From positions 49,042,001 to 49,106,000 of the forward strand of contig OZ320317.1 of assembly GCA_976226885.1 (NCBI GenBank): a stretch of DNA of 64,000 nucleotides, in the 5' to 3' direction. The notes beneath the pieces were generated by a model that saw nothing but the letters and a program-made list of their open reading frames with translations, did no database searches and had not been told where the DNA came from. Positions 1 through 64,000 of this stretch are shown in pieces; the stretch's first letter is position 1; each line of letters opens with the position of its first letter. The translations under genes were made by a program, and so were the position numbers. Source of the DNA: Iphione sp. A-MEVVRFRX5. Its lineage: Eukaryota.

Positions 1-1
1 C

Positions 2-636
2 CTGCAGGGCCACCGAAGGCGCGAGTTCAACGGACTGCTCCTGTCAGGAGAGTTTGGGGGCACAGTGATTGACTGGTTGATCGATACTGGCGCCTCGGCA
101 TCGCTCCTCTCCGCTAAAGTGTTCGAATCACTGCACGGAATTCCGCTTGGACCCGTGGACGCCCGCGTGTACGGTGTGGACGGCGCCCCGCTCGCAGTGC
201 GAGGATCCGTGGCAGGGATGGTGTACTTCCATGAAGCCGCGATCCCCATGCGAGCCCGAGTGGTGGATATGGAAGTGCCTGCTATATTGGGACTCGACTG
301 GCTGGACCGCTGGGAGGCGGTGGTGGACTCCCGGAAGGCGCAGGTGGCATTGGGCTGGATACCGGGAGAGACGGCGGCATCTTGGCGGTGGCAGCCGACA
401 CCACGGTCCCAGCGGGACAGGTCGGTTGGCTGCAAGTTGAGTGGCAGGGAGAAGGACTTCCGGGCGAGAGCATCCTGGCAGAGGCCAGCGGCCAGTTCGA
501 AGAAAGGTCGGGGCTGCGAGTGGCCAGGGCCGTGGTGTGTCCGCAGGAGGGCCGGCTGTGGGTGCCTCTGTGGAACCCGGGACCGGTCGCAGCCTGCGTC
601 TTCCGTGGTACGCAGCTCGGAAAGGGCATGTGGTGA
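2..636 (+). CDS. pol: pol N-terminal part: retropepsin-type aspartic protease plus PR-RT spacer; one apparent -1 frameshift near 365
   Basis: Frame is open from base 2: WLIDTGASASLLS (catalytic DTG at 83-91) and PAILGLDWL. It continues in the 382-636 frame (GGILAVAADTTVPAG...WVPLWNPG...GTQLG), a typical Gypsy spacer. Confidence 0.88.
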
Positions 637-3600
637 GCGACGTTGTGACCGCCTACGCGGCACGGGCGGAGGCTGTAGAGGCCGAGCAACAGGAAGCGGT
701 GAAACAGCTGTTAGACCAACTACCAGAAGGACTGTCGATCGATGACCAAGGCAGAATCCAAGCCATGCTGGAGGCACACCATGGCGTATTTCAGACACCG
801 AGTGGACCCTTGGGGTGCACCCCTGTAGTACAGCACCGGATCGATACGCAGGGGCACGCTCCCATCCGCCAACGGGCGCGGCGCCTACCGCCCCATAGGA
901 AGGCGGAAGTGGAGCGGGAGGTGGAGTCGATGCTGGAGAAGGGGGTGCTGGAACATTCCACCAGTCCGTGGGCTTACCCCCTAGTCCTGGTCAAAAAGAA
1001 GGACGGGAGCACCCGCTTCTGCATTGACTATCGGCGGCTGAATGCGGTGATAAAGAAGGACGCGTATCCCCTGCCTCGCATCGACGATACCCTGGATGCG
1101 CTGCAGGGGAACCGCTATTTTTCTGCAATTGACCTGGCCAGTGGCTACTGGCAGGTCAGGATGGACCCTGCCGATGCAGAAAAGACGGCCGTGTGCACTC
1201 CTGGAGGGCTATACCAATTCCGGGTGATGCCCTTCGGGTTGTGCAACGCGCCGTCGACCTTCGAGCGCCTCATGGAGTCCGTGCTGCGGGGCATGGTGGG
1301 CACGGACTGCCTCGTGTATCTGGACGACATCATTGTGCTGGGCCGCACGGTGGAAGAGATGTGCGCCCGTCTGGGGCGAGTTTTTCACTGGCTCCAGCAA
1401 GCCGGACTACCAGTCAAGGCCTCGAAGTGTCAACTGTTTCAGGAGGAAGTGGCGTACCTGGGCCACTGGGTGTCAGCCCGTGGTGTTGGGGTGGACCCAG
1501 AGAAGATTGCCGCCGTGACCGCCTGGCCTCGACCGCGCTGCAGCGAGGAGTTACGCGGGTTCCTCGGCCTCTGCTCATATTACCGGAGCTTTGTGGAGGG
1601 CTTTGCACGGATCGCGGCCCCCCTCCACACGATGGCGGATCGACTGGCGGAGTTTGCCTGGACGGAAGACTGTCAACAGGCCTTCGACCACCTGAAACAA
1701 CGACTGTGTTCGGCGCCGATCCTGGGCTACCCCTCCCTGCAAGGAAGGCTGTTGCTCGACACGGATGCCTCCGACACCGGCATCGGGGCAGTGCTGTCCC
1801 AGGTTCAGGACGGACAGGAGCGGGTCCTGGCGTATGAGAGTCGGACTCTCACCAAGCCCGAGCGGAATTACTGTGTGACACGACGGGAGTTGCTGGCCGT
1901 GGTGTTCGCCTTGCGCAAATTCCGCTGCTATGTGGGAGGGCGAAGCATCGAGATCCGGACTGACCATGACTCGCTACGGTGGCTATGCAGCTTCCGGGAG
2001 CCGCAGGGCCAGCTAGCCCGCTGGTTAGAAGAAATCTTCTGCCACGACTTGGAAATCATCCATCGGCCGGGTCGGAAACACGGAAATGCGGACGGCCTGT
2101 CACGACAGCGGTGCAAGCAGTGCACTAGGAAAATGATCCCAGAGGCCGTGGAGGTAGCCGCGGTCACAGCGACCCCGTGGGCGAGCGCTGCACGCCTCGG
2201 CAACGCGCAAGCGGCAGAGGAAGGTACGGAGACGATCCGCTGGGCCTTGGAGGTGGGGGGCGATCCCCCAGGGCTGGAGGTCGGGCTGACGTGGGAGGAG
2301 CGCCAGCTGCGGGCGGAGGGAGGCCGGTTGTCCTTGCGAGGCGGAGTGCTGATGCGACGCTGGGAGGCCGATGGCGGGCAGGCGGTGTACCAGGCCTACG
2401 TCCCCCGCACAATTCAGGCGAAGCTGTGGCAGGATGTTCACGCCGGCGCGCTGGGAGGTCATCTGGGCGCCGAGAAGACCCTCGGGTTGCTGCGGCAGAA
2501 GTGGTTTTGGCCCGGGATGCGCCGAGACGTGGGACGATGGATAGCAGCGTGCCAGGCTTGCCAGCAACGTAAGGCGCCGCCACGTTCGAAGCGGGCCCTG
2601 CTGCAGTCGCGACCAGTAAACGAACCCTGGGAGCTGGTGGCGGCTGACATACTGGGACCTCTGCCGGAAACGCCCCGGGGCAACCGGTATGTCCTGGTAG
2701 TGGCAGACCACTTCTCCAAGTGGACGGAGGCCTTCCCCCTGGCCGAGGCCACGGCTAAGGCTTCCGCAGAAGTCATCGTGCGGGAGGTGGTCTGCGGGTT
2801 CGGTCCTCCCCGGGTGTTCCATTCCGATCAGGGCCGCAATTTCGAGTTGGCACTCTTCACCGAGGTACTGCAGCTCCTGGGGGTGGAGAAGTCCCGGACT
2901 ACCCCGTACCACCCTCAGAGTGACGGCGTGGTGGAGCGCTTCAACAGAACGCTGGCTAACATGCTGGGCACCCTGGGGGAGGAGCGTCGGGCCGACTGGG
3001 ATCTGGCCCTTCCCTACGTGATGGCCGCTTACCGGGCTACCCCTCAGGGCTCGACCAACATGTCGCCAAATCGGCTCCTGTTCCACCGAGAGGTCAACCT
3101 GCCCGTGGAGCTCCGCTACGGGTACCCCGAGCCGGACGTGGTACAGCGGAACCAGTTCGCCAGCCAGGTAGAAGATGAGGTCCGGCAGGCCCACCAGCGA
3201 GTGGCAGGGCGCCTGAACCGTGTGGCGGAACACCGGCGTGACTGGTACAACCAGAAGGTCAGACCGCAAGGTTACACAGTCGGACAGAGGGTCTGGTTGT
3301 TTTCACCTCTTCGCCGCAAGGGGGTGCCCCACAAGTTCCAAGATTGGTGGGAGGGGCCCTGGCGAATAGAGGAGAAGCTGTCAGAGGTTACGTATCGGAT
3401 TGGTAAAGGCCCCAAGAGGCGGGTGGTCCACGCTGACCGGCTTAAGCCTGCTCGGGATGATGCTCAGGTCACTTGTGCCAGCCAGTCGGATAACCACGAG
3501 GGGGCTGGAACTGCAGCTGCTGAAGAGGGCGCAGCTGGGAGCGTAAGTGCGTTGTGGCACTCGCCGCTCTGTGGCGGAGCGGGCGCAGGAGCGGAGAACG

Positions 3601-4478
3601 AAGCTGCGACGTGGCGGGCAACGTCAGTGCGTACAAAGTCAGCACCGACCGCAGCTGCTAGAAAGGGCGTAGCTGGGAGTGTGCGTGCGCCGCCCAGGGA
3701 CGGAGAGGACGGAAGAGCGGGGAACGAAGCCGCGACGTGGCGGTCGACGTCAGTGCATGCAACGCAGGTGCGTGCAACGTCAACGCGCGCAGTGCCGGCA
3801 CGAGGCGCCCCCGCTCGGAATTCCACCGAACCAGACTGCAGGAAATGCAGTGGCGCCACTCGCCGTTGCGTCTCTCTGCCGCAGACCTCGTGTCATCCCA
3901 GCTGGAGCGAACGACGAAGTTGGAATCTCAGCGCTTCCGCAGGAGGAAACACAGCGAAAAGCGAGGCACGCCGCAACGACAGTAGGAGCAGCGTTGTGAA
4001 CAACCCCCGTCGGCGTATTCCAAGCCAGGTAGGCGCTTTACTCTGTGTGGCGCATGACTCGCCAGTGGGCGATAATAGGGACTGCAACGTTTGGACCAGC
4101 CGGGTTTGTTGCTGCAGGGTTAGGATGCGCAATAGTCGTACCGTCAGTACAGGCAGCAGCTTGGGGGTAAGGGCGCGGGAGGATGGCCGCAGGAGTAACT
4201 TTCGCAACTGCGCTCATAACAAGGGCGTGGAAGGGCCGGGGGCCGAACGCAGTAGCGATGATGTTCTTAAGGATAAGCGTGCTGTGGTCAACCGCTCGCC
4301 AGTAGGAAGGCCGAGCCACTTTTGTTCCATGGCAGGAACGACGTTTGCTGCTGTAGTAAACCGCTTGCCAGTAGGGAGGCCGAGCCACTTTTGCTCCATG
4401 GCGGGAACGACGTTTGCTGATCCTTGTTTTGTCTCCGCAGACGCACGACGCACTGTAGCCCAGCGCAACCGCAGGTGA
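627..4478 (+). CDS. pol: pol: reverse transcriptase, RNase H, integrase (HHCC, DDE, GPY/F-like) plus ~340-aa C-terminal extension; joined to the upstream part by a -1 frameshift near 627
   Basis: RT: YPLPRIDDTL, DLASGYWQV, MPFGLCNAP, YLDD (1317-1328). RNase H: LDTDASDTGIGAVL, TDHDSLRWL. Integrase: GHLG...CQAC, DILGPLP, HSDQGRNFE, YHPQSDGVVERFNRTL, WEGPWRI, VVHADRLKP (~3450). Confidence 0.96.
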   Translation, partial: HVVSDVVTAYAARAEAVEAEQQEAVKQLLDQLPEGLSIDDQGRIQAMLEAHHGVFQTPSGPLGCTPVVQHRIDTQGHAPIRQRARRLPPHRKAEVEREVESMLEKGVLEHSTSPWAYPLVLVKKKDGSTRFCIDYRRLNAVIKKDAYPLPRIDDTLDALQGNRYFSAIDLASGYWQVRMDPADAEKTAVCTPGGLYQFRVMPFGLCNAPSTFERLMESVLRGMVGTDCLVYLDDIIVLGRTVEEMCARLGRVFHWLQQAGLPVKASKCQLFQEEVAYLGHWVSARGVGVDPEKIAAVTAWPRPRCSEELRGFLGLCSYYRSFVEGFARIAAPLHTMADRLAEFAWTEDCQQAFDHLKQRLCSAPILGYPSLQGRLLLDTDASDTGIGAVLSQVQDGQERVLAYESRTLTKPERNYCVTRRELLAVVFALRKFRCYVGGRSIEIRTDHDSLRWLCSFREPQGQLARWLEEIFCHDLEIIHRPGRKHGNADGLSRQRCKQCTRKMIPEAVEVAAVTATPWASAARLGNAQAAEEGTETIRWALEVGGDPPGLEVGLTWEERQLRAEGGRLSLRGGVLMRRWEADGGQAVYQAYVPRTIQAKLWQDVHAGALGGHLGAEKTLGLLRQKWFWPGMRRDVGRWIAACQACQQRKAPPRSKRALLQSRPVNEPWELVAADILGPLPETPRGNRYVLVVADHFSKWTEAFPLAEATAKASAEVIVREVVCGFGPPRVFHSDQGRNFELALFTEVLQLLGVEKSRTTPYHPQSDGVVERFNRTLANMLGTLGEERRADWDLALPYVMAAYRATPQGSTNMSPNRLLFHREVNLPVELRYGYPEPDVVQRNQFASQVEDEVRQAHQRVAGRLNRVAEHRRDWYNQKVRPQGYTVGQRVWLFSPLRRKGVPHKFQDWWEGPWRIEEKLSEVTYRIGKGPKRRVVHADRLKPARDDAQVTCASQSDNHEGAGTAAAEEGAAGSVSALWHSPLCGGAGAGAENEAATWRATSVRTKSAPTAAARKGVAGSVRAPPRDGEDGRAGNEAATWRSTSVHATQVRATSTRAVPARGAPARNSTEPDCRKCSGATRRCVSLPQTSCHPSWSERRSWNLSASAGGNTAKSEARRNDSRSSVVNNPRRRIPSQVGALLCVAHDSPVGDNRDCNVWTSRVCCCRVRMRNSRTVSTGSSLGVRAREDGRRSNFRNCAHNKGVEGPGAERSSDDVLKDKRAVVNRSPVGRPSHFCSMAGTTFAAVVNRLPVGRPSHFCSMAGTTFADPCFVSADARRTVAQRNRR
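4281..4418 (+). repeat. 69-bp tandem duplication (23 codons) in the pol extension
   Basis: gctgtggtcaaccgctcgccagtagg...gacgtttgct is followed by gctgtagtaaaccgcttgccagtagg...gacgtttgct; protein AVVNR(S/L)PVGRPSHFCSMAGTTFA x2. Confidence 0.9.
4416..4440 (+). promoter_or_regulatory. Predicted 3' splice acceptor for a subgenomic ORF2 mRNA
   Basis: Branch-like CTGAT, pyrimidine tract ccttgttttgtctcc, then CAG ending at 4440. There is no ATG between 4441 and the Kozak-context ATG at 4635. Confidence 0.6.
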
Positions 4479-4634
4479 CGCCGCCCCGATCGACGCAGCT
4501 TCAGTGACCACAACGTGGCCGAGCGCTCGAACCATCAGCGCAGTTTCTATTGCCGCAGTAACAATCAGCGCAGGTTCCATCACCGCAGTAACGACCCCCG
4601 CAGCCCGGTTCGTCGCGCGGTGCCACTCCACGAC

Positions 4635-7213
4635 ATGGCGGAACACGACCCTACCCCCAGCACGTCAGACGTCCCCGATGGACCGCCCTATCCTTGCCAG
4701 GTGTGCAAGAAGGACTTCCAGGCGCTTGACTCTATGTATCAGCATGTGGCCTCGGCACACCAGGTCATTGGCTTTGGGTGGCTCTGCCCCTTCCCCAAAT
4801 GCCAAGGAGTAGCATTCAAGAGGAGGGCAGATTGGAAGCGCCATGCGGTTAAGGTTCATGGGTCGGAACGAGCCGCACACTCCACCAGCATAGAGCTTCT
4901 GAGATTTTCGGGGTACAACCCCACGTTCGGGGTGGTGCTAACCTGTCCCCCGGAGCGACAGGCCGAGTATGACCGTCGCAAGCGCCAAGACGAGCGCACC
5001 CGGCGGCGTGATCTCCTGACTTGGATCGGGCAGCGACGAGATCAGGGCGAACCCGAGGAGGACTCGGGCAACGACTCCCCCCCTCCCGGGGGCGCCGTTC
5101 CACCGTCAGGCTCCGCCACCGCCGGGTCGACCGCTGAGCCTGAAGAGGAGGAGCTCGAGGGGCCTCCGGGGGACGGCGGCTCCATCGCCGACGCCGGGCC
5201 GCCCCCCCCGCCAGGGGACGACGATCCCCTGCTGCCCCCAGCGGAGCCCGTCGCGGCCGGGACACCGACGCCGCGGGGCCCCCATACACCCTCGGGCACG
5301 GCAGGGTCGGAGGGTGCTGGACCGTCTTCTGCCACCACACCAGCCGAGAGCTCCTCATCCTCCCCGCCCCATCGGGAGGCCCCAGGCAAGACCTATGAGA
5401 AGAGCAAGGCCCGGAGCACGCCGGCCTCTTCCTGTGCCCGTACCGCGCCGCTGGTACCCACGCCGGCAGGCATAAACCTCGAGGGAGCCCCGGTGGAGAC
5501 CCACCGTCGGCAGCTGTTCCAAGAAGAGCCCACAGTAGTACCGCCGCCACCAGTACAAACACACCGCGAGCCCTCTCCCGACCGTCCGTCCTGGTCGGAC
5601 TATGAGGATGCCATCGAGCCGCCGTCTTCGGCGCTGGGGAGCAGGCACGGGGTGCCCCCCGAGGGCGCACGCCATTTCATCGCCCTCGCCGTCGAATGGG
5701 AGGCCGCGTGCTGACATCATCGTCAGAGGACGAGCCACGCACCCCAGGGAAGGGGTGGTGGCCCAGCCCCGCGAGGTCCAGGACACCGGGCCACCGGGGT
5801 CAGCGGGGTCGCAGCCCTCCCCCCGCGAAAGTAAGCCGAACCGAGGAAGAAGAGGAGGTGCGGTTAGATCGTTGTCTGGGACCCGGGTGGGAGCGGGCGG
5901 ACGTCCACGCCACCACCGTCATCGTGGAAGACTCACCAGAGGCTTCACCTCGGCTGGCTCAAAAAAAAGCACAGCCGTCACCCCGCGCCGAGATGCCGGA
6001 TACTCTGCAGCAGGCCATGGCCGCCACCCTTGGGGAGGTGGTCTGGCTGGCGGATGACAGTTCACCCCACTCTGATGCCGGGGTAGAACTGACAAAGGCC
6101 CCAGCCACTACAGCCGAGCTGGATGAGGAGGTGGCGGTGTTGACCGCCGATTCCACGGGACACCTCCGCGCTGGGGACCGCGGAAGATTGGTCCGAGGAG
6201 CTGCCGGAGGACGGGGGAGAAGGGTCGGCCCGGTCTCCAGTACCAGGAGAGGACGGGAGGCAGGAGGATGTACCGGCTCCACCCCGTACAGACGACAGGT
6301 CCACGACGGGCAGCCCGGTCGAGGGGGACAGGAGGCCTCCAGCCCCCGGGACCACCCCCACGGCAGGGCAAGGACACGGTCCAGAGGAGCAGCCGGGAGG
6401 GCACGCGGGGGAATACACCCCGCCCACGACGGTTGGAGTAACGGGGCAAGGAGAGATCGCCACCCCCGGGGGGAGCCAGGGCCAACCAACGCTGACTGGA
6501 GTGGCGACGCTCACCCTAATAGGAGCCACACCCCCGGGTGGAGCAGCGGCAACGCCAGACGGAGACCAACCAGATACGGAGGAACGCCCTCCAGCCGGGC
6601 CGACAGGGACGGCACTGCAAGGCGCGGGGCGAGCGGCACAAACGCCCAGGAGGGCCACGACCCCTGTCCGCACTCTTCCGCCGCTGGGGCCCCCCCGAGG
6701 GCGGGGGGCTGGTTCTCCAATTGCGCAGATTAACCCAGCGGCATCTCCAGGCAGGGGCCGGGGGGCGGCAGCAAGCCGACAGGGAGCACACATGGAGCCT
6801 CTCCCCGACGCCCGGGCGGGGCGCGTTACGCATACAGGTGGTCCTATGAGGACATTTCCCCCCCGGCCTCCGAGGACGAAGGCATTCCCGATGCAGTATA
6901 CCAATGGGCAACGAGCCTGCACGTGTCCCGGCAGTCGGCACCACCACCCGGCTGGCAAATCATCAGCGCTTCGAGCAGGGCGGAAGTGCAGATATCTGGC
7001 TGGAATGAGGTCAAGATCCACTTGGATCAAACCCTACGGTTCCGGCTGTCGGGAGAGGGGGCCGCCTGCGACCTAATGGGGTGGCACGCCCGGCGGCCAG
7101 GGACTCTCACGCGTGGACGGGCCTACCACCGCTTCACCTCCTGGGTGGACTGTCAGGAGGGAGAGGAGGTAGTGGCCGAAATCAAAGAATTATTCGTGGT
7201 AAGACTGGGTTAG
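4635..7213 (+). CDS. Gypsy accessory ORF2: two N-terminal C2H2 fingers, long Pro/Gly/acidic disordered region, ~130-aa globular C-terminal domain; three apparent frameshifts (~5700, ~6145, ~6820)
   Basis: gacATGG at 4635; CQVCKKDFQALDSMYQHVASAH (C-x2-C-x12-H-x4-H) and CPFPKCQGVAFKRRADWKRHAVKVH. Compositionally coherent reading passes through ORFs 4515-5714, 5696-, 6144/6501- and 6923-7213, ending ...KELFVVRLG*. Confidence 0.75.
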
Positions 7214-7379
7214 AGCGTAGGCGGGTGCTGACGCAGACTGGAAAAGGACTACGGTGATCTCCCTGTGGACTTGTCACGGATTTGGCAGTTGTTAACCTGG
7301 ACCAGCTGGACTTTTTTGTTACGAGTTGAAGTTGCCGACTGCAGTTACTTGTTGAACTTTGAGGACAAAGTTGTGACTT

Positions 7380-7391
7380 GAGAGGGGGCAG
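7380..7391 (+). other. Polypurine tract
   Basis: gagagggggcag immediately precedes the LTR-initial TG at 7392. Confidence 0.85.
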
Positions 7392-7726
7392 TGTAGCGGC
7401 GACATGTGGCCACGTTGCACGGTGCAAGGTTGCATCGTGCCGGGTGGCACTGTGCACTGTGCATTGATGCTCAGGAGTGGAGCACAGTGTGCAGTGACGC
7501 CCGGTGCTTTGTGCTTCGTGCTTTGTGCATCGTGCTTGGACGCATCGTGCAGCGTGGCACCATGCACTGCTGGGGGGAGGGGGGCTCCAGCCTATATAAG
7601 CAGGGGTTGGAGCCCAGGGTCTTCAGTCTGGAGTTGGGGGTCTTACCATACACATCTCCTTCAGCAATAAAGTACCATATTCATACTTCCTGGTCATGTC
7701 TTATTTGCGGAGCGGCCGACGTTACA
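7392..7726 (+). repeat. 3' LTR (335 bp)
   Basis: Starts TGTAGC and ends GTTACA (imperfect terminal inverted repeat). TATATAA at 7593-7599 and AATAAA at 7666-7671. Composition drops abruptly to AT-rich after 7726. Confidence 0.9.
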
Positions 7727-10700
7727 CTATACTTTAATGCGTACCTGCAATCCACAAATGTATACCAACCTGAAAGTTAATACTGGCAAAACACGTTAGG
7801 TTAATCATAGTTATGACAAATCTTGATAGAGAATGACAAATGGAATCAAGAAATAAAGTTTCTATAGGAAAAACATGAGAATCCTTGAGAGGAGAAAGCG
7901 CTGTAAACTCCAAGGGGGAAGGTAATTGACCGATCGCCTTTTTACGTCATTATAACACAAAAAAAAGCACAACAATCATTGTAACTGGTAGAGAGACTAC
8001 GACAGTCTCTGGTAAAACTACGACAGCCCACATGCTGCCTGTACAAAAATCAAGATAGGCAGGGTCTTTCCACGCCCAAAACACACAATTTAATTGTCTG
8101 ATTTTAACAAAATCTATACCAAATTAAAGCTAAGGATCTAAAAAGAAAATGGTATAAAGATTGTCTTTCTATCTTAAATTACAAGCAGTTACAGCCTTGT
8201 AAAGTTCTGCTGCTCACTGGCTGCTCTCCCACGTAAAAGTAAATGTCATTTTACTGCAAAATGACGTAATATCTGCTTGGAATCGTGAGGGCACTAGAAT
8301 TGTAAGGTGTTTGTTTTAGTGCATTAATGTCTAAGAGTGTAATGTGTATCCTTTTTTATGTGTCAATACTTGTGTGAGTGCATCTTTATCTAAGCGACTG
8401 CTGCGTGTGTTTACCGACAACAGATAGTACAGTTGAATGCCTATTGGCAGCCACCACTTTGGTCCGAGCTTAAATGGTCGGATTAGTGATATTGGTTGCA
8501 AATTGGTCAAATCACCCGTATCATTGTCTACCAGTCAAATTTACATGAATTTTATCATTTCATTGCCAATTTTTAAAGTTACTTCAGTATAAACCTGTCC
8601 ACATATGGTAAAAACCCACTAATTTGCCGTATAAACCTGCTGATTCATGGTATAAACCCGACAGTCGCACGTAGACAACGAAAATATGTTTCCTTACACC
8701 TCTGCGCACCTTCTTTAATGGTCACACAAGCCCTCCGAGGGCTCCTATAGCTAGACATCGACATGAAAATAAGATAGAAATGACCCTATTTGTATGGCTG
8801 TAGGCTGGTTTTGGTTGCAAACTGATTAGGTTGCACACGGGTTATGTTACATATACTTAACATAGACAAAATACTTCCGTTCCAAGCTCAAATGGGTGGA
8901 TTGGTGGTTTGATCAGAATTTGGTTTGGTTGTAAATAAGTGTTCGACTATATTTGGTTCTCCATGAGCGGCTTCATGTGCTGTGCAAGTCTGTGTGAATG
9001 TTTGTCTTACTATATACATGTATTCTAAAGTGTATTTACGTGCGATTTTTTGCACGCTTGTTTGTTAAAATGAGTATGTGAACTTTTTTCCTGTGTAAGT
9101 TCCCTCTCTGCGCGTGAAGCTGAGAGGGTGCTGCATGAGTTGTTAATCACAGTGTAACTTTTCCTCTGGACGTGTGTTTTACGTATATCCATGGGCATGC
9201 GTGCTGCAACAGTCTTGATAGGCATCCTTGAAGAGAGAGCAAGTAAATATCTTTTATGTACATCTGTGTGTGTTTGTGTGTGCGCTCCCGAAAGGCGGCC
9301 GTGTTTCTTTGTGTGTGATCTTCCCATTGGTTCATCATCAGGTGGCTTTACGATGCAGGTGACAGATCAATCTCCGCTTATGAGCAAAAGCTATGGTAAG
9401 ACTAGTGAGCTGCTCGCCCGTCTCAGCCCCCTTTCATGCATCCATCAAATCACCCCGCCGCACCCAACCCAGTTTCATGTGCTCCACACATAAACATGCA
9501 CACACACTCACACTCCCTTCGTCTTGCTGATAAACAGGCACAAACAATGCCATTCAAAGCTTCGCTATCAGGCGAGGCAAACAGAGGTTGGCTGCCTCCG
9601 ATATAATGATCAGCTTGCTGGGTCCTTGTGGCTGTCGGCCGATTAATTGAATACCATTGCGAGTTGATAGACGAAAGGGACCCCCGTAATCCGTGGATAC
9701 CACATCCGTCGTCGGCTCGGCCATGTTTTAACGTCGACAGTGGAAGATAAGGGGGCAGTACTGTCGAGGGCCTGAGCCTTTCTTCTGTCGTTATCGTCGA
9801 GCAGCCAAGAAACCCCCCGCCATTAAACGATATTTTGGGCTCGATGAGTAGTGGACCTAGACTCTATCAATCCAAACTTCTGACCGCAGGTAGCACTCAT
9901 GGAGTCACGGTTCTCCTAATCTTGTGGCCGCTCATACATGTAAACGTCTCACGATCCACACACGTACACTTTATCATTGAGAGGAAATCACGGAGTCATT
10001 TCGTATGGTTCAGTGTGCACACATAGTCATAAATGTTCCCTTTCTGAGATGGACCAGAGAAAGTGCGCGAACGTGTATGCGAGCAGACATTGCAGCTAAA
10101 AGCCTAAAGTGCGCCATTACCCTGTCACGTTAGGCGGTATGGTAAGCAGGCCTGCACACTGGGAGGAAGGTCAGGAGGAAGGTCAAAGTAGGGTAGCAGT
10201 AATGCGTGGAGATTTGTGGAATAAAGAACACTATGTTAAAAGCCATACGCCTCTCCCATATTGTGATAAAAGGAAGACCCCCTTTTGAAAAAAAGGGAGA
10301 GATAAGGATCTGGAATAGCTCGCATAAATGGAGACGTGACACTTGAAAGGGGAACAGTTCACGGGGCCGATTGTGCTGCCAAGTCATTTATTGTTCGTTT
10401 GGATAACAAATGATTCCATTTACCTGTCACGCTTGGCATTCAACCACCTAGATTGCTAAGCCCGTTACTTCCACACCCTTGACGCATTGAATAGTATTGA
10501 ACGCTTGTCCTCCTACTATAGGAAGTAGCACCGTGGAGCCACACCATATGACATGCATGGAGACTTCCTGGCATGTGGTCTCTTTCTTTGTGTTAGTAAT
10601 TGTCTTCGTGTACAATGTAAATATGTATCGCAAAAGGTATCCTGCTACAGGGCGAATATATTTGGTAGCGGTTAGTAAGGAAATGAGAAGAAATAATTTG

Positions 10701-11261
10701 TGAATTCCCATCTCCCTTATAGACAATACGCCATTGATGGTCACTCCCCGATGAAATAACATATCTCTTTTCATGTTTGGTATTAAACGTTCAGCTGATT
10801 GAGAAAAAACACCTAGCTTATCTATAAGAACGCCTTGAAGGGCTCCGACAGAGAGGTGTGTACAGCATGGTGGAGGTGTTGGGTAGAATACATCAGTGCG
10901 CTAGAGTAATTAGCAGTCAGTTGGGTTTGGCATGTTGACATGCATGGATTTCCGATGTAGCAGAGGCAGCTAGCAATTTCCATCAGCACGACAGCCTTCA
11001 CATTGGCGATTCTTATCCTCCTATCTCCTTGCTTTATGTTATCCACCTTATTTTGCCTGGTTATTTTAATCCATGTTTAAGTTAGCCGTTTTAAGATACC
11101 ATCCTGTTAAGGCCTGATCTTACATATAAAAGACGTATACGATATATAATATGCTGATGAAACTCGCTGCGGGTCTTTCATTCTTTCTGTAAATCTTTCT
11201 CTGTTGCTGGTCCAGTTTTTCTAGTTCCCTCTGTCCATTTGTCCACAGCTCTCTCTTCCTT

Positions 11262-11314
11262 TGTCTCTGTCTCTGTCTCTGTCTCTGTCTCTCTCTGTCT
11301 CTCTCTCTCTCTCT
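11262..11314. repeat. (TGTCTC)n/(TC)n microsatellite
   Basis: Directly visible. Confidence 0.95.
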
Positions 11315-11561
11315 GATTGTATCTAGAATTCCAGTTTGAGTTTTTGTCATGCCTCGTGTCACACAATAAGTTCAGATGCTCTTTCAAAAAATAGTCCGCG
11401 GACGTACGGAGCTCCATGTGTTAAATTTGTTCACTCCCAGTCGAATCAGCCTATTTGGCAACTGAAATGACTTGTCAAGCCCGTGAGCGCATGTATATCC
11501 ATTAGATCATGAGTGTAACCAATAACCTATAATGGTGCCTGTAGTTCTAATCTCCTTGGGT

Positions 11562-11650
11562 AGGAATTAAGAAGGAGTTCATTACAGATGGGAAAGTCCA
11601 ATGTTAGAATTAAGACCGAGTTCATTACGGATGGGAGAATCCGATGTTAT
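11562..11650. repeat. ~43-bp tandem duplication
   Basis: gaattaagaaggagttcattacagatgggaaagtccaatgtta followed by gaattaagaccgagttcattacggatgggagaatccgatgtta. Confidence 0.8.
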
Positions 11651-11785
11651 ATATCCAGAGTAAAGCTTGTCCATTGACATTTACCAGCAAAGAGGTGGAT
11701 ATATGATAGAAATAGATGTTGGGGTAGACACCAAAACTCTTGAAAGCCAGTTGTGAATCAGATGGTTTTTATTGGGCAGATGTTT

Positions 11786-11821
11786 CCCGACGTTTCGTCG
11801 TGTGGGTGACTTCTTCAGGGG
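11786..11821 (-). ncRNA. Minimal type-I hammerhead ribozyme
   Basis: Minus strand reads CCC-CUGAAGA-A-GUC-acccacac-GAC-GAAAC-GUC/GGG: conserved core, 3-bp stem II, palindromic ACGU stem III, GUC cleavage triplet, 3-bp stem I. Confidence 0.8.
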
Positions 11822-12076
11822 TTGTGGTGTGTATGAAATGTCTGTATAAGGTACCTTTGAGTGCAGTTTGTGACCATTTTCTGTATAAGGTACACTTGAG
11901 TGCAGTGTGTGCCAAATGATGTTTGTGGCTGTACTGACTTGAGGTGTGTGTATTGTAATGCATAGATTTGTGTGCATGATACAATCGTGGAACCTTCAAG
12001 ACAATATTTAACTTTGAATTATGCTCGAAGAGAAAAAAACAGTAATACACATGTAAACAGTAAAGGTTTCAATTTT

Positions 12077-13373
12077 CTACATTCTCCTATTGGGTTTGAT
12101 CAGTCCGTACCCTACCAAGGATTTTTTTAAATCTTCACCTACATCTTGATTAACCTTATCCACTATTGTCAATAGGTCAAATAGTATCTCATTAGATGGT
12201 ACAAGATTATTGTGAATATGGTATCTGTTCCTGGGACTGGGCTTATAGATTTCACTGCTAACAACTGACTGACTAGTAGGTTCAGGTACGTATTCTTCTG
12301 GTGCTGTGTTTAGCGATATGAGGTCCTCCTCTTCTGGTAGGTGTACCGGTTTGGAATTTTCGGTGTTGTCGGGCGATAGCTGGCTGCTTTCGGTGGCTGT
12401 TGCGGTCTTGTCCTTGCTTGGCTCTACATCATCTTCATCATCATTGCTGTCTGTGTCTTCCTCACTGCTGCTGTCTGATTCTGACATCGCCAGGTCTTGG
12501 TCTAGGTTGATGTAAAGGCCATCATCGTCGCTTAGCTCAGGTAGGTGTATGGTGCGTGCTGGTCATTCTTGGCGGTCTTTGGTTGCTGGAACCACCAAGG
12601 TTGGAGATTTCTTCGGGGATTTACGTTTGATGCCCAGTAATGGATGTTGATGTCTGCCTGACTTCCTTATAGTAGGATCAGGCAGTTCAGGGCTCATCTG
12701 GATTACTCTTTTTTCTAACGTCTCATGTCTTCTTATACGTTCAGTGATGGATAGTAGTTTTTCTGTTGTTGGAGAGTTGTTGGGCGGTGCTTTGCTCACT
12801 GTTGCCGTGGCAGTTCGTGGGGGTGAATTGGATTGTCTCGGTGTGGAGTGTTCATGACTGGTAACAGGTGTTTTGATAGGGACTTCAGTCTCTATACATC
12901 GTTTCTTCTCCACTGGTTGTGAAGTTTCCACGGTTGCGGGGGTTTTTTCAATGGTTTTTGGGTTGTCTTTCAACTTGCCACTGTATGGTTGGACCTTTTG
13001 TTCTGCAAGTGAGAGGTTGATATATCAGTCAGATTTGATAGTTTTCTGGTGTGATGTGTTTTGCAGGAATAATACGCTTGTTTGATTTCACCTTTCTGTG
13101 ACATCTCACTTTGTCTATGATGGGTATTGAGATAGGGTGTTCATATTGGTGTAATCTTAGTGCATGGCATCTCAGTGTGCTTGGTCGTGTGAAGCTGGAT
13201 TGGCACAGAAAACACGGGTACTTACCCCGTTTGGACAGTTCTTCTTCATTTGTGTGAAGCTTGTTGAGATGTCGTAATAGGGCTCGAGTGCTGCAGAGCC
13301 ATTTGTTGCAGAAGGCACATTTGGCTGGTTGTTGGTGATTCTTCTTGGTTTTTGCTGTGCTTTGTTGAGGCAT
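12077..13373 (-). CDS. PLE-borne C2H2 zinc-finger protein. Predicted exon 1 13373-13226, intron 13225-13003, exon 2 13002-12077 with one in-frame TGA (12563-12565); unspliced form is a 114-aa two-finger protein
   Basis: CAFCNKWLCSTRALLRHLNKLH and CFLCQSSFTRPSTLRCHALRLH (both C-x2-C-x12-H-x4-H). Donor G|GTAAGT and acceptor CTGAC...ctctcacttgCAG are phase-compatible with ORFs 12563-12973 and 12077-12487, which are in the same frame. Confidence 0.7.
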
Positions 13374-13429
13374 CGTTGTTTGGGTGATGAATTTGCCGTA
13401 CGCGGCAAGCGGTGTTGCCGTCTGCGCGG

Positions 13430-13514
13430 TTATATATCCTTGAGTGCAGCTTGTGCAACTGGGTCATGGTTACGTCATGCTTACATCACAGTGATCCATT
13501 ACGTCATGACGTTA
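13430..13514 (-). promoter_or_regulatory. Internal promoter: TATA box plus ATF/CRE-like site cluster
   Basis: TATATAA at 13430-13436 (-), ~57 nt upstream of ATG 13373. Plus-strand TTACGTCA (13470-77, 13499-506), TTACATCA (13481-88) and TGACGTTA (13507-14). Confidence 0.55.
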
Positions 13515-13717
13515 CAGTTTGTTGTTGAGACCATGCGACGAGCGTGTTTCGAGAACACGTATCCAAGCTTCTTCTAGCCGGAGTCTATGATTTTTCGTGG
13601 TCGCAGAGTTGTCGATAATGGTGCAAATAATGTCGTTAGGATGTATGTCGTGATCATGCAAGTGTTTTACCACCGGTAAGTCCCTGTTCCTGATGGATAG
13701 TTGATATTTGTGTTCGC
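13512..13717 (-). pseudogene. C-terminal half of a PLE GIY-YIG endonuclease (5'-truncated at the EH motif)
   Basis: EHKYQLSIRNRDLPVVKHL...RLRLEEAWIRVLETRSSHGLN matches the EH...H...E..WI..L.T..P.GLN pattern of Penelope endonuclease C-termini. Confidence 0.8.
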
Positions 13718-15459
13718 TATGATAGAAATTCCGCATAGATTGACAGAGAGTTGTCCTTGTTGTATTTTTATATATCTATCTTAAAACTGAATAATGCTCT
13801 AATAATTGGCTGGTTATTATCATTACCATCTCAATTTCTTCCTTATATATAGAATTCGCTGTCTTATTTCCTCATAGATGGTTCTTAAAGCATTTGAAAC
13901 AAACATCTGATACACTACTTCAAAGTTGTATATTTGAATCACTAGGGGCAGTTATGAGCTATAGTTTGTCAGATTATGTGGCATTAGATGCTTTAACCTT
14001 CTCCCTTTCAGGTTCGCCTCAAAAGAGACGGCAGATATTCAAAGACGCCAGATTACCGTGGGAGAGTGGGGGAAGGACCCTCAACGTTTCCCACTTTTGA
14101 AGTGGTAGGAGCGTCATCCGCCTCAGTCGGTGAACCGCATGGAAGAAGAGGATGCATTGCAGTTGTTTGTTGGGCAATCGTAGGGCTTCGGCCGATACAA
14201 CAGTCCCCTTTCCCATCCGTACCGCCACAATTCTTCTGTTCTCGATCCTCCAACAAGTAAAGGCATAGAGTAAAAGAGTCTCAGGGGCTAGACAGTGTAT
14301 TTGTCATCCTCCTACTCCTCTTTGTGCTCCCACTCCCCTGCCCTTGTTAGCATCTCCTCTTTGCTGATGACAGCGGGTTAACTCTATAACCCGCTCATCG
14401 TGTGGCCGCCTGTAAGCACCACCACCACCACGTCCCCTTGTAACTGCCTGCCCGACAAGCTGCCATCTCGCCTGGCATCGGTTGTAGGCCGGCAGGCTCT
14501 GGTTGATTCTGCTCCCAATTCTCCTGTTTTCGCCCGTTCCCATCCGCTCCAGCTACCGCCTTCTCCTTTATCGAGGACATCAATAACGAGCTGCCCAATC
14601 GCTGGCATCGCTCTGGCCGGCCATATGCCAGGGCAACATGAACCAGGACGTTCTGCTAATTCTCTGGTATTCCTCCGACTAGCGGACCGTGTGCAGCCTA
14701 GCCAAGATATCATCATTAATGCTCGAACTGATGGGCCCCATGCCATAGGATTACACGCCGACCTTGGCAGTTACGTTATTGAGTACAAGGATGTATTATG
14801 TCGGGTTAAGGCTACCTGCCATTATTGATTACCTTGCTGATTGAGAGGAAGACATAGTTCTTCTCGTTCTCTCCTAGTTCTATATGCTGATTTATAGCCA
14901 CTATTAGCCGGCACATGGTACTTATCTCCCGCTCACCGTCCTCTATCAAACGTTGGAGTTTCGCAAGGGCTGCGTAACTAGTGTAGCCCTCAAACGCCTG
15001 TTTGAGAGAGGATCAAAGTGATGTAGTGAGGAAATAAATTGCTTGCAATAGGTAGTTCCTCTATTCATATGGCTACTTTGTCTTTGATCTAACTTCTTAA
15101 CCATTGCTAAAATGCCTTAGCCTAGTACGGCCGGTCTACTCTCATTGATTCCACAAATTCTGTTGCATGTCCTTAGATAATTACGATAATGATCACTACA
15201 TATGAGGTTTTACAAAGGAAACGAATTTCTCGAGAATCTACCTCGACAAAGGCTCATCAGGGATCAAAGGGAATTCGCGAATAGCAGCAAAGGCATGAAT
15301 AAAACAACTTTGCTGTACATCAAAACAGCTGAATGCAAAATTCTATACAGTCATGACTCGTTACCCAAACAACTGCCATTCCCACCAAATTCGTATGCAT
15401 ACCAGATAATCTGGTTGTAAAATGGGCATACTTGCTCCTCCTAGTGGAGGAAATTTTGC

Positions 15460-15595
15460 AATTAATGTTGTTTTAACCATGGCAGTATGAAAGAGAATCC
15501 CTCCTCCCCACATTGACGCCATGTATATAGTAGAATTAATGTTGTTGTAACAAATAGTGATATGAAAGTGAATTCCTCCCGGCCACATTGACGGT
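15460..15595. repeat. ~74-bp degenerate tandem repeat
   Basis: aattaatgttgttttaac...atgaaagagaatccctcctccccacattgacg is repeated as aattaatgttgttgtaac...atgaaagtgaattcctcccggccacattgacg. Confidence 0.7.
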
Positions 15596-16789
15596 CTGTG
15601 TTGTTTCTATGGTTAGGCGTCATGGCCTGCATGTTGCATGTATACATGAGAGTCAACTCCTTTGTTTTCTCTCGTATTCACCATGTCTAGTTTAAACAAC
15701 ATTAATTCTACTATAATTGTCTCTAAAAGTCGAAAACTCCACTATGGTCATGGGTACAGGCTGGGTAAATAGTATAGGCCTACTTTATAATAAAAATGGC
15801 TTGGTTCTCCTATTCACATAATATTGTGGTTAATGCAATTTTCCGGTTGTCGAGTCTCCAGTTAGTACGTCACGAATGTATAAGTACTATGACGGATCTT
15901 TGGGTAGACTGATGCAAATTTGTATACAGTTTTCAATATCCTCTCTGTCGTCTCTAATATTGATTTATTCTTTTGTTGGGGCTTTCCATTTCTTTACAGT
16001 TCCTCGCTCTTTTCTCCTCTGTCGGCTATGTCTAGACGGAAGTATTTTTTTCTCGAGAACACGTTAGACGCTGCGCCTCGAGGCAATCTATTACGAGCAT
16101 GTGTTCAAGGGAGGCAAGGCATGGCGGCCATTACAGGGGGTCGCCATGTCCACCAGTCCCACTAGGCCGCGTTTGATTCGGTCCGCTGGCGCTGATTGCT
16201 TGGAGCACCGCCTTTCGGCCTGTCATCCTATGTCCTTCAAGTCACCCTTACAGAAGTCATTACTACCAGGAGATTGTCCACTGGTACGAGCACTGTCAAG
16301 GTGCCTGTGAAATCCGGCATCAGCCTAAGAGATAGATAGAGGTACCAGGCGATGGTACGTGTACATTGATCGGGATCTTAGATTCAAACGAAACAACATT
16401 ATTTATACTGGATTTATACAAAAATAAGAGTAGATGGTTATCTCGCAAATCAATGTGAGCCCGGAAAATGCCATTCGGTATCGAATTTGCCAAACCATGA
16501 GACGAATACGTAACGTATGAATTAACAATCGTGATTGGCATTTGTGCTACGCGAGCAAGAAAACAGGACATCACAGCACATACATGTAATTTGCGATCTG
16601 CGACCTTGTCACAGTACCGAATAGGATTGATTTATGATATTGATTAAAGATGGAATGCTGGCAGTAGATTTCCATCTTGTTGCTCCAAGAACGATGTTTC
16701 ACGTTGATGGATTTGAACCCAATTACTAATAAATACGTTGCCTCCCATAGAATTTGTGTGTATTAGATTATTTTTTGATCACCTGAGGT

Positions 16790-17130
16790 GATCGTACGGC
16801 GCATGAAGAATTCCAAATAAAGGCACTTGCGGAGCACCAGTGTGAGAGAGGGCAATGGGTTATCGTGTGAGGGAGACAGCAAACATGTGAGGGTTACTAC
16901 TGGCTAAAGAACCATCAACGAGGGATGCAGTTGGCCGCCTGCGGCTCTGGCCCTGTGGGTCACGCCTCCTGGATCTATACAACAGTCAGTTTGGATCGAG
17001 ACCCTCGTCTATCACGAATTGCCGATTGCAACATCAGGGGTTAAGCAAGGAACACGCCATGTGATAATTACGCTCTCCACGGTTCACATTACACTTCCCT
17101 ACAGTACACCGGCATCGTATGTCGGGTGGA
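16790..17130 (+). pseudogene. Possible decayed SRCR-domain exon
   Basis: Manual translation: CERGQWVIV*GR...CGSGPVGHASWI...RIADCNIRG*ARNTPC...YTGIVC, resembling SRCR motifs GQWGTVC, GSGPIW, L.DC...GW...C and GVVC. Two stops. Confidence 0.35.
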
Positions 17131-17539
17131 GGAACGTCGGCACTTGTTTTGTTTAGGCGCATGCCACTTAATGCAGGGTATTCCATTTTGCCTCAGTGCT
17201 ACCAGAACATTAAAAAGTTCCTAAAATGAATATAAAGATAAAACAATCGTTACTTGATAAACTTACATTAAAAATATAGTCGAGGAGGGTTTCTCCTGCT
17301 TCTGTTTAACTCATTCTGTTGCAAACAGCTATATACTTTCTTACAGATAAAGACTAGTCGTACAATGAAATATAGGTAAACGGTACTTGTATATATTTGT
17401 ACTTGTGCAATTAATTACATTCTCTAAACTCTGCGCGAGTCGGAAAACCAACGCCTGGCGGTAATTACAGGCATGTTGATGTTTCACTACGCTTCTCGTT
17501 TGAATTCTCACTGTTCCTGCTAAATTTGATATTCATTTC

Positions 17540-17810
17540 AGGCTGCATTTTCTTTAATCCCTCCATCAACGATAGCACTGTGATTAAGAATATCCAAGCA
17601 GAAACCAATATTATTCTTGGGTGCTCACTGATAACCAGCTCAGTCGTAGAAATTGCAGAAACGGGTTCACGACTAACAATACTGTATTCGCTACTTTAGA
17701 TGCTAAAACAGAGAAAAACATTTGTGTAATACACGGAAAAAGCTTTCGTTGCTCACCGGGACTTATCCTCTTGGTTTCGGATAATGACAATGATCGAGGC
17801 AGCTTGTAAC
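17540..17810 (+). mobile_element. Decayed CR1/L2-group LINE ORF2 fragment
   Basis: With one frameshift: ETNIILGVLTDNQLS...IHGKSFRCS, resembling K.LGV.IDNKLSW...YKSF..S. Confidence 0.4.
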
Positions 17811-18069
17811 AGCAGAATGTACACAAAAACACAAAATAATCGTTTTCGTCTTTCTCTAACTGTACCACTAGGCATGATTTCTGTGCCGCGAGGGACTTAA
17901 AAATTGACCCGTTTTTTCGATTGATTGACTTTTTTTATGTTGCCTCTTGATTTGATAACATAATGAGATCTCCCAGCAAAATATGTAACATGTATACATG
18001 GTAGAAAGTGAATGCTTGAGCTCATAACGTATGGTTCAGGATCAAAATGGGATTAGGTTGGTAGGATGA

Positions 18070-18580
18070 TACATTGATAAGTTTGCAAAAAACACCTTAG
18101 TTTCTTCACAGGTGGTTGTAGCTTCCATAATGGGTCTAATCTATTCCATATCAATGCACCATGATTGATAAATGACTTCTTGTACAGAGAACATTTTGTG
18201 GCTTTTAATTTGCACAAAACTCCGCCTTGTTCTTTTCCTTGACTTTGCTAACTCTACCAGACCCAGTTGAACTAACCTATGCATGAGGAGTACCAACTGG
18301 ATGACTCCTTTCTCATACATTGGGACAAATTGTGGATTCTCCTCAGTGACATTGCTGACCTATCTGTGCGTAGGGTACCAACCTCAATTAACTTCAAACT
18401 ATGGTTATACAAGATCTGTAGTTCATCGACCAGTTTCTTACTTGATGTCACCATAAGTGGTAGTTCATATTCGTTTATGTCCTTCTTACTCTCGTACGTG
18501 CCTTTCAGTCCCTGTTCCTGTTCTGATGAACACTTTGTGTCTGGGCTGTAAATGAAGATTTTATTCATAAGGAGCAATTA
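18070..18580 (-). mobile_element. Decayed CR1/L2-group LINE 3' ORF2 fragment
   Basis: KKLVDELQILYNHSLKLI and, after a frameshift, LYKKSFINHGALIWNRLDP, the typical SF...G..LWN.LP C-terminus. Confidence 0.55.
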
Positions 18581-21500
18581 GCAGATTGAAAGCAAATCCG
18601 ACATTAGGAAAGGGTGAACCACAAAAACAAGATGTTATTGAGAGAGCCAAGTTAAATTTCATCAGATAGACGATCTAAGAAAGGAGAGACATGGATGCAT
18701 TTTAACCTGTTCTGAAATTAATACTTTAACTTTTCCAGCTGAAACGACTGGCGTCGAAAGGTAAACAGATGGGCCCTGGAAGCATGACATTCCTACCCGG
18801 ACGAAAGATGTTATTCGGATTAGTTTTCATTCAATCACCCGTAATCTCATCGATTATTACTAATAATCAGGAACCCACATTCAATTCGAAAGAATGCGGT
18901 GATTTGCAAGCCTCCATCCATTTTCCCTCACACTAATCTGGCCGAGCCAACCTTTGGTGCGTTGGGGAGCGTCAGGGGGAAATCACGCCCGACCGGAGCC
19001 GTTTGTTTTAAACGCCAAATCTCATAGTTGCCGGCCGTCCTCGCCGGCCACCTCATGTCATGCGCGATCACATTAATTAGCAATCAGGGCAAATTGCGTT
19101 TGGTGACCAAACGAAATCTTTTCAATTAGGCCTGATTGGCAGCGATTCGCATTGCCCAGCGGGTCCGAAGACTAATTTAGAATTAGATCCAAGATCTTAA
19201 AACAATGAAGGGCTGATTGTGATGGGACACTGGCCGCTCCGGCCCCGGTGAACAGGTGGGAGGGGGGCTCACGTGGTCGCCTGCTTCTCTATAGAGAAGA
19301 CGAATACACCATTGGAGAGGTGGGAACTATCACACAGGGGAAGAAACCCACAATATGATAATCCATTTAGTCCCGACACCGACATGGCCGGCCTGGCCAT
19401 GAATATATAACGACTGCGCAAATGAATAGCGACAAATTCCATATTCAGGGCCTCGGAAAGAAAAAGGGAAACAGGGGATAGGGAAACCTGCCCGGCTTGA
19501 GAGAATATCGCCTTCGGAAACCTTGGGGAAATGCATGTGGTTCGAAAAAACAGACAGAAGTAGATCCGACCGGATAATTGAGTTACAATCACAGGATAAC
19601 TTTCATATTAGGAATAATTGTTCCCGGTGCCTTCGTGTCGTCGACGCCATAATTGTGTTTAATTGAAGAAAGCCTTTCCTGCCAGCGCTTGTCTTTCAGG
19701 CCTTGGGGCCAGCGTGAAATTAGAGAAAGTCAGAGTGAAATTCATTGTTTACACCAAGTAACTTAAATAAGCCCACGCATCTCCATCAGGCTGCGGCGAA
19801 GTAACAACGAACATGTCTCGCGTTTGTAAATAGTGTCGAGACTGGCGAGATGATTAGTCTTGTTTGAACTGTTTAAGGATACATATGTGGACAACTAGGG
19901 TTTTGAATCACCCGCATACACAGGTCTTTATAGTGGGCAACTTCAAAGAGTTAATTATAGGCATGTAATTAGTGCTCGGTGAATCCCTGTGGTATCTCGA
20001 CAGTTAATCCTTGTCGGGAATCGACAGAGTAGCTAAGCTCCCCGCGCTGCGTTACACATTGATTTGTATCAGACGCAAGCTAGGATACTTTCCCCGGCTT
20101 CCCCAGGCCCGTTTGGTTAGAGTGTCCAGTTTCTAGCGGAATCGATCCGTCACCGAACTGTTTAGCTAGAGCTTATATCATACATGAGGTCCGGCTATCC
20201 ATCATCTAAGTGTCCGTCGGCTGAGAGAAACTCCGCTGTAAGGAACAAGACCTCGGGAACTAACTCGTCTTGAAAAGAATTGGCACGAATTATATGAACT
20301 TCCGCGTGTCACATCATGTATCCCATGTGATCGAGCATTCTCCTGAAGAGAATGGAGGGTCGCTTGTTTAAACACTCAGCATAAGTTTTTGTTTATTTTA
20401 TGTACATGTGCGTTTTGCTTGGTGCAAAGATCAAACATCCACGATTCCGATAATTGATTATTGCTAGCAAGTAGGCAAAATTACGAAATGCCACAACAAT
20501 ACGCTTTTGTTATCTTAAAATAACTGGAAATGGCGTTCTACGGTTATTGTTATGATGTGCTGTAAAGGGCGTTTTCCATACTTGCGTTTGTGCGTTGCAT
20601 GTCTGGTGAATTTCCAAGGCACTTATAACCATCACATATTATTGGGTTTGGTTTTAGACCTGTGTTGCGTTCATGCATTTGTGTGCATTTGTACGCCCAT
20701 GCTTTAACATGTTAACCATTTGTTAGCATTGACCATTAACTTAATGCAACTGCATATATATTCACCAGTACGATATGGAAGTCAGCTTAGGCACAGGCAC
20801 ATGGTAAGATTTCTCTGCTCTTGTGTCTTGGTAGCACCTTACCACATATTATGTACAGCACACATCTGGGCCTACCGCCTGCTATAGGTATCCTGCCTTA
20901 TGAATGTCCAGCATATGTTACTGGAGTTTAGGGTATAGAAGTGACGAATTTCACTGGAGGTTAAGCTTAAGAAGGTCTTTGCTTCATGAAAATTTGAGAC
21001 TTTCACTGGAGGTAAGGCTAAAGATATCCTTTATGGATGAAAATTGCACATGCCTTGGTTTGATTTAACACACTTACATACGTGCATAAACACTTTCAAA
21101 ATAATCACACAAAACCCTCACACAAATCCATCACACATCACCTTTACACAAGTATGAGTTACGCCTTGCAAGAGCATGCAAAAAAAAGTGTTGCTGCACA
21201 GTGGAATGGAAATGGAACCAAAACACAGTGCAATGACACAAGTATGGAAATTGGCCCCTTATGCTTTCAGCTCGTCGTTCTTTCTTGTCCCTTATGGGGC
21301 TCTATCAAGTTTTTCATGACCTGGCTTTCTTGCTTTTTAATATCTGTCTCCTTTCTATTCGCTCTGCCCCTCTCTTTCTCTTCATTTCTTTGCTCCATGC
21401 CGCACCTTTTGGGTCTTCCTCTCTTCTCAAACTACATTCAATTTTATGGCGCATTGCACATTGCATGATATACTCGGCCTTCAGTTAAGCCTTGATATCC

Positions 21501-22029
21501 TCTATCGTCCTCTTGTTCTCCCTCCCTTAATATGTCAGTTTCTCTAACAATCTCTCTATCAATCTGTCCTGGAATAACTCGTTGTCCATGTACATGGTTG
21601 TCTCCCTTTTTCTATCAGTCGTATGCGGACACACCCTGTCCTGAAAAATTGTCATGCCAGAGGGCATGACCCCATTTCCTTTAAGCAGATCAGCCACCAG
21701 TGGGCAGGTCCCCTATAATATGTACAATGACATTCAGTTCTGGTGATCCGCTAAAACCCAGGCGAACACCATGTGCATCACAAACGACAGAAAAAACCAT
21801 CAGTATAGTGCAAATACTCGACAGCGGGTTACATGACAGGATCAGGAAACGGGGAGGATAGACAGGCGGTGACTGGAGAGGGTAGTAGAAGGAGGGGGGG
21901 GGGAGGCGTTAGAGGTTAGTTAGTACTGGCCGGCTGATTCAACTTAATCCAGCACCATCGTTTAATAAACTGGTCTTGTCTTTCTATTTTTCTGTGCTTT
22001 GTAATTTTGTGTTTCATCCTACATGATGG

Positions 22030-22910
22030 TTACCACGTCCGCAATATGGATGAGCGAACGTAGGCAGAAATATACACTCAAAGCCTTTTATAGAGAAGAG
22101 TTTGAAAGAATTCTTTTGGAAAATAACTCCGTTTCATTGAATAACGTGGCAAATATCTTTCGTCTACAGTGGCATATAATTTCAAATCGTGTATTCACTT
22201 CTCTTTGTACCACATACATAGATACACGGAGTTCTTCCTGTGACGACACAAGTAATTTGAAAGTAATAGAATGCTTGTCGTCCTATACTGCAGTAAAATT
22301 GAATCCATGGTCCAAGGCTTGATACACTATCCAAATAACTCTGCGACAGTGGAAGGAATAGCTAGTGTTGCATGTGCCTAAAATATCGTATTATTACTAT
22401 GAGTTGAGGCAGAGATGGCGTTGAAACCCATTCATCCTACTCAGCATATCACCTCAATGTTGTTTTCTGCAGTTTCTTGCATAAAGTAATTGGACAATAC
22501 CACCATATAGCGTTGACCCAAGCTTGAGGATAAATTTGGCTCTATCACACGAAGCCAAAGGCTGAGTATTCTGCATTGACTACCACAGTTTGACTATAAC
22601 AGTTTCATGATCTATACATTAAATGAGCTTTTACCATATAGCTAAAGGAAATTTGCACATTTACGTAGCATAAATCGCAAATGATCATAGATCATTGAAA
22701 TGCATCTATGAATATTGTTACGCCACTCAACTAAATTACTCCCAAAGCACGTTGGTCCTATCTCCAGTATTTCAAAGACAAAATGACAGTTTTCTTCGAT
22801 ACCCACGTTGTCGCTCTATCTCGTCTGTCATATGTCGTTTCTCACAACATGTTCTAGAGGAAACCGCACCCAAAACGTTTCGTTGTAAATACTTTCTCAT
22901 GTCACCAGGC
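22030..22910 (-). mobile_element. Very decayed Penelope-like RT remnant with an upstream hammerhead-like relic
   Basis: Fragments LGSTL/VVLSNYFMQE (cf. MGSPLS..LANLFM) and IQFTAV*DDKHSITFKLLV (cf. IQFT.E.E....FLD), plus CTGGTGA...CGAAACGTT at ~22874-22910. Confidence 0.3.
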
Positions 22911-25900
22911 TATTACATTTGGTGCATACGGAGGCTCAGTATAGCAAATATATCCTTTACCCACTTGCTGCAAAGGTGAGGACGGCGACGTCGCTCGAAG
23001 CACACTGCAAGGAAATGCTACTTGAGCAGAGGAAAGCCAAACTTATGGTAGGGTCCGTCGGTCGACTGCTTGCCATTCTATCACTGCTGAAATGTCACTG
23101 GGAATATGCGCAGTCGATTTCCTTAAGCGCCCTCACGTAGTGCCCACCTGTACCTGGATGTCTGGTGTTTGTGCTCAATGGGCTGATGGGAGGGAGGATC
23201 CTGCTTCTGCATGACACATGGCGGGCGAGCCAGGGCCCATTCCATTACTGTCTCCTCTACGAACGCTGATGGCCAAACGGCCAGCGACATGATTACTAAA
23301 TTGACACAGTAGACACCCATTAGCGTTCTTATTGACAGGGCTTGTGGCGGACTCCTTGATTGATTTATGAAGTTTGCACTTCTGTAGTGGCACTCTGCTG
23401 GTACTGTTGTTTCACTTCCTTAAACTTGAGGACAATAGAAATCGAATCTCTTGAAGTTTTCTTTAGTAGAATCGGAAGAACTGAATATCTAATCTTTTAC
23501 ACAACAGATAGGTCTTCCCGAGACATTAAAACCTTTTGATTTGAATACAAAAAAAGACGAAAAGAACTTATTCGATAAAAAGGACTCTTTCGCAAAGAGG
23601 AACTATACCAAGTTTAGTAAGAGGTGAGTTTCGGTCAAACTTAGACAGAAAAGTAGAATCTACCATCCCCGAACAGTCTCCGAGGGGAATAAAACGAAAC
23701 TTGGCTCAGAATAGGCAAGTCTGGCTAAAGGTAGAGTAGATTCCCACATTCCAGCCCGTCGAACGCCCACATGCAGAGACGTAGTGCCGTTACGTTGGCA
23801 ACAAAAGAAGTACCGATGCAGATTGGAGGTGGTGCTGTGGGTTAGGGGGAGGAAGCGGGGGGGGGTGGGGGTTGCCGCACCCCTTTGCAAGGAGGAAGCT
23901 GACTAGGTATTTTTCAGCCCGGGGTTTTGTCGACCGTTCTGCGCCAGGGCCGGAGGCGACGGGCCGATGGCGGGCAGCGGGCGGCTGCTGCCTCCTGAGG
24001 ACCACCTCAGGCCGTTACCGGAGCCACTGACAGAGGCTGATTGATTGAGACGAACAAACAGACGCTGATTCGGCCGGGCGGCTGCCCTTCGCGCCGCCGC
24101 CCGTCTTTATTGTTGGCTAGATGGGCGGGGCGTGACACTCCATGGCAGGCAACTCGTTAAAGTTGGAAGACCCGCGAGCCCCGGAGGGCCATAGGCGGAC
24201 GTCGGCGACCTGGAGGTTAGAATGGGCTGGGCATATACACTCATGCTGAACGTACAATCAGGACTGCCTGTCTTTACGCCAAGCCTTTACGGCAAACAAC
24301 AGGATCTCAAACAAAAGGCTTATATCCTCTGCTTGTAGGTTTTCCATTGGGCTATTAGGTGCCTTACATATTATCGGTTTCCCTCAATCAATGCGTTAAG
24401 TAGAAAGACAGGTAAAAGATTTGTACACAGATCGAGAGACATATAGGGATGTAGAGGGAAATAAGCAGGAATAAAAACTGTAGGCACGGGGACTAGGAAT
24501 AGCCTGTTTGATGGAGACTATGAATATACATGTGTGAAGATCAGATCCACCATACCATTCAATGAATAGACAAGATCATTCGCCACGTGCTGGTGACTTT
24601 GAAAGTAATGTTAGTAGTCTCGACCTTTCAATGGTGAACCTTAACGGCATTGATTTGCATGTAAATTGACCGCCAGGGAGGAGGTGGCGAGGACAGCTCA
24701 GCACAGGCTGGGGTCGTACCGTCCTTGCCACGGCCCCTTTGAAGGAGGCATGACCAGGGACGCCACCTTGGTCGCCCAAGCAAACGGAGGTCGTGTCTCA
24801 GGTCGCCTGACGCAGACTCCCATTTCCCAAGCCTACTTACACTCCAGCCGATAGGCGGGGACAGGGCCCTTGCCATACATGGGCTGTGCGCTTTGAACCG
24901 ATAACCTGTTCCCGCACCGGGCAGTGCCACTGATATCGCTCCACGGCCACACAGATTCAACATTTGATAACGGGAACTAGAGCCAAGGCACACTTTCCGC
25001 CGTAAGAATCTGTCGCGTACCTCGTCTAGGAGTTTTCCAATTTCGTGCCATAAAAATGAGAAAAACAACATCTTATTCGATTGTACTGTCTCACCGATTT
25101 ATCACCAGCTGGGCATAATGAAACGACGTCAGCGGCCGATGAACACCGAAGGTAAATATCAGCCTTTGTCTGGTAAGCACTTCTAAACACACCACGCAAA
25201 GTAAACATATTGCTTTAATGTAATTGGCTTAATCTTGTTTGGCTCGGAAGCGCCGAGGGCTCTTTCGACTAAGCGTGAGCTGCGTTCTAGCATAGGGTGG
25301 TCGGTGTGATTAGTTCCATAGAGTAACGGCCTGGGTGACGGCGGCGCCCAACGACACTGAAAACTACTTGGGGAATCGACGGCCAAGGGCGTGACCGGGC
25401 ATGGCAACATATCCGCCACTATGTAGGCCACGCGTTTGTCTCCTCTGTTTTATGCCTGTACTTCGTGCCTACCCATCGTTCCTCTTTTAAAGCCCCCGCA
25501 TAGCGGACTATTGGGAAACACAAACGATCTGAATTCTTGAACAGCACTAATGGTTCCGAAGGAAATGATTTACTACGCCCATAAAGTCTGTCCGAGGGAT
25601 ATTCAAATATTCTTTCTCTTTTTTAGAGCTAATAATGTTTTTAACTTAGGTTTAAACCAATGGTACCATGTTCTAATAACAACTGTGAAGTAAAGATTTT
25701 CTAATTAACGCGAATATAGTCACTTCTGTTATTTTACACGGTATCTTTATTCATAACCTGTTTCATTGTCAAATCTGACAATTCTATCAATGTTATGCTT
25801 TCAATCAATACTGTTCTGCCATCTCATGGTCATTGCATACTGGATCATATAATACACGAAGAAATGTGTGTAAATATGTCTGTTTTTAGTAGACATGATT

Positions 25901-26599
25901 TGTAGATAATTTTTATTTGGAAGTATATGGTGTTTTATGTAAGGTACTTTGCTTTGACATGATTAGTCGGAAATTTGCAGCTTGGCCTTTTGGTTTACAC
26001 CTTTTAGAGTGGAGCCGATTTTGCAAATAGATTATGAAGAAAATTTACTGCAGAGATTTGATGTCCTAATTGATATTCATTTGCTATACATTGCAATGCC
26101 ACGTATACTGCTTAATGCTACCTTCATACACTCTGAGCTGTAATTTATTTCGGCAGAGAGCGACAAAATCACATGAACGAGCAAATAAACACCGGGAAGT
26201 ACGCGAGCAGGAAGGAGGGGAGAACAGGGGGACACAGAGAACCTGGAGGAGGGAGCACAGTCGAGGAGAGACAGAAAGAGAGGCACAAAGAAATAAGTTG
26301 GGGACAAGTTGGGCACAAAGTATCCGCATTGTACATCGAAAATTCACATTTAAAATTTGTCTAGCAGTCGCGGAGGAGGACCGTGGTGGCCAGCCTCTTT
26401 TTTTCATTCGCCATATATGTACACACCATACATAATCTCTCCGTCAGAACCCAGGGACGACAACCTCCATAGAGATGAGGGGAACTGTAGCAAACCATTC
26501 TGACGCCATAGAAGACAATCTTTGAGGCTGTAAATCTGCTTAGAGAGACCATTTGGGCGACACGGTGACGCAGTCCATCAGTGAGCGTGTCGCCGGCGC

Positions 26600-27050
26600 G
26601 TATAGAACCCCCGGTTACCAGAGGGACGGTGCCCGCCCGCCAATGGCTCCATCAATTCGTCGAGCCGTGACAAGGGAACCCTGTCGGCGCGACCGCCCGC
26701 ATACTAAGCGCACCCGCTGGCTCATCATTGCCAATATCGCAAAAATGGCTTCCGCGGCCGCCGACCGCTCTTATTTAATCACGTGTCAAAAACACGTGAC
26801 CCGGAAGAGGAAGCGGGCTGGGGGGCAAGGATGGGTGGGTTGACAGAGCGCCATTGGTGGTATTCGTCTTGGGCGGGTGTTGGTGGGGCGGGCGGTAGGT
26901 ACAGATTCGACTGACGCGTCCGGGGCGATTGGACCTGCTCCCACGCAGACATGTTACATTCAGGCGGATCCGGAAGTGGATTACGCACTGTCGCTTCCCG
27001 GAAGTGGCATGTTTCTGATGGGTTGTAAAATACGGCTTGCCGAGGAGATG
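26600..27050. promoter_or_regulatory. CpG-rich TATA-less promoter-like island
   Basis: CCGGAAG x3 (two CCGGAAGTG, ETS type), CACGTG x2 (one CACGTGAC), GGGGCGGG, several CCAAT/ATTGG and AAAATGGC (YY1-like) within ~450 bp. Confidence 0.55.
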
Positions 27051-28649
27051 CACCGGCGTTTTTCTACTTCAGCCGATTTCTCATTCCAACTCTAATATAT
27101 CCTATAACCTCCAAATATAATGAATGGGGAAGCAACGTCCTTCCCTGGGCAAACTTATCTTCCACATCGCGTTAATCTACTCTTCGTTGCAGACAAAACG
27201 TGTATTTTCCTGTATAATGCACCCTAAAGGTAACAGTACCATTAGTACGGGTCAGCATTGCTCACTTTCTTCTTGAACATCAGTAGTTTGGCTGCGACTG
27301 TTTCGACAGTGGCGCAACGTAATAATACCTGTTTGTCGTAAATATACTCGGTTTCATAAATATTAATATCGATTCTATATCTGAACAGATTTATCCCTCT
27401 TAAATTAAAATTCTGCTCTTTCAATGGAAGTTCAATCGCCACATGAGATACACCAAATGATATTACAAACTGAGCGTACTTCCCTCTAACAGGATCTAAT
27501 CGAGCAGCCAGAAAAGGCTTAGTCTCGGATCGTAAACATGACTTTTAACCACGCGTCAACTGTATACACTAGACGTAGTACCATTAGCCATAGAGTAACA
27601 AATGGGAAAACATTGCAATATTAGCTCCCGCCGACAATTTATCACCTGGCTAATATTCCATCAGTTCTCTCTTCCCCCGAAATATCTTGAACATAATCTT
27701 CTTTGCCATAATGATTTTTTCTATCATGAGGGCAGTGTCACGTGATTAGTAAAACCATCTTCAGAAATAACCCGGCAAACTATCTAAACAGCTATGAACG
27801 ACATGTCTATAATTTAGGACATCACGACAATAATGTCCGATTATTTTGTTAACCTTAGTTTTAACGTCTTTATTCTCTAATGCGTCCCTCCTAATGGGGG
27901 AACCCGTTAGAAAATATAGTAGTCACTGGGTCTACAGAACATAAAGTACATGTATTTAGTGACAATCTTTTGTTTCTAAGGCACGAATCACTTACTCCTG
28001 AACATATTGCCAATACAACAACACGATGTCACCTGCAAACAGGAAACAAATACATGTATGTTTCCTTAAAATTTTGGATGGCTGTCCAGGAAATCATAGC
28101 ATTCTACGTAACGCCACTGTGATTCAGCACAGGTCTATATTAGAATGGACCAATATTACGACCTACATGAAATACGTCTTCTTTAGTTCCTTATACTTAA
28201 CTTTGTGCATAGCTAATACCCTTGAAATATATATTTCCTTACTTGAAATGGTAAACCTACCCTGACATCCTGCATAGCGTATGTCCTCGTCACTGTTGTC
28301 TCCACAGTTATCCTGTCCATCGCAAACAAGGCTGGCGTTCAGGCACCCGGATGTTGCGCACCGGAAGTAGGTGCCGTTGCATGTAGGGACCTCTGTAACT
28401 ATAAATGAATATACATGTACTAGTCACGATATACGAAAGGCACTTGATGATATAGAGGGATGTAACGCATAAGAATATTTTGAGGTATATCGCAATCATT
28501 TTCTACACAAAAATCAGCTTTACTACAGAAATATTCACTTTTAGAGTCCCCTCCTTCCAACTTGGACGCAACTTGGACTAAAACTACCAGCTCAACGGGG
28601 ACAATTACACAGTTACACATAATTTTCTTTCAGATTGTTAAGAGAAAGG

Positions 28650-29650
28650 TTTCTCCGTTTCTCCGGATTACCCAATAAGCTGGTAGTTTATGGTACATGA
28701 TGCGAGAAAGATCATTTGGATGCCTTGGTTAAGTTTTGTATTTTTTTAGTTAAACAGTTAAGTCACAGGAATACCCCACCGTCCATTTTCGAAAGTAATT
28801 ATCACTGATAATTCCTTGCTTTAAGCACAGTGGTGATCCTTAAATTACGCGGAAAATTATTAATACAAGATTATGCATTTAAAATCAGTCAGATTCGTAT
28901 GGACGAGGAACTGGAAATTACTAGTGCGGAGAGAACAAAACATCAAATAACATAATTTATCTGCAGAATTAAACATCTAAAATCATTTCGATTTGAACTG
29001 ATGTTAATTACCGGAACGAAGCTCTCAAAATTGGGAACTCATCTAGCGTTCTTTAAATGTTGGAGGCCTGCCCATATTGTTTGAATATCAAAATTGCATC
29101 GTCGTCAAAATAATCCATTCTTCAGGCGCCAGTTTCTCTAGGTGCTGTTCAATAAAAGTCTTCGCAGTTTAAAGTCTCCCTTGAGGCTCATAACCCATTG
29201 GAAATCAATCTAGTTCTGCCAATTGACGCTCCGCACAGTATAAGACGTAAATAACTAATCGAGCGATTCACTGCATCATGTCAGATTTGTAGGTCTGGAG
29301 TTTTTAAACCATAATAATAGGGAAATCAAGAAATGTTGGTATATAAAAAATGATTTAGAAGGCTTCATATGGTCTAATGAGGAAGGGACATTTACAATTC
29401 TTTGTCACATTTTCGGAAATTCTATTATCTTGAATTTGATTTTGCAATGGATTTATTCAATCCACCCCTCATGTAATTTCATCACATTTTCAGGTCTGGT
29501 AGTAAATAGCATGATACCGGAACACAAGTTCCATTGATTGGACTTATTTATTCGAGATGTTTTGAATGGTATTAAACTTCCATCACGGATAAAGTTCAGG
29601 GCAAAGTCGATCATTAAGGTACTCTTTGAGTACACATGAGGACACATACG
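28650..29650 (-). mobile_element. Possible heavily decayed L1/Tx1-type LINE RT remnant
   Basis: INKSNQ (cf. NKSPG) followed at plausible spacing by LISLLLWFKNSRPTNL (cf. LIPK...LKNWRPISL). Many stops. Confidence 0.25.
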
Positions 29651-32600
29651 CTGATCAATAATACCTTGCTTCTTTTCACAAGATTTAAGTATGATGCTGA
29701 GGTTACGAATACATGATGGTGTGGGCAGAATTTATTGGGCGTTTTACTGATATAATTACGTGTGACCTTATATTGATCAATGAATAAAATGATTTGGAGC
29801 GCATTTTGAGTGTAGGAATCAAATTACAGTTTGCATGCCCGAATATCGGGCAATGATATATCAAGCTGACGTCTCATTTTCATACAGTTACGAGCACGTT
29901 TGAATAACATACAGTCAGAGTAATAAATGATAGGTACATGTGGTTCAGGGTCTGAATACTTCTTGTTTACCTACATCAGGCCTTATGTTACCGTTAATTG
30001 CATTCTCCAGGGTGCGCCCGATTTTCTTCATCTTAACTTAAATCGAATGAAATTTCGTTTGTGGGCACAAGCTCGTCCTTTTGCAATGCCGTGTGGTGGG
30101 TGGCCTATCTTTCTAGGGAGATTAGGTGATATACTAAGGCACACTTTGGTCCTCTGTCCTTTTTCAAGTACAGCTCCTCTGTTTTCGCGGGTTCCGGTCT
30201 CGGGGGTGGGTCATCTGGATGACTACTTCGGGTGCTCGTCATTTTCTGTGTCAGAGTCACTTCTTCCAGAGACCTGAACGTCCCAGGATGTCTGACTGAC
30301 TATCACTTGAATCTAGGTGAATTAAGTGCGATTCTGATTATAGTCAGACCCTCTTGTTCAGTGGTACAGGTGTTGCTTGGGCAGACGGTACAGCGTAATA
30401 TGATAGTAGTACTATTTTTGCTTATACTTTTTTAGCTCTCCTAGCATTAGTTCTGCTGTAAGCTCCTCGCTGTGGCTTGAGATCAACAAAAATGCTTCAG
30501 TAGATTTACACGAGTCGGCTTGCAATTCATTTTTGTAGAACCTACCATATGCATGTACATGTATATGACTAGAGACTGCCTGGAAGTTTCCGGCTAGATC
30601 CAAAGTACACCTCTTTGTCAGATACGAAAAACTGCACGAAGGAAATAATACTTTGCATAACATGACCGCTTCACATGACCACATTGGACGCAAATTCTTT
30701 CAATGCCTCATATGAAACACGGACCACTGGAAACATTGTGAAGTACTCGCAAGAAACCACACTTATTTCTATAGCCTGGCGTGGATTAGTCGGTTATTCA
30801 TTTATAATACGACATCATGATCAGGTATCTGTTTGTTTAATTATTTACGAATGCTCATGGTTGGCACTTTTTTAAAATTTCAAATGAAGCACATTTCGAC
30901 AAATCTGCAAGTTTGTTACATGGCAGTGAACAATTTATGTAAGAAAAGTACAAGTATCTATATGTAAAAATCGATCTTACATCCATGCTGCTGGGATGAA
31001 CCTAGCTGTGGTATAATGCGCATGCCCTCTGGTAATATATATATATATATATATAGTGTTCCTATAAATTCTATATCTTGCTCAATACGAGAACCATCTT
31101 TAGTTTTAAAAGGAGGATACGGGACAACACTACTTTTTTATGATGAAGCACATCTCATATTTTACATGCTAGATTTGAAATTTCTGCCACCATTTCTCTG
31201 TCTGTAGAGATTAACTACAATAATAAAGCTACAGAAAATTGATCCAAAAGAAAAATATTACAAATTTGTTGGAAAATATGCGAAACGAAATTTTCTAACC
31301 ACTCCAGATACAAATATAACATGTAACTGTACATCACTGGAGAAAACCTTTAAATTCATCGCAATTTTAGACACTGCAGAACTCCATGACATTTTTCCAG
31401 TCGTTATGCTGACCACAAGACTTTTGCTGTCTACTGTGATGTATGCTAGGATGATCTGTTACTATACGTTCCTCCAACAGACTTAACTGTCATATCTGGA
31501 TTGCACTACCACTCCATGGCGCATGATTCCTAGGGTCTTTCTTTTCTACTCCTCTTTTTTCATGAATGCTGAAAACGAGGCGGTGTAGTGTGAGGATGAA
31601 AGTGATTCTCAAGATATCGTTTTTCCCTGACCTGTCGTCCCATTTTGTTTCACTGTTACGGTTTCCTGGTAGCACGCATCGCCTACCGTAGTGGATGCCT
31701 CAGACTGGTCTGCGGCTGGACCCTCCTCTATAACTTACGTACTGACATTCAGTATCTCCTAATTAGACACCAGAGCTATTTGACCCTCCGCCTTCATCCC
31801 GTAGACAATGCCTACTTCGTTTACAATCTTACACCTTGTGTTATCGGCCCTAAATATTGACCTTGTTTTTGCAGCCATGCGGGAGAAATTGGCCTACTTC
31901 GTGACAACGGACTATGATCGATTATTGTCGGTCAGGCGACCGTCTGTCGGCAAATGAAACCCCAGATGATTCCGCCCGCTTGCGGAGCTAATTGTACCCC
32001 AGTCTAATGTGGATTGCTTTTGTCGATGTCTTTTCACCCGTAGTGGCGAACAGATGTTTATTAACAGTCTGTCTGGTGGCTTTCGACATGAAACACACAT
32101 GAGTGTTTTCATGCTGCTCCCGGGTGACATGTCCAGACAGGCCGATCGGCCACATTACACGTGCGACTTGTTGCTTAAGTGGAATCTCTATCTGATTGGG
32201 ATCTCCACAGATGGTCCCGACGGGGACGAGGCCACGGATAGGGTCGGGGGCCGCCCGGAGCCCCTTCCCTCGGGTCCAGTGTAGGAGACAAATCGAATCC
32301 CTGACTAACATCTAATCTCACCGGCTGACTATCAGCAGCCACCCACGTCGGGTTGAACCTGGGATACTGGAGAGGGAGGGGGGGCTGAAGTAGGAGCAGG
32401 AGGAGGGCGACTCGGCGGAGACATTCGACTCGACGCCAGAGGGTGCCCGTCGCCCGATCTGATCGACGCTAATACCAGGGGTCGCTAGTGAGGTCATTAA
32501 ACCGGCGCGGGCTTTCTGGTAGATTGCGCCCTCATTGGATTTTGCCCCAGTGCCAAATGACAGGAGCGTGCTCCCAGCAAGACTGGCTTAGTGCGCAGCC

Positions 32601-35389
32601 CATATATCGCAGCCCTACCAGCCTTAAGTAGGGCTCACCTAGTTCCCCTGTGTGTTCAATCACCCCAGGAAACTTAAACAAGGAGGTTCTTCTGATGCAC
32701 ACAGTGTATCTTATGCGTTATCTCCATTACATGTATATCATATATGGAGGCACTCATGAATCAGGATTTAATCAATATAATAATAAGGCCGCGTATATAC
32801 TTGAGAGAGTGGAGAGCGTACGGGTCATTTGAGTAACCTTAAGCAAGCTGTCATCCAGTGTAACTCTCCAACTGATAATTAAAGACGATGTGTTGTTCAT
32901 CCAGTGTGGCATTTTCGTTTGTATTAAAATAGGATCAAGTACCCACTGTACAGTCCGGATACTGCGGGCTACTCTAAAGAAAGATAAGTGCATTTAATGT
33001 TACGGACGAGTCAAATTCAGTGTCTCCCCCGGGCAAAACCGTACAAGAGAATTATGAGGTGTTCGAGATCAGCGAGCACTAAAGCCTCAATACAAATAAA
33101 GAATATAACTCCCAGACCTGAGCCACGGGAGGGAATATTACACTTACGGTCTAGTTGACACGACCATGGAGATTTGAAATTTTGTCTACAGTCTGCTTCT
33201 GATGATAGCAATACTCCTCGGGATTCATGCTCCCTGGCCTTACTAGTTACCAAATGATTTCCCTGCCCTCCCAGACGGACTCTTCGTTAGGTACCCCTGT
33301 GGTTCTGGGAAACCACAGGGCCAATGGGGTCTGGCCATGGAGAGAGAAGGCCTATCTAGTGCAACCCCAATCGAAGGGATACGACAGGCATATGGCTGCA
33401 ATTACATCGATCATGGAAGGCAGGACCTGGTCGGAACGAATGACAGCTATTACAACCTGATGATAACTATTACCAACTGTCGCTGGCCAACTGGAAATAG
33501 TACGGGGGTTGCCATTGACTTACGACATGTTGACAGAGCAAGTCGGTAAAAGAATTATAACTCTTTGGTGGCTTGAGTCCGTGGAAGAAACTCCACAGTG
33601 ATAATACGCTACTGTATTCTATGCACTAAGAATTTCTATGAAAATAAAATTGTCTTCCCTGTGAGTTTCTTCCTAACATACATCACTGCTGCTGCAAAGA
33701 TAAAAAATAAACTCCCAGAGTGACAGGAACCGTCTGGGTTACTTTGACCTTCGCATCGCTGCTTGCATGTTAATTCTACGCTTCCGAGGTAGTCGACCGA
33801 CGAAGTGTGAAAGGGGATCAGAGAGGGTCAAATGTTGACAGCTGGTCAAGCAACTGGGACTCACAGCCAGGCTTAATAGTAGCCAGCACCCACTTTTCCG
33901 ACACCCTCCACACTTCCCTGCCTTACCATCAGATCAATAATTGTCTCTCTCCCCCTTCTGTGAAGACCCCCCCCCCGACCGAACAATCTGCCCGCAGTAT
34001 CCACTCCCGTATCACCATCTCAATCTCTACCGGTGCTCCTCCCACTTACCTCCACCTGGGGCCCGTTCCCGTTACAGGTCGACCAACTCGCCCAAAACGT
34101 AGCCAATCCAGAGTAGCCTGTGCCGGACCCCCCCCCCCCACTTCCCCGTTGCCTGAGCATCCACCCACTAAGCGAGGCTTCCGCCAGTCAATATGAGCCA
34201 TTACCAGGGAGGCCGAGCCGCTCGACCCGATACCCGCTTGTCGCTGGTAATACCCCCACAGCGCCCGGCCCCAACTGCCCCCATACCAGCCGCCCCCCCC
34301 CCCAGCTAATACTCGTTCATAGGTAGGGCTTGAAGTTCACCAGAGACAAAGCCACATTATAGGTCTGCGCTCGCTTTTGTGGAGGAAAGGTCTTTTTATT
34401 GCTTCCCCTGCGGCTGCCTTATTGCATCAATCGAGTTTCCCTTTGGCTGGGCACTTGTCGATCGCTCCTTACCATGTTCGATTGACTCATTGTTATAGGA
34501 TAACCACGTAGAAGCAATATCTGGTAATAAGCACGTATTGTAGCTTTCCCTCGTCAGGACTGAATCGATATTTACTATTTGGAGCAAAATAATTCCCTTT
34601 TCTTTTACTGACTATTTGTTGGTTTCTGGCTAAAATTGATACAGGGTGGCTTATATCGGCTTTTTTCCGCCAGGTATCAAACAAATTGCTCTCGAAGCAA
34701 GTCTATCTTGTCAATGTAGGATATGAAGCAATAAAACACACAACAGAAACGATGGCCTCCAAGTGGACGTACTGTTCGTTGGCTTTCTATTTGAATTCAA
34801 TAGTGATACATGTATATTCATATTTATAGGCAGCAGATCATTAGGTCTGCTTCAATTATAAAACGATCCAAGAATATTCAACACTCATTAGTTATCCCAA
34901 GCTACCTTGACATATCATGGCTATTGGAAGCTAATTGTATGTACATGTCTATTGATTCGATACTTCAATACGCTTTTTGGGGATGCGCACTATCATATTT
35001 TATCGATTGTCTTCACATAAACGATGCAAAATCAAATCCAGTGGTACACACCATTGAAACAACGTGATACGTGCCAAAATCCACTTACATTTGGTCCTTA
35101 TCCAAGAATTCGCTGTAGCAGCCAGCAAACTATGGACACCATCTAGGTGCCAGTAATTATGCCCCTACGTAATAAATTCTAGTGGTGAAAATAAATACCG
35201 AATTCCACGGGCCACTGGCTATGACATTCAGCCAGCCGTCATTATTTCATTTTGTTGGCTGCCGGTGAGATACACTTGCTGCAGTTCTATAGCCATCCGC
35301 CATAGAAAAATGGTGAACAATACACAGATAAAATTTGAATAGGTATTCATGTTAGAAGTTGGACTAAAATGTTTTTATGACGCCATACG

Positions 35390-35720
35390 TTGATTCCCCA
35401 ATCCATTGGTGATGTTTTATTCCAGGTTTCTGACTGATTTATTCGACTTGGTGGAAAGAATTGACAATTTTGCTGATGCACCACGATGTTGATATGATGA
35501 ATGACATTCTCAACTTCCAAAACAACTCTGTTTATGGAGTTACTTTACTTCGGCTTTAACAAATCACCCCTCGGCAAAGTGCACGTTGCACACAACAGTT
35601 TAAATCGCCTGAGAAAGCGGGTTACTTTGCAACCATTTCATTCCATTTATACTCTTAGGGGACCCAAATCCTTGCAATTTTTTTCAAGCTTTCTTTTAAT
35701 TAAGAATTCCGAAATGCATC
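35390..35720 (+). mobile_element. Decayed CR1-type LINE RT remnant
   Basis: IPQSIGDVLF...NFADA...LWSY...PSAKCTLH...YTL*GTQIL resembles PQGS.LGP.LF...FADD...W...FN..KC..H...Y.L.G..L. Confidence 0.35.
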
Positions 35721-36328
35721 AGTTTGCTCATGAATAGGGAAATAAGAACTTAAACAGAACAAACTGCAACGTGATCTTCCATAATGTAAGTCATGCTAAA
35801 GTCTTACTACACGTATTTCTCTTGCAATTAAATATACAAGATATTGACGATTTTCTCTTTTACGGTAATGGCCAATATCTTTGTCCAGGAGAGAGACGGA
35901 GTAAACAATAAGATTAAGTTAAACAAACAAATGTGTTTTAACGGTCTAGAGCCCCGGAGTTTGCCAATATTAAATATCAACTAGTACTGTTTTGGATTTG
36001 AATTATTCACAACCATGATGGATGGTATTCTCTGTTAGCTGGGTCAATTTGAACCTTATACTTCCTCTTCTAAGTTGCCTATGTACTACGTCTAAATGGA
36101 CACCGTGTCTGGAAAAGTGACTTGTTGTAGAGTTTTCATCAACCATTGACTCCCTGTTGTACATTTTCTAATATTGTATTTATAGCAATCCTTCGTTAGG
36201 AACATGTCCTCAAATCTAGGTCCCTATAAACTTTCACAGTGTATGTTATTCAATAATTATTTTTGCAGAACTGTTCGTCTTGGATAATCTCCGATATCTT
36301 GATCTATATAACTGAGGCTTTGTCTTGT

Positions 36329-36515
36329 ATACCACAGTAGCAACTCAGAATTAAGACCACCGATGGGACCAGACAAAGTTGCCCTCAACTCTGAGTTGCC
36401 CTCTTACCTAAATTAATTATATCATAAAAAATATACCATGGGAACCAACCAAACTTCCCCGTAATCCTGAGTTGTCCTCCTAGTTGAGTTGTCTGCAAGG
36501 TGAGTTGCTGATGTA
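36329..36515. mobile_element. Short MITE-like element
   Basis: Inverted core AGCAACTCA (left) and TGAGTTGCT (right), TA-flanked, with internal CAACTC/GAGTTG sub-repeats. Confidence 0.45.
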
Positions 36516-37546
36516 TATGGTTATCTAGAACTGAATTATATAACAGTTTGTTTTAATTTCCTACGTGTGTTACTCATCAAGATGTAATATTCTAATGCTA
36601 AATATATCATTAAGTAGACTCTTTTTAAGAACATATTTGTGTGACTAGGTATAGGGAAAAGACCGTGTTAATAGCTATTTCATTTATGTTTTAGCAAACA
36701 AGAGCAGTAAGTTTTACATAACGTCATAAACAAGAATATCTTACATTTATTTGATAATTCTATTTGGTATGGGTGTGAAAGTCTTCTAAGGACACGATCC
36801 ATAATATCACGAGGTGACACCAGATAATGTTTCATGAAAAATTGATTCCTTTTTCTTTATCCTCATGGAAAATAAATTGTATGAGCCAAAATCATTTTAT
36901 TTTATTTTATTTCATTCATGTCTTAACTGATTATATTAATCACAATGCTTAGAAGTTACCTATATTCTTTTCTATTTACATACTCAAACAGGCCCTGTAT
37001 GTTGTAGGATTATATTTATGTACTGAATAATATTTTGCAATATTGACGCAGGTTCTGTAAGATAGAAGGATATTTATCTGTGTACTTATTAGTATTTAAG
37101 TAATATTTCACAATGGTAAATATTTACATATTCACTTAAGCGACCTCTTCCTATCGATGCATTGATATTATAATCGACTACTACACTCACTTAAGTATAG
37201 TGCTAACGTGCAGCCTGCCTATATGAGAATGAACAGAGTTAAAGATGGTTATCATGCTGCTTTAGATATCAAATTAGCTGTTGTATTCTGGTCATACTTT
37301 GATCTACTATTACTCTGATGTATTAGGCTTATGGAATTACACTCTTTTCATGGACAGTATGTGGTATGTCGAGGCAAAGTACTTTCACTGATAAGGGTAA
37401 CATAAACAGATCGAATCATGACTGGTCACCGTTCAGCCATGAAAATGTGTTGTTATGGCTTTTCAGGTTCGTCCAAAGTTACTATACATAGTATATTGTA
37501 CCTTTTGCCAATATAAGAAGAAATAGAATGGAAGATGGCTTCAATA

Positions 37547-37762
37547 TACAGTGGAATCATATCCTGTGACCAGTCACCGGGAGAGACCATTCACTCAGGG
37601 AGACCACTTTTACGTAGAACCGACTGATTCTCTGAACAGTTATGATGGTTTCGACCAGAGAAGACCATTCACCCTGGGAGACCATTCGCCCAATAAGACC
37701 ACAACTTTAAAATTGCATAACTTATGGTGGTCAGGAAGAGTTTACCAAGATATTCCAATGAG
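37547..37762. mobile_element. Tc1/pogo-type MITE-like element
   Basis: TA-CAGTGGAA left end, TTCCAATG right end, internal GAGACCATTC/GAGACCAC sub-repeats. Confidence 0.45.
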
Positions 37763-38375
37763 GAATCAACAATTTCCTTAGAAACATATTCACAATTTTT
37801 CCTAATGCCACACTATGACATCTTTTGCATTTAGGACAGTGTCTACTCATCCCTAAAGCTTGTAGGCATACTTTAAAAATACTTCACAATAGAAGTACAG
37901 ACAAACCTTGTCTACTTGAGTCGCATTAATGGGAATTTCTTGTCAACCGTCACAAAATTAAATAAACAAATAATTTTCTGTATAACTTGTACTATTTAAC
38001 TGGAATTGGTTAACCATCAACCGGAAGCCTTTTAAAGCCATTGTAAATTTATTTATATAGAAAATAAACACATTTAACCAGACAAGGGAGAAGAAAGGAA
38101 GCGTCAGTCCTTACAGCATGTATATTCAGCAGAAAACAACAATTACATCAGAGCAACACACAACCTCCTAAAGTAAGAGAACAAAGTGCACAGCGACTAA
38201 CATAGGTTTAAAGTACAATACACCCATGCAAAACGATTATATAACTGTGAAATATGAACCGTGACCTCCCAAACTAAGAGACAACACAGTGCAGAGCTAC
38301 TAAAGTAGGTTAAAAAGAACCTTCACATGTAAGAAATTTGGGCCACAACTTCCTAAAGTGGAGCATTTGTCCACA

Positions 38376-38564
38376 TTTTCTCCCTGAAATTCAGCATTTT
38401 TCGGCACTTTCTCCCTGAAATTTGCCGTTTTCAGCACTTTCTCCATGGAATTTGCCTCAATCTCCATGAAATAATTATTTTTCGGCACTTTCTCCCTGAA
38501 ATTCGCCATTTTTTTGGCACTTTCTTCATGGAATTTGCCTCAATCTCCATGAAATGCCATTTTT
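38376..38564. repeat. ~30-bp minisatellite with higher-order structure
   Basis: Units such as cactttctccctgaaatttgccgttttcag, with a repeated block gcactttctccatggaatttgcctcaatctccatgaaat. Confidence 0.9.
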
Positions 38565-40539
38565 ACCAGGAGATGCATGTGTAGTGATTTTTTCACCATC
38601 AGAAATCCTTGTCAAGCATATGTCTTTCAAAACAACAGATACACTCTCAATAACGAGGTTTGACTGTAGATGTACACCCTCATAAGAACAATATTTTCAG
38701 TTTAAATAACGGTTGTTACAATAGACATTCCATAATAAGCATAGCATCACCCTGATGCCACCCACTGACTCTATGTTGAGAGGCTGACTGGAATCAAGAG
38801 TCCAGGTTCCTATTCCAATATACAAATAAGAACTTGATTTGGCGTACATGACTGGGAAAACCAGCAGTTTCTTCTCTTTTGTGAGAACACGAACATTAAA
38901 CAGGCAAGCCCGAAAAATCTGGTTCTTGTAAGAGATGCATATGCTAGGACTCTTAATCCACATCCAAGCAATTCAGTGAGAAGATCGCGTCCTCTTCTGA
39001 AAGATAAGCTGCGTGCACTTGAAGGGCCGCAGATGAGCCCATCTAGTCACCTCTTGGTCTACCAGCTTCCAAGTCACTCAGGTCCGTGCGCCGAGTTCCC
39101 CAGCCGCTCCGACCTGGCGGTGGGGCGAGAGGGCGGGCGCGCAGACTGTCATACCACCCACGCAGAGGCGGCCTCAGCGGTGCGGGTGACAGCGGCCGAC
39201 GAGCGGCTGATTTAGCGGTCTCCTAAATCAGGCCGGTCACTGAGCCAGTTCTTGTTTGACCGCCTGATTACTCCACTCCCGCCGCCTGGTGGACTATGCC
39301 GCCTTGCCACAGCGCTCTTCTCAAGGTGTCCACCAAAATGGCAGCAGCTTGATTTACATCTAAGTGTGCCAGGTTCAAATTGGACGTCGAACAGTCTCTT
39401 GATTTCCTCCAAAGTCGAACGAAATGTTTCTATGTGTCTGCTTCTGTATCTTCGCAGTTCAGGAATGTAAAACCGTCATACTTCCTGACAATGTCATTCC
39501 TGCCTCACTTATCCCAATGACGTACACTCTCTTTCTCCCTGTCTCCGTCTTTCTCTCTCTCCCTTCTTCCCATGCAACATACCTCTTTCTGCCTCTGAAT
39601 GTCTGTCTCTCACTATTTCGGTCCCTCTGTCTGTCTGTCTGCCTGCCTGTCTGTCTCATCGTCCTCCTCATACATTTCTAACTGATCTTCTCCGTCATCT
39701 ACTTTTTATTTGAGTTTCTCTTCTTTCGATTTGGCAATGTCTCTTCCTCCTACGCTGTCACTCTGTGTCCAAGTCACTCTATTCTTTCATAGCATTCCCG
39801 TGGGGAAAACCCCATCTAATTGACACACAATCCTTTGTAAATCTATGCTTTAACATAAACTGTACTGTATAGGACCGCCGCCATGGCATCCCCGGGTATT
39901 TATCATAGATCAATTGCGTTTCAAGTTCTTTTTGCGTTTAACATCTCTTGACTCAAACTGCCATATGTACAAAATGACGTCGCACTGTAAACCTCTGGTG
40001 AGCCTGAACATTTTATAAAATAATAGCCCGCGCGTACCTTTACTTGGCCATTTATGGATACTGAGCATGAATTGGCCATCGTACATAGTTATGGCAACAT
40101 TGTGTCAATGTACCTCAGTGTACTTTAAAATCTCTAAATATGCCATGATATATATAAAAAAGATATCTCTATGTTCCTGGAAGATTTTATAAAGTGCATT
40201 GCACTGTAGTTTTATTGCTGCTACGACTGAGGACTCACATCCATGTGTTACTACACGTGCCTCCAATTTGATGCAGATTTGGCAGGTTATTCTCATACCA
40301 AATTGACATGGAAAAAATAGGTCTCTCCCACAAAAAGCAAAACACACTAAAAGAACTGATAGGCTACAAAATAACATCTAAGTGCAATGATTCCATGAAG
40401 ACTTGGATTATTAGAGATTGTTTTCTAATCAATCGACGGATGCTCGACACCGACATGGTCATACCAGGGTCGGTTTCTATGCCATAAATCCATTAGATAA
40501 AGCACAGGGAATCATTTTCGTTGCCATCGATATAGGACA

Positions 40540-43500
40540 TGTCATTGCGAGCTGGATTCTGCCCTGACGTCATTGTGGGTATATATGGTCTCACTTTCAC
40601 CCTGCTCTTACTCTCTCGTCCTGATCGTTTTACACGACAAACACGCATGCACCTCACCTCACCATTATACACGCTTATTCTTATATATTTTATAGGCTTT
40701 TACAATGTATACACTTCTCCTTTCTGCCATGGTTACACACCGGCCAGCTAACTCTCACAAGGTGGATCCTCTTGACAAATTGGTGCTGGACACTTCTGCA
40801 GACGTGTCACATAATAACACTACCACATCAAGACGCACTCGCTGAGACAAAGAGAAGCTTATTTCAAAACCTAAGATGATTCACTGTATGGAAAAGCTCC
40901 AGCATGTAATACTGGAAATTTTGTTTTAACTCTAATCTCATATATTCACTCTTACAAATGCTATTCCATTGGCGACCTTGGGCAACACTTCTCAGGACGT
41001 TGCTCTCTACCTGCAAGGTCCTCTCGGAGATACTACACGTTAAGCAACTTTTACACATTCCCCGCGTCCACCATCTGGCCAGACTACCGTTTTACATTCA
41101 AAGCAGCCCCTTTGCCCTCCAAGAATGCCAACTCTCACGGACAAGACAACATTGAGCTGCTGACTAGAACACGGCTGCGTGGTGGACCTCTTGTCCAGCG
41201 TTACAGGGACACCTCAGCCCCATGGCTTGCCCACGCCCAAGATTACCGAGTTAATTTGGATATAAGAGTGAGGAACCTCATCACCAAGCCTCACATGCAT
41301 ATTGGAAAGGAGGGCTCCTTCACCTCTTAATAAAGTAATGAGTATTGAGACCAAATTAAGTACAAGGAGTACGTCCCTGCATTTCGGGCAATGCTGACAG
41401 ATGAACATCAAGTCCAGCTGATAGGCCGTTCCTGCTCAGGACGTTCAGTTTAGGCCATGCGTCAGCATCTGACGCTGGTCGAACATTATTTTTTGACAAA
41501 GTCGAGCATAGGGAATTATCATAGGCTGACTCAAATACCATTTGGTATGACCTCATGATATTTTTGCGGATGCTTGTATTCAAGAGCGAGTTGAGGTTCC
41601 CTGTTCACATGTTTTATTTTGTAAGAATAAAGCTGACTCCTATAACAAGGCTATGACCAAATCTGTCTACTTTGTATGTTCTCCTCTGCCCCAATTGGCG
41701 CCCGTTATCCTCATAGTAATGATGTTTGCGGGAACCGGACCAAGTTTCCCAACACCAACTGGAAGCAGACCAACCAGCAGCCTAATCAGCCGCCTGGACA
41801 ACCACACCAACCTAGTCCGGCTAACAATCATCGTTACAATTTAAAAAATTAGGATTTGCGTGCTCACCAAGAACAGTATCTGTAAATCAGTCTCCGTGAC
41901 ATGATTAACCATCTGCTTCCTGAGTATTACTCAACGTTCAGCAAATTCGCTATGCATGTGCTCAAGACTCTTTACTATCGCCTTCTGTCATTGACTGCTT
42001 ATTTGGCCCATTACAAAACAAAGTGTTGGCCAGATCCGGTACTGCAATTCCTTGACACTACTTGGGCCAACTATATTTATTAAGGTCAAAGCATATGGAG
42101 ACCCCAACACCTAATGTGCTACGATCCAAGTTCCTTTAAAAATTAGCATCGCTGGTTGGGAACGCCACCTGAGTTCTAATGATGATCACTAGCTTATGGA
42201 CCTGCTCAGGTTGGGATTCCCTCTCAGATATATGTATATGGGCCCCTTTAGTGACACCAGTTCAGCACAGAATCACTCATCAATCGTACTGCATCCTCTA
42301 GCAGTTGGCGCATTCTTGGATAAGGAGAGGCCTTTTGGAGCCCTTGTTTGGCGTCCTGAGGTCGCTTAATTCAAGGAGTCATGTCACCTGTTGCCCCGTA
42401 CGTCCCGACCCTAACGCGGTTCAGAAGAGCGGTGGGCGAACACTAATCTTTCCTTTCCTCCAGATGGGTCCGTGAATGCCGATTTGGCTAAGAATATGGT
42501 GCTAGGTGTCCTGCGCGATCATTCTTTACCCACAATTGACCGATTGCCTAGAGGTTGAAGAAACTGGTAGGCTAGATGGATTCTTTACTAATTGTGATGT
42601 CATAATAGAGAAGCACAAGAAAAGTAACAAAACCAAATGGCAGACGTCCTCCTCTATTCAGAACTTTGAACAGTAGTTTCGCAGTGATGCCTAAATGGAT
42701 TCTCTGGAAATGTAGTACACTAACGCATACACACGTTAGGTATATTTTATGAAAATTTGGTGATCTTACCTTGATTCTGTTGGCAGGAGTTTTTAAAATG
42801 TAATATGGACATAGTCGACAGAACTGTGAGTTTCTACATAACGCCATTTTTATACATAACGTCATTTTCATTGTTCTTCGGCCATCTACTGTTTTGCAAG
42901 GGAATTTCATCGATGCATTAATGGAGGGATTGCAGAAGTGGTTTCCACACCGTTATTACAGTTATGTTTACTATTTTTTAAGACAATGTCTTGAGTTAAA
43001 GCAAGCTGACTGGTGGAGCCCCTACTATGACATCACAAATAGTAAAACAGCATGCGTTGTGACAGTGTCTAGCGAGCCCTCAATTGATGTTCTAGTTGAT
43101 GCAGTGAGATGGATGGGCCGTGACAAACATATGGAAGCCTTGGCCATTGCTCGTGCATAAAAATCTTGCTGTCTGTCCACTAGAGTGGCCCTTTTTGTGT
43201 TTTCGGTGGGCTGGGCAGTACTATTTGGAGACGGGCATCCCTTTTGGCTCTAGATGCTCATCCAATCATATGCAGCATATTGCTGATGCCTTGGTCCGCC
43301 TTCCTGGCTGAAAAGTGGTGTCCAACTTGAAGTACCTCGATGATCTGGTCATCACAGACAAGGTTGCTGAATCTGCCTGGTGGGCAGTCGAGCAGGCTAG
43401 GTCCTTATTCGTGAAGCCTCGAATTCCTAAGGCTGCAGGTAAGTCGGAAGCCCCAGCCCAGACGACTGAGTAGTTGGAGTTCGTCATCGACACCAAGAAA

Positions 43501-44420
43501 TGTCCCTTGCCATGCCACAGGGAAAGCTCACAGAAGTCATGGCTAAGGTTGCGTTGACAGTCACGCCCGTGCTAGTTTGTCTGGGACCATGTTGCAAAGT
43601 CTGTTTGGGCAGATTCTATACACGGTCTGTTCTTGAGGCTTGTATGTACATCTAGTGCCTGCCCTTGTTTGCCTCGATTCCTGCAGGGGTGGCCAATGGG
43701 CTCTCTGCAGCTAAGGAATTTCTGAGGCACCAGGGCGTCTCCTCCTCGTCCTTTGACTCATGGCCAGCTTGTCTGGCCTTGGAGGCTGTGAAACATACAA
43801 AAGGGCACCTTATATGTCGGAAGTATCCCCATAGACTTACCTGATGTGAAGCAAATTTGGTATGTCACTATTGCACTCCCCTCTGGGGTGATGGTTTGTT
43901 TTGCTGCCCCTCTTATCTTCTATGCAGGGCTTCGGCAGTCTGATGTTGCCCCATGATGTCCTCGATCATTTGACCCAGATCGCCACCCGATGCATGTAGA
44001 CATCATAGTGCAAAGCAGTCATCTAGATATCAAGCATGAGTGCTCCAAGACCCAGCAACTCTACAACCAGGGCCGTGATATTGTCCTTCCGGCCTCGACC
44101 GACCCAATTCTCGGTCCAGTAACTACTTTCAAACTGCTGTCCAGAGCAGATTGTCCCTGTAAGGTACCCGCGATAGCTTCTTCTTGTCTTGCCAAAGACC
44201 AATACTCTGGCGACCACACAATGGCTCGGCTGACAGTTTGCAGACATCTTGAAAACTATAATCCTATATCCTAATGATTTTTTCATTGCATAGCCTCCAT
44301 CGCACTGCGGTGATGGTTGGACTTTTTCAAGGGTGTGATGTTTTGCAGCTCAAATATTTCGTCGTATGGTCATGTGACACTTGTCAAGCTCATGTCTCTC
44401 CTTCAGATTTCCAGGCCGTT
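40540..44420 (+). mobile_element. Decayed Ngaro/DIRS-order tyrosine-recombinase retrotransposon (ORF1, RT, YR; RNase H apparently deleted); boundaries approximate
   Basis: ORF1 remnants (YKEYVPAFRAML, AMRQHL, ICLLC...YPH...C, NLKN*). RT: LMDLLRLGFP, NHSS..LHP, NLSFPPDGSVN, YYLETGIPFGSR, YLDD (43333-43344), FVIDTKK. YR: YAGLRQSD (43921), FDPDRH, SKTQ, SLHSLHR (~44285). Confidence 0.85.
42540..43076. mobile_element. Secondary insertion interrupting the Ngaro RT
   Basis: Flanked by CCC(A/T)CAATTGA at 42529-42539 and 43077-43087. Internal inverted repeat tttactaattgtgatgtcataatag (~42584-42608) pairs with ctactatgacatcacaaatagtaaa (~43022-43046). Confidence 0.55.
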
Positions 44421-47400
44421 CCACCAGTGCTTGTCAAGTTCCTCTCAAAGTAGCCTTTTCAGATCCCCACCGCGTTCCTCTCATATCTTCGCTACTTTTT
44501 CCTCTTCTCAAATCAATCTCATCTTCTTTGTTAACCAGCCCGATTGGTTCATTATTCCGTTTTTAATGGACACGTCTTTATGTACGTTATAAAGTACCTA
44601 AAGCTTGTCAATGGATCTCGTGTATTACTGCATACAGTAGAGAAATGATCTAAATATACATCTTAACTGATTAAATATTTACAGGAAAAGTGGCAACGGA
44701 TGACTATAAATTTTGATTATAAATAGATGCGGAAAGGGTAGCTTTGATGAATTTGTTAAAAATTATATTCAAATCACATTAGTTTATTTGAAAGAAGCAA
44801 GAGATCATTAAACTAGAAATAAAGGTAAGAACAAAGCAAAGTATAACTGAAAGGGAGAAGCTGGGAAAACTGGGAAAAGTAGAAAAAATGTTTTCCTTAG
44901 TTTGTCCCCCACTCCGCTACAAAACAGTTTTTTTTCTGGGTGAAGCAAGTCCCCCAGTTAAAAAAGACATCTAATACATTATCAAAACTTTGTCATAACA
45001 TTATAGAAACATTTTTATACTATTGTTTATGGCACTATGTCGAGAATATATTGTGTTTGTAGGGCAGATTCAGTGGGTAATATCAGAATGTGACAAACTA
45101 TCGAACAACGAAATATGTAAGCAATGTATTCCAGAATAATCTCTCTTATTTATAACAAGTTAAGATTCTTAACATAGGCCAGCAATTTTTCAGGTAAATA
45201 TCCCTTTCGTAGCACTGAATGCTTACCCTTTCTCTGTATGTTGATATTAGGTGTCTGCCTGGGAAAGTAATGGTTCATGCAAACTAATGGGAGCAAATTA
45301 TACACATATCATTAATACACACATGTGCCCATAGACAAATATATGTAGCATGCATGAAGGCAGAGATAGCTTTCTCTGATGTTGAAGATCAATCGCCAGG
45401 GCCCAGGCGGATACAGCAGACGCCCTGGTCTTCTGCATCCGCAGAGATAAAAAATGGAATAATTCAGGGAGCAGATCGATCGGTAGTGTTCCCTTTCCTG
45501 TCAGCAGACGGCCTCCTTCCAGCTAAAAACCATCGTCTTTCATCTTCCCAGGAAACAACCAAAAAAGTAAATGTTCCCAGCCTCTGATATGGTTTTAGGC
45601 ATATATGTATGTGCAACCCTTTGATTTGTAAGAGATGTTCCCTCGTTTGTCTCTATCATCAAGAAGCGAACCTATTAGTATAAAATATGAGTATAAATAT
45701 TCACCTGAAGTTCCCCTCTCTACAAAAAGATAACCGCCATAGAATACTGTATAAATGACTGGTTCCCGACCGTGACTCGTCATTTGTGATGCAGCATGTT
45801 TGCTTTTTTCGTAGGAGCGTGGAGTTTGTGTTCATATGATATATTAGAGTCGCTCTCGGAGGTGTTGCCAGTGAGGCGCAGTAGGAGGCGACTGCCTACA
45901 CAAGAGCGAGCACGTCCGCTGGGCGTTGGGCCCCTGTGGGCTGCGGGAAGAGGACGTGTCAATACGCCAAGAACCAGCTCAGACGATGGGAGCTTTGGGC
46001 ACGTCAGGTGGCAGTGCGAACATGCCCCCATGAAAGGCAGCGTCTAAAGCCTGGCATTGTGCGCTGCTTTCTCAAGAGACACCCTCAGGTATTGTTTGGT
46101 GAGACAGAAAGGGGACAGAAATATAGCTGGACTTTGTTTTCATGGAATGGTTGTATAGACATTTTGAGTAGATGAAGCATAAATTATCTGTATTTTTCGG
46201 AAATTCTTTGGCTCATTCCAATTTGGAGCTGTCATAGTCAGTCAAGTACGACTTAATAGAAATATTTCTCTGCTCCTCCCTCATAAAGTTAACTTTGTGG
46301 CAGAATTTATGCCGCCGTACAAATTCTCTCCGACAGAAGCAAATTCGACTTTGTTGGGACTTTAGCTCGTAAAATGTGACAGCTATTTGGCTCTAGCCAC
46401 CTGTCTTTGCTTCCTTCCCCAGCGGAGCCTGCCTGGTCCTAGAGTGGAAACATGAATGATAGCCCTTTGCATCGGCATCAGTCAGAAGGCGGCTCCAATT
46501 TCGGGCCGTACATATACAGACACACACATAGGCAAACACACAGGTACATAGTTTGGCGGGAACACCCACGCACTACGTAAATATATGCATTCGCCTGCCA
46601 CCATTAAGCGTGTCTGTATATGTTGGGGACGCTTACTGTAAAGCGTGGCACCTAGGTAATGGCACAGTGGCACATGTCTTCTATGAGACAAAAGTACCAC
46701 CTCTCTTCAAACGAAAGGATGGTGTTGATCCGGTAGCTCGTAAGCTCGGCGGAGGTTGTGGCGAGAAGAACGAAGGCGACCGCGACAGGACATCGCATGC
46801 CAACAGAAATAGCGAAATGCATGGTTCAACACTCTCGGACTGAGGAGACGCATACATCGAGCCCTCTGAGGTGCCGAGGTCCTGCGTCTATCCGTTACCA
46901 TAGGAACCACTCTGCTGGCCAATCCTCCGTCTTCTGCCTCCCTCCTACTAACTCCCTTGCCATAAAATGTAATAGGATATTCTCTGCCTGGTTCTTGCCA
47001 TTAGAACGGCGTTTGGAGTTTTTGAGTGAGATTGATGAGCGTGGCAGTACAATCGTCATGCAAGGCCAGAAACTGCCTGAGTGCTACTTGTGTCGAGCGG
47101 AGTCTAGAAAAGAACCGGCTTACAGCTGCCAATGGCAAAGCGAGGTCTATCCAGTTACTTGAGTCATTTCGATGAGGGTAAATTCGAGGAAACGTTGCAA
47201 GCACACGACGATGAAATATCAACGGCTTTGTGCAATGCTTTATGGTCTGTAGTTATCACAACGTCTATTGAGAGTTGCTCTAAGGAATCTCACGGCTGCA
47301 TCAAATGCATTGAGTAACTCTATTATAAATCGCATAGCTCCCTATTCGTCTGATGTATTAAACCCCTTATACTACTCGCTATGGAGAGCGACTCCTACTC

Positions 47401-48185
47401 ACATGAAGGATATCCAGTGGTAGATATCGGGCTGCTCGTGTAATAATGCTCACGTGTTATGTATATAAAAGCTGTTGATATGTGGCTCGTGAGAAAACAT
47501 CGGTAATAATTCTTTACTACCTACGGACTCGTGATTCAAGGACAACCTCCGTGCTGATGTCGTTGATAAGTTTTGTTTTGATAGTATGAACCATCCTTTA
47601 TAAGAACAAAACCTACTCACGTAAAGAAATGCGGCATTTTAAGTTTGTTTTTATCCATTCAATGGAATGTGTTAAGTGCAGTTTCTTTCATCCTCCTTTA
47701 TCAAATCCTGTATGCACCCTTTAACATCTAGATGAAAGTAGGTATAAAAAGGCTGCAAGCTAAATGATATTTAGGCTGTAGTGTAACATTACCACATTCT
47801 CTGACGCAGCCCGATCTACATATTGTCTATACATTGTATATAAATCAGTTTTCAAGCTATTAACATTTGTTTGGGGTTCAGCCAAAATACTAACTGCAAC
47901 AGTCACTATATCGCTATATATGCCTGATGTTAATATTTTTTTAGAAACCGGATAGCCTAGATGTCTTGTGCTCAGAATTGAAACAGTAAAAATCGTCCTA
48001 CAAAATTGAGGTATAGCGTAACAATCGCACCCCTTTTCATACACTTTCAAATGTTCATAATGCCTAGCGTTACTCACAAGTTAATGTGCTTCAAATTAGG
48101 CCTGAGGTTGCGAATCACTTGTGAGATACACGGGTAAAATATTTTCGGCATGTAGAGTTAGAACTATGGAAGTGTTAACACTTTC

Positions 48186-48791
48186 AGGGTCAGTTTCTTT
48201 ACCTGCGTTGGCGTCTGTGTGCATTCCCATCAGTTTCCCATCCGTTCCCAGCTGTTTTTTATGATACTGTAGCTTTCATTGGAGAGTGCCAAATGCATCC
48301 GTGTGCATTGATGTCCGTTGGTGTCTGTTTGGCATCTGTTGTCAGTTAACGGTCCTTGACCGATAATTCAATGCAAACGGACCAAAAATGGACAGCAGTT
48401 TACTACCACTAGTCAGGGGAAATAGCATAAAAACCATGTCAAAACACATTAAAAACCATCCTTTAACTAGTAAAATTCATTAGTTTTGCCACTATTCCTG
48501 TCAAATTTGTCCTTTAACTAGTGAAAATTCACTGGTTTTTGCAACTATTCCTGTCACATTTGTCCTTTTTTATCCTTTAACTAGTGAAATTCACTAGTTT
48601 TTACTAGTCCCATCAATGTTGTACTTCTCCTGCAGCCATAATGTAGCCATGACGGACCCAAAATGCATAATCAAATGACATCCCTGTGCGTTGAGGTGCG
48701 TGATTGGAAAAGGCATGTAAAACGCATCTTAACGCAAATGGATACCAACGGATACCTCATGGATACCAACGCAAGTAAGGAAACCAACCCT
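48186..48791. mobile_element. MITE-like element with subterminal inverted repeats and internal ~52-bp tandem repeats (48459-48608)
   Basis: agggtcagtttctttacctgcgttgg pairs with ccaacgcaagtaaggaaaccaaccct; internal tcctttaactagtgaaaattca x3. A related end sequence occurs at ~20566-20600. Confidence 0.65.
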
Positions 48792-49943
48792 CACAATGCT
48801 AGGTAATGCACATTGACCCAAGGTGTCAATTGGCATTGCAATGACATGTCAATTGACATATAAATATAACTATGCTCATATTTTCACTGCTAATCCTGAT
48901 ATAAAGATGACACATTTCTGAATTTCTCTGACAGGCAGCTTTCAGCAGAATCTTGTTGGGCTCATATACAACTATTTTGACAAGAATTCTCTATCATTTT
49001 CTTCAAGGAATCATGTGATAGTTGTTTTTGAAAAATACATTCCTGAACTTTGATGTCCAAATTCATCATACTGATCGGAAATTACTCCTGATGAATCATC
49101 CTAATAGTAAATGTTGGTAGTTCATGTCACAAACAAATGATATCTTCTGAAATCTTTTCCAGTTGGTGCTCTATGAGCAGTTTTTTTGTAAATTCCAATT
49201 TCAAACCTCCAGACAACATAGAGAAAAATTAACATTTTCGGTAAAGTATAATTGGATGCCACGGCAACCATGACATTTTCCAAATTTTTATTATCATCAT
49301 ATAGAGTACACTACATACTACTTCATAGTACACTACATACTATAGTATAAAGTTTTCTGATACAATGAGCAATGTATCCTCAATTTAATCCACAAAACCA
49401 GCTTTTTGTAAAATAAATGAAGTTGAGACTGTAAGATACTTGAGAATACATCAGCAGTAAAAGTCGTCAAAGTTTTTCCGCGATGGTACTAGTTGCTTCT
49501 AATTTAAACTAGCATTGAGATGAGTTCTTTATGACATGAATTGTCCGTTCCCTCCAATAACATTCACAGTATCACAGAACATGACCAGTTTGTACCATAG
49601 CCTTATATACCTCTGTACATTTTTCACCTTATCTCTCATACCCTTTATTTGTTCTCATTGTGTCTCACTCCCCCATGACTCCGATTTACTTTCCTCACTC
49701 ATTTACACTCCTTGATATCCGTTCTTACCTCTCCTCGTGGAATGATGGATGCGAGCGCTGTAATAAGGATAGGCACCGGACCATGGTGGCTAGGATGAAT
49801 GTAATGAAGGCAGGTATCACATTATGCGATAAGTAGAGCTGTAAAGGGGAACATGCTTTGTAAGTGTGGAATAGTCTCATAGGCTGAAATCATGAGGGCA
49901 CAGGACAAAGAAAGAGACAGTACTGAGAGCAGCATACCCGGGT

Positions 49944-50105
49944 ACAGTCAAAAAGGTAGGATATTTGCGCGCAGTCCGATGGCTGGGGCATTCGTGCACA
50001 GTCATATAGGTCGGACATCCAGGTGCAGTCAGATAGACTGAATATCTGTGCATGGTTAGATAGGTGGGACATTTATGCATGGTTATATTGAGTCGAATAC
50101 GTGAG
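49944..50105. repeat. Degenerate 27-bp minisatellite, 6 units
   Basis: Units acagtcaaaaaggtaggatatttgcgc, gcagtccgatggctggggcattcgtgc, acagtcatataggtcggacatccaggt, etc. Confidence 0.75.
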
Positions 50106-50120
50106 CACAGTTGCATAAGG

Positions 50121-50122
<2 letters not shown>

Positions 50123-50161
<39 letters not shown>
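50123..50161. repeat. (GA)n microsatellite
   Basis: Directly visible. Confidence 0.98.
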
Positions 50162-50167
<6 letters not shown>

Positions 50168-53100
50168 GCGGGAGAGCGAGGAGTGAGAGAGAGCGTGTTG
50201 TCACATCCTGTATGCATGTACATCATGTCCTATTAGTTTTCTTTTCTGTCTGCGGCAAGCACTTAGGCTGAGTTTGGCTAAATGCTGTTTTTGTAACTTG
50301 ATTATGAGATAACCCGTACTTGCCCTTGGTTTGGTCTGACTTTGCTATAGGGCAGCTTAATCTGGACCTAGTTTCATCGCGGTGCAGTTTGGTAGGGTAA
50401 TGAAATGAGGGCGTATGTTGGTCATTGGTTGCTTTTCCTCTGTCTTACGTTTAACCCTTTGGATGAATAATGGACCACGGCATCACCAGCGCGGGGCACA
50501 GGATATCCATGCGTATTCATTTAATACATTTCAGGTGGCTTTTAAGATACATCTCCCTAATTCTATCTGTCGTGGTCAAATCCAGGAACAGCTCATTCTT
50601 TGGAATGTTCATCGATATGAAGAACCATCCAACTTTAAGAATTTAATAAATCGGAGGGGACATGCAAGGTGTTTACGTTAGCCAAGGCCTTAGTACCGAA
50701 TAAATACATGTATTTAATGTTACATGAGTCATATTGATACAAGGACAAACACTGACTCAATATTTCTATGAATACTGTACATTGTTCTTGCATATAAATT
50801 TTCGTAAGAAACAGTCAGTCTTCAATAACCGGTTAGTTAATTGCAGAAAATCAATTAAATTGATTTATTTCCCTCCAGGATATCTGATTTTCTAATGTAG
50901 GCCTACATGGAAACATCAGTGAAAAAGAGCTGGTTTAAATAACGTATTTTTCTTCTAAAGTGTTGTTTCATTGGCTTAAATATAGCACTTTACCCTCCTG
51001 TGTGATTTACGAACCGCATGCTGTTTGCGTATTTCAATAGATGTCCAAAAATAGACAAAATGAACTATGTATAAATGTATTTTACTGTGGGATAATGGAA
51101 GCAACGTGGCAGCCAATGGCCCATCCTTGTTTACCTGTGTACGGCTAGATTGAAAGGGACGATAATGGTTTGTTTTGGAACCGATATATATTTATTATAT
51201 TATTATGCTCGATCCAAGGTGCTTCTTCGCATTTATAATACAGTAACATTCAGTTTGAAACCTCCAAATAGCGCCTTAAGTACTACTTCCCTAGCACTTT
51301 ATTTTTGCAATAGTCATAAAAATGTTGGCTCTCAAATTACAACTGGCTCACAAGTGATGACAATGCTGATTATTATTTTTGGTGGTTTCTATTACTTCTG
51401 CTGTCCTAATTTTCATCGCATCTGTCTCATGTAACAATGGCATTATGACCGAGTGTATAGAGGTGAGCATTAATGACTGAATCAATATAATTTCCTATGT
51501 CGGATTACCATACAGAAGGGCTCGGTCTTGTTATTAGGAACGGCGGAAGGCTTTGGCAAAACAGGGCTTTGGTCTCGTGGAAGGTATGAAAGGTAATCTT
51601 CAGTTGATCTTAGATGTCCTCTCTTTTCGCTATTTGAAGTAGAGACGAGAGAGTCGGAGCTCTACGCTAGTATTGCGTAGTTCCACCCTATGGGATGCAG
51701 TATTGAGGCTGAAAATAATTTTCGCTGCTCAGTCTAGGTTAGCATTTGTGTAAGAGGGACAATTCATTATTGTTGACACATTTATCCCGCTCTGGGGTTT
51801 GACAGATTACTTACAGTTAACGGCACACGTACCTGTTGTCCCAACTTCTCCTATTGAGGCGAGTCTGACAGGATTGATTAAATTCTCATTTGAATTAAAG
51901 CATAGCACCAGCTAGAGTCGTCAGTAATATCAATAAGTGAGACATATATTACATCATGAATAATCACTATTAAACATCGCCAATTCTTCTCAGTTGACAT
52001 TAGCCACGGGCAATTTAGCTTGCTTTAGGTTTGGTTCCCTCAGGAAGAGCCAAGAGAAACGAGAGTATCACTCTTCAGTGTGGCGCTAAGAGGGCATTCG
52101 TGACCTGCCTGGCCGTGTCGGGTAGGGACGGTGTGAGGCTCTCTTCCCGGTATGGCGCCCCTGTTCGGGATTAGGGGCTCATTTGGGCGGCGTGTCCGCC
52201 TGCCAACAGCAACGGGGCAACATTGATTAGGTGTGAATTGATGGACTAGCCTCGGAGAAGCATTATTTCAAAGCAATGCTAATATAGTTTCACTTGTTCT
52301 GTTTCTTTAACTCTCCCTTTTCGTCGCCTCCCTTTCGACCTATTCTGTCTCATTCAGGCTTTCTGCCCCGGAAGTCTTTGTGCTCGGAAGTCTCTCTGAT
52401 TCTCTTTCCAGCTTTTTTTCTTATCTCTCCCTGTCTATTCATCATCCCTGCTCCCGCCCTTTCTTTTGTCGCAACTCCTGCATCTCCCGTTGTCCCTAAC
52501 GCTATATTAGTGAACTATCATTTTGTGACTATCTTGGATCAGTATTTTTACGTATGTTCTCTACCTATCTAACTAATTGGTTCTATGTCTCCCTCTCATT
52601 TTGATAACATGTGTGGCATTTGATATCCCCTGTATATGTTGTTCTCTGTGTCTGTAAAAATACCATTCTTATTATCTATGTCCCTCATTTTTTTGTTCTC
52701 TGAAATAGATTTAACTCACCTACAAATGCTTTGCCTTTAAAACACCCTGATGATGCAAGTGAGAAACAAAATTTCTCGACTTGGCTTCTGAATGGAAAAT
52801 TATCCAGTTTTCGGAGAATTACATAGCAAACGTGCCTAGTAACAAATTCAATTATTTCTGAACCAACGTTGACAACTACTGTCATCCATACGGGCAAATA
52901 GAACCAATCGCATTGCCTTGTACGGACTTCACTCTCCTATCTAACTCACTCACCTGTTCGCTACTGGCCCTCAGCACGCCTGCAGGTGACAAATGCTTTC
53001 CATTTCTGTACGGAAGCTGGGCCCATTTGCCATTTCCCTTACAATGGCTTCGCGTTCTAGTTGATAATTCGTCGCATCAGGGCTTGGCCACAGAGTCTAT

Positions 53101-54799
53101 GACTGTTAGAGGGTTTCTTCATGCGGAGCTAATATGTGTCACCAATATTTGGGCAGTACCATTATCTAACCTAACATTTATTAGGATCATGGGCGAATTT
53201 TTGTCAACAAGTATAAAAAATATTCGTTGCCATTTGTATCTGACTTGTTAGTATTTCAAATCTCGAATAGACTACCGGAAAAGGATCGATAAGTGTTATG
53301 CTACGCAAGCGGCAAGTTGTCCCTGATCGTTTCAGTCTGCAACACCCAGGACAATTGATTGATGGTGAGGAATGATCTTGGAACCAATGGAAATGCGTAT
53401 TTATTATCGAGACGCAGACATACCTAATATATTCTCCTTCCCAATCTGCTCTCGGCAAGAAATATTTTGCCTTACCTTTCTCGTTTAACCGAAAAAAAAG
53501 CAGAAACTTCCGTTTGCAGGTCAGTAGTGGAGAATCTGTAACTGTTGACCCTCGTTTCTGGCTGGACAAATAACTAGCCATAGGTCAAGGCGAGGACGGG
53601 GCGCTATGAGACTAAACAAGAGCGTCCCAGGCGACCGGGGAATTTATGGGATATCTAACTGACCTGCTGCAGACCAATGTCTATATTTTCATTTCACATT
53701 TCCGAGTTATTGGCTTGACCGAATACTCAGTCAACAATTTTTTATTATAATTATTAGATCCCTTAGTTCACGTGAAACGCGTGATCATCCTTGCTGTCGG
53801 ATAGGCCAATATCTAGCAAGAATTACTTATTAGTCCTTTTTTGATACGGCGAAAAGCGTTGTCCTCAGTTTCAGCTATCCAACATCCATTCATTTCAGAT
53901 GGCATGATAAACAACATAGAAGACCTACGGATAAGGTTCGGTAGAATACATACATAACATTAAGATATAACTGGATAAGAACAGAATTGTGAAATTAAAA
54001 AATAACATTCACACAATTTTGACTATAATCCATCGGTTTGTCATGTCTGTACGTTTTTTTCTCTATGGGAAGAAATATTTGAAATATAGGAACGTCTACA
54101 TTTAGATTGATGAATCATTGTACAGCAGCACTTTGAGTCAAGAAGGTTTCCTCCTATATTAAAAAAGCTACACTAACGCTCGGAGGATACAGGTAAGATC
54201 CAAAGTGAATTACCACATTTGAAAAAGAAACGGTACGAATATCAATAACTTCGTACTCAAATGGAACTTCGGGGAAGCAAATTGAGTAGCTGAAGGGCGT
54301 GCAGTTTATGGCACAGAATAAAACGGCTCCATTTCCAGCGACTACAACGCGGATGTATAGCAAACACGGATATGTTTACACTCGGACCAATTTCCGGTAA
54401 TGCCGCCGGCATCAGAGAGAGTATTAGGTTTCGGTGCAGAGTCGTGCCCAGGTTATCAGCAAAACTACAAGAAAACTCAAAGACGCTTCTCAATAATACA
54501 TTGCCGATTAATTGCCTGATTATTCCGAGCCTACACAACCGCTTCATGTCACTATCATATTCGTTCGTTGGTTTTCTTTTCCCATTGGAGGGCATATCCT
54601 CGGAGTATCGATTGTTATTTCACAACTCAGCATTCAGTAGACCCATACTTTGTGAAAAGTGAAATTATCCAAGGATTTAAAGCGTAACTACCAGTATGCT
54701 TTTCATTGTGGATCCCATAGAGATATTCCTATTTGCTCTTCCATGCGATCGCACAGGGGCCAGTTGGTCCACTCTGCCCGGTCAAAACCGGCGAAAAGA

Positions 54800-55100
54800 C
54801 AAGCAAGAAGATCGTAACGAATATCGACACTGACGCGGCGTCTTACCGCTGCCTACCTCCATTACCAGCGCTCTTCAGACCGGAAGCCGGCGCACCCCTA
54901 ACATCCGGCTACTACGGTTGTAATTCACCCGCGAGGGGTCTCTAGTATCGCTGATGATTTTTAGGCGCGCATGCTTGAACCACAAGGTAGAGCGTCCGAT
55001 GAAGAGCCGCCCTGCCCCCCTTGAGCCGCCGGCCGTCAAGCCGTCAACCAGTACGTGTGGCTTCCCGGCTTCAAGCCCAGCTCTTTCTTCTCGAGTGTCA
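54800..55100. promoter_or_regulatory. CpG-rich promoter/enhancer-like island
   Basis: CCGGAAG, GCGCGCATGC (NRF1-like), CTTCCCGG and high CpG density. Confidence 0.3.
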
Positions 55101-58100
55101 TTACACAATCTCTGACATGGCCCTCCTCAAAGGAAGGGGCTTGGGGCCTGAACACCGCGGAGCTAAGGCCTTGCGTGCCCTCATTCCTTTTCAATGTCGG
55201 AGTAGGATGTTCTGATGTCATTAAGGAAGAATAGCTTGAGCCAATTTCGGTTCTCAGCACGAGCCACGTGACATTGAGCAAGAGGAGGGCATTGCCCCAC
55301 CAAAAGCAGGACTTGCTGCATTGCCCCCTGTTGGTCATTCGATGAGTTATCATCAAAGACCCGGGTCCCTCGTCGTTGGATCCCCGTCTATGTTTCTCCA
55401 CAAATATATCTCTTTTATACATCCCTGCCTCCAGGCTGCCGTCGGCCGACTGTCAATAGGATGTATAATGCATTGGCCCGTCCTGCCTGTGCCGATGACA
55501 GCCCAGGGTGTAGCAGGAACGGAGGGGGCGATAGAAAGGAATAGCTTAGGGAGGCAAGAGCGCCACAGAAGCAAGGGAAAGGAAGGGATGGGGGTGGGGT
55601 ACGGGTCACTTGGTGAAGGGAGGATGGGATGCGGATGGCAGTGTGCCTGTGATCACCCGCGAACTCCCGGGAGAGAGCAGATGACAAATAGTCTCTCATC
55701 TGGGGCCAATATGGTCTCCACACCACCATCTATTGCACCAGCCGCTCTCCAAGCGACGCTCAGGGCCGCGAACACATCGTGGCCAATCGTCTAAGAAGGA
55801 ATACGTAAACAGTGAGGTTCAAACCATCTGACTTCCTTAGTTAAGCTCCCACCAGCGCCCTGTCATACGGTGGATGGTTTCAATGTGCTTATAATGTAGG
55901 GTGGGCCCCAGCACCATCCGTAAGGGTATATAAACATACACAAGTTGATCGCTTCCAAATATTTACAGCATTACGCCACGGCACAGAACAGGAAGGAACG
56001 TGTACATTCAAATGCTCTATGAGGAGATGTAAACGTTATGTAGGATGTAAACGTTATGTATGTAATGTAGGAATACATGTATAGACATGTATGACATTGT
56101 ATAGAGGAGATGGGTGAAAAGGAAGGGTCTCGATTGAGACACGTTGAAGACCTGAGTGTCCAAATAAATAGATCAGTTAATCTAATGATGGGCAATATTT
56201 CAGTGAAGTAACAATAAAAAAACGTGCCTTAAAAGTCATTTTAAACATTATAAAAAGCGGAAGATCTTAATGCATCACAATCTATGAATAATATTTTGTA
56301 GGACTCGGTACCCTTAGTTTCCCAAGGGAAAGCCACATAGACTTGACTCCAATAATTTCCGTTTCATATATAAGCTTCAAGCAGCGGGAAAACGGGATAG
56401 GACTGGTACCCATTGAGCGTTTTCTCATTGCATTGCTACCACGCCTAATGTCGCGATCTTTAACATGAAAGGTAAACAGTATTATAATATTAAACTGTAC
56501 GCCAGTAGCTGCTGACATTTACCGTGAAGAAATAAGAAGTCAGTGCTTGTATGGGAAGGTGCCACGATGAGAGTTCTTATTCTGTACGGGAAATAGTCCG
56601 CCTTCTTATTAGTGCCATTATGCGCTTTGCCTAAAATGAGTCAAATGGTGCCCTCAATTAATCATACAAGACGCAGCACACAGACCAGATTGGTTAGAGG
56701 AATCGGCCCATGCTTCAGAAATACCGTGAAAAGAAGAAAATGAATGCTACATATGCCACATATCCAGTGACTACTAGAGGTCTACAAGCATCAGGCGTGA
56801 CAAGTTAGTATACATTCTGTCAGGTATGAAAAGTGATCAATGCCCTTCAGTATATCACACGAGAAAAGGAGACAGGAAGAATCAGTAACGCAAGTACTTA
56901 GATAGCAAGGTTCTTAGAAAGGAGGAACTACAAACGAATGACAATACGGTGACTGTGACTCCCGAAGTCCGGTTCTAATTTAGACACGGGCTGAAACAGA
57001 AGAAACTAGAATGAATTCGAAAATATTTAAATTTTGTAATGTTTACGTCACTATTAACAGCGAAGGTATGTGGATTTTTTTCAACCTACACTAATTTTAC
57101 ACAACCAAGCACTATGAATGTGCATATTATGTTCCAGATAACCAAGTCTCCTTCATCGTCATCCCCTCTATGGATATCCTCGGTCAACCAGTTTCTAACT
57201 ATAGGGCCCGCCGGATAACACGCTACATGGTGTATATCAAAAATATGTATAAATCAATTCAATACCTGTTGATGTGTGTCAGCGTACATTATGCTGTAAA
57301 ATGTAATTGCGTATGTTACTGTGAGAAGCATAGGGGATAGTGTTGATCATACATATATTTCTCCTGACATTGCTAAAATTGACGAGGAGGATGCACTAGT
57401 CTAATATGCAGTACTGGCTTTTCCGCCACACTTGCTGACTATAGCCTCGGACTGGTAATACAGCACAGTAGCGTGTTTAATGCACTTTCTGGAGAAATCC
57501 GAGATGGGCTAGCCGCATTAACCAAAGCAAAACTTGGAATAGTTACACTAGGGCCATAGAGGACCTCGATATATCGCCTCATCTTAAAAGAGACTTGCCG
57601 ATTTGGTGTCCGTCCATAGTTTTCAAGTGCGCGAGACACGACAAAGAAAGGTTGCCGCCTGGTGTGACAGCGGACATTCTGAGGAGTGCAACAGTACATA
57701 TGCATTTGGTTTGCATTTGATGTACCTCCTGGGACCTTGCCCCGGGATACTTTCTTATCATATATTGAGCTCGATGCTGAAAACCAAGTGTTGGCTGTCC
57801 TCCAGTGTAAATAGAAGTACAGTGAGCTATTGTGGCCTGGGGACACAATGTTTCTCACACAGCAACTACATCGTGTGAAAGTAAGGGAAGTAGAAAACAT
57901 AACGATTAATCCATCCGTGCATTAACTGATCATTTGCTAAACAAGCACTGTCCCTATATGCAGTAGTTCTTGGTGCCCCCCTTCCGCTTCTAGGTCCAGC
58001 TTTATTGTTCGAGGTGTTTTTAAGTCAAAAATACATATAACGATGTTAATTTTATCTAGCCAAATGGTGCTTCTTTTTGAATATCCAACAGCCTTGGGAA

Positions 58101-61100
58101 TATCGACAATTCAACCAACATCTTGTTTGAAGCCTTAAATTAAGCAAAGAGACTGCTGAGGTAAAAAATGGGTAACAATTTTGTTGTAAGTACATACGTA
58201 CATATTCTTAAGAGAGCTTCACGGCTTGCTATGAGCAAATTCAAGACAATTATAATATAAACAATGATCTAAAGGTGGACCCACCTATTTCTATATCGTA
58301 GGCCTTGAATATATAGCAATGCTTTCTAATAAGTCTATAGAATTTTCAGTCAAAAATGACACAATTGCCCTCAGCTTTTAATTCCCACAGGAAGTGAAAG
58401 ATTAATGTACATGTACAATGCGCAGGTGTGGCTGTTGAAAACAGAGAATGTTCATTCAACATACTGAATTCAACAAACTGATATACCGTCCATATCTATG
58501 TAGCTGAAACAAATGCTAGTAGAATAGGTAGTTGTTGCATTACATATCTTCATTATAAGTCAAAGCATCTAATGTTGAACCATCAGACTGAATGTGGTGC
58601 TACGTAATGATGGCATACATGTATTTGTATAGGTAATGAGACTGTTTAAAATGTCATTCAGAGGAGGGCAGTAGGTGTATCATGCCATTTACACCGAATC
58701 AAACTGTTATTACATGAACCTATCAAAATAACACACCACGGCTTGTATGTATTAGATAAAGTACGAGGACAGTCCATTACGTTATAAACTACGAGGCAAC
58801 AGCCTAGTTGTTTATGTGTAAAAGAACAGTGCCAATATATTGTGCAACCCTATTAGTTATGGCATAATGTAACACATTCAGTGGTGCGCCCGCATCACCC
58901 GTGTTTTTCCCTAGACTTCATCACAGTTACGCAACCATTTGGCTCAGACTAGTTACTGTTAATATTGTGATATCGACAAGAATCATCAGGCTAATATTGA
59001 AATTGAAATTGAAATTCACTATGATTCATAATCAGGGGATATATGTTGTCAATGATATAAGATAGATGGATTAATTAAGATTATATGGTCCATATTCTGT
59101 CACTGATAACCCGTTCACACATCGTACTTTTTGACTGACAGGGCACAATGCATCGGTCAACTGTATGCTTGAATTCCTATGTAAAAATGTGTAGTTCCGA
59201 AGCCAAGCTTTTGCCATTAGTGTGTGTCCAAGTGAGATCTAAATATAGGCAGTCTCTTCTTAAGCGAACGTGTATTTAGTATGAATGTTGTTGACGATAC
59301 TCCTCCGAAGTCTGCGCATCATGCATAATTTGCCATGCTGGATCAGGCCCTCCGTGCCTACCACTACAAAAACCTCAGTGAATTTTATATACAACCCTGG
59401 CCGCTTGTCCACATCACAACTTCAAAGAATGTCAACTAGAGTGAATTTGGTTGAGCTGGGAGAGTTTATATTATTTGGTCACTGGTATAAACTGGAAAAC
59501 TCCAGCTATGCTGGCCGTGTTTGGTGACCCATTTTTAGCATAGCTACATGTAGTAACTGCTAGGCGTAAGTATCGTCCAAAGCTAGTCTTTTTCATTCTG
59601 GTGCCTGACTCAAAAATTCAAGTGTTAGGTCTGCTTTTTAGCTGAAATATTTTTGTAGTGTTGTCACAAGTTACTTTTATATTTACATAGGTTATGTACA
59701 TCGTTTGAGTCAGGGGGGTAGGCGTATTATGCCACTTAAACTGAATCAAAGGAAGCGCTTAGTAATACCACAAAACAAAATTTTGATGAACAGTTTAGTT
59801 TCATCATTGGTTTATTTTGACCGTCTCTGCTTTGGAAGAAATTGTCTTAATTGATTGGCTCTATGAGACGTTAGCAGTTATAAAATGCAATGTGACTTAC
59901 TTATAAAATAGAGGGTTACACTTTCCAAAAAGCAACCTCTAATTAGGAATTTATTCCTGGTGTAGCTGCCTTGCTCTTTGCATGTGCTGGCTCTGGCAAG
60001 GCCATCTAGCCCATCGTAGTAGTCTCGGCCTTGCCAAGGACAGAACCTGGCCCTGTCACATATATCATGTACATGTATATGAGATGTATACAGATATAAC
60101 GAGTCATCTGATTGGACTACAGAATTGTGTTTGCTCTGTTGCATAGCATTCATTCCATGACGTTATGTTATCAACACACTCACCTTTTTTTCTTTCTTTT
60201 TTTTGTAATATTTTTTTTGTGTGTTTTCTGGTATTGTGTGATATACTGAGATCCGGTCATTAAAGAGTGTTCCGTAAACTCCACTACTGTGTTCAGAGTG
60301 ATGTTTATATATATATATATATATACACGCATGCTACCAAGCAAACATTTTATTCCCAGCTGCAGATCTGCATTTTGATGATCAAACGATGGTAGTGCCG
60401 TCAGTTAGTAATGGAACGTTATTCATTGCGATAATAAACAACCACTTTACTCCAAGCAGGATGTTAATAGCTCCTTGGTGAAACATCTTCAAAATAAACA
60501 GCAAACATACCTATAAGGCTAATTTTCCTTATCTAGACAAAGCGTAAACGTTACGAAAGGTATTGATTAGCTGTACACTGTCTACATCCATGGTATATAT
60601 CAGGTGTTATGATCAGAGACTTGCGACAGCAAGGGTTCAACAATTTTGTATGTCTAAGTGTCAACTATTGTCAAAATAGTATGCCCTCCTCCGGGAATTT
60701 GAATGTACCACATAAGTTGTTTTACAAGAAACTTCTTAAACTAGTTGGATTAAATTGTAAAGATATGTGTACGTACACAATGTACATATATTGCCAATTT
60801 GAAGGACGCAAGATATTCAACACGAAAGCATATATAAAAAGTCTATTAGGCCAAGTGACTGCTATAATTCATTTGGAGGGTAGCAAGCAGATTTGTCAAC
60901 AACTATATAGCATTACATTACATTATTCCCAGGGTTACTACACAATGTTATGAAATACTGAGTTTTAAATAACCCGTGGATTTAGAACCTGGGGTGTCGC
61001 CTGACATGCACCCCCAGATGGAATAGGCTCAGAGTAGGTTTGAACATACTGATACACGACAACGTGTTAAAAGAAAATCGAAAACGGCACTGTTCCATTT

Positions 61101-64000
61101 CAAATTCAAAATGCATGTATACATGTATGCCTTCAAATTAAAACAACACCTTTGGAATATACAGGAAGTGTGTTACATACAACCACTTCATAGAGTGTGA
61201 AGGAAATATGTTATTCAACTTCTGGAGGAGTGAAAATAAGCGGCCGGCCAGAAGAATTAACTAGTTGCGTGCCCAATTTTGCATTACTGTCATGTTGCTG
61301 TAAAGTGGATATGCTAAACCATATACAATCGAGTCGATTAAATTAATATCCCCTCCATCAATTATAGCGCGTTCCGCGTATGATTTAAATACAGCCTGTC
61401 GGAACCATCATGGCACTGCAGTATGCTTGGCTGCCTATGTCTGGCTCGGTAATAAGACGTAATGGATTTTTTTTGGACAACAACGCAGACATTTTCTCCA
61501 GCGTAAGATTAAATTACACCCAGAAGTATAGGTAGTATTCTAGCAATCAAACTGCATGTTAGAGACGTGTATACTTCTTTCAATTTTTTCATATTATAAT
61601 ATACCTGCATGGGCTATGCATATAATCCTATGATGCTGTTTGCAAATAAATAACCAAAATGGTCACCTGCAACGATATGATTTCCAAGCTAGTCTAGCAC
61701 ACTGAATTATACATTTATAGTAAACAAAATGGTCGCATGTAACAATTTTTTTGGAGTGTAGTCTAACACGATGAATTAAATGTTTATGGTCACCTTGCAT
61801 AAACACGGTCATACGTTAGCAAAACTGCTGCAAGTCTTGTTAGGTTAATAAAATATTTTAGTCTAAGAAGAGTTAAGTAGCCAGGCTACAGCTGTCGAGT
61901 TATTTTCTTCAGATGCTGGTGGCTTCCATGATAGCTAATGGAATTCCTTTTAATGGGTTTGCATAACGGCATTTGATTGAGGTTGTCCATAATTATCTCT
62001 GATAATGTTGTGTTACAGTTGTAACGTGAAAATAGCAACAATACAAACATATTCATGTTTGATTTGTCATATAAAGCCAGGTGGGCTAATCATGTATCCC
62101 CCCCGATCCTGTGAACCACAAAATGTATTCTTTTTAATCAGTTGCCTATTCCGACATTATCTCTCCGACCTATACACAATCGTCCACGACACTGATGCAG
62201 CATGCCATCAGTATTTAGGAGGCGACTTCACTCAATGATGTCAAAGGAAGCATCCATTGTTAAGCCGCGGTACCTGGGCGCCTCATAAAAACAGACACTG
62301 TAGCCCTACGGCCGTTCCCACAGCAGACAAGCGGAGATCATTGATTCACAGGTCCATAATGTTAGTGGCCACAATAGCATTGCATTGATCCAGTCGTCAG
62401 GCAGGCAGCCCCCCCCCCCCCCATGGTACGGGTGGGCACAGGACAGAGAGAACTAACGAAAACACGAGTAGGTAGATGGGCGCATGTTTAAGAGGAGTAA
62501 CACCAGTGCCACCATCTCTGTCCAGTTCACAGGCTTCGCATAGAGGCATACATAAAAACAAGAAGGTTTCATATCGTGGCTCCTGGAAGAGATTGAATCA
62601 ACAGGCATGTGGCTTCCTTTGTGACGTGATTATTTGATATTAGAGAAGATTCTCTTGTTTCCTTCCTGACGTTTTACGTCGTTGACTCTCTTTACATTTA
62701 TATAGCAGAGTAGTGGATGGAACAGGGATATATTTAGGTTAGAGAGTAGGAAACACACAAGGTTAGTGGCGGGTGAAAAGGTGTCCGATAGCTATAAACG
62801 TCGGTAACGACTAAAAAGTCTTGATATGTTGATAAAAGCGAGATAATAGGTGAATCATGTTCAATGTACAGTGAGAGATGTATCAAGACGATTGACTCCT
62901 TTTATACCAGAATAAGATACTATTTGTGATATAGGAGGTGTGGTTGATCTTGAAATTCTTAATAGGTATCTAAGAATTACCCTTCCTGATTATAGGCTAA
63001 GACAAGAAGGTAGCACAGAAGAAGTAATCTTGAGCCCGCAACATCCCAAATAACATTTTTCTCCATGTAGTTCATACGCTAAAAGAAGCACTATAATCTG
63101 TCGGTCCCAATGCTTGCACATTGTAACTAAAAGAAATTTCACTATCCGTTTTGGTATGCAGTTGCAGTGTTGTAAAATGATGTATTGGAATGTGCTTAGA
63201 ATCATAATGCGCTTATGGGAATTTGTGTTCATGGGATTTTTATCGTCAAAGTAATTTTGGCCATACGGTTGCCACCACTGCCACTTATAGGCCTATATGT
63301 CTTTATATATATAAAAGAAGTCTTCTTACATCCCTGCACAGAATCTAATAATTACTCGAGAGAGGATCCCTAATGAGCTGATTATATTATTGCAAAGATC
63401 ACCGTTAGACGATCCGATGCGAACCTCGGCTCGGTGATATTTTTTATGCAGGGCCATTTTATGGTATAATCATTTAAACAACCATTCAGTCTATCATTCA
63501 CATCTTCTTCAGATTCCCAATGTTTTCAATGGGGAAAATGCAAACTTTAATTGATGATGAGATATTTCATGAGGCTAAATCACATATAATCAGCGGATAT
63601 TATTGAAGCTCTAATAAAAGGTACTGTCCTCTACGCTAAAGCGAGCTAAAACATTTTACCGCAAACCAGAAAGAAGAGCACTCTAATCGCGTATGCCTCA
63701 GCACTTATTATCTGATGATCAGATCAGATAATACCATTTTATTTCAACTGCCGTCCCTCTGGAATGATTTTCACAATGTAGACGAGAATTCCTTCTTGTC
63801 GCCACAGAACCTTCAATTGAAAGTATAGTATGGGAAAGTCCTTAATGTTTCAGGTAAATTTCATTTATTTATGTCCGTCCTCAATAGATATTATTGTGAG
63901 CACTGGATAGTTTATGTAAAATATGCCGTGTGGCTTACACTGATCTCACCAGCAATGTCGCAAGGAACAGCCCTTGCTAATGACGTGAAAGAAACGGCAA

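Follow-up and report, generated by a model that had tools for sequence, protein, structure and literature searches.

Analysis of the window (a 64-kb stretch of DNA) revealed a Gypsy element in which a zinc-finger ORF, here called ORF3, lies between pol and the polypurine tract (PPT). The ORF3 of Gypsy elements is customarily taken as env or an env remnant. Judged from sequence, it is well supported, although indirectly, that this ORF3 is a non-env ORF in the env position with predicted spliced expression, because its predicted acceptor is non-random and eight other Gypsy loci show the same layout of acceptor, ATG and zinc finger. The features identified are listed in Table 1.

Table 1. Features of the Gypsy element in the window.
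Feature	Position	Strand	Remarks
Aspartic protease	2..370	+	Pfam Asp_protease_2, E 4e-7; truncated by window start
pol RT-RNaseH-integrase	636..3458	+	Pfam RVT_1, RT_RNaseH, Integrase_H2C2, rve, Integrase_p58_C
pol frame past integrase	3459..4475	+	Open 339 codons; Ser/Thr/Ala/Arg-rich
Predicted splice acceptor	4417..4440	+	Branch-like motif, pyrimidine tract, CAG; top acceptor in element
Leader, 194 nt	4441..4634	+	ATG-free; pol/ZF frame: stop 4476-4478, then 52 open codons
ORF3 first segment, 359 codons	4635..5714	+	Two fingers, basic stretch, Pro/Gly/acidic disorder
C2H2 finger 1	4695..4760	+	Helix positions -1, 2, 3, 6 = A, D, S, Q
C2H2 finger 2	4785..4859	+	Helix positions -1, 3, 6 = R, D, R
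Arg/Lys-rich stretch	4974..5009	+	Candidate NLS or RNA-binding motif (putative function)
Second stop-to-stop segment	5606..6733	+	Different frame; protein-like (acidic) ~5715 to 6150
Third stop-to-stop segment	6144..7076	+	Protein-like (Pro/Gly/Thr/acidic) ~6180 to 6720 by composition
Last segment	6734..7213	+	From 6815 predicted alpha/beta, strand-rich domain
Polypurine tract	7380..7391	+	
3' LTR, TG...CA, 335 nt	7392..7726	+	TATA at 7593, AATAAA at 7666

Organization of the element and its pol

The element possesses the pol order PR-RT-RNaseH-INT with Gypsy-type domains (Pfam), together with a PPT and a TG...CA LTR, and thus belongs to the Ty3/Gypsy (Metaviridae) LTR retrotransposons. Protease and RT lie two frame changes apart (tblastn frames); gag, the PBS and the 5' LTR fall outside the window. 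Among 8000 candidates scored, 1499 were Gypsy-like pol relatives at E ≤ 1e-20. The nearest relative of the integrase region shows 52% identity, and of 116 sequences compared, the window pol departs most often from the conserved columns (9 of 100). In the tree it groups with P0004/P0005 (support 1.0 and 0.99). When 636-4475 was searched with Pfam for a chromovirus-type chromodomain after the GPY/F module, none was found at E ≤ 1, and neither a second copy of the element nor Rfam or tRNA matches were found within the 64-kb window.

Past the integrase, the pol frame contains no stop over 3459-4475, compared with 10 and 16 stops in the other two frames, and was open in none of 5000 shuffles. Duplications in this stretch are spaced 126, 138 and 69 nt, and 3-periodicity trained on pol does not favour the pol frame there. 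ORF3 (ATG 4635) and pol share one frame, with a single stop at 4476-4478 between them. Both the open extension and the shared frame were missed in the first-pass annotation.

Predicted splice acceptor and leader

A strong acceptor at 4440 had been proposed earlier, and on a simple pyrimidine scale the CAG at this position scores 9.5, compared with 5.5 for the next best in the element. A YTNAY branch-like motif is present approximately 20 nt 5' of this CAG. Dinucleotide shuffles of 3461-4634 reached the score in 5 of 2000 cases, and in 2 of 2000 when the branch motif was included; the acceptor at 4440 is non-random. Candidate alternative acceptors lie at 3884 and 4335, and donor-like sites at 3543, 4029 and 4167. 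The claim that no ATG precedes 4635 is literally correct for 4441-4634 and carries no significance, since 489 of 2000 shuffles were also ATG-free; the ATG-free leader was therefore dropped as evidence. The start context gacATGG reported at 4635 is present, with G at -3 and +4. The open codons of the leader are Arg/Ser-rich and carry a 30/15-nt repeat, with six RS/SR dipeptides in the pol/ZF frame versus zero and two in the remaining frames.

Composition of ORF3

Analysis of the first segment recovered the two C2H2-type fingers (CxxC/Cx4C..H..H) described previously. Each finger keeps its four ligands and shows the classical C2H2 pattern Cx2-4C-x12-Hx3-5H with core F and L; finger 2 is Cx4C with 13 residues ahead of the first His, and the linker between the fingers is non-canonical (8 residues). 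Matches to Pfam zf-C2H2 were all below the curated cut-offs (E 0.002, finger 1 only), and the top PDB sequence match of the fingers is a C2H2 protein (E 2.6e-5). The R/D/R of finger 2 is what we take, by the recognition code, to be a GCG-type DNA-reading pattern.

The description of ORF3 as one ORF did not hold. The ATG frame stops at 5714 after 359 codons and the remainder lies in other frames, as three further stop-to-stop segments (5606-6733, 6144-7076 and 6734-7213); the distance from ATG 4635 to the final stop is 2579 nt, which is no multiple of three. What the first-pass annotation gave as ~600 aa plus a globular tail spans three frame changes that it did not mention. Small introns behind the frame changes were considered and rejected, the nearby acceptors being limited to a weak one at 6728 (score 3.5). 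The periodicity score of the third segment is ambiguous. It is likely that this copy is non-functional.

The final stop occupies 7211-7213, 166 nt from the PPT at 7380, practically as first estimated (~167 nt). The reported absence of a transmembrane segment agrees with the hydropathy, the top Kyte-Doolittle 19-mer mean (KD19) ranging from 0.40 to 1.04 across the four ORF3 pieces. The signal peptide and transmembrane anchor expected in the ORF3 of env-bearing Gypsy elements were, judged by KD19, not found. N-glycosylation sequons occur once in each of two segments and not at all in the other two.

Homology and fold searches

By sequence comparison, the window ORF3 is without a homolog in the databases searched. 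Comparison with longer proteins gave 445 candidates for the tail, none at E ≤ 0.01, and 44 for the finger region, likewise none. Against 1.84 billion representatives the tail yielded three matches, all of them multi-stretch matches to long proteins, which were rejected; the two inspected are internally repetitive. The Atlas search gave nothing usable for the tail, whose recognition was low (1563), and placed the ORF3 N-terminus in generic finger clusters. A PDB sequence search with the tail returned a single match (E 0.3), and tblastn against phage returned none. The tail was modelled from a single sequence (pLDDT 62); Foldseek with this model found nothing at E ≤ 0.001, and its best VIA match, an anti-sigma factor (Z 6.4, rmsd 3.3 over 103 residues), was discarded as being in the background range.

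Homology to other zinc-finger ORF3s, including those of clade Z (defined below), was tested by profiles and not found. The clade Z profile matched the window ORF3 at 11.9 bits (hmmsearch), in the fingers only, and hhalign assigned the fingers a probability of 30% and the tail one of 0.15%. On near-identical profiles, the 60 PDB chains among the matches listed scored 17-35 bits, and almost all of these are C2H2 proteins of hosts; ligand-fixed shuffles equalled the finger similarity to other ORF3s in 35-436 of 500 cases. At the level of sequence, the likeness of the fingers to those of other ORF3s does not exceed the generic level.

The same layout in other Gypsy elements

A total of 51 loci were collected, of which 26 had less than 500 nt and four more less than 1000 nt of downstream DNA, leaving 21 with at least 1 kb. 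A sense ORF of at least 150 codons follows the integrase in 11 of these 21, and eight of the 11 encode zinc fingers (L005-L007, L009, L023, L037, L038 and L045); in all eight, a predicted YAG acceptor lies 5-16 nt before the ATG. This YAG ranks first in five of the eight. The acceptor score is at least 4 in seven of the eight, compared with 21 of 878 ATGs inside pol, a result favoured by the choice of ORF3 ATGs so as to maximise acceptor score. In L007, identical LTRs enclose ORF3, which is therefore inside the element; in L023, L037 and L045, a PPT-like tract follows the end of ORF3 after 153-390 nt. The KD19 of the eight ATG-started ORF3s never exceeds 1.19. Thus the other ORF3s resemble that of the window in acceptor, ATG, finger(s), disorder, a variable C-terminal domain and, where located, an end before the PPT. 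The finger of L038 sits in a second, downstream frame.

An in-frame zinc-finger tail was found in 15 of 117 pol relatives, here defined as clade Z (among them P0066, P0099 and P0105); the protein set could show in-frame Pol-finger cases only. In these 15 proteins, as in locus L005, a single reading frame runs from Pol into the ZF module through a spacer of 5-8 residues; their pols are 59-98% identical. Directly before the first Met of the tail, [C/F][R/S] occurs in 15 of 15 cases versus 88 of 3325 background Mets, and in the DNA of L005 this motif is a real acceptor (score 11.5). Finger 1 of clade Z is of the C2HC type. The clade Z pol is 41-43% identical to that of the window, which lies outside clade Z; support for its link to the group containing clade Z is 0.22. 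The other zinc-finger ORF3 loci fall into at least three pol lineages besides that of the window. Tree 1 left out 10 listed proteins with fewer than 480 aligned residues, including the finger-tailed P0081, and tree 2 held 41 chosen proteins and 25 of the 51 loci, L023 being absent.

The C-terminal parts of these ORF3s differ. A TatD nuclease domain with intact motifs ends ORF3 in L037, L038 and L045, and the C-terminus is coiled-coil-like in L006, L007 and L009. For the C-terminal domain of clade Z, an alpha-crystallin fold (Foldseek E 0.04, probability 0.84-0.87) was rejected, as it is absent from the VIA rows; the best VIA match is a trypanosome mitoribosome assembly protein (Z 7.1, rmsd 3.2, 83 residues).

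It is an evenly balanced question whether these ORFs form an uncatalogued third-gene class in the env slot, widespread in Gypsy elements of aquatic invertebrates: a spliced ORF with a zinc-finger address module, disorder and exchangeable C-terminal cargo. The class would span at least four pol lineages, some of which also join it in frame to the integrase. Its carriers would count as complex retroelements, equipped with regulatory genes like those of retroviruses and lacking an envelope. The cargo would then be a beta-rich domain in the window and clade Z, as modelled, and the coiled-coil-like or TatD end in the loci named above.

Proposed role and alternative explanations

We tentatively propose that the window ORF3 may encode, by splicing, a nuclear protein other than env that regulates its own element, either as a DNA-binding activator or as an anti-silencer. 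Element-encoded nuclear factors acting on their own element are exemplified by Tas/Bel1 of foamy viruses, a self-encoded activator encoded beside the 3' LTR, and by the anti-silencer VANC of VANDAL elements, both from element classes different from Gypsy. A share of the LTR-driven transcript would lose gag-pol through splicing of an upstream donor to 4441, and translation of the resulting subgenomic mRNA would begin at ATG 4635 or in a more 5' exon joined in the same frame. In intact copies the product would be a nuclear protein of approximately 860 residues. The finger pair, as address module, would bind the element's own DNA, plausibly the GTGC/GCAC words repeated in U3. The C-terminal domain, together with the long acidic/Pro-rich region, would attract host factors that maintain transcription of the element, with the cargo varying by lineage.

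The acceptor strength, the recurrent layout at eight loci and the R/D/R of finger 2 at -1/+3/+6 argue for this proposal, as does the U3 array, which is non-random (17 copies in 201 nt, reached in 0 of 300 shuffles; tandem-repeat periods 7, 14 and 15 by TRF). Against it, ORF3 is broken in this copy and without homolog, finger 1 is without typical base-contact residues, U3 contains few of the predicted GCG sites (5 GCG/CGC vs 24 GTG/CAC), and the distance from acceptor to ATG is 194 nt as opposed to 5-16 nt elsewhere. Furthermore, seven of the eight supporting loci come from one assembly, and the word array, absent in four of four other ORF3 elements tested, was rejected as a general feature of such elements. 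The composition of ORF3 fits a putative nuclear regulator, for which Cer1 CERV is a precedent (PMC10309623).

It is rather doubtful that the spliced ORF3 acts instead on RNA, like HIV Rev or CERV, by binding unspliced genomic RNA and licensing its nuclear export. The element would need such export because of its strong acceptor, and CERV, a nuclear Cys-finger protein from a spliced mRNA, is required for gRNA export (PMC10309623). The basic stretch is consistent with this role, as is the leader, whose ZF-frame reading is RS-rich (6 per 50 aa) like the pre-finger stretches of L037, L045 and L038 (5, 7 and 10 per 50 aa). However, in this copy the RS-rich leader codons come after a stop and before the ATG, and 3461-4440 holds no unusually stable RNA structure, the lowest z being -2.0 (150-nt windows, 30 shuffles each; the 5' part of the intron lies mostly outside the window). 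An unlikely reading takes the ZF module as also, or mainly, a C-terminal extension of Pol/integrase that directs integration or anchors the intasome on chromatin, a role played in chromoviruses by the chromodomain. Clade Z and L005 favour it, and so do the pol frame of the window, open for 339 codons past the integrase in the frame of ORF3, and the duplications either side of the single stop, whose spacings (126, 138, 69, 30 and 15) are all multiples of three. Yet the stop separates pol from ORF3 in this copy, pol terminates ahead of the ORF3 ATG in seven of the eight DNA loci and approximately 13 residues past the integrase in the closest pol relatives, and the tail is without pol-like periodicity.

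That ORF3 is a non-functional passenger or relic, namely GC-rich sequence, captured or of low complexity, that includes a short finger ORF and is followed by unrelated or non-coding segments, is also unlikely. The three frame changes, the lack of homologs found, the low Atlas recognition of the tail and a last segment that is only modestly unusual (open in 124 of 5000 shuffles) would suit a relic. The non-random acceptor, all four ligands in both fingers and a first segment (4635-5714) open in 3 of 5000 shuffles would not, and the final stop lies ahead of the PPT as in other ORF3 elements, and the layout is found again in 8 of the 21 loci. A divergent env or fusogen is effectively refuted, barring a signal peptide encoded by an upstream exon together with a transmembrane anchor in intact copies: the position between pol and PPT and the predicted splice acceptor are those of errantivirus env-F (PMC12992720), whereas ORF3 has no hydrophobic 19-mer above 1.04, few sequons, zinc fingers with long disorder, and no viral glycoprotein among the BFVD matches of its tail model.

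Comparison with known systems

CERV of C. elegans, encoded by an LTR retrotransposon, is a nuclear accessory protein other than env. Its mRNA is spliced, and the protein combines a putative zinc finger and a basic NLS with structured domains that flexible linkers connect; it has no obvious homology beyond nematodes (PMC10309623). It resembles the window ORF3 in being non-env and in having a finger and a basic stretch; splicing and nuclear location are shown for CERV and presumed for ORF3. CERV has a C4-type finger and exons that lie in or overlap the gag frame, whereas ORF3 follows pol and has two C2H2 fingers. The env-F ORF3 of errantiviruses likewise lies between pol and PPT, has a splice acceptor of the kind predicted in the window (PMC12992720), but is a glycoprotein, unlike the window ORF3 with its fingers and disorder and without a signal peptide-like or transmembrane segment. 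Bdelloid Vesta and Juno carry family-specific non-env ORF3s after pol with a captured DEDDy exonuclease and GDSL esterase (PMC5408684), which parallel the TatD cargo; its abstract and early Results describe no zinc-finger ORF3, and the window tail is without a fold match. The plant aORFs of Grande, RIRE2 and Retand TRP28 are antisense and plant-specific, with a TRP28 domain (PMC7264820, PMC11963269), and thus differ from spliced sense C2H2 ORFs.

The earlier statement that this is not a described Gypsy ORF is in line with the literature searched, which yielded no account of a Gypsy ORF3 with C2H2 fingers or TatD; such ORFs could nonetheless be described in supplements, subscription journals or Repbase Reports. 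The main text of two mollusc/annelid LTR surveys (PMC6238403, PMC8556966) mentions no zinc, env, ORF3 or additional ORF. Non-env ORF3s are already known (CERV, rotifer ORF3s), and the zinc-finger class was not found in the literature searched. Within that literature, TatD, retrotransposon and Gypsy occurred together only in a wheat genome paper.

C2H2 proteins are familiar as the host's weapon against transposons. If a recurrent spliced zinc-finger ORF3 is real, this picture would be inverted, and envelope-less animal retrotransposons would encode their own nuclear regulators, like complex retroviruses; the ways in which such elements escape host silencing and export unspliced RNA would become testable. 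The TatD-bearing variants offer an enzymatic handle. Such ORFs may also inflate the counts of host zinc-finger and TatD genes in invertebrate annotations.

Anatomy and state of the window copy

The first 7726 nt of the window are the 3' part of an LTR retrotransposon, with a GC content of 60-70% against a host background of about 40% and a domain order (protease, RT, RNase H, integrase) that is of Ty3/Gypsy type. The best relative over the integrase region was 52% identical; the few named relatives are from fishes, pearl oyster and echinoderms. The window copy is decayed and probably inactive. Two frame changes were found between protease and RT, and the copy departs from 9 of 100 conserved pol columns against a median of 1, the most among 116 sequences; divergence of the lineage may contribute to these departures. 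The CpG observed/expected ratio of the flanks is 0.70-0.78, pointing to a host of invertebrate type; the U3 array is rich in TpG/CpA (observed/expected ratio 1.59 over the LTR).

Features of the window element and of its relatives
Feature	Location	Remark
Locally stable predicted RNA structures	window 1001-1250, 6001-6150	z -3.4 to -3.9
Open pol-frame tail	window 3459-4475	duplications frame-preserving
Acceptor-like sites in this tail	window 3884, 4335
Donor-like sites in this tail	window 3543, 4029, 4167
Inverted repeat, 27 nt	window 3600-3626 / 4476-4502	74% complementary; downstream arm begins at the single stop; may be chance
Predicted ORF3 acceptor	window 4440
Two zinc fingers	window 4695-4859	all zinc ligands present
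PPT	window 7380	3' end of element, before LTR
U3 array of GTGC/GCAC words	window 7392-7592	self-complementary (fold z about -4)
LTR		335 nt, TG...CA; carries TATA and AATAAA
TatD-ending ORF3s	L037:2851-6129; L038:9000-11342; L045:7458-9920	one finger and an RS-rich stretch precede TatD
Clade Z DNA locus	L005:919-2124	as in the 15 finger-tailed proteins, Pol and the zinc-finger module lie in one uninterrupted frame, with a strong acceptor just ahead of the module's Met
Finger-tailed proteins		P0009, P0011, P0017, P0018, P0020, P0028, P0029, P0035, P0063, P0066, P0069, P0081, P0086, P0099, P0105

ORF3 of the window and the pol frame

Analysis of the region between pol and the PPT revealed a real but broken non-env zinc-finger ORF3. 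Additional ORFs are a known kind in LTR retrotransposons, and this one is a zinc-finger variant. The acceptor described as strong in the first-pass annotation is indeed the top-scoring one in the element, its score being reached by 5 of 2000 shuffles, and ORF3 is probably spliced. The 194-nt leader is free of ATG as described, but this is unremarkable, 489 of 2000 shuffles being likewise free. Consistent with the earlier description, both fingers are present and the ORF3 segments all fall short of the hydrophobicity that a membrane anchor requires. The single continuous ORF was not found: the ATG frame ends at 5714, and three further segments of protein-like sequence lead on to the final stop at 7213. 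We infer that these segments were once one protein of about 860 residues.

ORF3 shares the frame of pol, which the first-pass annotation had overlooked. This frame stays open for 339 codons beyond integrase (0 of 5000 shuffles) to a single stop at 4476-4478, followed by 52 open Arg/Ser-rich codons up to the ATG. Long duplications in the pol-ORF3 stretch are spaced by 126, 138, 69, 30 and 15 nt, the exception being one short 16-nt pair spaced by 299 nt, and the long-duplication spacings hint at selection on a reading frame across the supposed UTR. Counting against such selection, pol-like periodicity is absent from the open tail and the nearest pols stop about 13 residues after integrase. The additional acceptor- and donor-like sites in the tail make further exons possible.

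Zinc-finger modules in related elements

Of the pol relatives, 129 in all, 117 could be aligned as far as the end of integrase. Fifteen of these go on in frame with a C2HC finger and a C2H2 finger, followed by an acidic disordered region and, in most of the proteins, by a domain rich in beta structure. Fourteen of the 15 were taken into the tree, where they form one clade with two tail-less members (clade Z, support 0.996), nested in a group containing a Pinctada protein, with the window pol outside. The residues [C/F][R/S] occur at most two residues before the first Met of the tail in all 15 proteins, which are related and weigh as about ten lineages, compared with 2.6% of background Mets. 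A YAG acceptor would read in this way when translated, and the acceptor so predicted for clade Z is borne out by the DNA of L005, a member of the clade (score 11.5, rank 1 of 74). With an open Pol-finger frame and a strong acceptor, fused and spliced products are both possible. Two pol relatives of the same broad Gypsy group (P0053 and P0121) carry a C-terminal chromodomain (PF00385), a domain known for targeting integration.

Scanning of GTDB bacterial and archaeal representative genomes with the pol alignment gave up to 51 Gypsy loci, many in one assembly (Sedimenticola sp.), indicating eukaryotic contamination; they are evidently host DNA within bacterial assemblies. At least 1 kb of downstream sequence was available for 21 loci. 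Ten of these have no long sense ORF downstream of pol, three have a finger-less sense ORF whose acceptor is weak or missing, and eight (seven from one assembly) have a zinc-finger ORF3 with YAG 5-16 nt upstream of an ATG picked to maximise the acceptor score, which is on our own simple scale. Pol terminates ahead of this ATG in seven of the eight, so ORF3 there needs its own mRNA. The eight span three pol lineages (L023 unplaced), the window being a fourth. Mutually homologous ORF3s were found in L006, L007 and L009 and again in L037, L038 and L045; the latter three terminate in TatD, a nuclease domain (Pfam E 1e-33 or better), and have five of five TatD catalytic motifs, the L038 ORF3 being split across two frames. 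A Gypsy ORF3 with a TatD domain was not described in the literature searched. The zinc-finger ORF3 thus recurs, and its C-terminal cargo would be exchangeable.

No direct homologs of the window ORF3 were found in protein, PDB sequence, phage tblastn and cluster-atlas searches, and no fold was found with the predicted model of its C-terminal tail; these negatives are weak, because transposon ORFs are probably poorly represented in protein sets. The clade Z profile gave 11.9 bits for the window fingers, and ordinary host C2H2 proteins scored higher (17-35 bits); the hhalign probability was 30% over the fingers but 0.15% over the tail. In pairwise comparison with five locus ORF3s, ligand-fixed shuffles did as well in 35-436 of 500. 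The window ORF3 would work like these ORF3s; the similarity scores do not decide for or against common descent.

Proposed role of ORF3

Beyond the observed anatomy and its recurrence, we infer that the ORF3 mRNA would be made by splicing and that the protein would be nuclear; it may act on DNA, in self-activation or anti-silencing of its own element. Tas and VANC are known element-encoded factors of this kind. Such a DNA-level role is tentatively favoured because of R/D/R in finger 2 at the base-contact positions of the C2H2 code, the acidic, Pro-rich disordered region and the GTGC/GCAC array in U3 (17 copies, matched by 0 of 300 shuffles). Against it, the triplet predicted for finger 2 differs from the GTGC/GCAC word, and the array is absent in the four other ORF3 elements tested.

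An RNA export role like that of Rev or CERV, the accessory protein of C. elegans Cer1, is possible but less likely; CERV itself is a precedent, and RS/Arg-rich stretches are present. Clade Z and the open pol frame point to a module fused to integrase for targeting, which we regard as improbable. For the family, a relic is a poor candidate, though the window copy is probably inactive, and env is very improbable.

Comparison with described systems

CERV, a nuclear protein unrelated in kind to env, is made by splicing, and export of the gRNA depends on it (PMC10309623); rotifer elements have enzymatic non-env ORF3s (PMC5408684), and plant elements have antisense aORFs with proposed DNA binding (PMC7264820; PMC11963269). 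Env-F is spliced with varied upstream exons (PMC12992720), and an ostracod Gypsy has a coiled-coil pol extension of 250 residues (PMC7998251). No zinc-finger ORF3 came up in the passages or term counts taken from PMC11952523, PMC2774666, PMC3286476, PMC8220671, PMC6238403 and PMC8556966, and none was described for Gypsy in the main text of the open literature searched.

Other features of the window

Two consecutive acidic Ser/Thr/Pro-rich frames with one stop between them occur on the minus strand at 12077-13024, possibly a decayed non-LTR ORF1 or a host exon. A short degenerate tandem repeat family with a unit of about 30-50 nt is present at 38398-38555.

Follow-up and report, generated by a model that had tools for sequence, protein, structure and literature searches.

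A conserved zinc-finger gene downstream of the endonuclease in a lineage of Penelope-like elements

In the window analyzed here (the whole stretch of DNA, 64 kb in length), the minus strand of positions 11714-13717 is probably a 5'-truncated insertion of an endonuclease-containing (EN+) Penelope-like element (PLE), which is flanked by a target-site duplication and carries a second gene, ORF2, between its endonuclease (EN) and its hammerhead motif. ORF2 encodes a zinc-finger protein and, as judged by sequence comparison with relatives of the element, is a conserved gene of the lineage and not a capture. In this lineage, an N-terminal ORF, RT and GIY-YIG EN come first, and a spacer, ORF2, the 3' UTR, the minimal hammerhead and AATAAA follow in that order.

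Ends of the element and its endonuclease

The element is bounded by an exact 12-bp direct repeat, TATGATAGAAAT, with an upstream copy at 13718-13729 and a downstream copy at 11702-11713 (neither copy is assigned a strand), and this putative target-site duplication is the sole exact 12-mer pair within 11000-14500. The upstream copy adjoins the EN homology and the downstream copy lies 55 nt beyond the AATAAA signal, so that each copy of the repeat falls at an end of the element that was defined on other grounds; strand composition also shifts across 11714-13717. An exact repeat at both ends of a 5'-truncated copy agrees with the target-site duplications of variable length that characterize PLEs. 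The preliminary description had placed a perfect 12-bp repeat around a series of minus-strand parts running from the EN C-terminus to AATAAA, and both the repeat and all of these parts were located. No second copy of the element was found within the 64-kb window by blastn or tblastn.

The EN fragment (13512-13717, minus strand; stop codon TAA at 13514-13512) comprises about 68 residues of a GIY-YIG endonuclease C-terminus, the C-terminal domain that characterizes EN+ PLEs. Twenty library proteins matched it at E<=1e-3, and the best of these are PLE RT-EN proteins. In phmmer alignments with P0006 and P0007 (49-52% identical), the homology extends from residue 7-8 of the 74-aa ORF to its end and thus begins directly after the 12-bp repeat, as expected from the earlier claim that the EN is truncated right at the repeat. 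The EN sequences closest to the fragment form the C-termini of RT-EN proteins in which RVT_1, DUF8422 and HTH_animal domains are also present; P0006 and P0007 have RVT_1 as well as GIY-YIG. RT is absent from the window copy because this copy is 5'-truncated. Pfam detected GIY-YIG in P0006 and nothing in the 74-aa fragment itself, and for the RT-EN protein the PDB yielded no relative. Two further proteins from the EN search, P0008 and P0009, were rejected as not being PLE proteins, the latter being a bacterial Ig-like protein.

The other end of the element is defined by the 3' UTR (11714-12076, minus strand), which contains a putative minimal type-I hammerhead at 11821-11786 and a polyadenylation signal, AATAAA, at 11773-11768, which is 15 nt after the predicted cleavage site. 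The motif consists of CUGAAGA, one extra A, helix II (GUC/GAC), GAAA and a palindromic ACGU, and cleavage is predicted after GUC, between 11789 and 11788. A descriptor for the minimal hammerhead gave one match in 64 kb and none in 200 shuffles. Rfam models (Hammerhead_1, _3, _II, HH9 and HH10) gave no match at gathering score or E<=10, which is expected because the motif has no helix III. An equivalent hammerhead occurs at the same place in three other loci (L007, L005 and L009), and another lies upstream of the L004 unit. Covariation among relatives is seen in helices I and II, and an AATAAA-like run follows the hammerhead in four of four loci. Beyond this run, no conserved tail was present in the loci compared, and RNAfold predicted a 3' UTR that is not more stable than shuffled sequences (z -0.19). 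The site agrees with the minimal PLE hammerhead as published (PMC4209133), and its catalysis is predicted; hammerhead and AATAAA are located where the preliminary description had put them, inside the element and near its end, as in EN+ PLEs. The 3' UTR also contains a 32-nt tandem pair (11841-11911; repeat family D2), which resembles the TATA region of the spacer described below.

Taken alone, the repeat would say little, since about 0.4-0.5 chance 12-mer pairs are expected (an estimate) anywhere in 3.5 kb, i.e. such a pair is not rare. The repeat could then be a coincidence in a tandem or chimeric array, with the zinc-finger ORF being the 'ORF1' of a following unit and ORF2 not lying 3' of EN on the element RNA. 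PLEs mostly occur in partial tandems, some of them with an upstream ORF1 (PMC8557442), and a promoter 3' of EN could serve a following unit. A tandem (pLTR) arrangement is indeed found in L004, in which the 3' UTR motif, hammerhead and AATAAA lie upstream of a full unit. Even in this locus, however, RT is preceded by an N-terminal coiled-coil ORF that belongs to the unit itself, and ORF2 comes after EN as elsewhere. Furthermore, the order ORF2, hammerhead and AATAAA is the same in four loci, and the repeat matches both ends of the element, whereas a chance 12-mer match in zones as narrow as these two ends is estimated at about 6e-4. We consider such an artefact very unlikely, and the insertion of a single truncated element with ORF2 3' of EN is the preferred reading.

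A second gene conserved after the endonuclease

The position of ORF2 is retained throughout the lineage. The preliminary description had named family copies without the zinc-finger segment as the observation that would speak for a one-off capture. When relatives were selected by EN only, all six (L001, L002, L003, L004, L009 and L010) had a two-finger ORF after the EN stop, and four more contigs, which were found through ORF2 (L005, L006, L007 and L011), had EN upstream. The distance from the EN stop to the two-finger ORF is 128-240 nt across these two sets. Since ORF2 is present even in the distant relatives L009 and L010, its gain may be ancient. In L011 and L004, ORF2 is one continuous frame, with a length of about 400 aa in the former and at least 406 aa in the latter, where it ends at the contig end.

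ORF2 is also conserved as a protein, across elements whose ENs are only about 50% identical. The estimated dN/dS was 0.05-0.12 for EN, 0.07 for the finger-1 exon and 0.14-0.23 for the intron-encoded finger 2 region, compared with 1.08 for a wrong-frame control, and 63% amino acid identity was kept in exon 2 at saturated dS. As these ratios indicate, ORF2 is under purifying selection. Protein conservation at this EN divergence, together with dN/dS well below 1, argues that ORF2 is a feature of the lineage and not a one-off capture. A capture would mean that a host zinc-finger gene outside the family had been picked up, or mobilized in trans, by the Penelope machinery. There is a precedent, since PLE machinery can spread intron-containing host genes (PMC3846280), and ORF2 resembles a host gene in having its own promoter-like region and an intron. 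This reading is nevertheless already contradicted by the presence of ORF2 at the same place in every relative examined, across about 50% EN divergence. In addition, no host-type or named homologue of ORF2 was found among 17 clusters, and every contig examined showed a PLE context. We therefore regard a capture as extremely unlikely and treat ORF2 as a gene of the lineage.

The ORF2 protein comprises two C2H2 fingers, the conserved short segment 'NVRFRIV', a disordered region that is long and changes from basic to acidic, and a C-terminal helical hairpin. Exon 1 (13226-13373, minus strand) contains the ATG at 13373 and zinc finger 1 and ends in phase 1 at a donor, G|GTAAGT, that is kept across loci. 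Exon 2 (12077-13002, minus strand) encodes the disordered basic region, the acidic Ser-rich region and the hairpin in a single frame with one internal stop, and terminates with TAG at 12079-12077. Both fingers follow C-x2-C-x12-H-x4-H with all ligands present and therefore fall within the classical C2H2 definition (C-x2-4-C-x12-H-x3-5-H with a beta-beta-alpha fold), in agreement with the ATG-initiated minus-strand C2H2 ORF noted earlier. The Pfam C2H2 score of the window copy is 22.3, below the cut-off of 27, and the relative P0022 passes with 40.1. AlphaFold predicted two beta-beta-alpha fingers (pLDDT of about 90), whose nearest solved proteins are ADR1, ZBTB17 and CTCF, with ADR1 and ZBTB17 as the PDB matches, and two helices in the C-terminal hairpin (pLDDT 86-92). 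The C-terminal 65 aa of exon 2 are 40% identical to L005 (E 6e-12), and the motif PELPDPTIRK..HPL in exon 2 is common to relatives.

Several searches with parts of the product were negative: no match was obtained in a word-indexed protein search with the 114-aa finger ORF of the window, in an exact look-up of its 136-aa C-terminal ORF, in Pfam with exon 2 or the L004 product, or in Foldseek with the C-terminal hairpin, and ESM Atlas gave no usable match for exon 2. From its fold class, the ORF2 protein may be an accessory factor of the element that binds DNA or RNA and serves in targeting, in RNP assembly or in controlling its own transcription, and this is the part of the interpretation that we hold less firmly.

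Predicted intron, promoter-like spacer and decay of the window copy

The two exons are separated by a predicted intron of 223 nt (13003-13225, minus strand), and the frame of exon 1 continues into it to encode zinc finger 2. The boundaries that fit the frame are a donor GT at 13225-13224 and an acceptor AG at 13004-13003, both in phase 1, and they give substance to the intron that had been predicted without them; an intron with GT at 13091 was rejected since it did not join the frames. A donor GTRWGT occurs at the same codon in ten of ten loci although the encoded amino acids vary (GK, GM or CM). The acceptor, CTTGCAG|AA, has the phase that entry into the +1 frame requires, and relatives are arranged in the same way; in all loci the acceptor is a phase-1 site, and it adjoins the point at which conservation moves to the +1 frame. 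Members with a continuous and with a shifted frame differ by 1 nt on the intron side of AG (CCCAG|AT versus CCCAAG|RA).

These features bear on whether an intron exists at all, since the finger ORF and the downstream ORF might instead be separate genes (ORF2 and ORF3) or be joined by programmed ribosomal frameshifting. The two frames do overlap in most members, frameshifting with a pseudoknot has been reported for ORF1 of some PLEs (PMC8557442), and two distant relatives have no clear in-phase donor (L009 lacks a clear donor at the equivalent site, and the donor of L010 is in another phase). The shift, however, is +1 and not -1, and no ATG lies close to the beginning of the downstream frame. 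The donor consensus in ten of ten loci is kept at the nucleotide level across different codons, and the acceptor is always in phase, with the indel between continuous and shifted members lying just inside the intron. An organization without an intron is thus unlikely, and we proceed with the spliced gene.

Under the spliced-gene reading, the conserved intron would begin just before finger 2 and end where conservation enters the +1 frame. Since the predicted intron encodes finger 2, two protein isoforms would be implied, namely a short protein with both fingers from unspliced RNA and a fusion of finger 1 with the long C-terminal part from spliced RNA. It would also be the unspliced RNA that is copied, and the intron probably persists for this reason.

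The spacer between EN and ORF2 (13374-13511, minus strand) looks like a promoter. TGACGTAA occurs twice (13506-13499 and 13477-13470) and TATATAA once (13436-13430), which locates the CRE and TATA motifs that the preliminary description had claimed between the EN stop and the zinc-finger ORF. Across nine loci, the spacers show an enrichment of about six-fold for CRE half-sites and of about three-fold for CCAAT, with P values that are overstated since the spacer loci are relatives and not independent samples. At the ORF2 start codon, A is found at -3 in all seven loci in which the ATG is correctly placed, and G at +4 in five of these seven, the window copy not being among the five. ORF2 could accordingly be transcribed from a Pol II promoter in the spacer (CRE, CCAAT or TATA boxes, with an ATG in a strong Kozak context), and its transcript would end at the poly(A) signal of the element. 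A separate promoter is suggested by the look of the spacer, and bicistronic expression is one of two possible modes.

The window copy itself has decayed: exon 2 is interrupted by an in-frame TGA (12565-12563), and the intron-retained frame stops early, at 13031-13029, before the NVRFRIV segment; neither stop had been noticed in the preliminary description. Relatives have ordinary residues and no stop at the position of the TGA, and a selenocysteine at this codon was rejected on that ground. Hence, of the proposal that an EN+ family with a zinc-finger gene disperses truncated copies that can express it, the family stood; expression from truncated copies is a possibility, and in the present copy the long product is cut by the TGA.

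We propose, as a tentative extension that is possible rather than probable, that a whole EN+ PLE lineage has an accessory gene equipped with its own internal promoter and with a dual-coding intron, in which finger 2 is both intron and exon, yielding two zinc-finger proteins, and that its truncated copies seed many stand-alone, potentially expressible zinc-finger genes. Seeding of the genome in this way would follow from the 5' truncation, which leaves promoter, gene and poly(A) site in place. EN+ PLEs are treated as single-ORF retrotransposons, and their expression and targeting are little understood. If our proposal is true, a selected and conserved second gene would be a new component of EN+ PLE biology, and it would supply a two-finger nucleic-acid-binding protein that is apparently transcribed separately and predicted to be alternatively spliced. 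It would also offer a concrete reason for intron retention in PLEs. The dispersed zinc-finger genes could act in trans as regulators of the element, or the host could recruit them, and the idea of truncated copies as dispersed regulators or raw material for host zinc-finger genes would become testable. For annotation pipelines, ORFs of the ORF2 type would be miscalled as host zinc-finger genes unless the architecture is recognized.

Comparison with known systems

Canonical EN+ PLEs have been described as single-ORF elements (PMC8557442, PMC6515669). Among the papers of an incomplete literature collection, none was found to report a zinc-finger gene 3' of EN in an EN+ PLE, and a conserved second gene after EN is a layout not described for this group. 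As in canonical elements (PMC8557442), a C-terminal GIY-YIG EN with CCHH comes after RT in the relatives, DKG is present, and the terminal hammerhead, intron retention, variable target-site duplications, 5' truncation and upstream partial copy (pLTR) are shared as well. In contrast, a gene of about 400 codons with a predicted internal intron, preceded by a promoter-like spacer, lies between the EN stop and the hammerhead. We class the lineage as a variant and not as a canonical PLE because conserved ORF2 follows EN in all relatives, so that the RT-EN ORF is not the only one.

Among the EN+ clades, the relatives differ from Penelope/Poseidon proper in having a CX2-5CxxC linker finger between RT and EN; C-x2-C-x4-C-x2-C is found just before GIY in P0006, P0003 and L011. 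Their RT-EN is therefore Neptune/Nematis-like, a statement about the relatives, as the window copy does not contain this region. They also differ from the Hydra clade, which lacks CCHH and has DKT, whereas the relatives have C..C between GIY and YIG, H...H and DKG.

Athena elements and Terminons are telomere-associated, giant, and EN-deficient or equipped with a stand-alone EN. They are like the present lineage in being PLE-type retroelements with accessory ORFs besides RT and with hammerhead motifs. The present element differs in its size (about 5 kb), in the fusion of EN to RT in relatives and in its internal insertion with a target-site duplication, and no telomeric repeats were found in 11700-12100. 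The genes mobilized by Penelope in Adineta vaga (PMC3846280) are similar in that an intron-containing gene lies between Penelope termini and is flanked by a target-site duplication. There, however, host genes are mobilized in trans, whereas here the gene is in cis to RT-EN in every relative and ORF2 has no host counterpart.

The hammerhead resembles the minimal hammerheads of metazoan PLEs (Cervera and De la Pena 2014, PMC4209133) in its place in the terminal region and in having no helix III, and activity is expected only as a dimer because of the latter. Helix II has 3 bp in the window copy and 4-5 bp in relatives, compared with 6-8 bp in the Schistosoma and Drosophila variants (PMC4209133). 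Unlike the published hammerheads, the solo window copy has a single motif, with predicted cleavage.

Finally, ORF2 can be compared with the accessory or env genes that retroviruses and some LTR retrotransposons express from spliced mRNAs. In both cases, a gene 3' of the polymerase would be expressed from a processed or subgenomic RNA, and the unspliced RNA would be the copied template. The present lineage differs in belonging to an element class with target-primed reverse transcription and in its likely separate internal promoter; its predicted intron is located within the accessory gene, and one of the fingers is encoded by this intron.

Layout and boundaries of the window copy

In minus-strand reading order, the window copy begins with one copy of a 12-bp repeat (13729-13718), followed by the C-terminus of a GIY-YIG endonuclease (EN; last 68 residues of the open frame, stop TAA 13514-13512) and a 138-nt spacer containing two TGACGTAA boxes (13506-13499 and 13477-13470) and TATATAA (13436-13430). 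The two-finger C2H2 gene (ORF2) then starts with a 114-codon frame (ATG at 13373) encoding two C-x2-C-x12-H-x4-H fingers, and a downstream frame, +1 relative to the finger frame, runs from ~13000 to TAG 12079-12077. After a 363-nt untranslated stretch come a hammerhead motif (CUGAAGA-A-GUC...GAC-GAAA-CG-UC, 11821-11786), AATAAA (11773-11768) and the second repeat copy (11713-11702). The reverse transcriptase (RT) and most of EN are missing, and no second copy of any element part was detected in the 64-kb window by blastn or tblastn.

The 12-mer pair is the sole exact pair of that length within 11000-14500, which is unsurprising alone, as we estimate ~0.4-0.5 such pairs by chance in 3.5 kb. Both copies lie at independently placed ends: relatives align to the 74-aa EN frame from query residue 7-8, directly after the repeat (full-library phmmer), and the downstream copy is located 55 nt past the poly(A) signal. 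A chance match within zones so narrow is estimated at ~6e-4, and the repeat, as first proposed, probably bounds the insertion as a putative target-site duplication. An A- and C-rich strand bias covers ~11500-13500.

Several neighboring features were also observed. A 43-nt tandem duplicate (window 11564-11649) directly adjoins the insertion site. Microsatellite targets are preferred by some clades of Penelope-like elements (PLEs); here a (CT/GT)n microsatellite (window 11249-11310) lies ~400 nt away, and the duplicated target itself is not microsatellite. On the plus strand, a Ty3/Gypsy pol (RT, RNase H and integrase; 441-4475) is followed by two long ORFs (4515-5711 and 5696-6730) with no matches in Pfam and no similarity to the Penelope ORF2 by tblastn.

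Conservation of ORF2 among relatives

Using the 74-aa EN frame as a phmmer query, 20 proteins were obtained at E<=1e-3, and the DNA around six of them was fetched (contigs L001, L002, L003, L004, L009 and L010). L001 encodes a full RT-EN protein of 769 aa (P0006) and L004 one of 777 aa (P0007); L009 and L010 are more distant, with EN identities of 45% and 39%. In all six EN-selected relatives, an ORF encoding two C2H2 fingers starts at an ATG 128-240 nt past the EN stop. No copy lacking the zinc-finger segment was found among them, and the preliminary description was therefore right to regard this gene as a family feature. Alignment searches with the finger part and the downstream part yielded 4 and 13 further clusters, respectively, all from Logan assemblies. 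EN also lies upstream of ORF2 in the ORF2-selected contigs L005, L006, L007/L008 and L011/L012; the L013/L014 contigs begin within ORF2.

ORF2 is one continuous frame of ~400 codons in L004 and L011, and sequence comparison identifies the window downstream frame as its homolog. The C-terminal 65 residues of the latter share 40% identity with L005 (E 6e-12), its PELPDPTIRKSGRHQHPL corresponds to PEYDPTIRKKRRTEHPL in relatives, and its acidic Ser-rich block is also matched there. The more distant L009 (2970-4287, 4828-4865), from an ENA metagenome assembly, shows the order of the window copy: EN, two-finger ORF, acidic Ser-rich ORF in the +1 frame, and minimal hammerhead. The PLE ORF2 of L003 is interrupted by a LINE-type apurinic endonuclease ORF (3419-4753).

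Selection was examined by comparing L005 with L007, L006 and L003. The dN/dS of EN was 0.05 (L007), and 0.12 against L002 and the window; that of the finger-1 exon was 0.07 and that of the finger-2-encoding segment 0.14-0.23, whereas the wrong-frame control gave 1.08. In exon 2, with dS saturated, 63% amino-acid identity is kept at 65% nucleotide identity. These low ratios and the exon 2 identity indicate that ORF2 has been maintained as a protein for as long as EN.

Predicted intron and ORF2 products

The +1 shift between the finger and downstream frames is found in most members, namely the window, L001, L003, L005, L006, L007 and L013, and no ATG is present near the start of the downstream frame in these members. 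All ten loci covering the site carry a consensus phase-1 donor at the codon that immediately precedes finger 2: G/GTAAGT in seven, G/GTATGT in L001 and L013, and T/GTATGT in L004 (slash, splice boundary). The donor is retained despite differing encoded residues (GK, GM, CM). Where conservation switches frame, a pyrimidine-rich phase-1 acceptor is found: CTTGCAG/AA in the window, CCGCAG/AT in L001, CTCCCAAG/RA in L003, L005 and L007, CTTCCCAG/AA in L006, CTCCCAG/AT in L011 and CCTTTCAG/CC in L004. The intron predicted earlier in the zinc-finger ORF can thus be placed at 13225-13003 (223 nt) from its donor and phase-matched acceptor. An alternative donor GT at 13091 did not restore the frame. 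Between the continuous L011 and the shifted L005, the difference is a single A directly preceding AG, on the intron side, as would be expected if exon 2 is constrained by the spliced message.

The intron-encoded finger 2 and the following short conserved segment NVRFRIV are under purifying selection, and therefore the simplest reading is that predicted splicing gives two products. Unspliced RNA would yield a short two-finger protein, and spliced RNA would join finger 1 to the long C-terminal part. A clean in-phase donor was not found in the distant L009 and L010. At the equivalent codon of L009, no clear donor is seen; the ORF2 gene seems to predate the intron, or the L009 intron is different.

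With the intron retained, the finger frame of the window copy ends at 13031-13029, immediately before the NVRFRIV position of relatives, and exon 2 is interrupted by a single in-frame TGA (12565-12563). Since relatives have no stop at this position, the TGA is probably private to the window copy; at the least, it does not characterize the family. None of the eight zinc ligands is lost, and the window copy could at best express truncated products.

The fingers of relatives score above the Pfam thresholds (zf-C2H2_4 40.1, zf-C2H2 35.5, zf-met 35.0), and AlphaFold with a nine-row alignment predicts two beta-beta-alpha fingers (pLDDT ~90), with the remainder of the short isoform at low confidence. 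All matches from Foldseek and a PDB sequence search were to tandem DNA-binding fingers of a generic kind (CTCF, Kaiso, Tramtrack, ADR1 and ZBTB17). The C-terminal 30 residues are predicted as a helical hairpin (pLDDT 86-92) with no structural match in Foldseek, and the long part has no Pfam family, ESM Atlas match or named homolog. The predicted function of the ORF2 protein is therefore limited to putative nucleic-acid binding plus an interaction module.

Putative regulatory regions, unit structure and known PLEs

In the EN-ORF2 spacers of nine loci, CRE half-sites reach a density of 7.5 per kb versus 1.2 elsewhere, and CCAAT boxes 6.2 versus 2.1; the nominal P values (1e-6 and 0.003) are overstated because the loci are related, and two of the spacer boundaries were misplaced by a few bases. 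At the ORF2 start codon, A is present at -3 in 7/7 correctly placed loci; five of these have G at +4, where the window has C. These features would suit a separate Pol II promoter in the spacer, and ORF2 may alternatively be translated by reinitiation on the full-length RNA. A box, CACAA.CTGCACTCAA.GG, with a TATA-like run forms a tandem pair in the 3' UTR (window 11841-11872 and 11880-11911), just upstream of the hammerhead, and occurs a third time at 66% identity in the spacer TATA region (13424-13455). The box may represent a repeated promoter module of the terminal region, from which transcription could enter a tandem copy downstream.

Metazoan PLEs are reported to have minimal hammerheads without helix III, which act as dimers (PMC4209133). 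Rfam gave no hammerhead match in the window copy (gathering score; E<=10), and the folding stability of this region is unremarkable. The window motif shows all three features of the published minimal PLE hammerhead, and a descriptor written from these features matched it alone on both strands of the 64-kb window and nothing in 200 shuffles. The motif recurs after ORF2 in L007/L008 and in L009; in L004 it lies upstream of the complete unit, and in L005 it is cut by the contig end. Helix II varies with pairing kept (GUC/GAC, GCUC/GAGC, GAACA/UGUUC, GGCC/GGCC), the third pair of helix I varies as well (C-G, A-U, U-A), and an AATAAA-like run follows the hammerhead by 10-30 nt in 4/4 loci. Based on the descriptor match, recurrence, covariation and AATAAA-like run, we accept the hammerhead and AATAAA of the preliminary description, with a predicted minimal hammerhead as a family feature whose helix II is short in the window copy.

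An AT-rich palindromic motif (ATATG.AAAAAATTTTTT) is conserved at the 3' UTR start in several relatives (L001 4360-4387 and L004 204-230; also L005, L007, L011 and L013, just past the ORF2 stop) and is missing from the window copy. In L013, a member of the L001-like subfamily, the 3' UTR (1100-1439) contains a hairpin (GGTGACTTAAAAGTATAGATCACC) three times and lacks a CUGANGA core. The hammerhead may have been lost or replaced in this subfamily.

L004 starts with the 3' UTR motif shared with L001, a hammerhead and AATAAA; these precede a 5' region that contains an N-terminal coiled-coil ORF, after which come RT-EN, spacer and ORF2. Such partial tandems (pLTR) are usual in PLEs, and ORF2 is enclosed in the L004 unit. 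The RT-EN of relatives has DKG, a CCHH motif within GIY-YIG and a C-x2-C-x4-C-x2-C linker. By published clade criteria, DKG and CCHH exclude Hydra and the linker excludes Penelope/Poseidon proper, which points to Neptune or Nematis as the probable clade by these motifs.

PLE-mobilised host genes have been described as individual events (PMC3846280), and extra PLE ORFs have been reported upstream (ORF1, some Chlamys elements) and in EN-deficient Athena/Terminons (PMC8557442). In the openly searchable literature, we came across no account of EN+ PLEs with a conserved zinc-finger gene downstream. EN+ PLEs have been described as single-ORF elements (PMC8557442, PMC6515669), and the present lineage differs from them by a conserved zinc-finger ORF2 downstream of EN.
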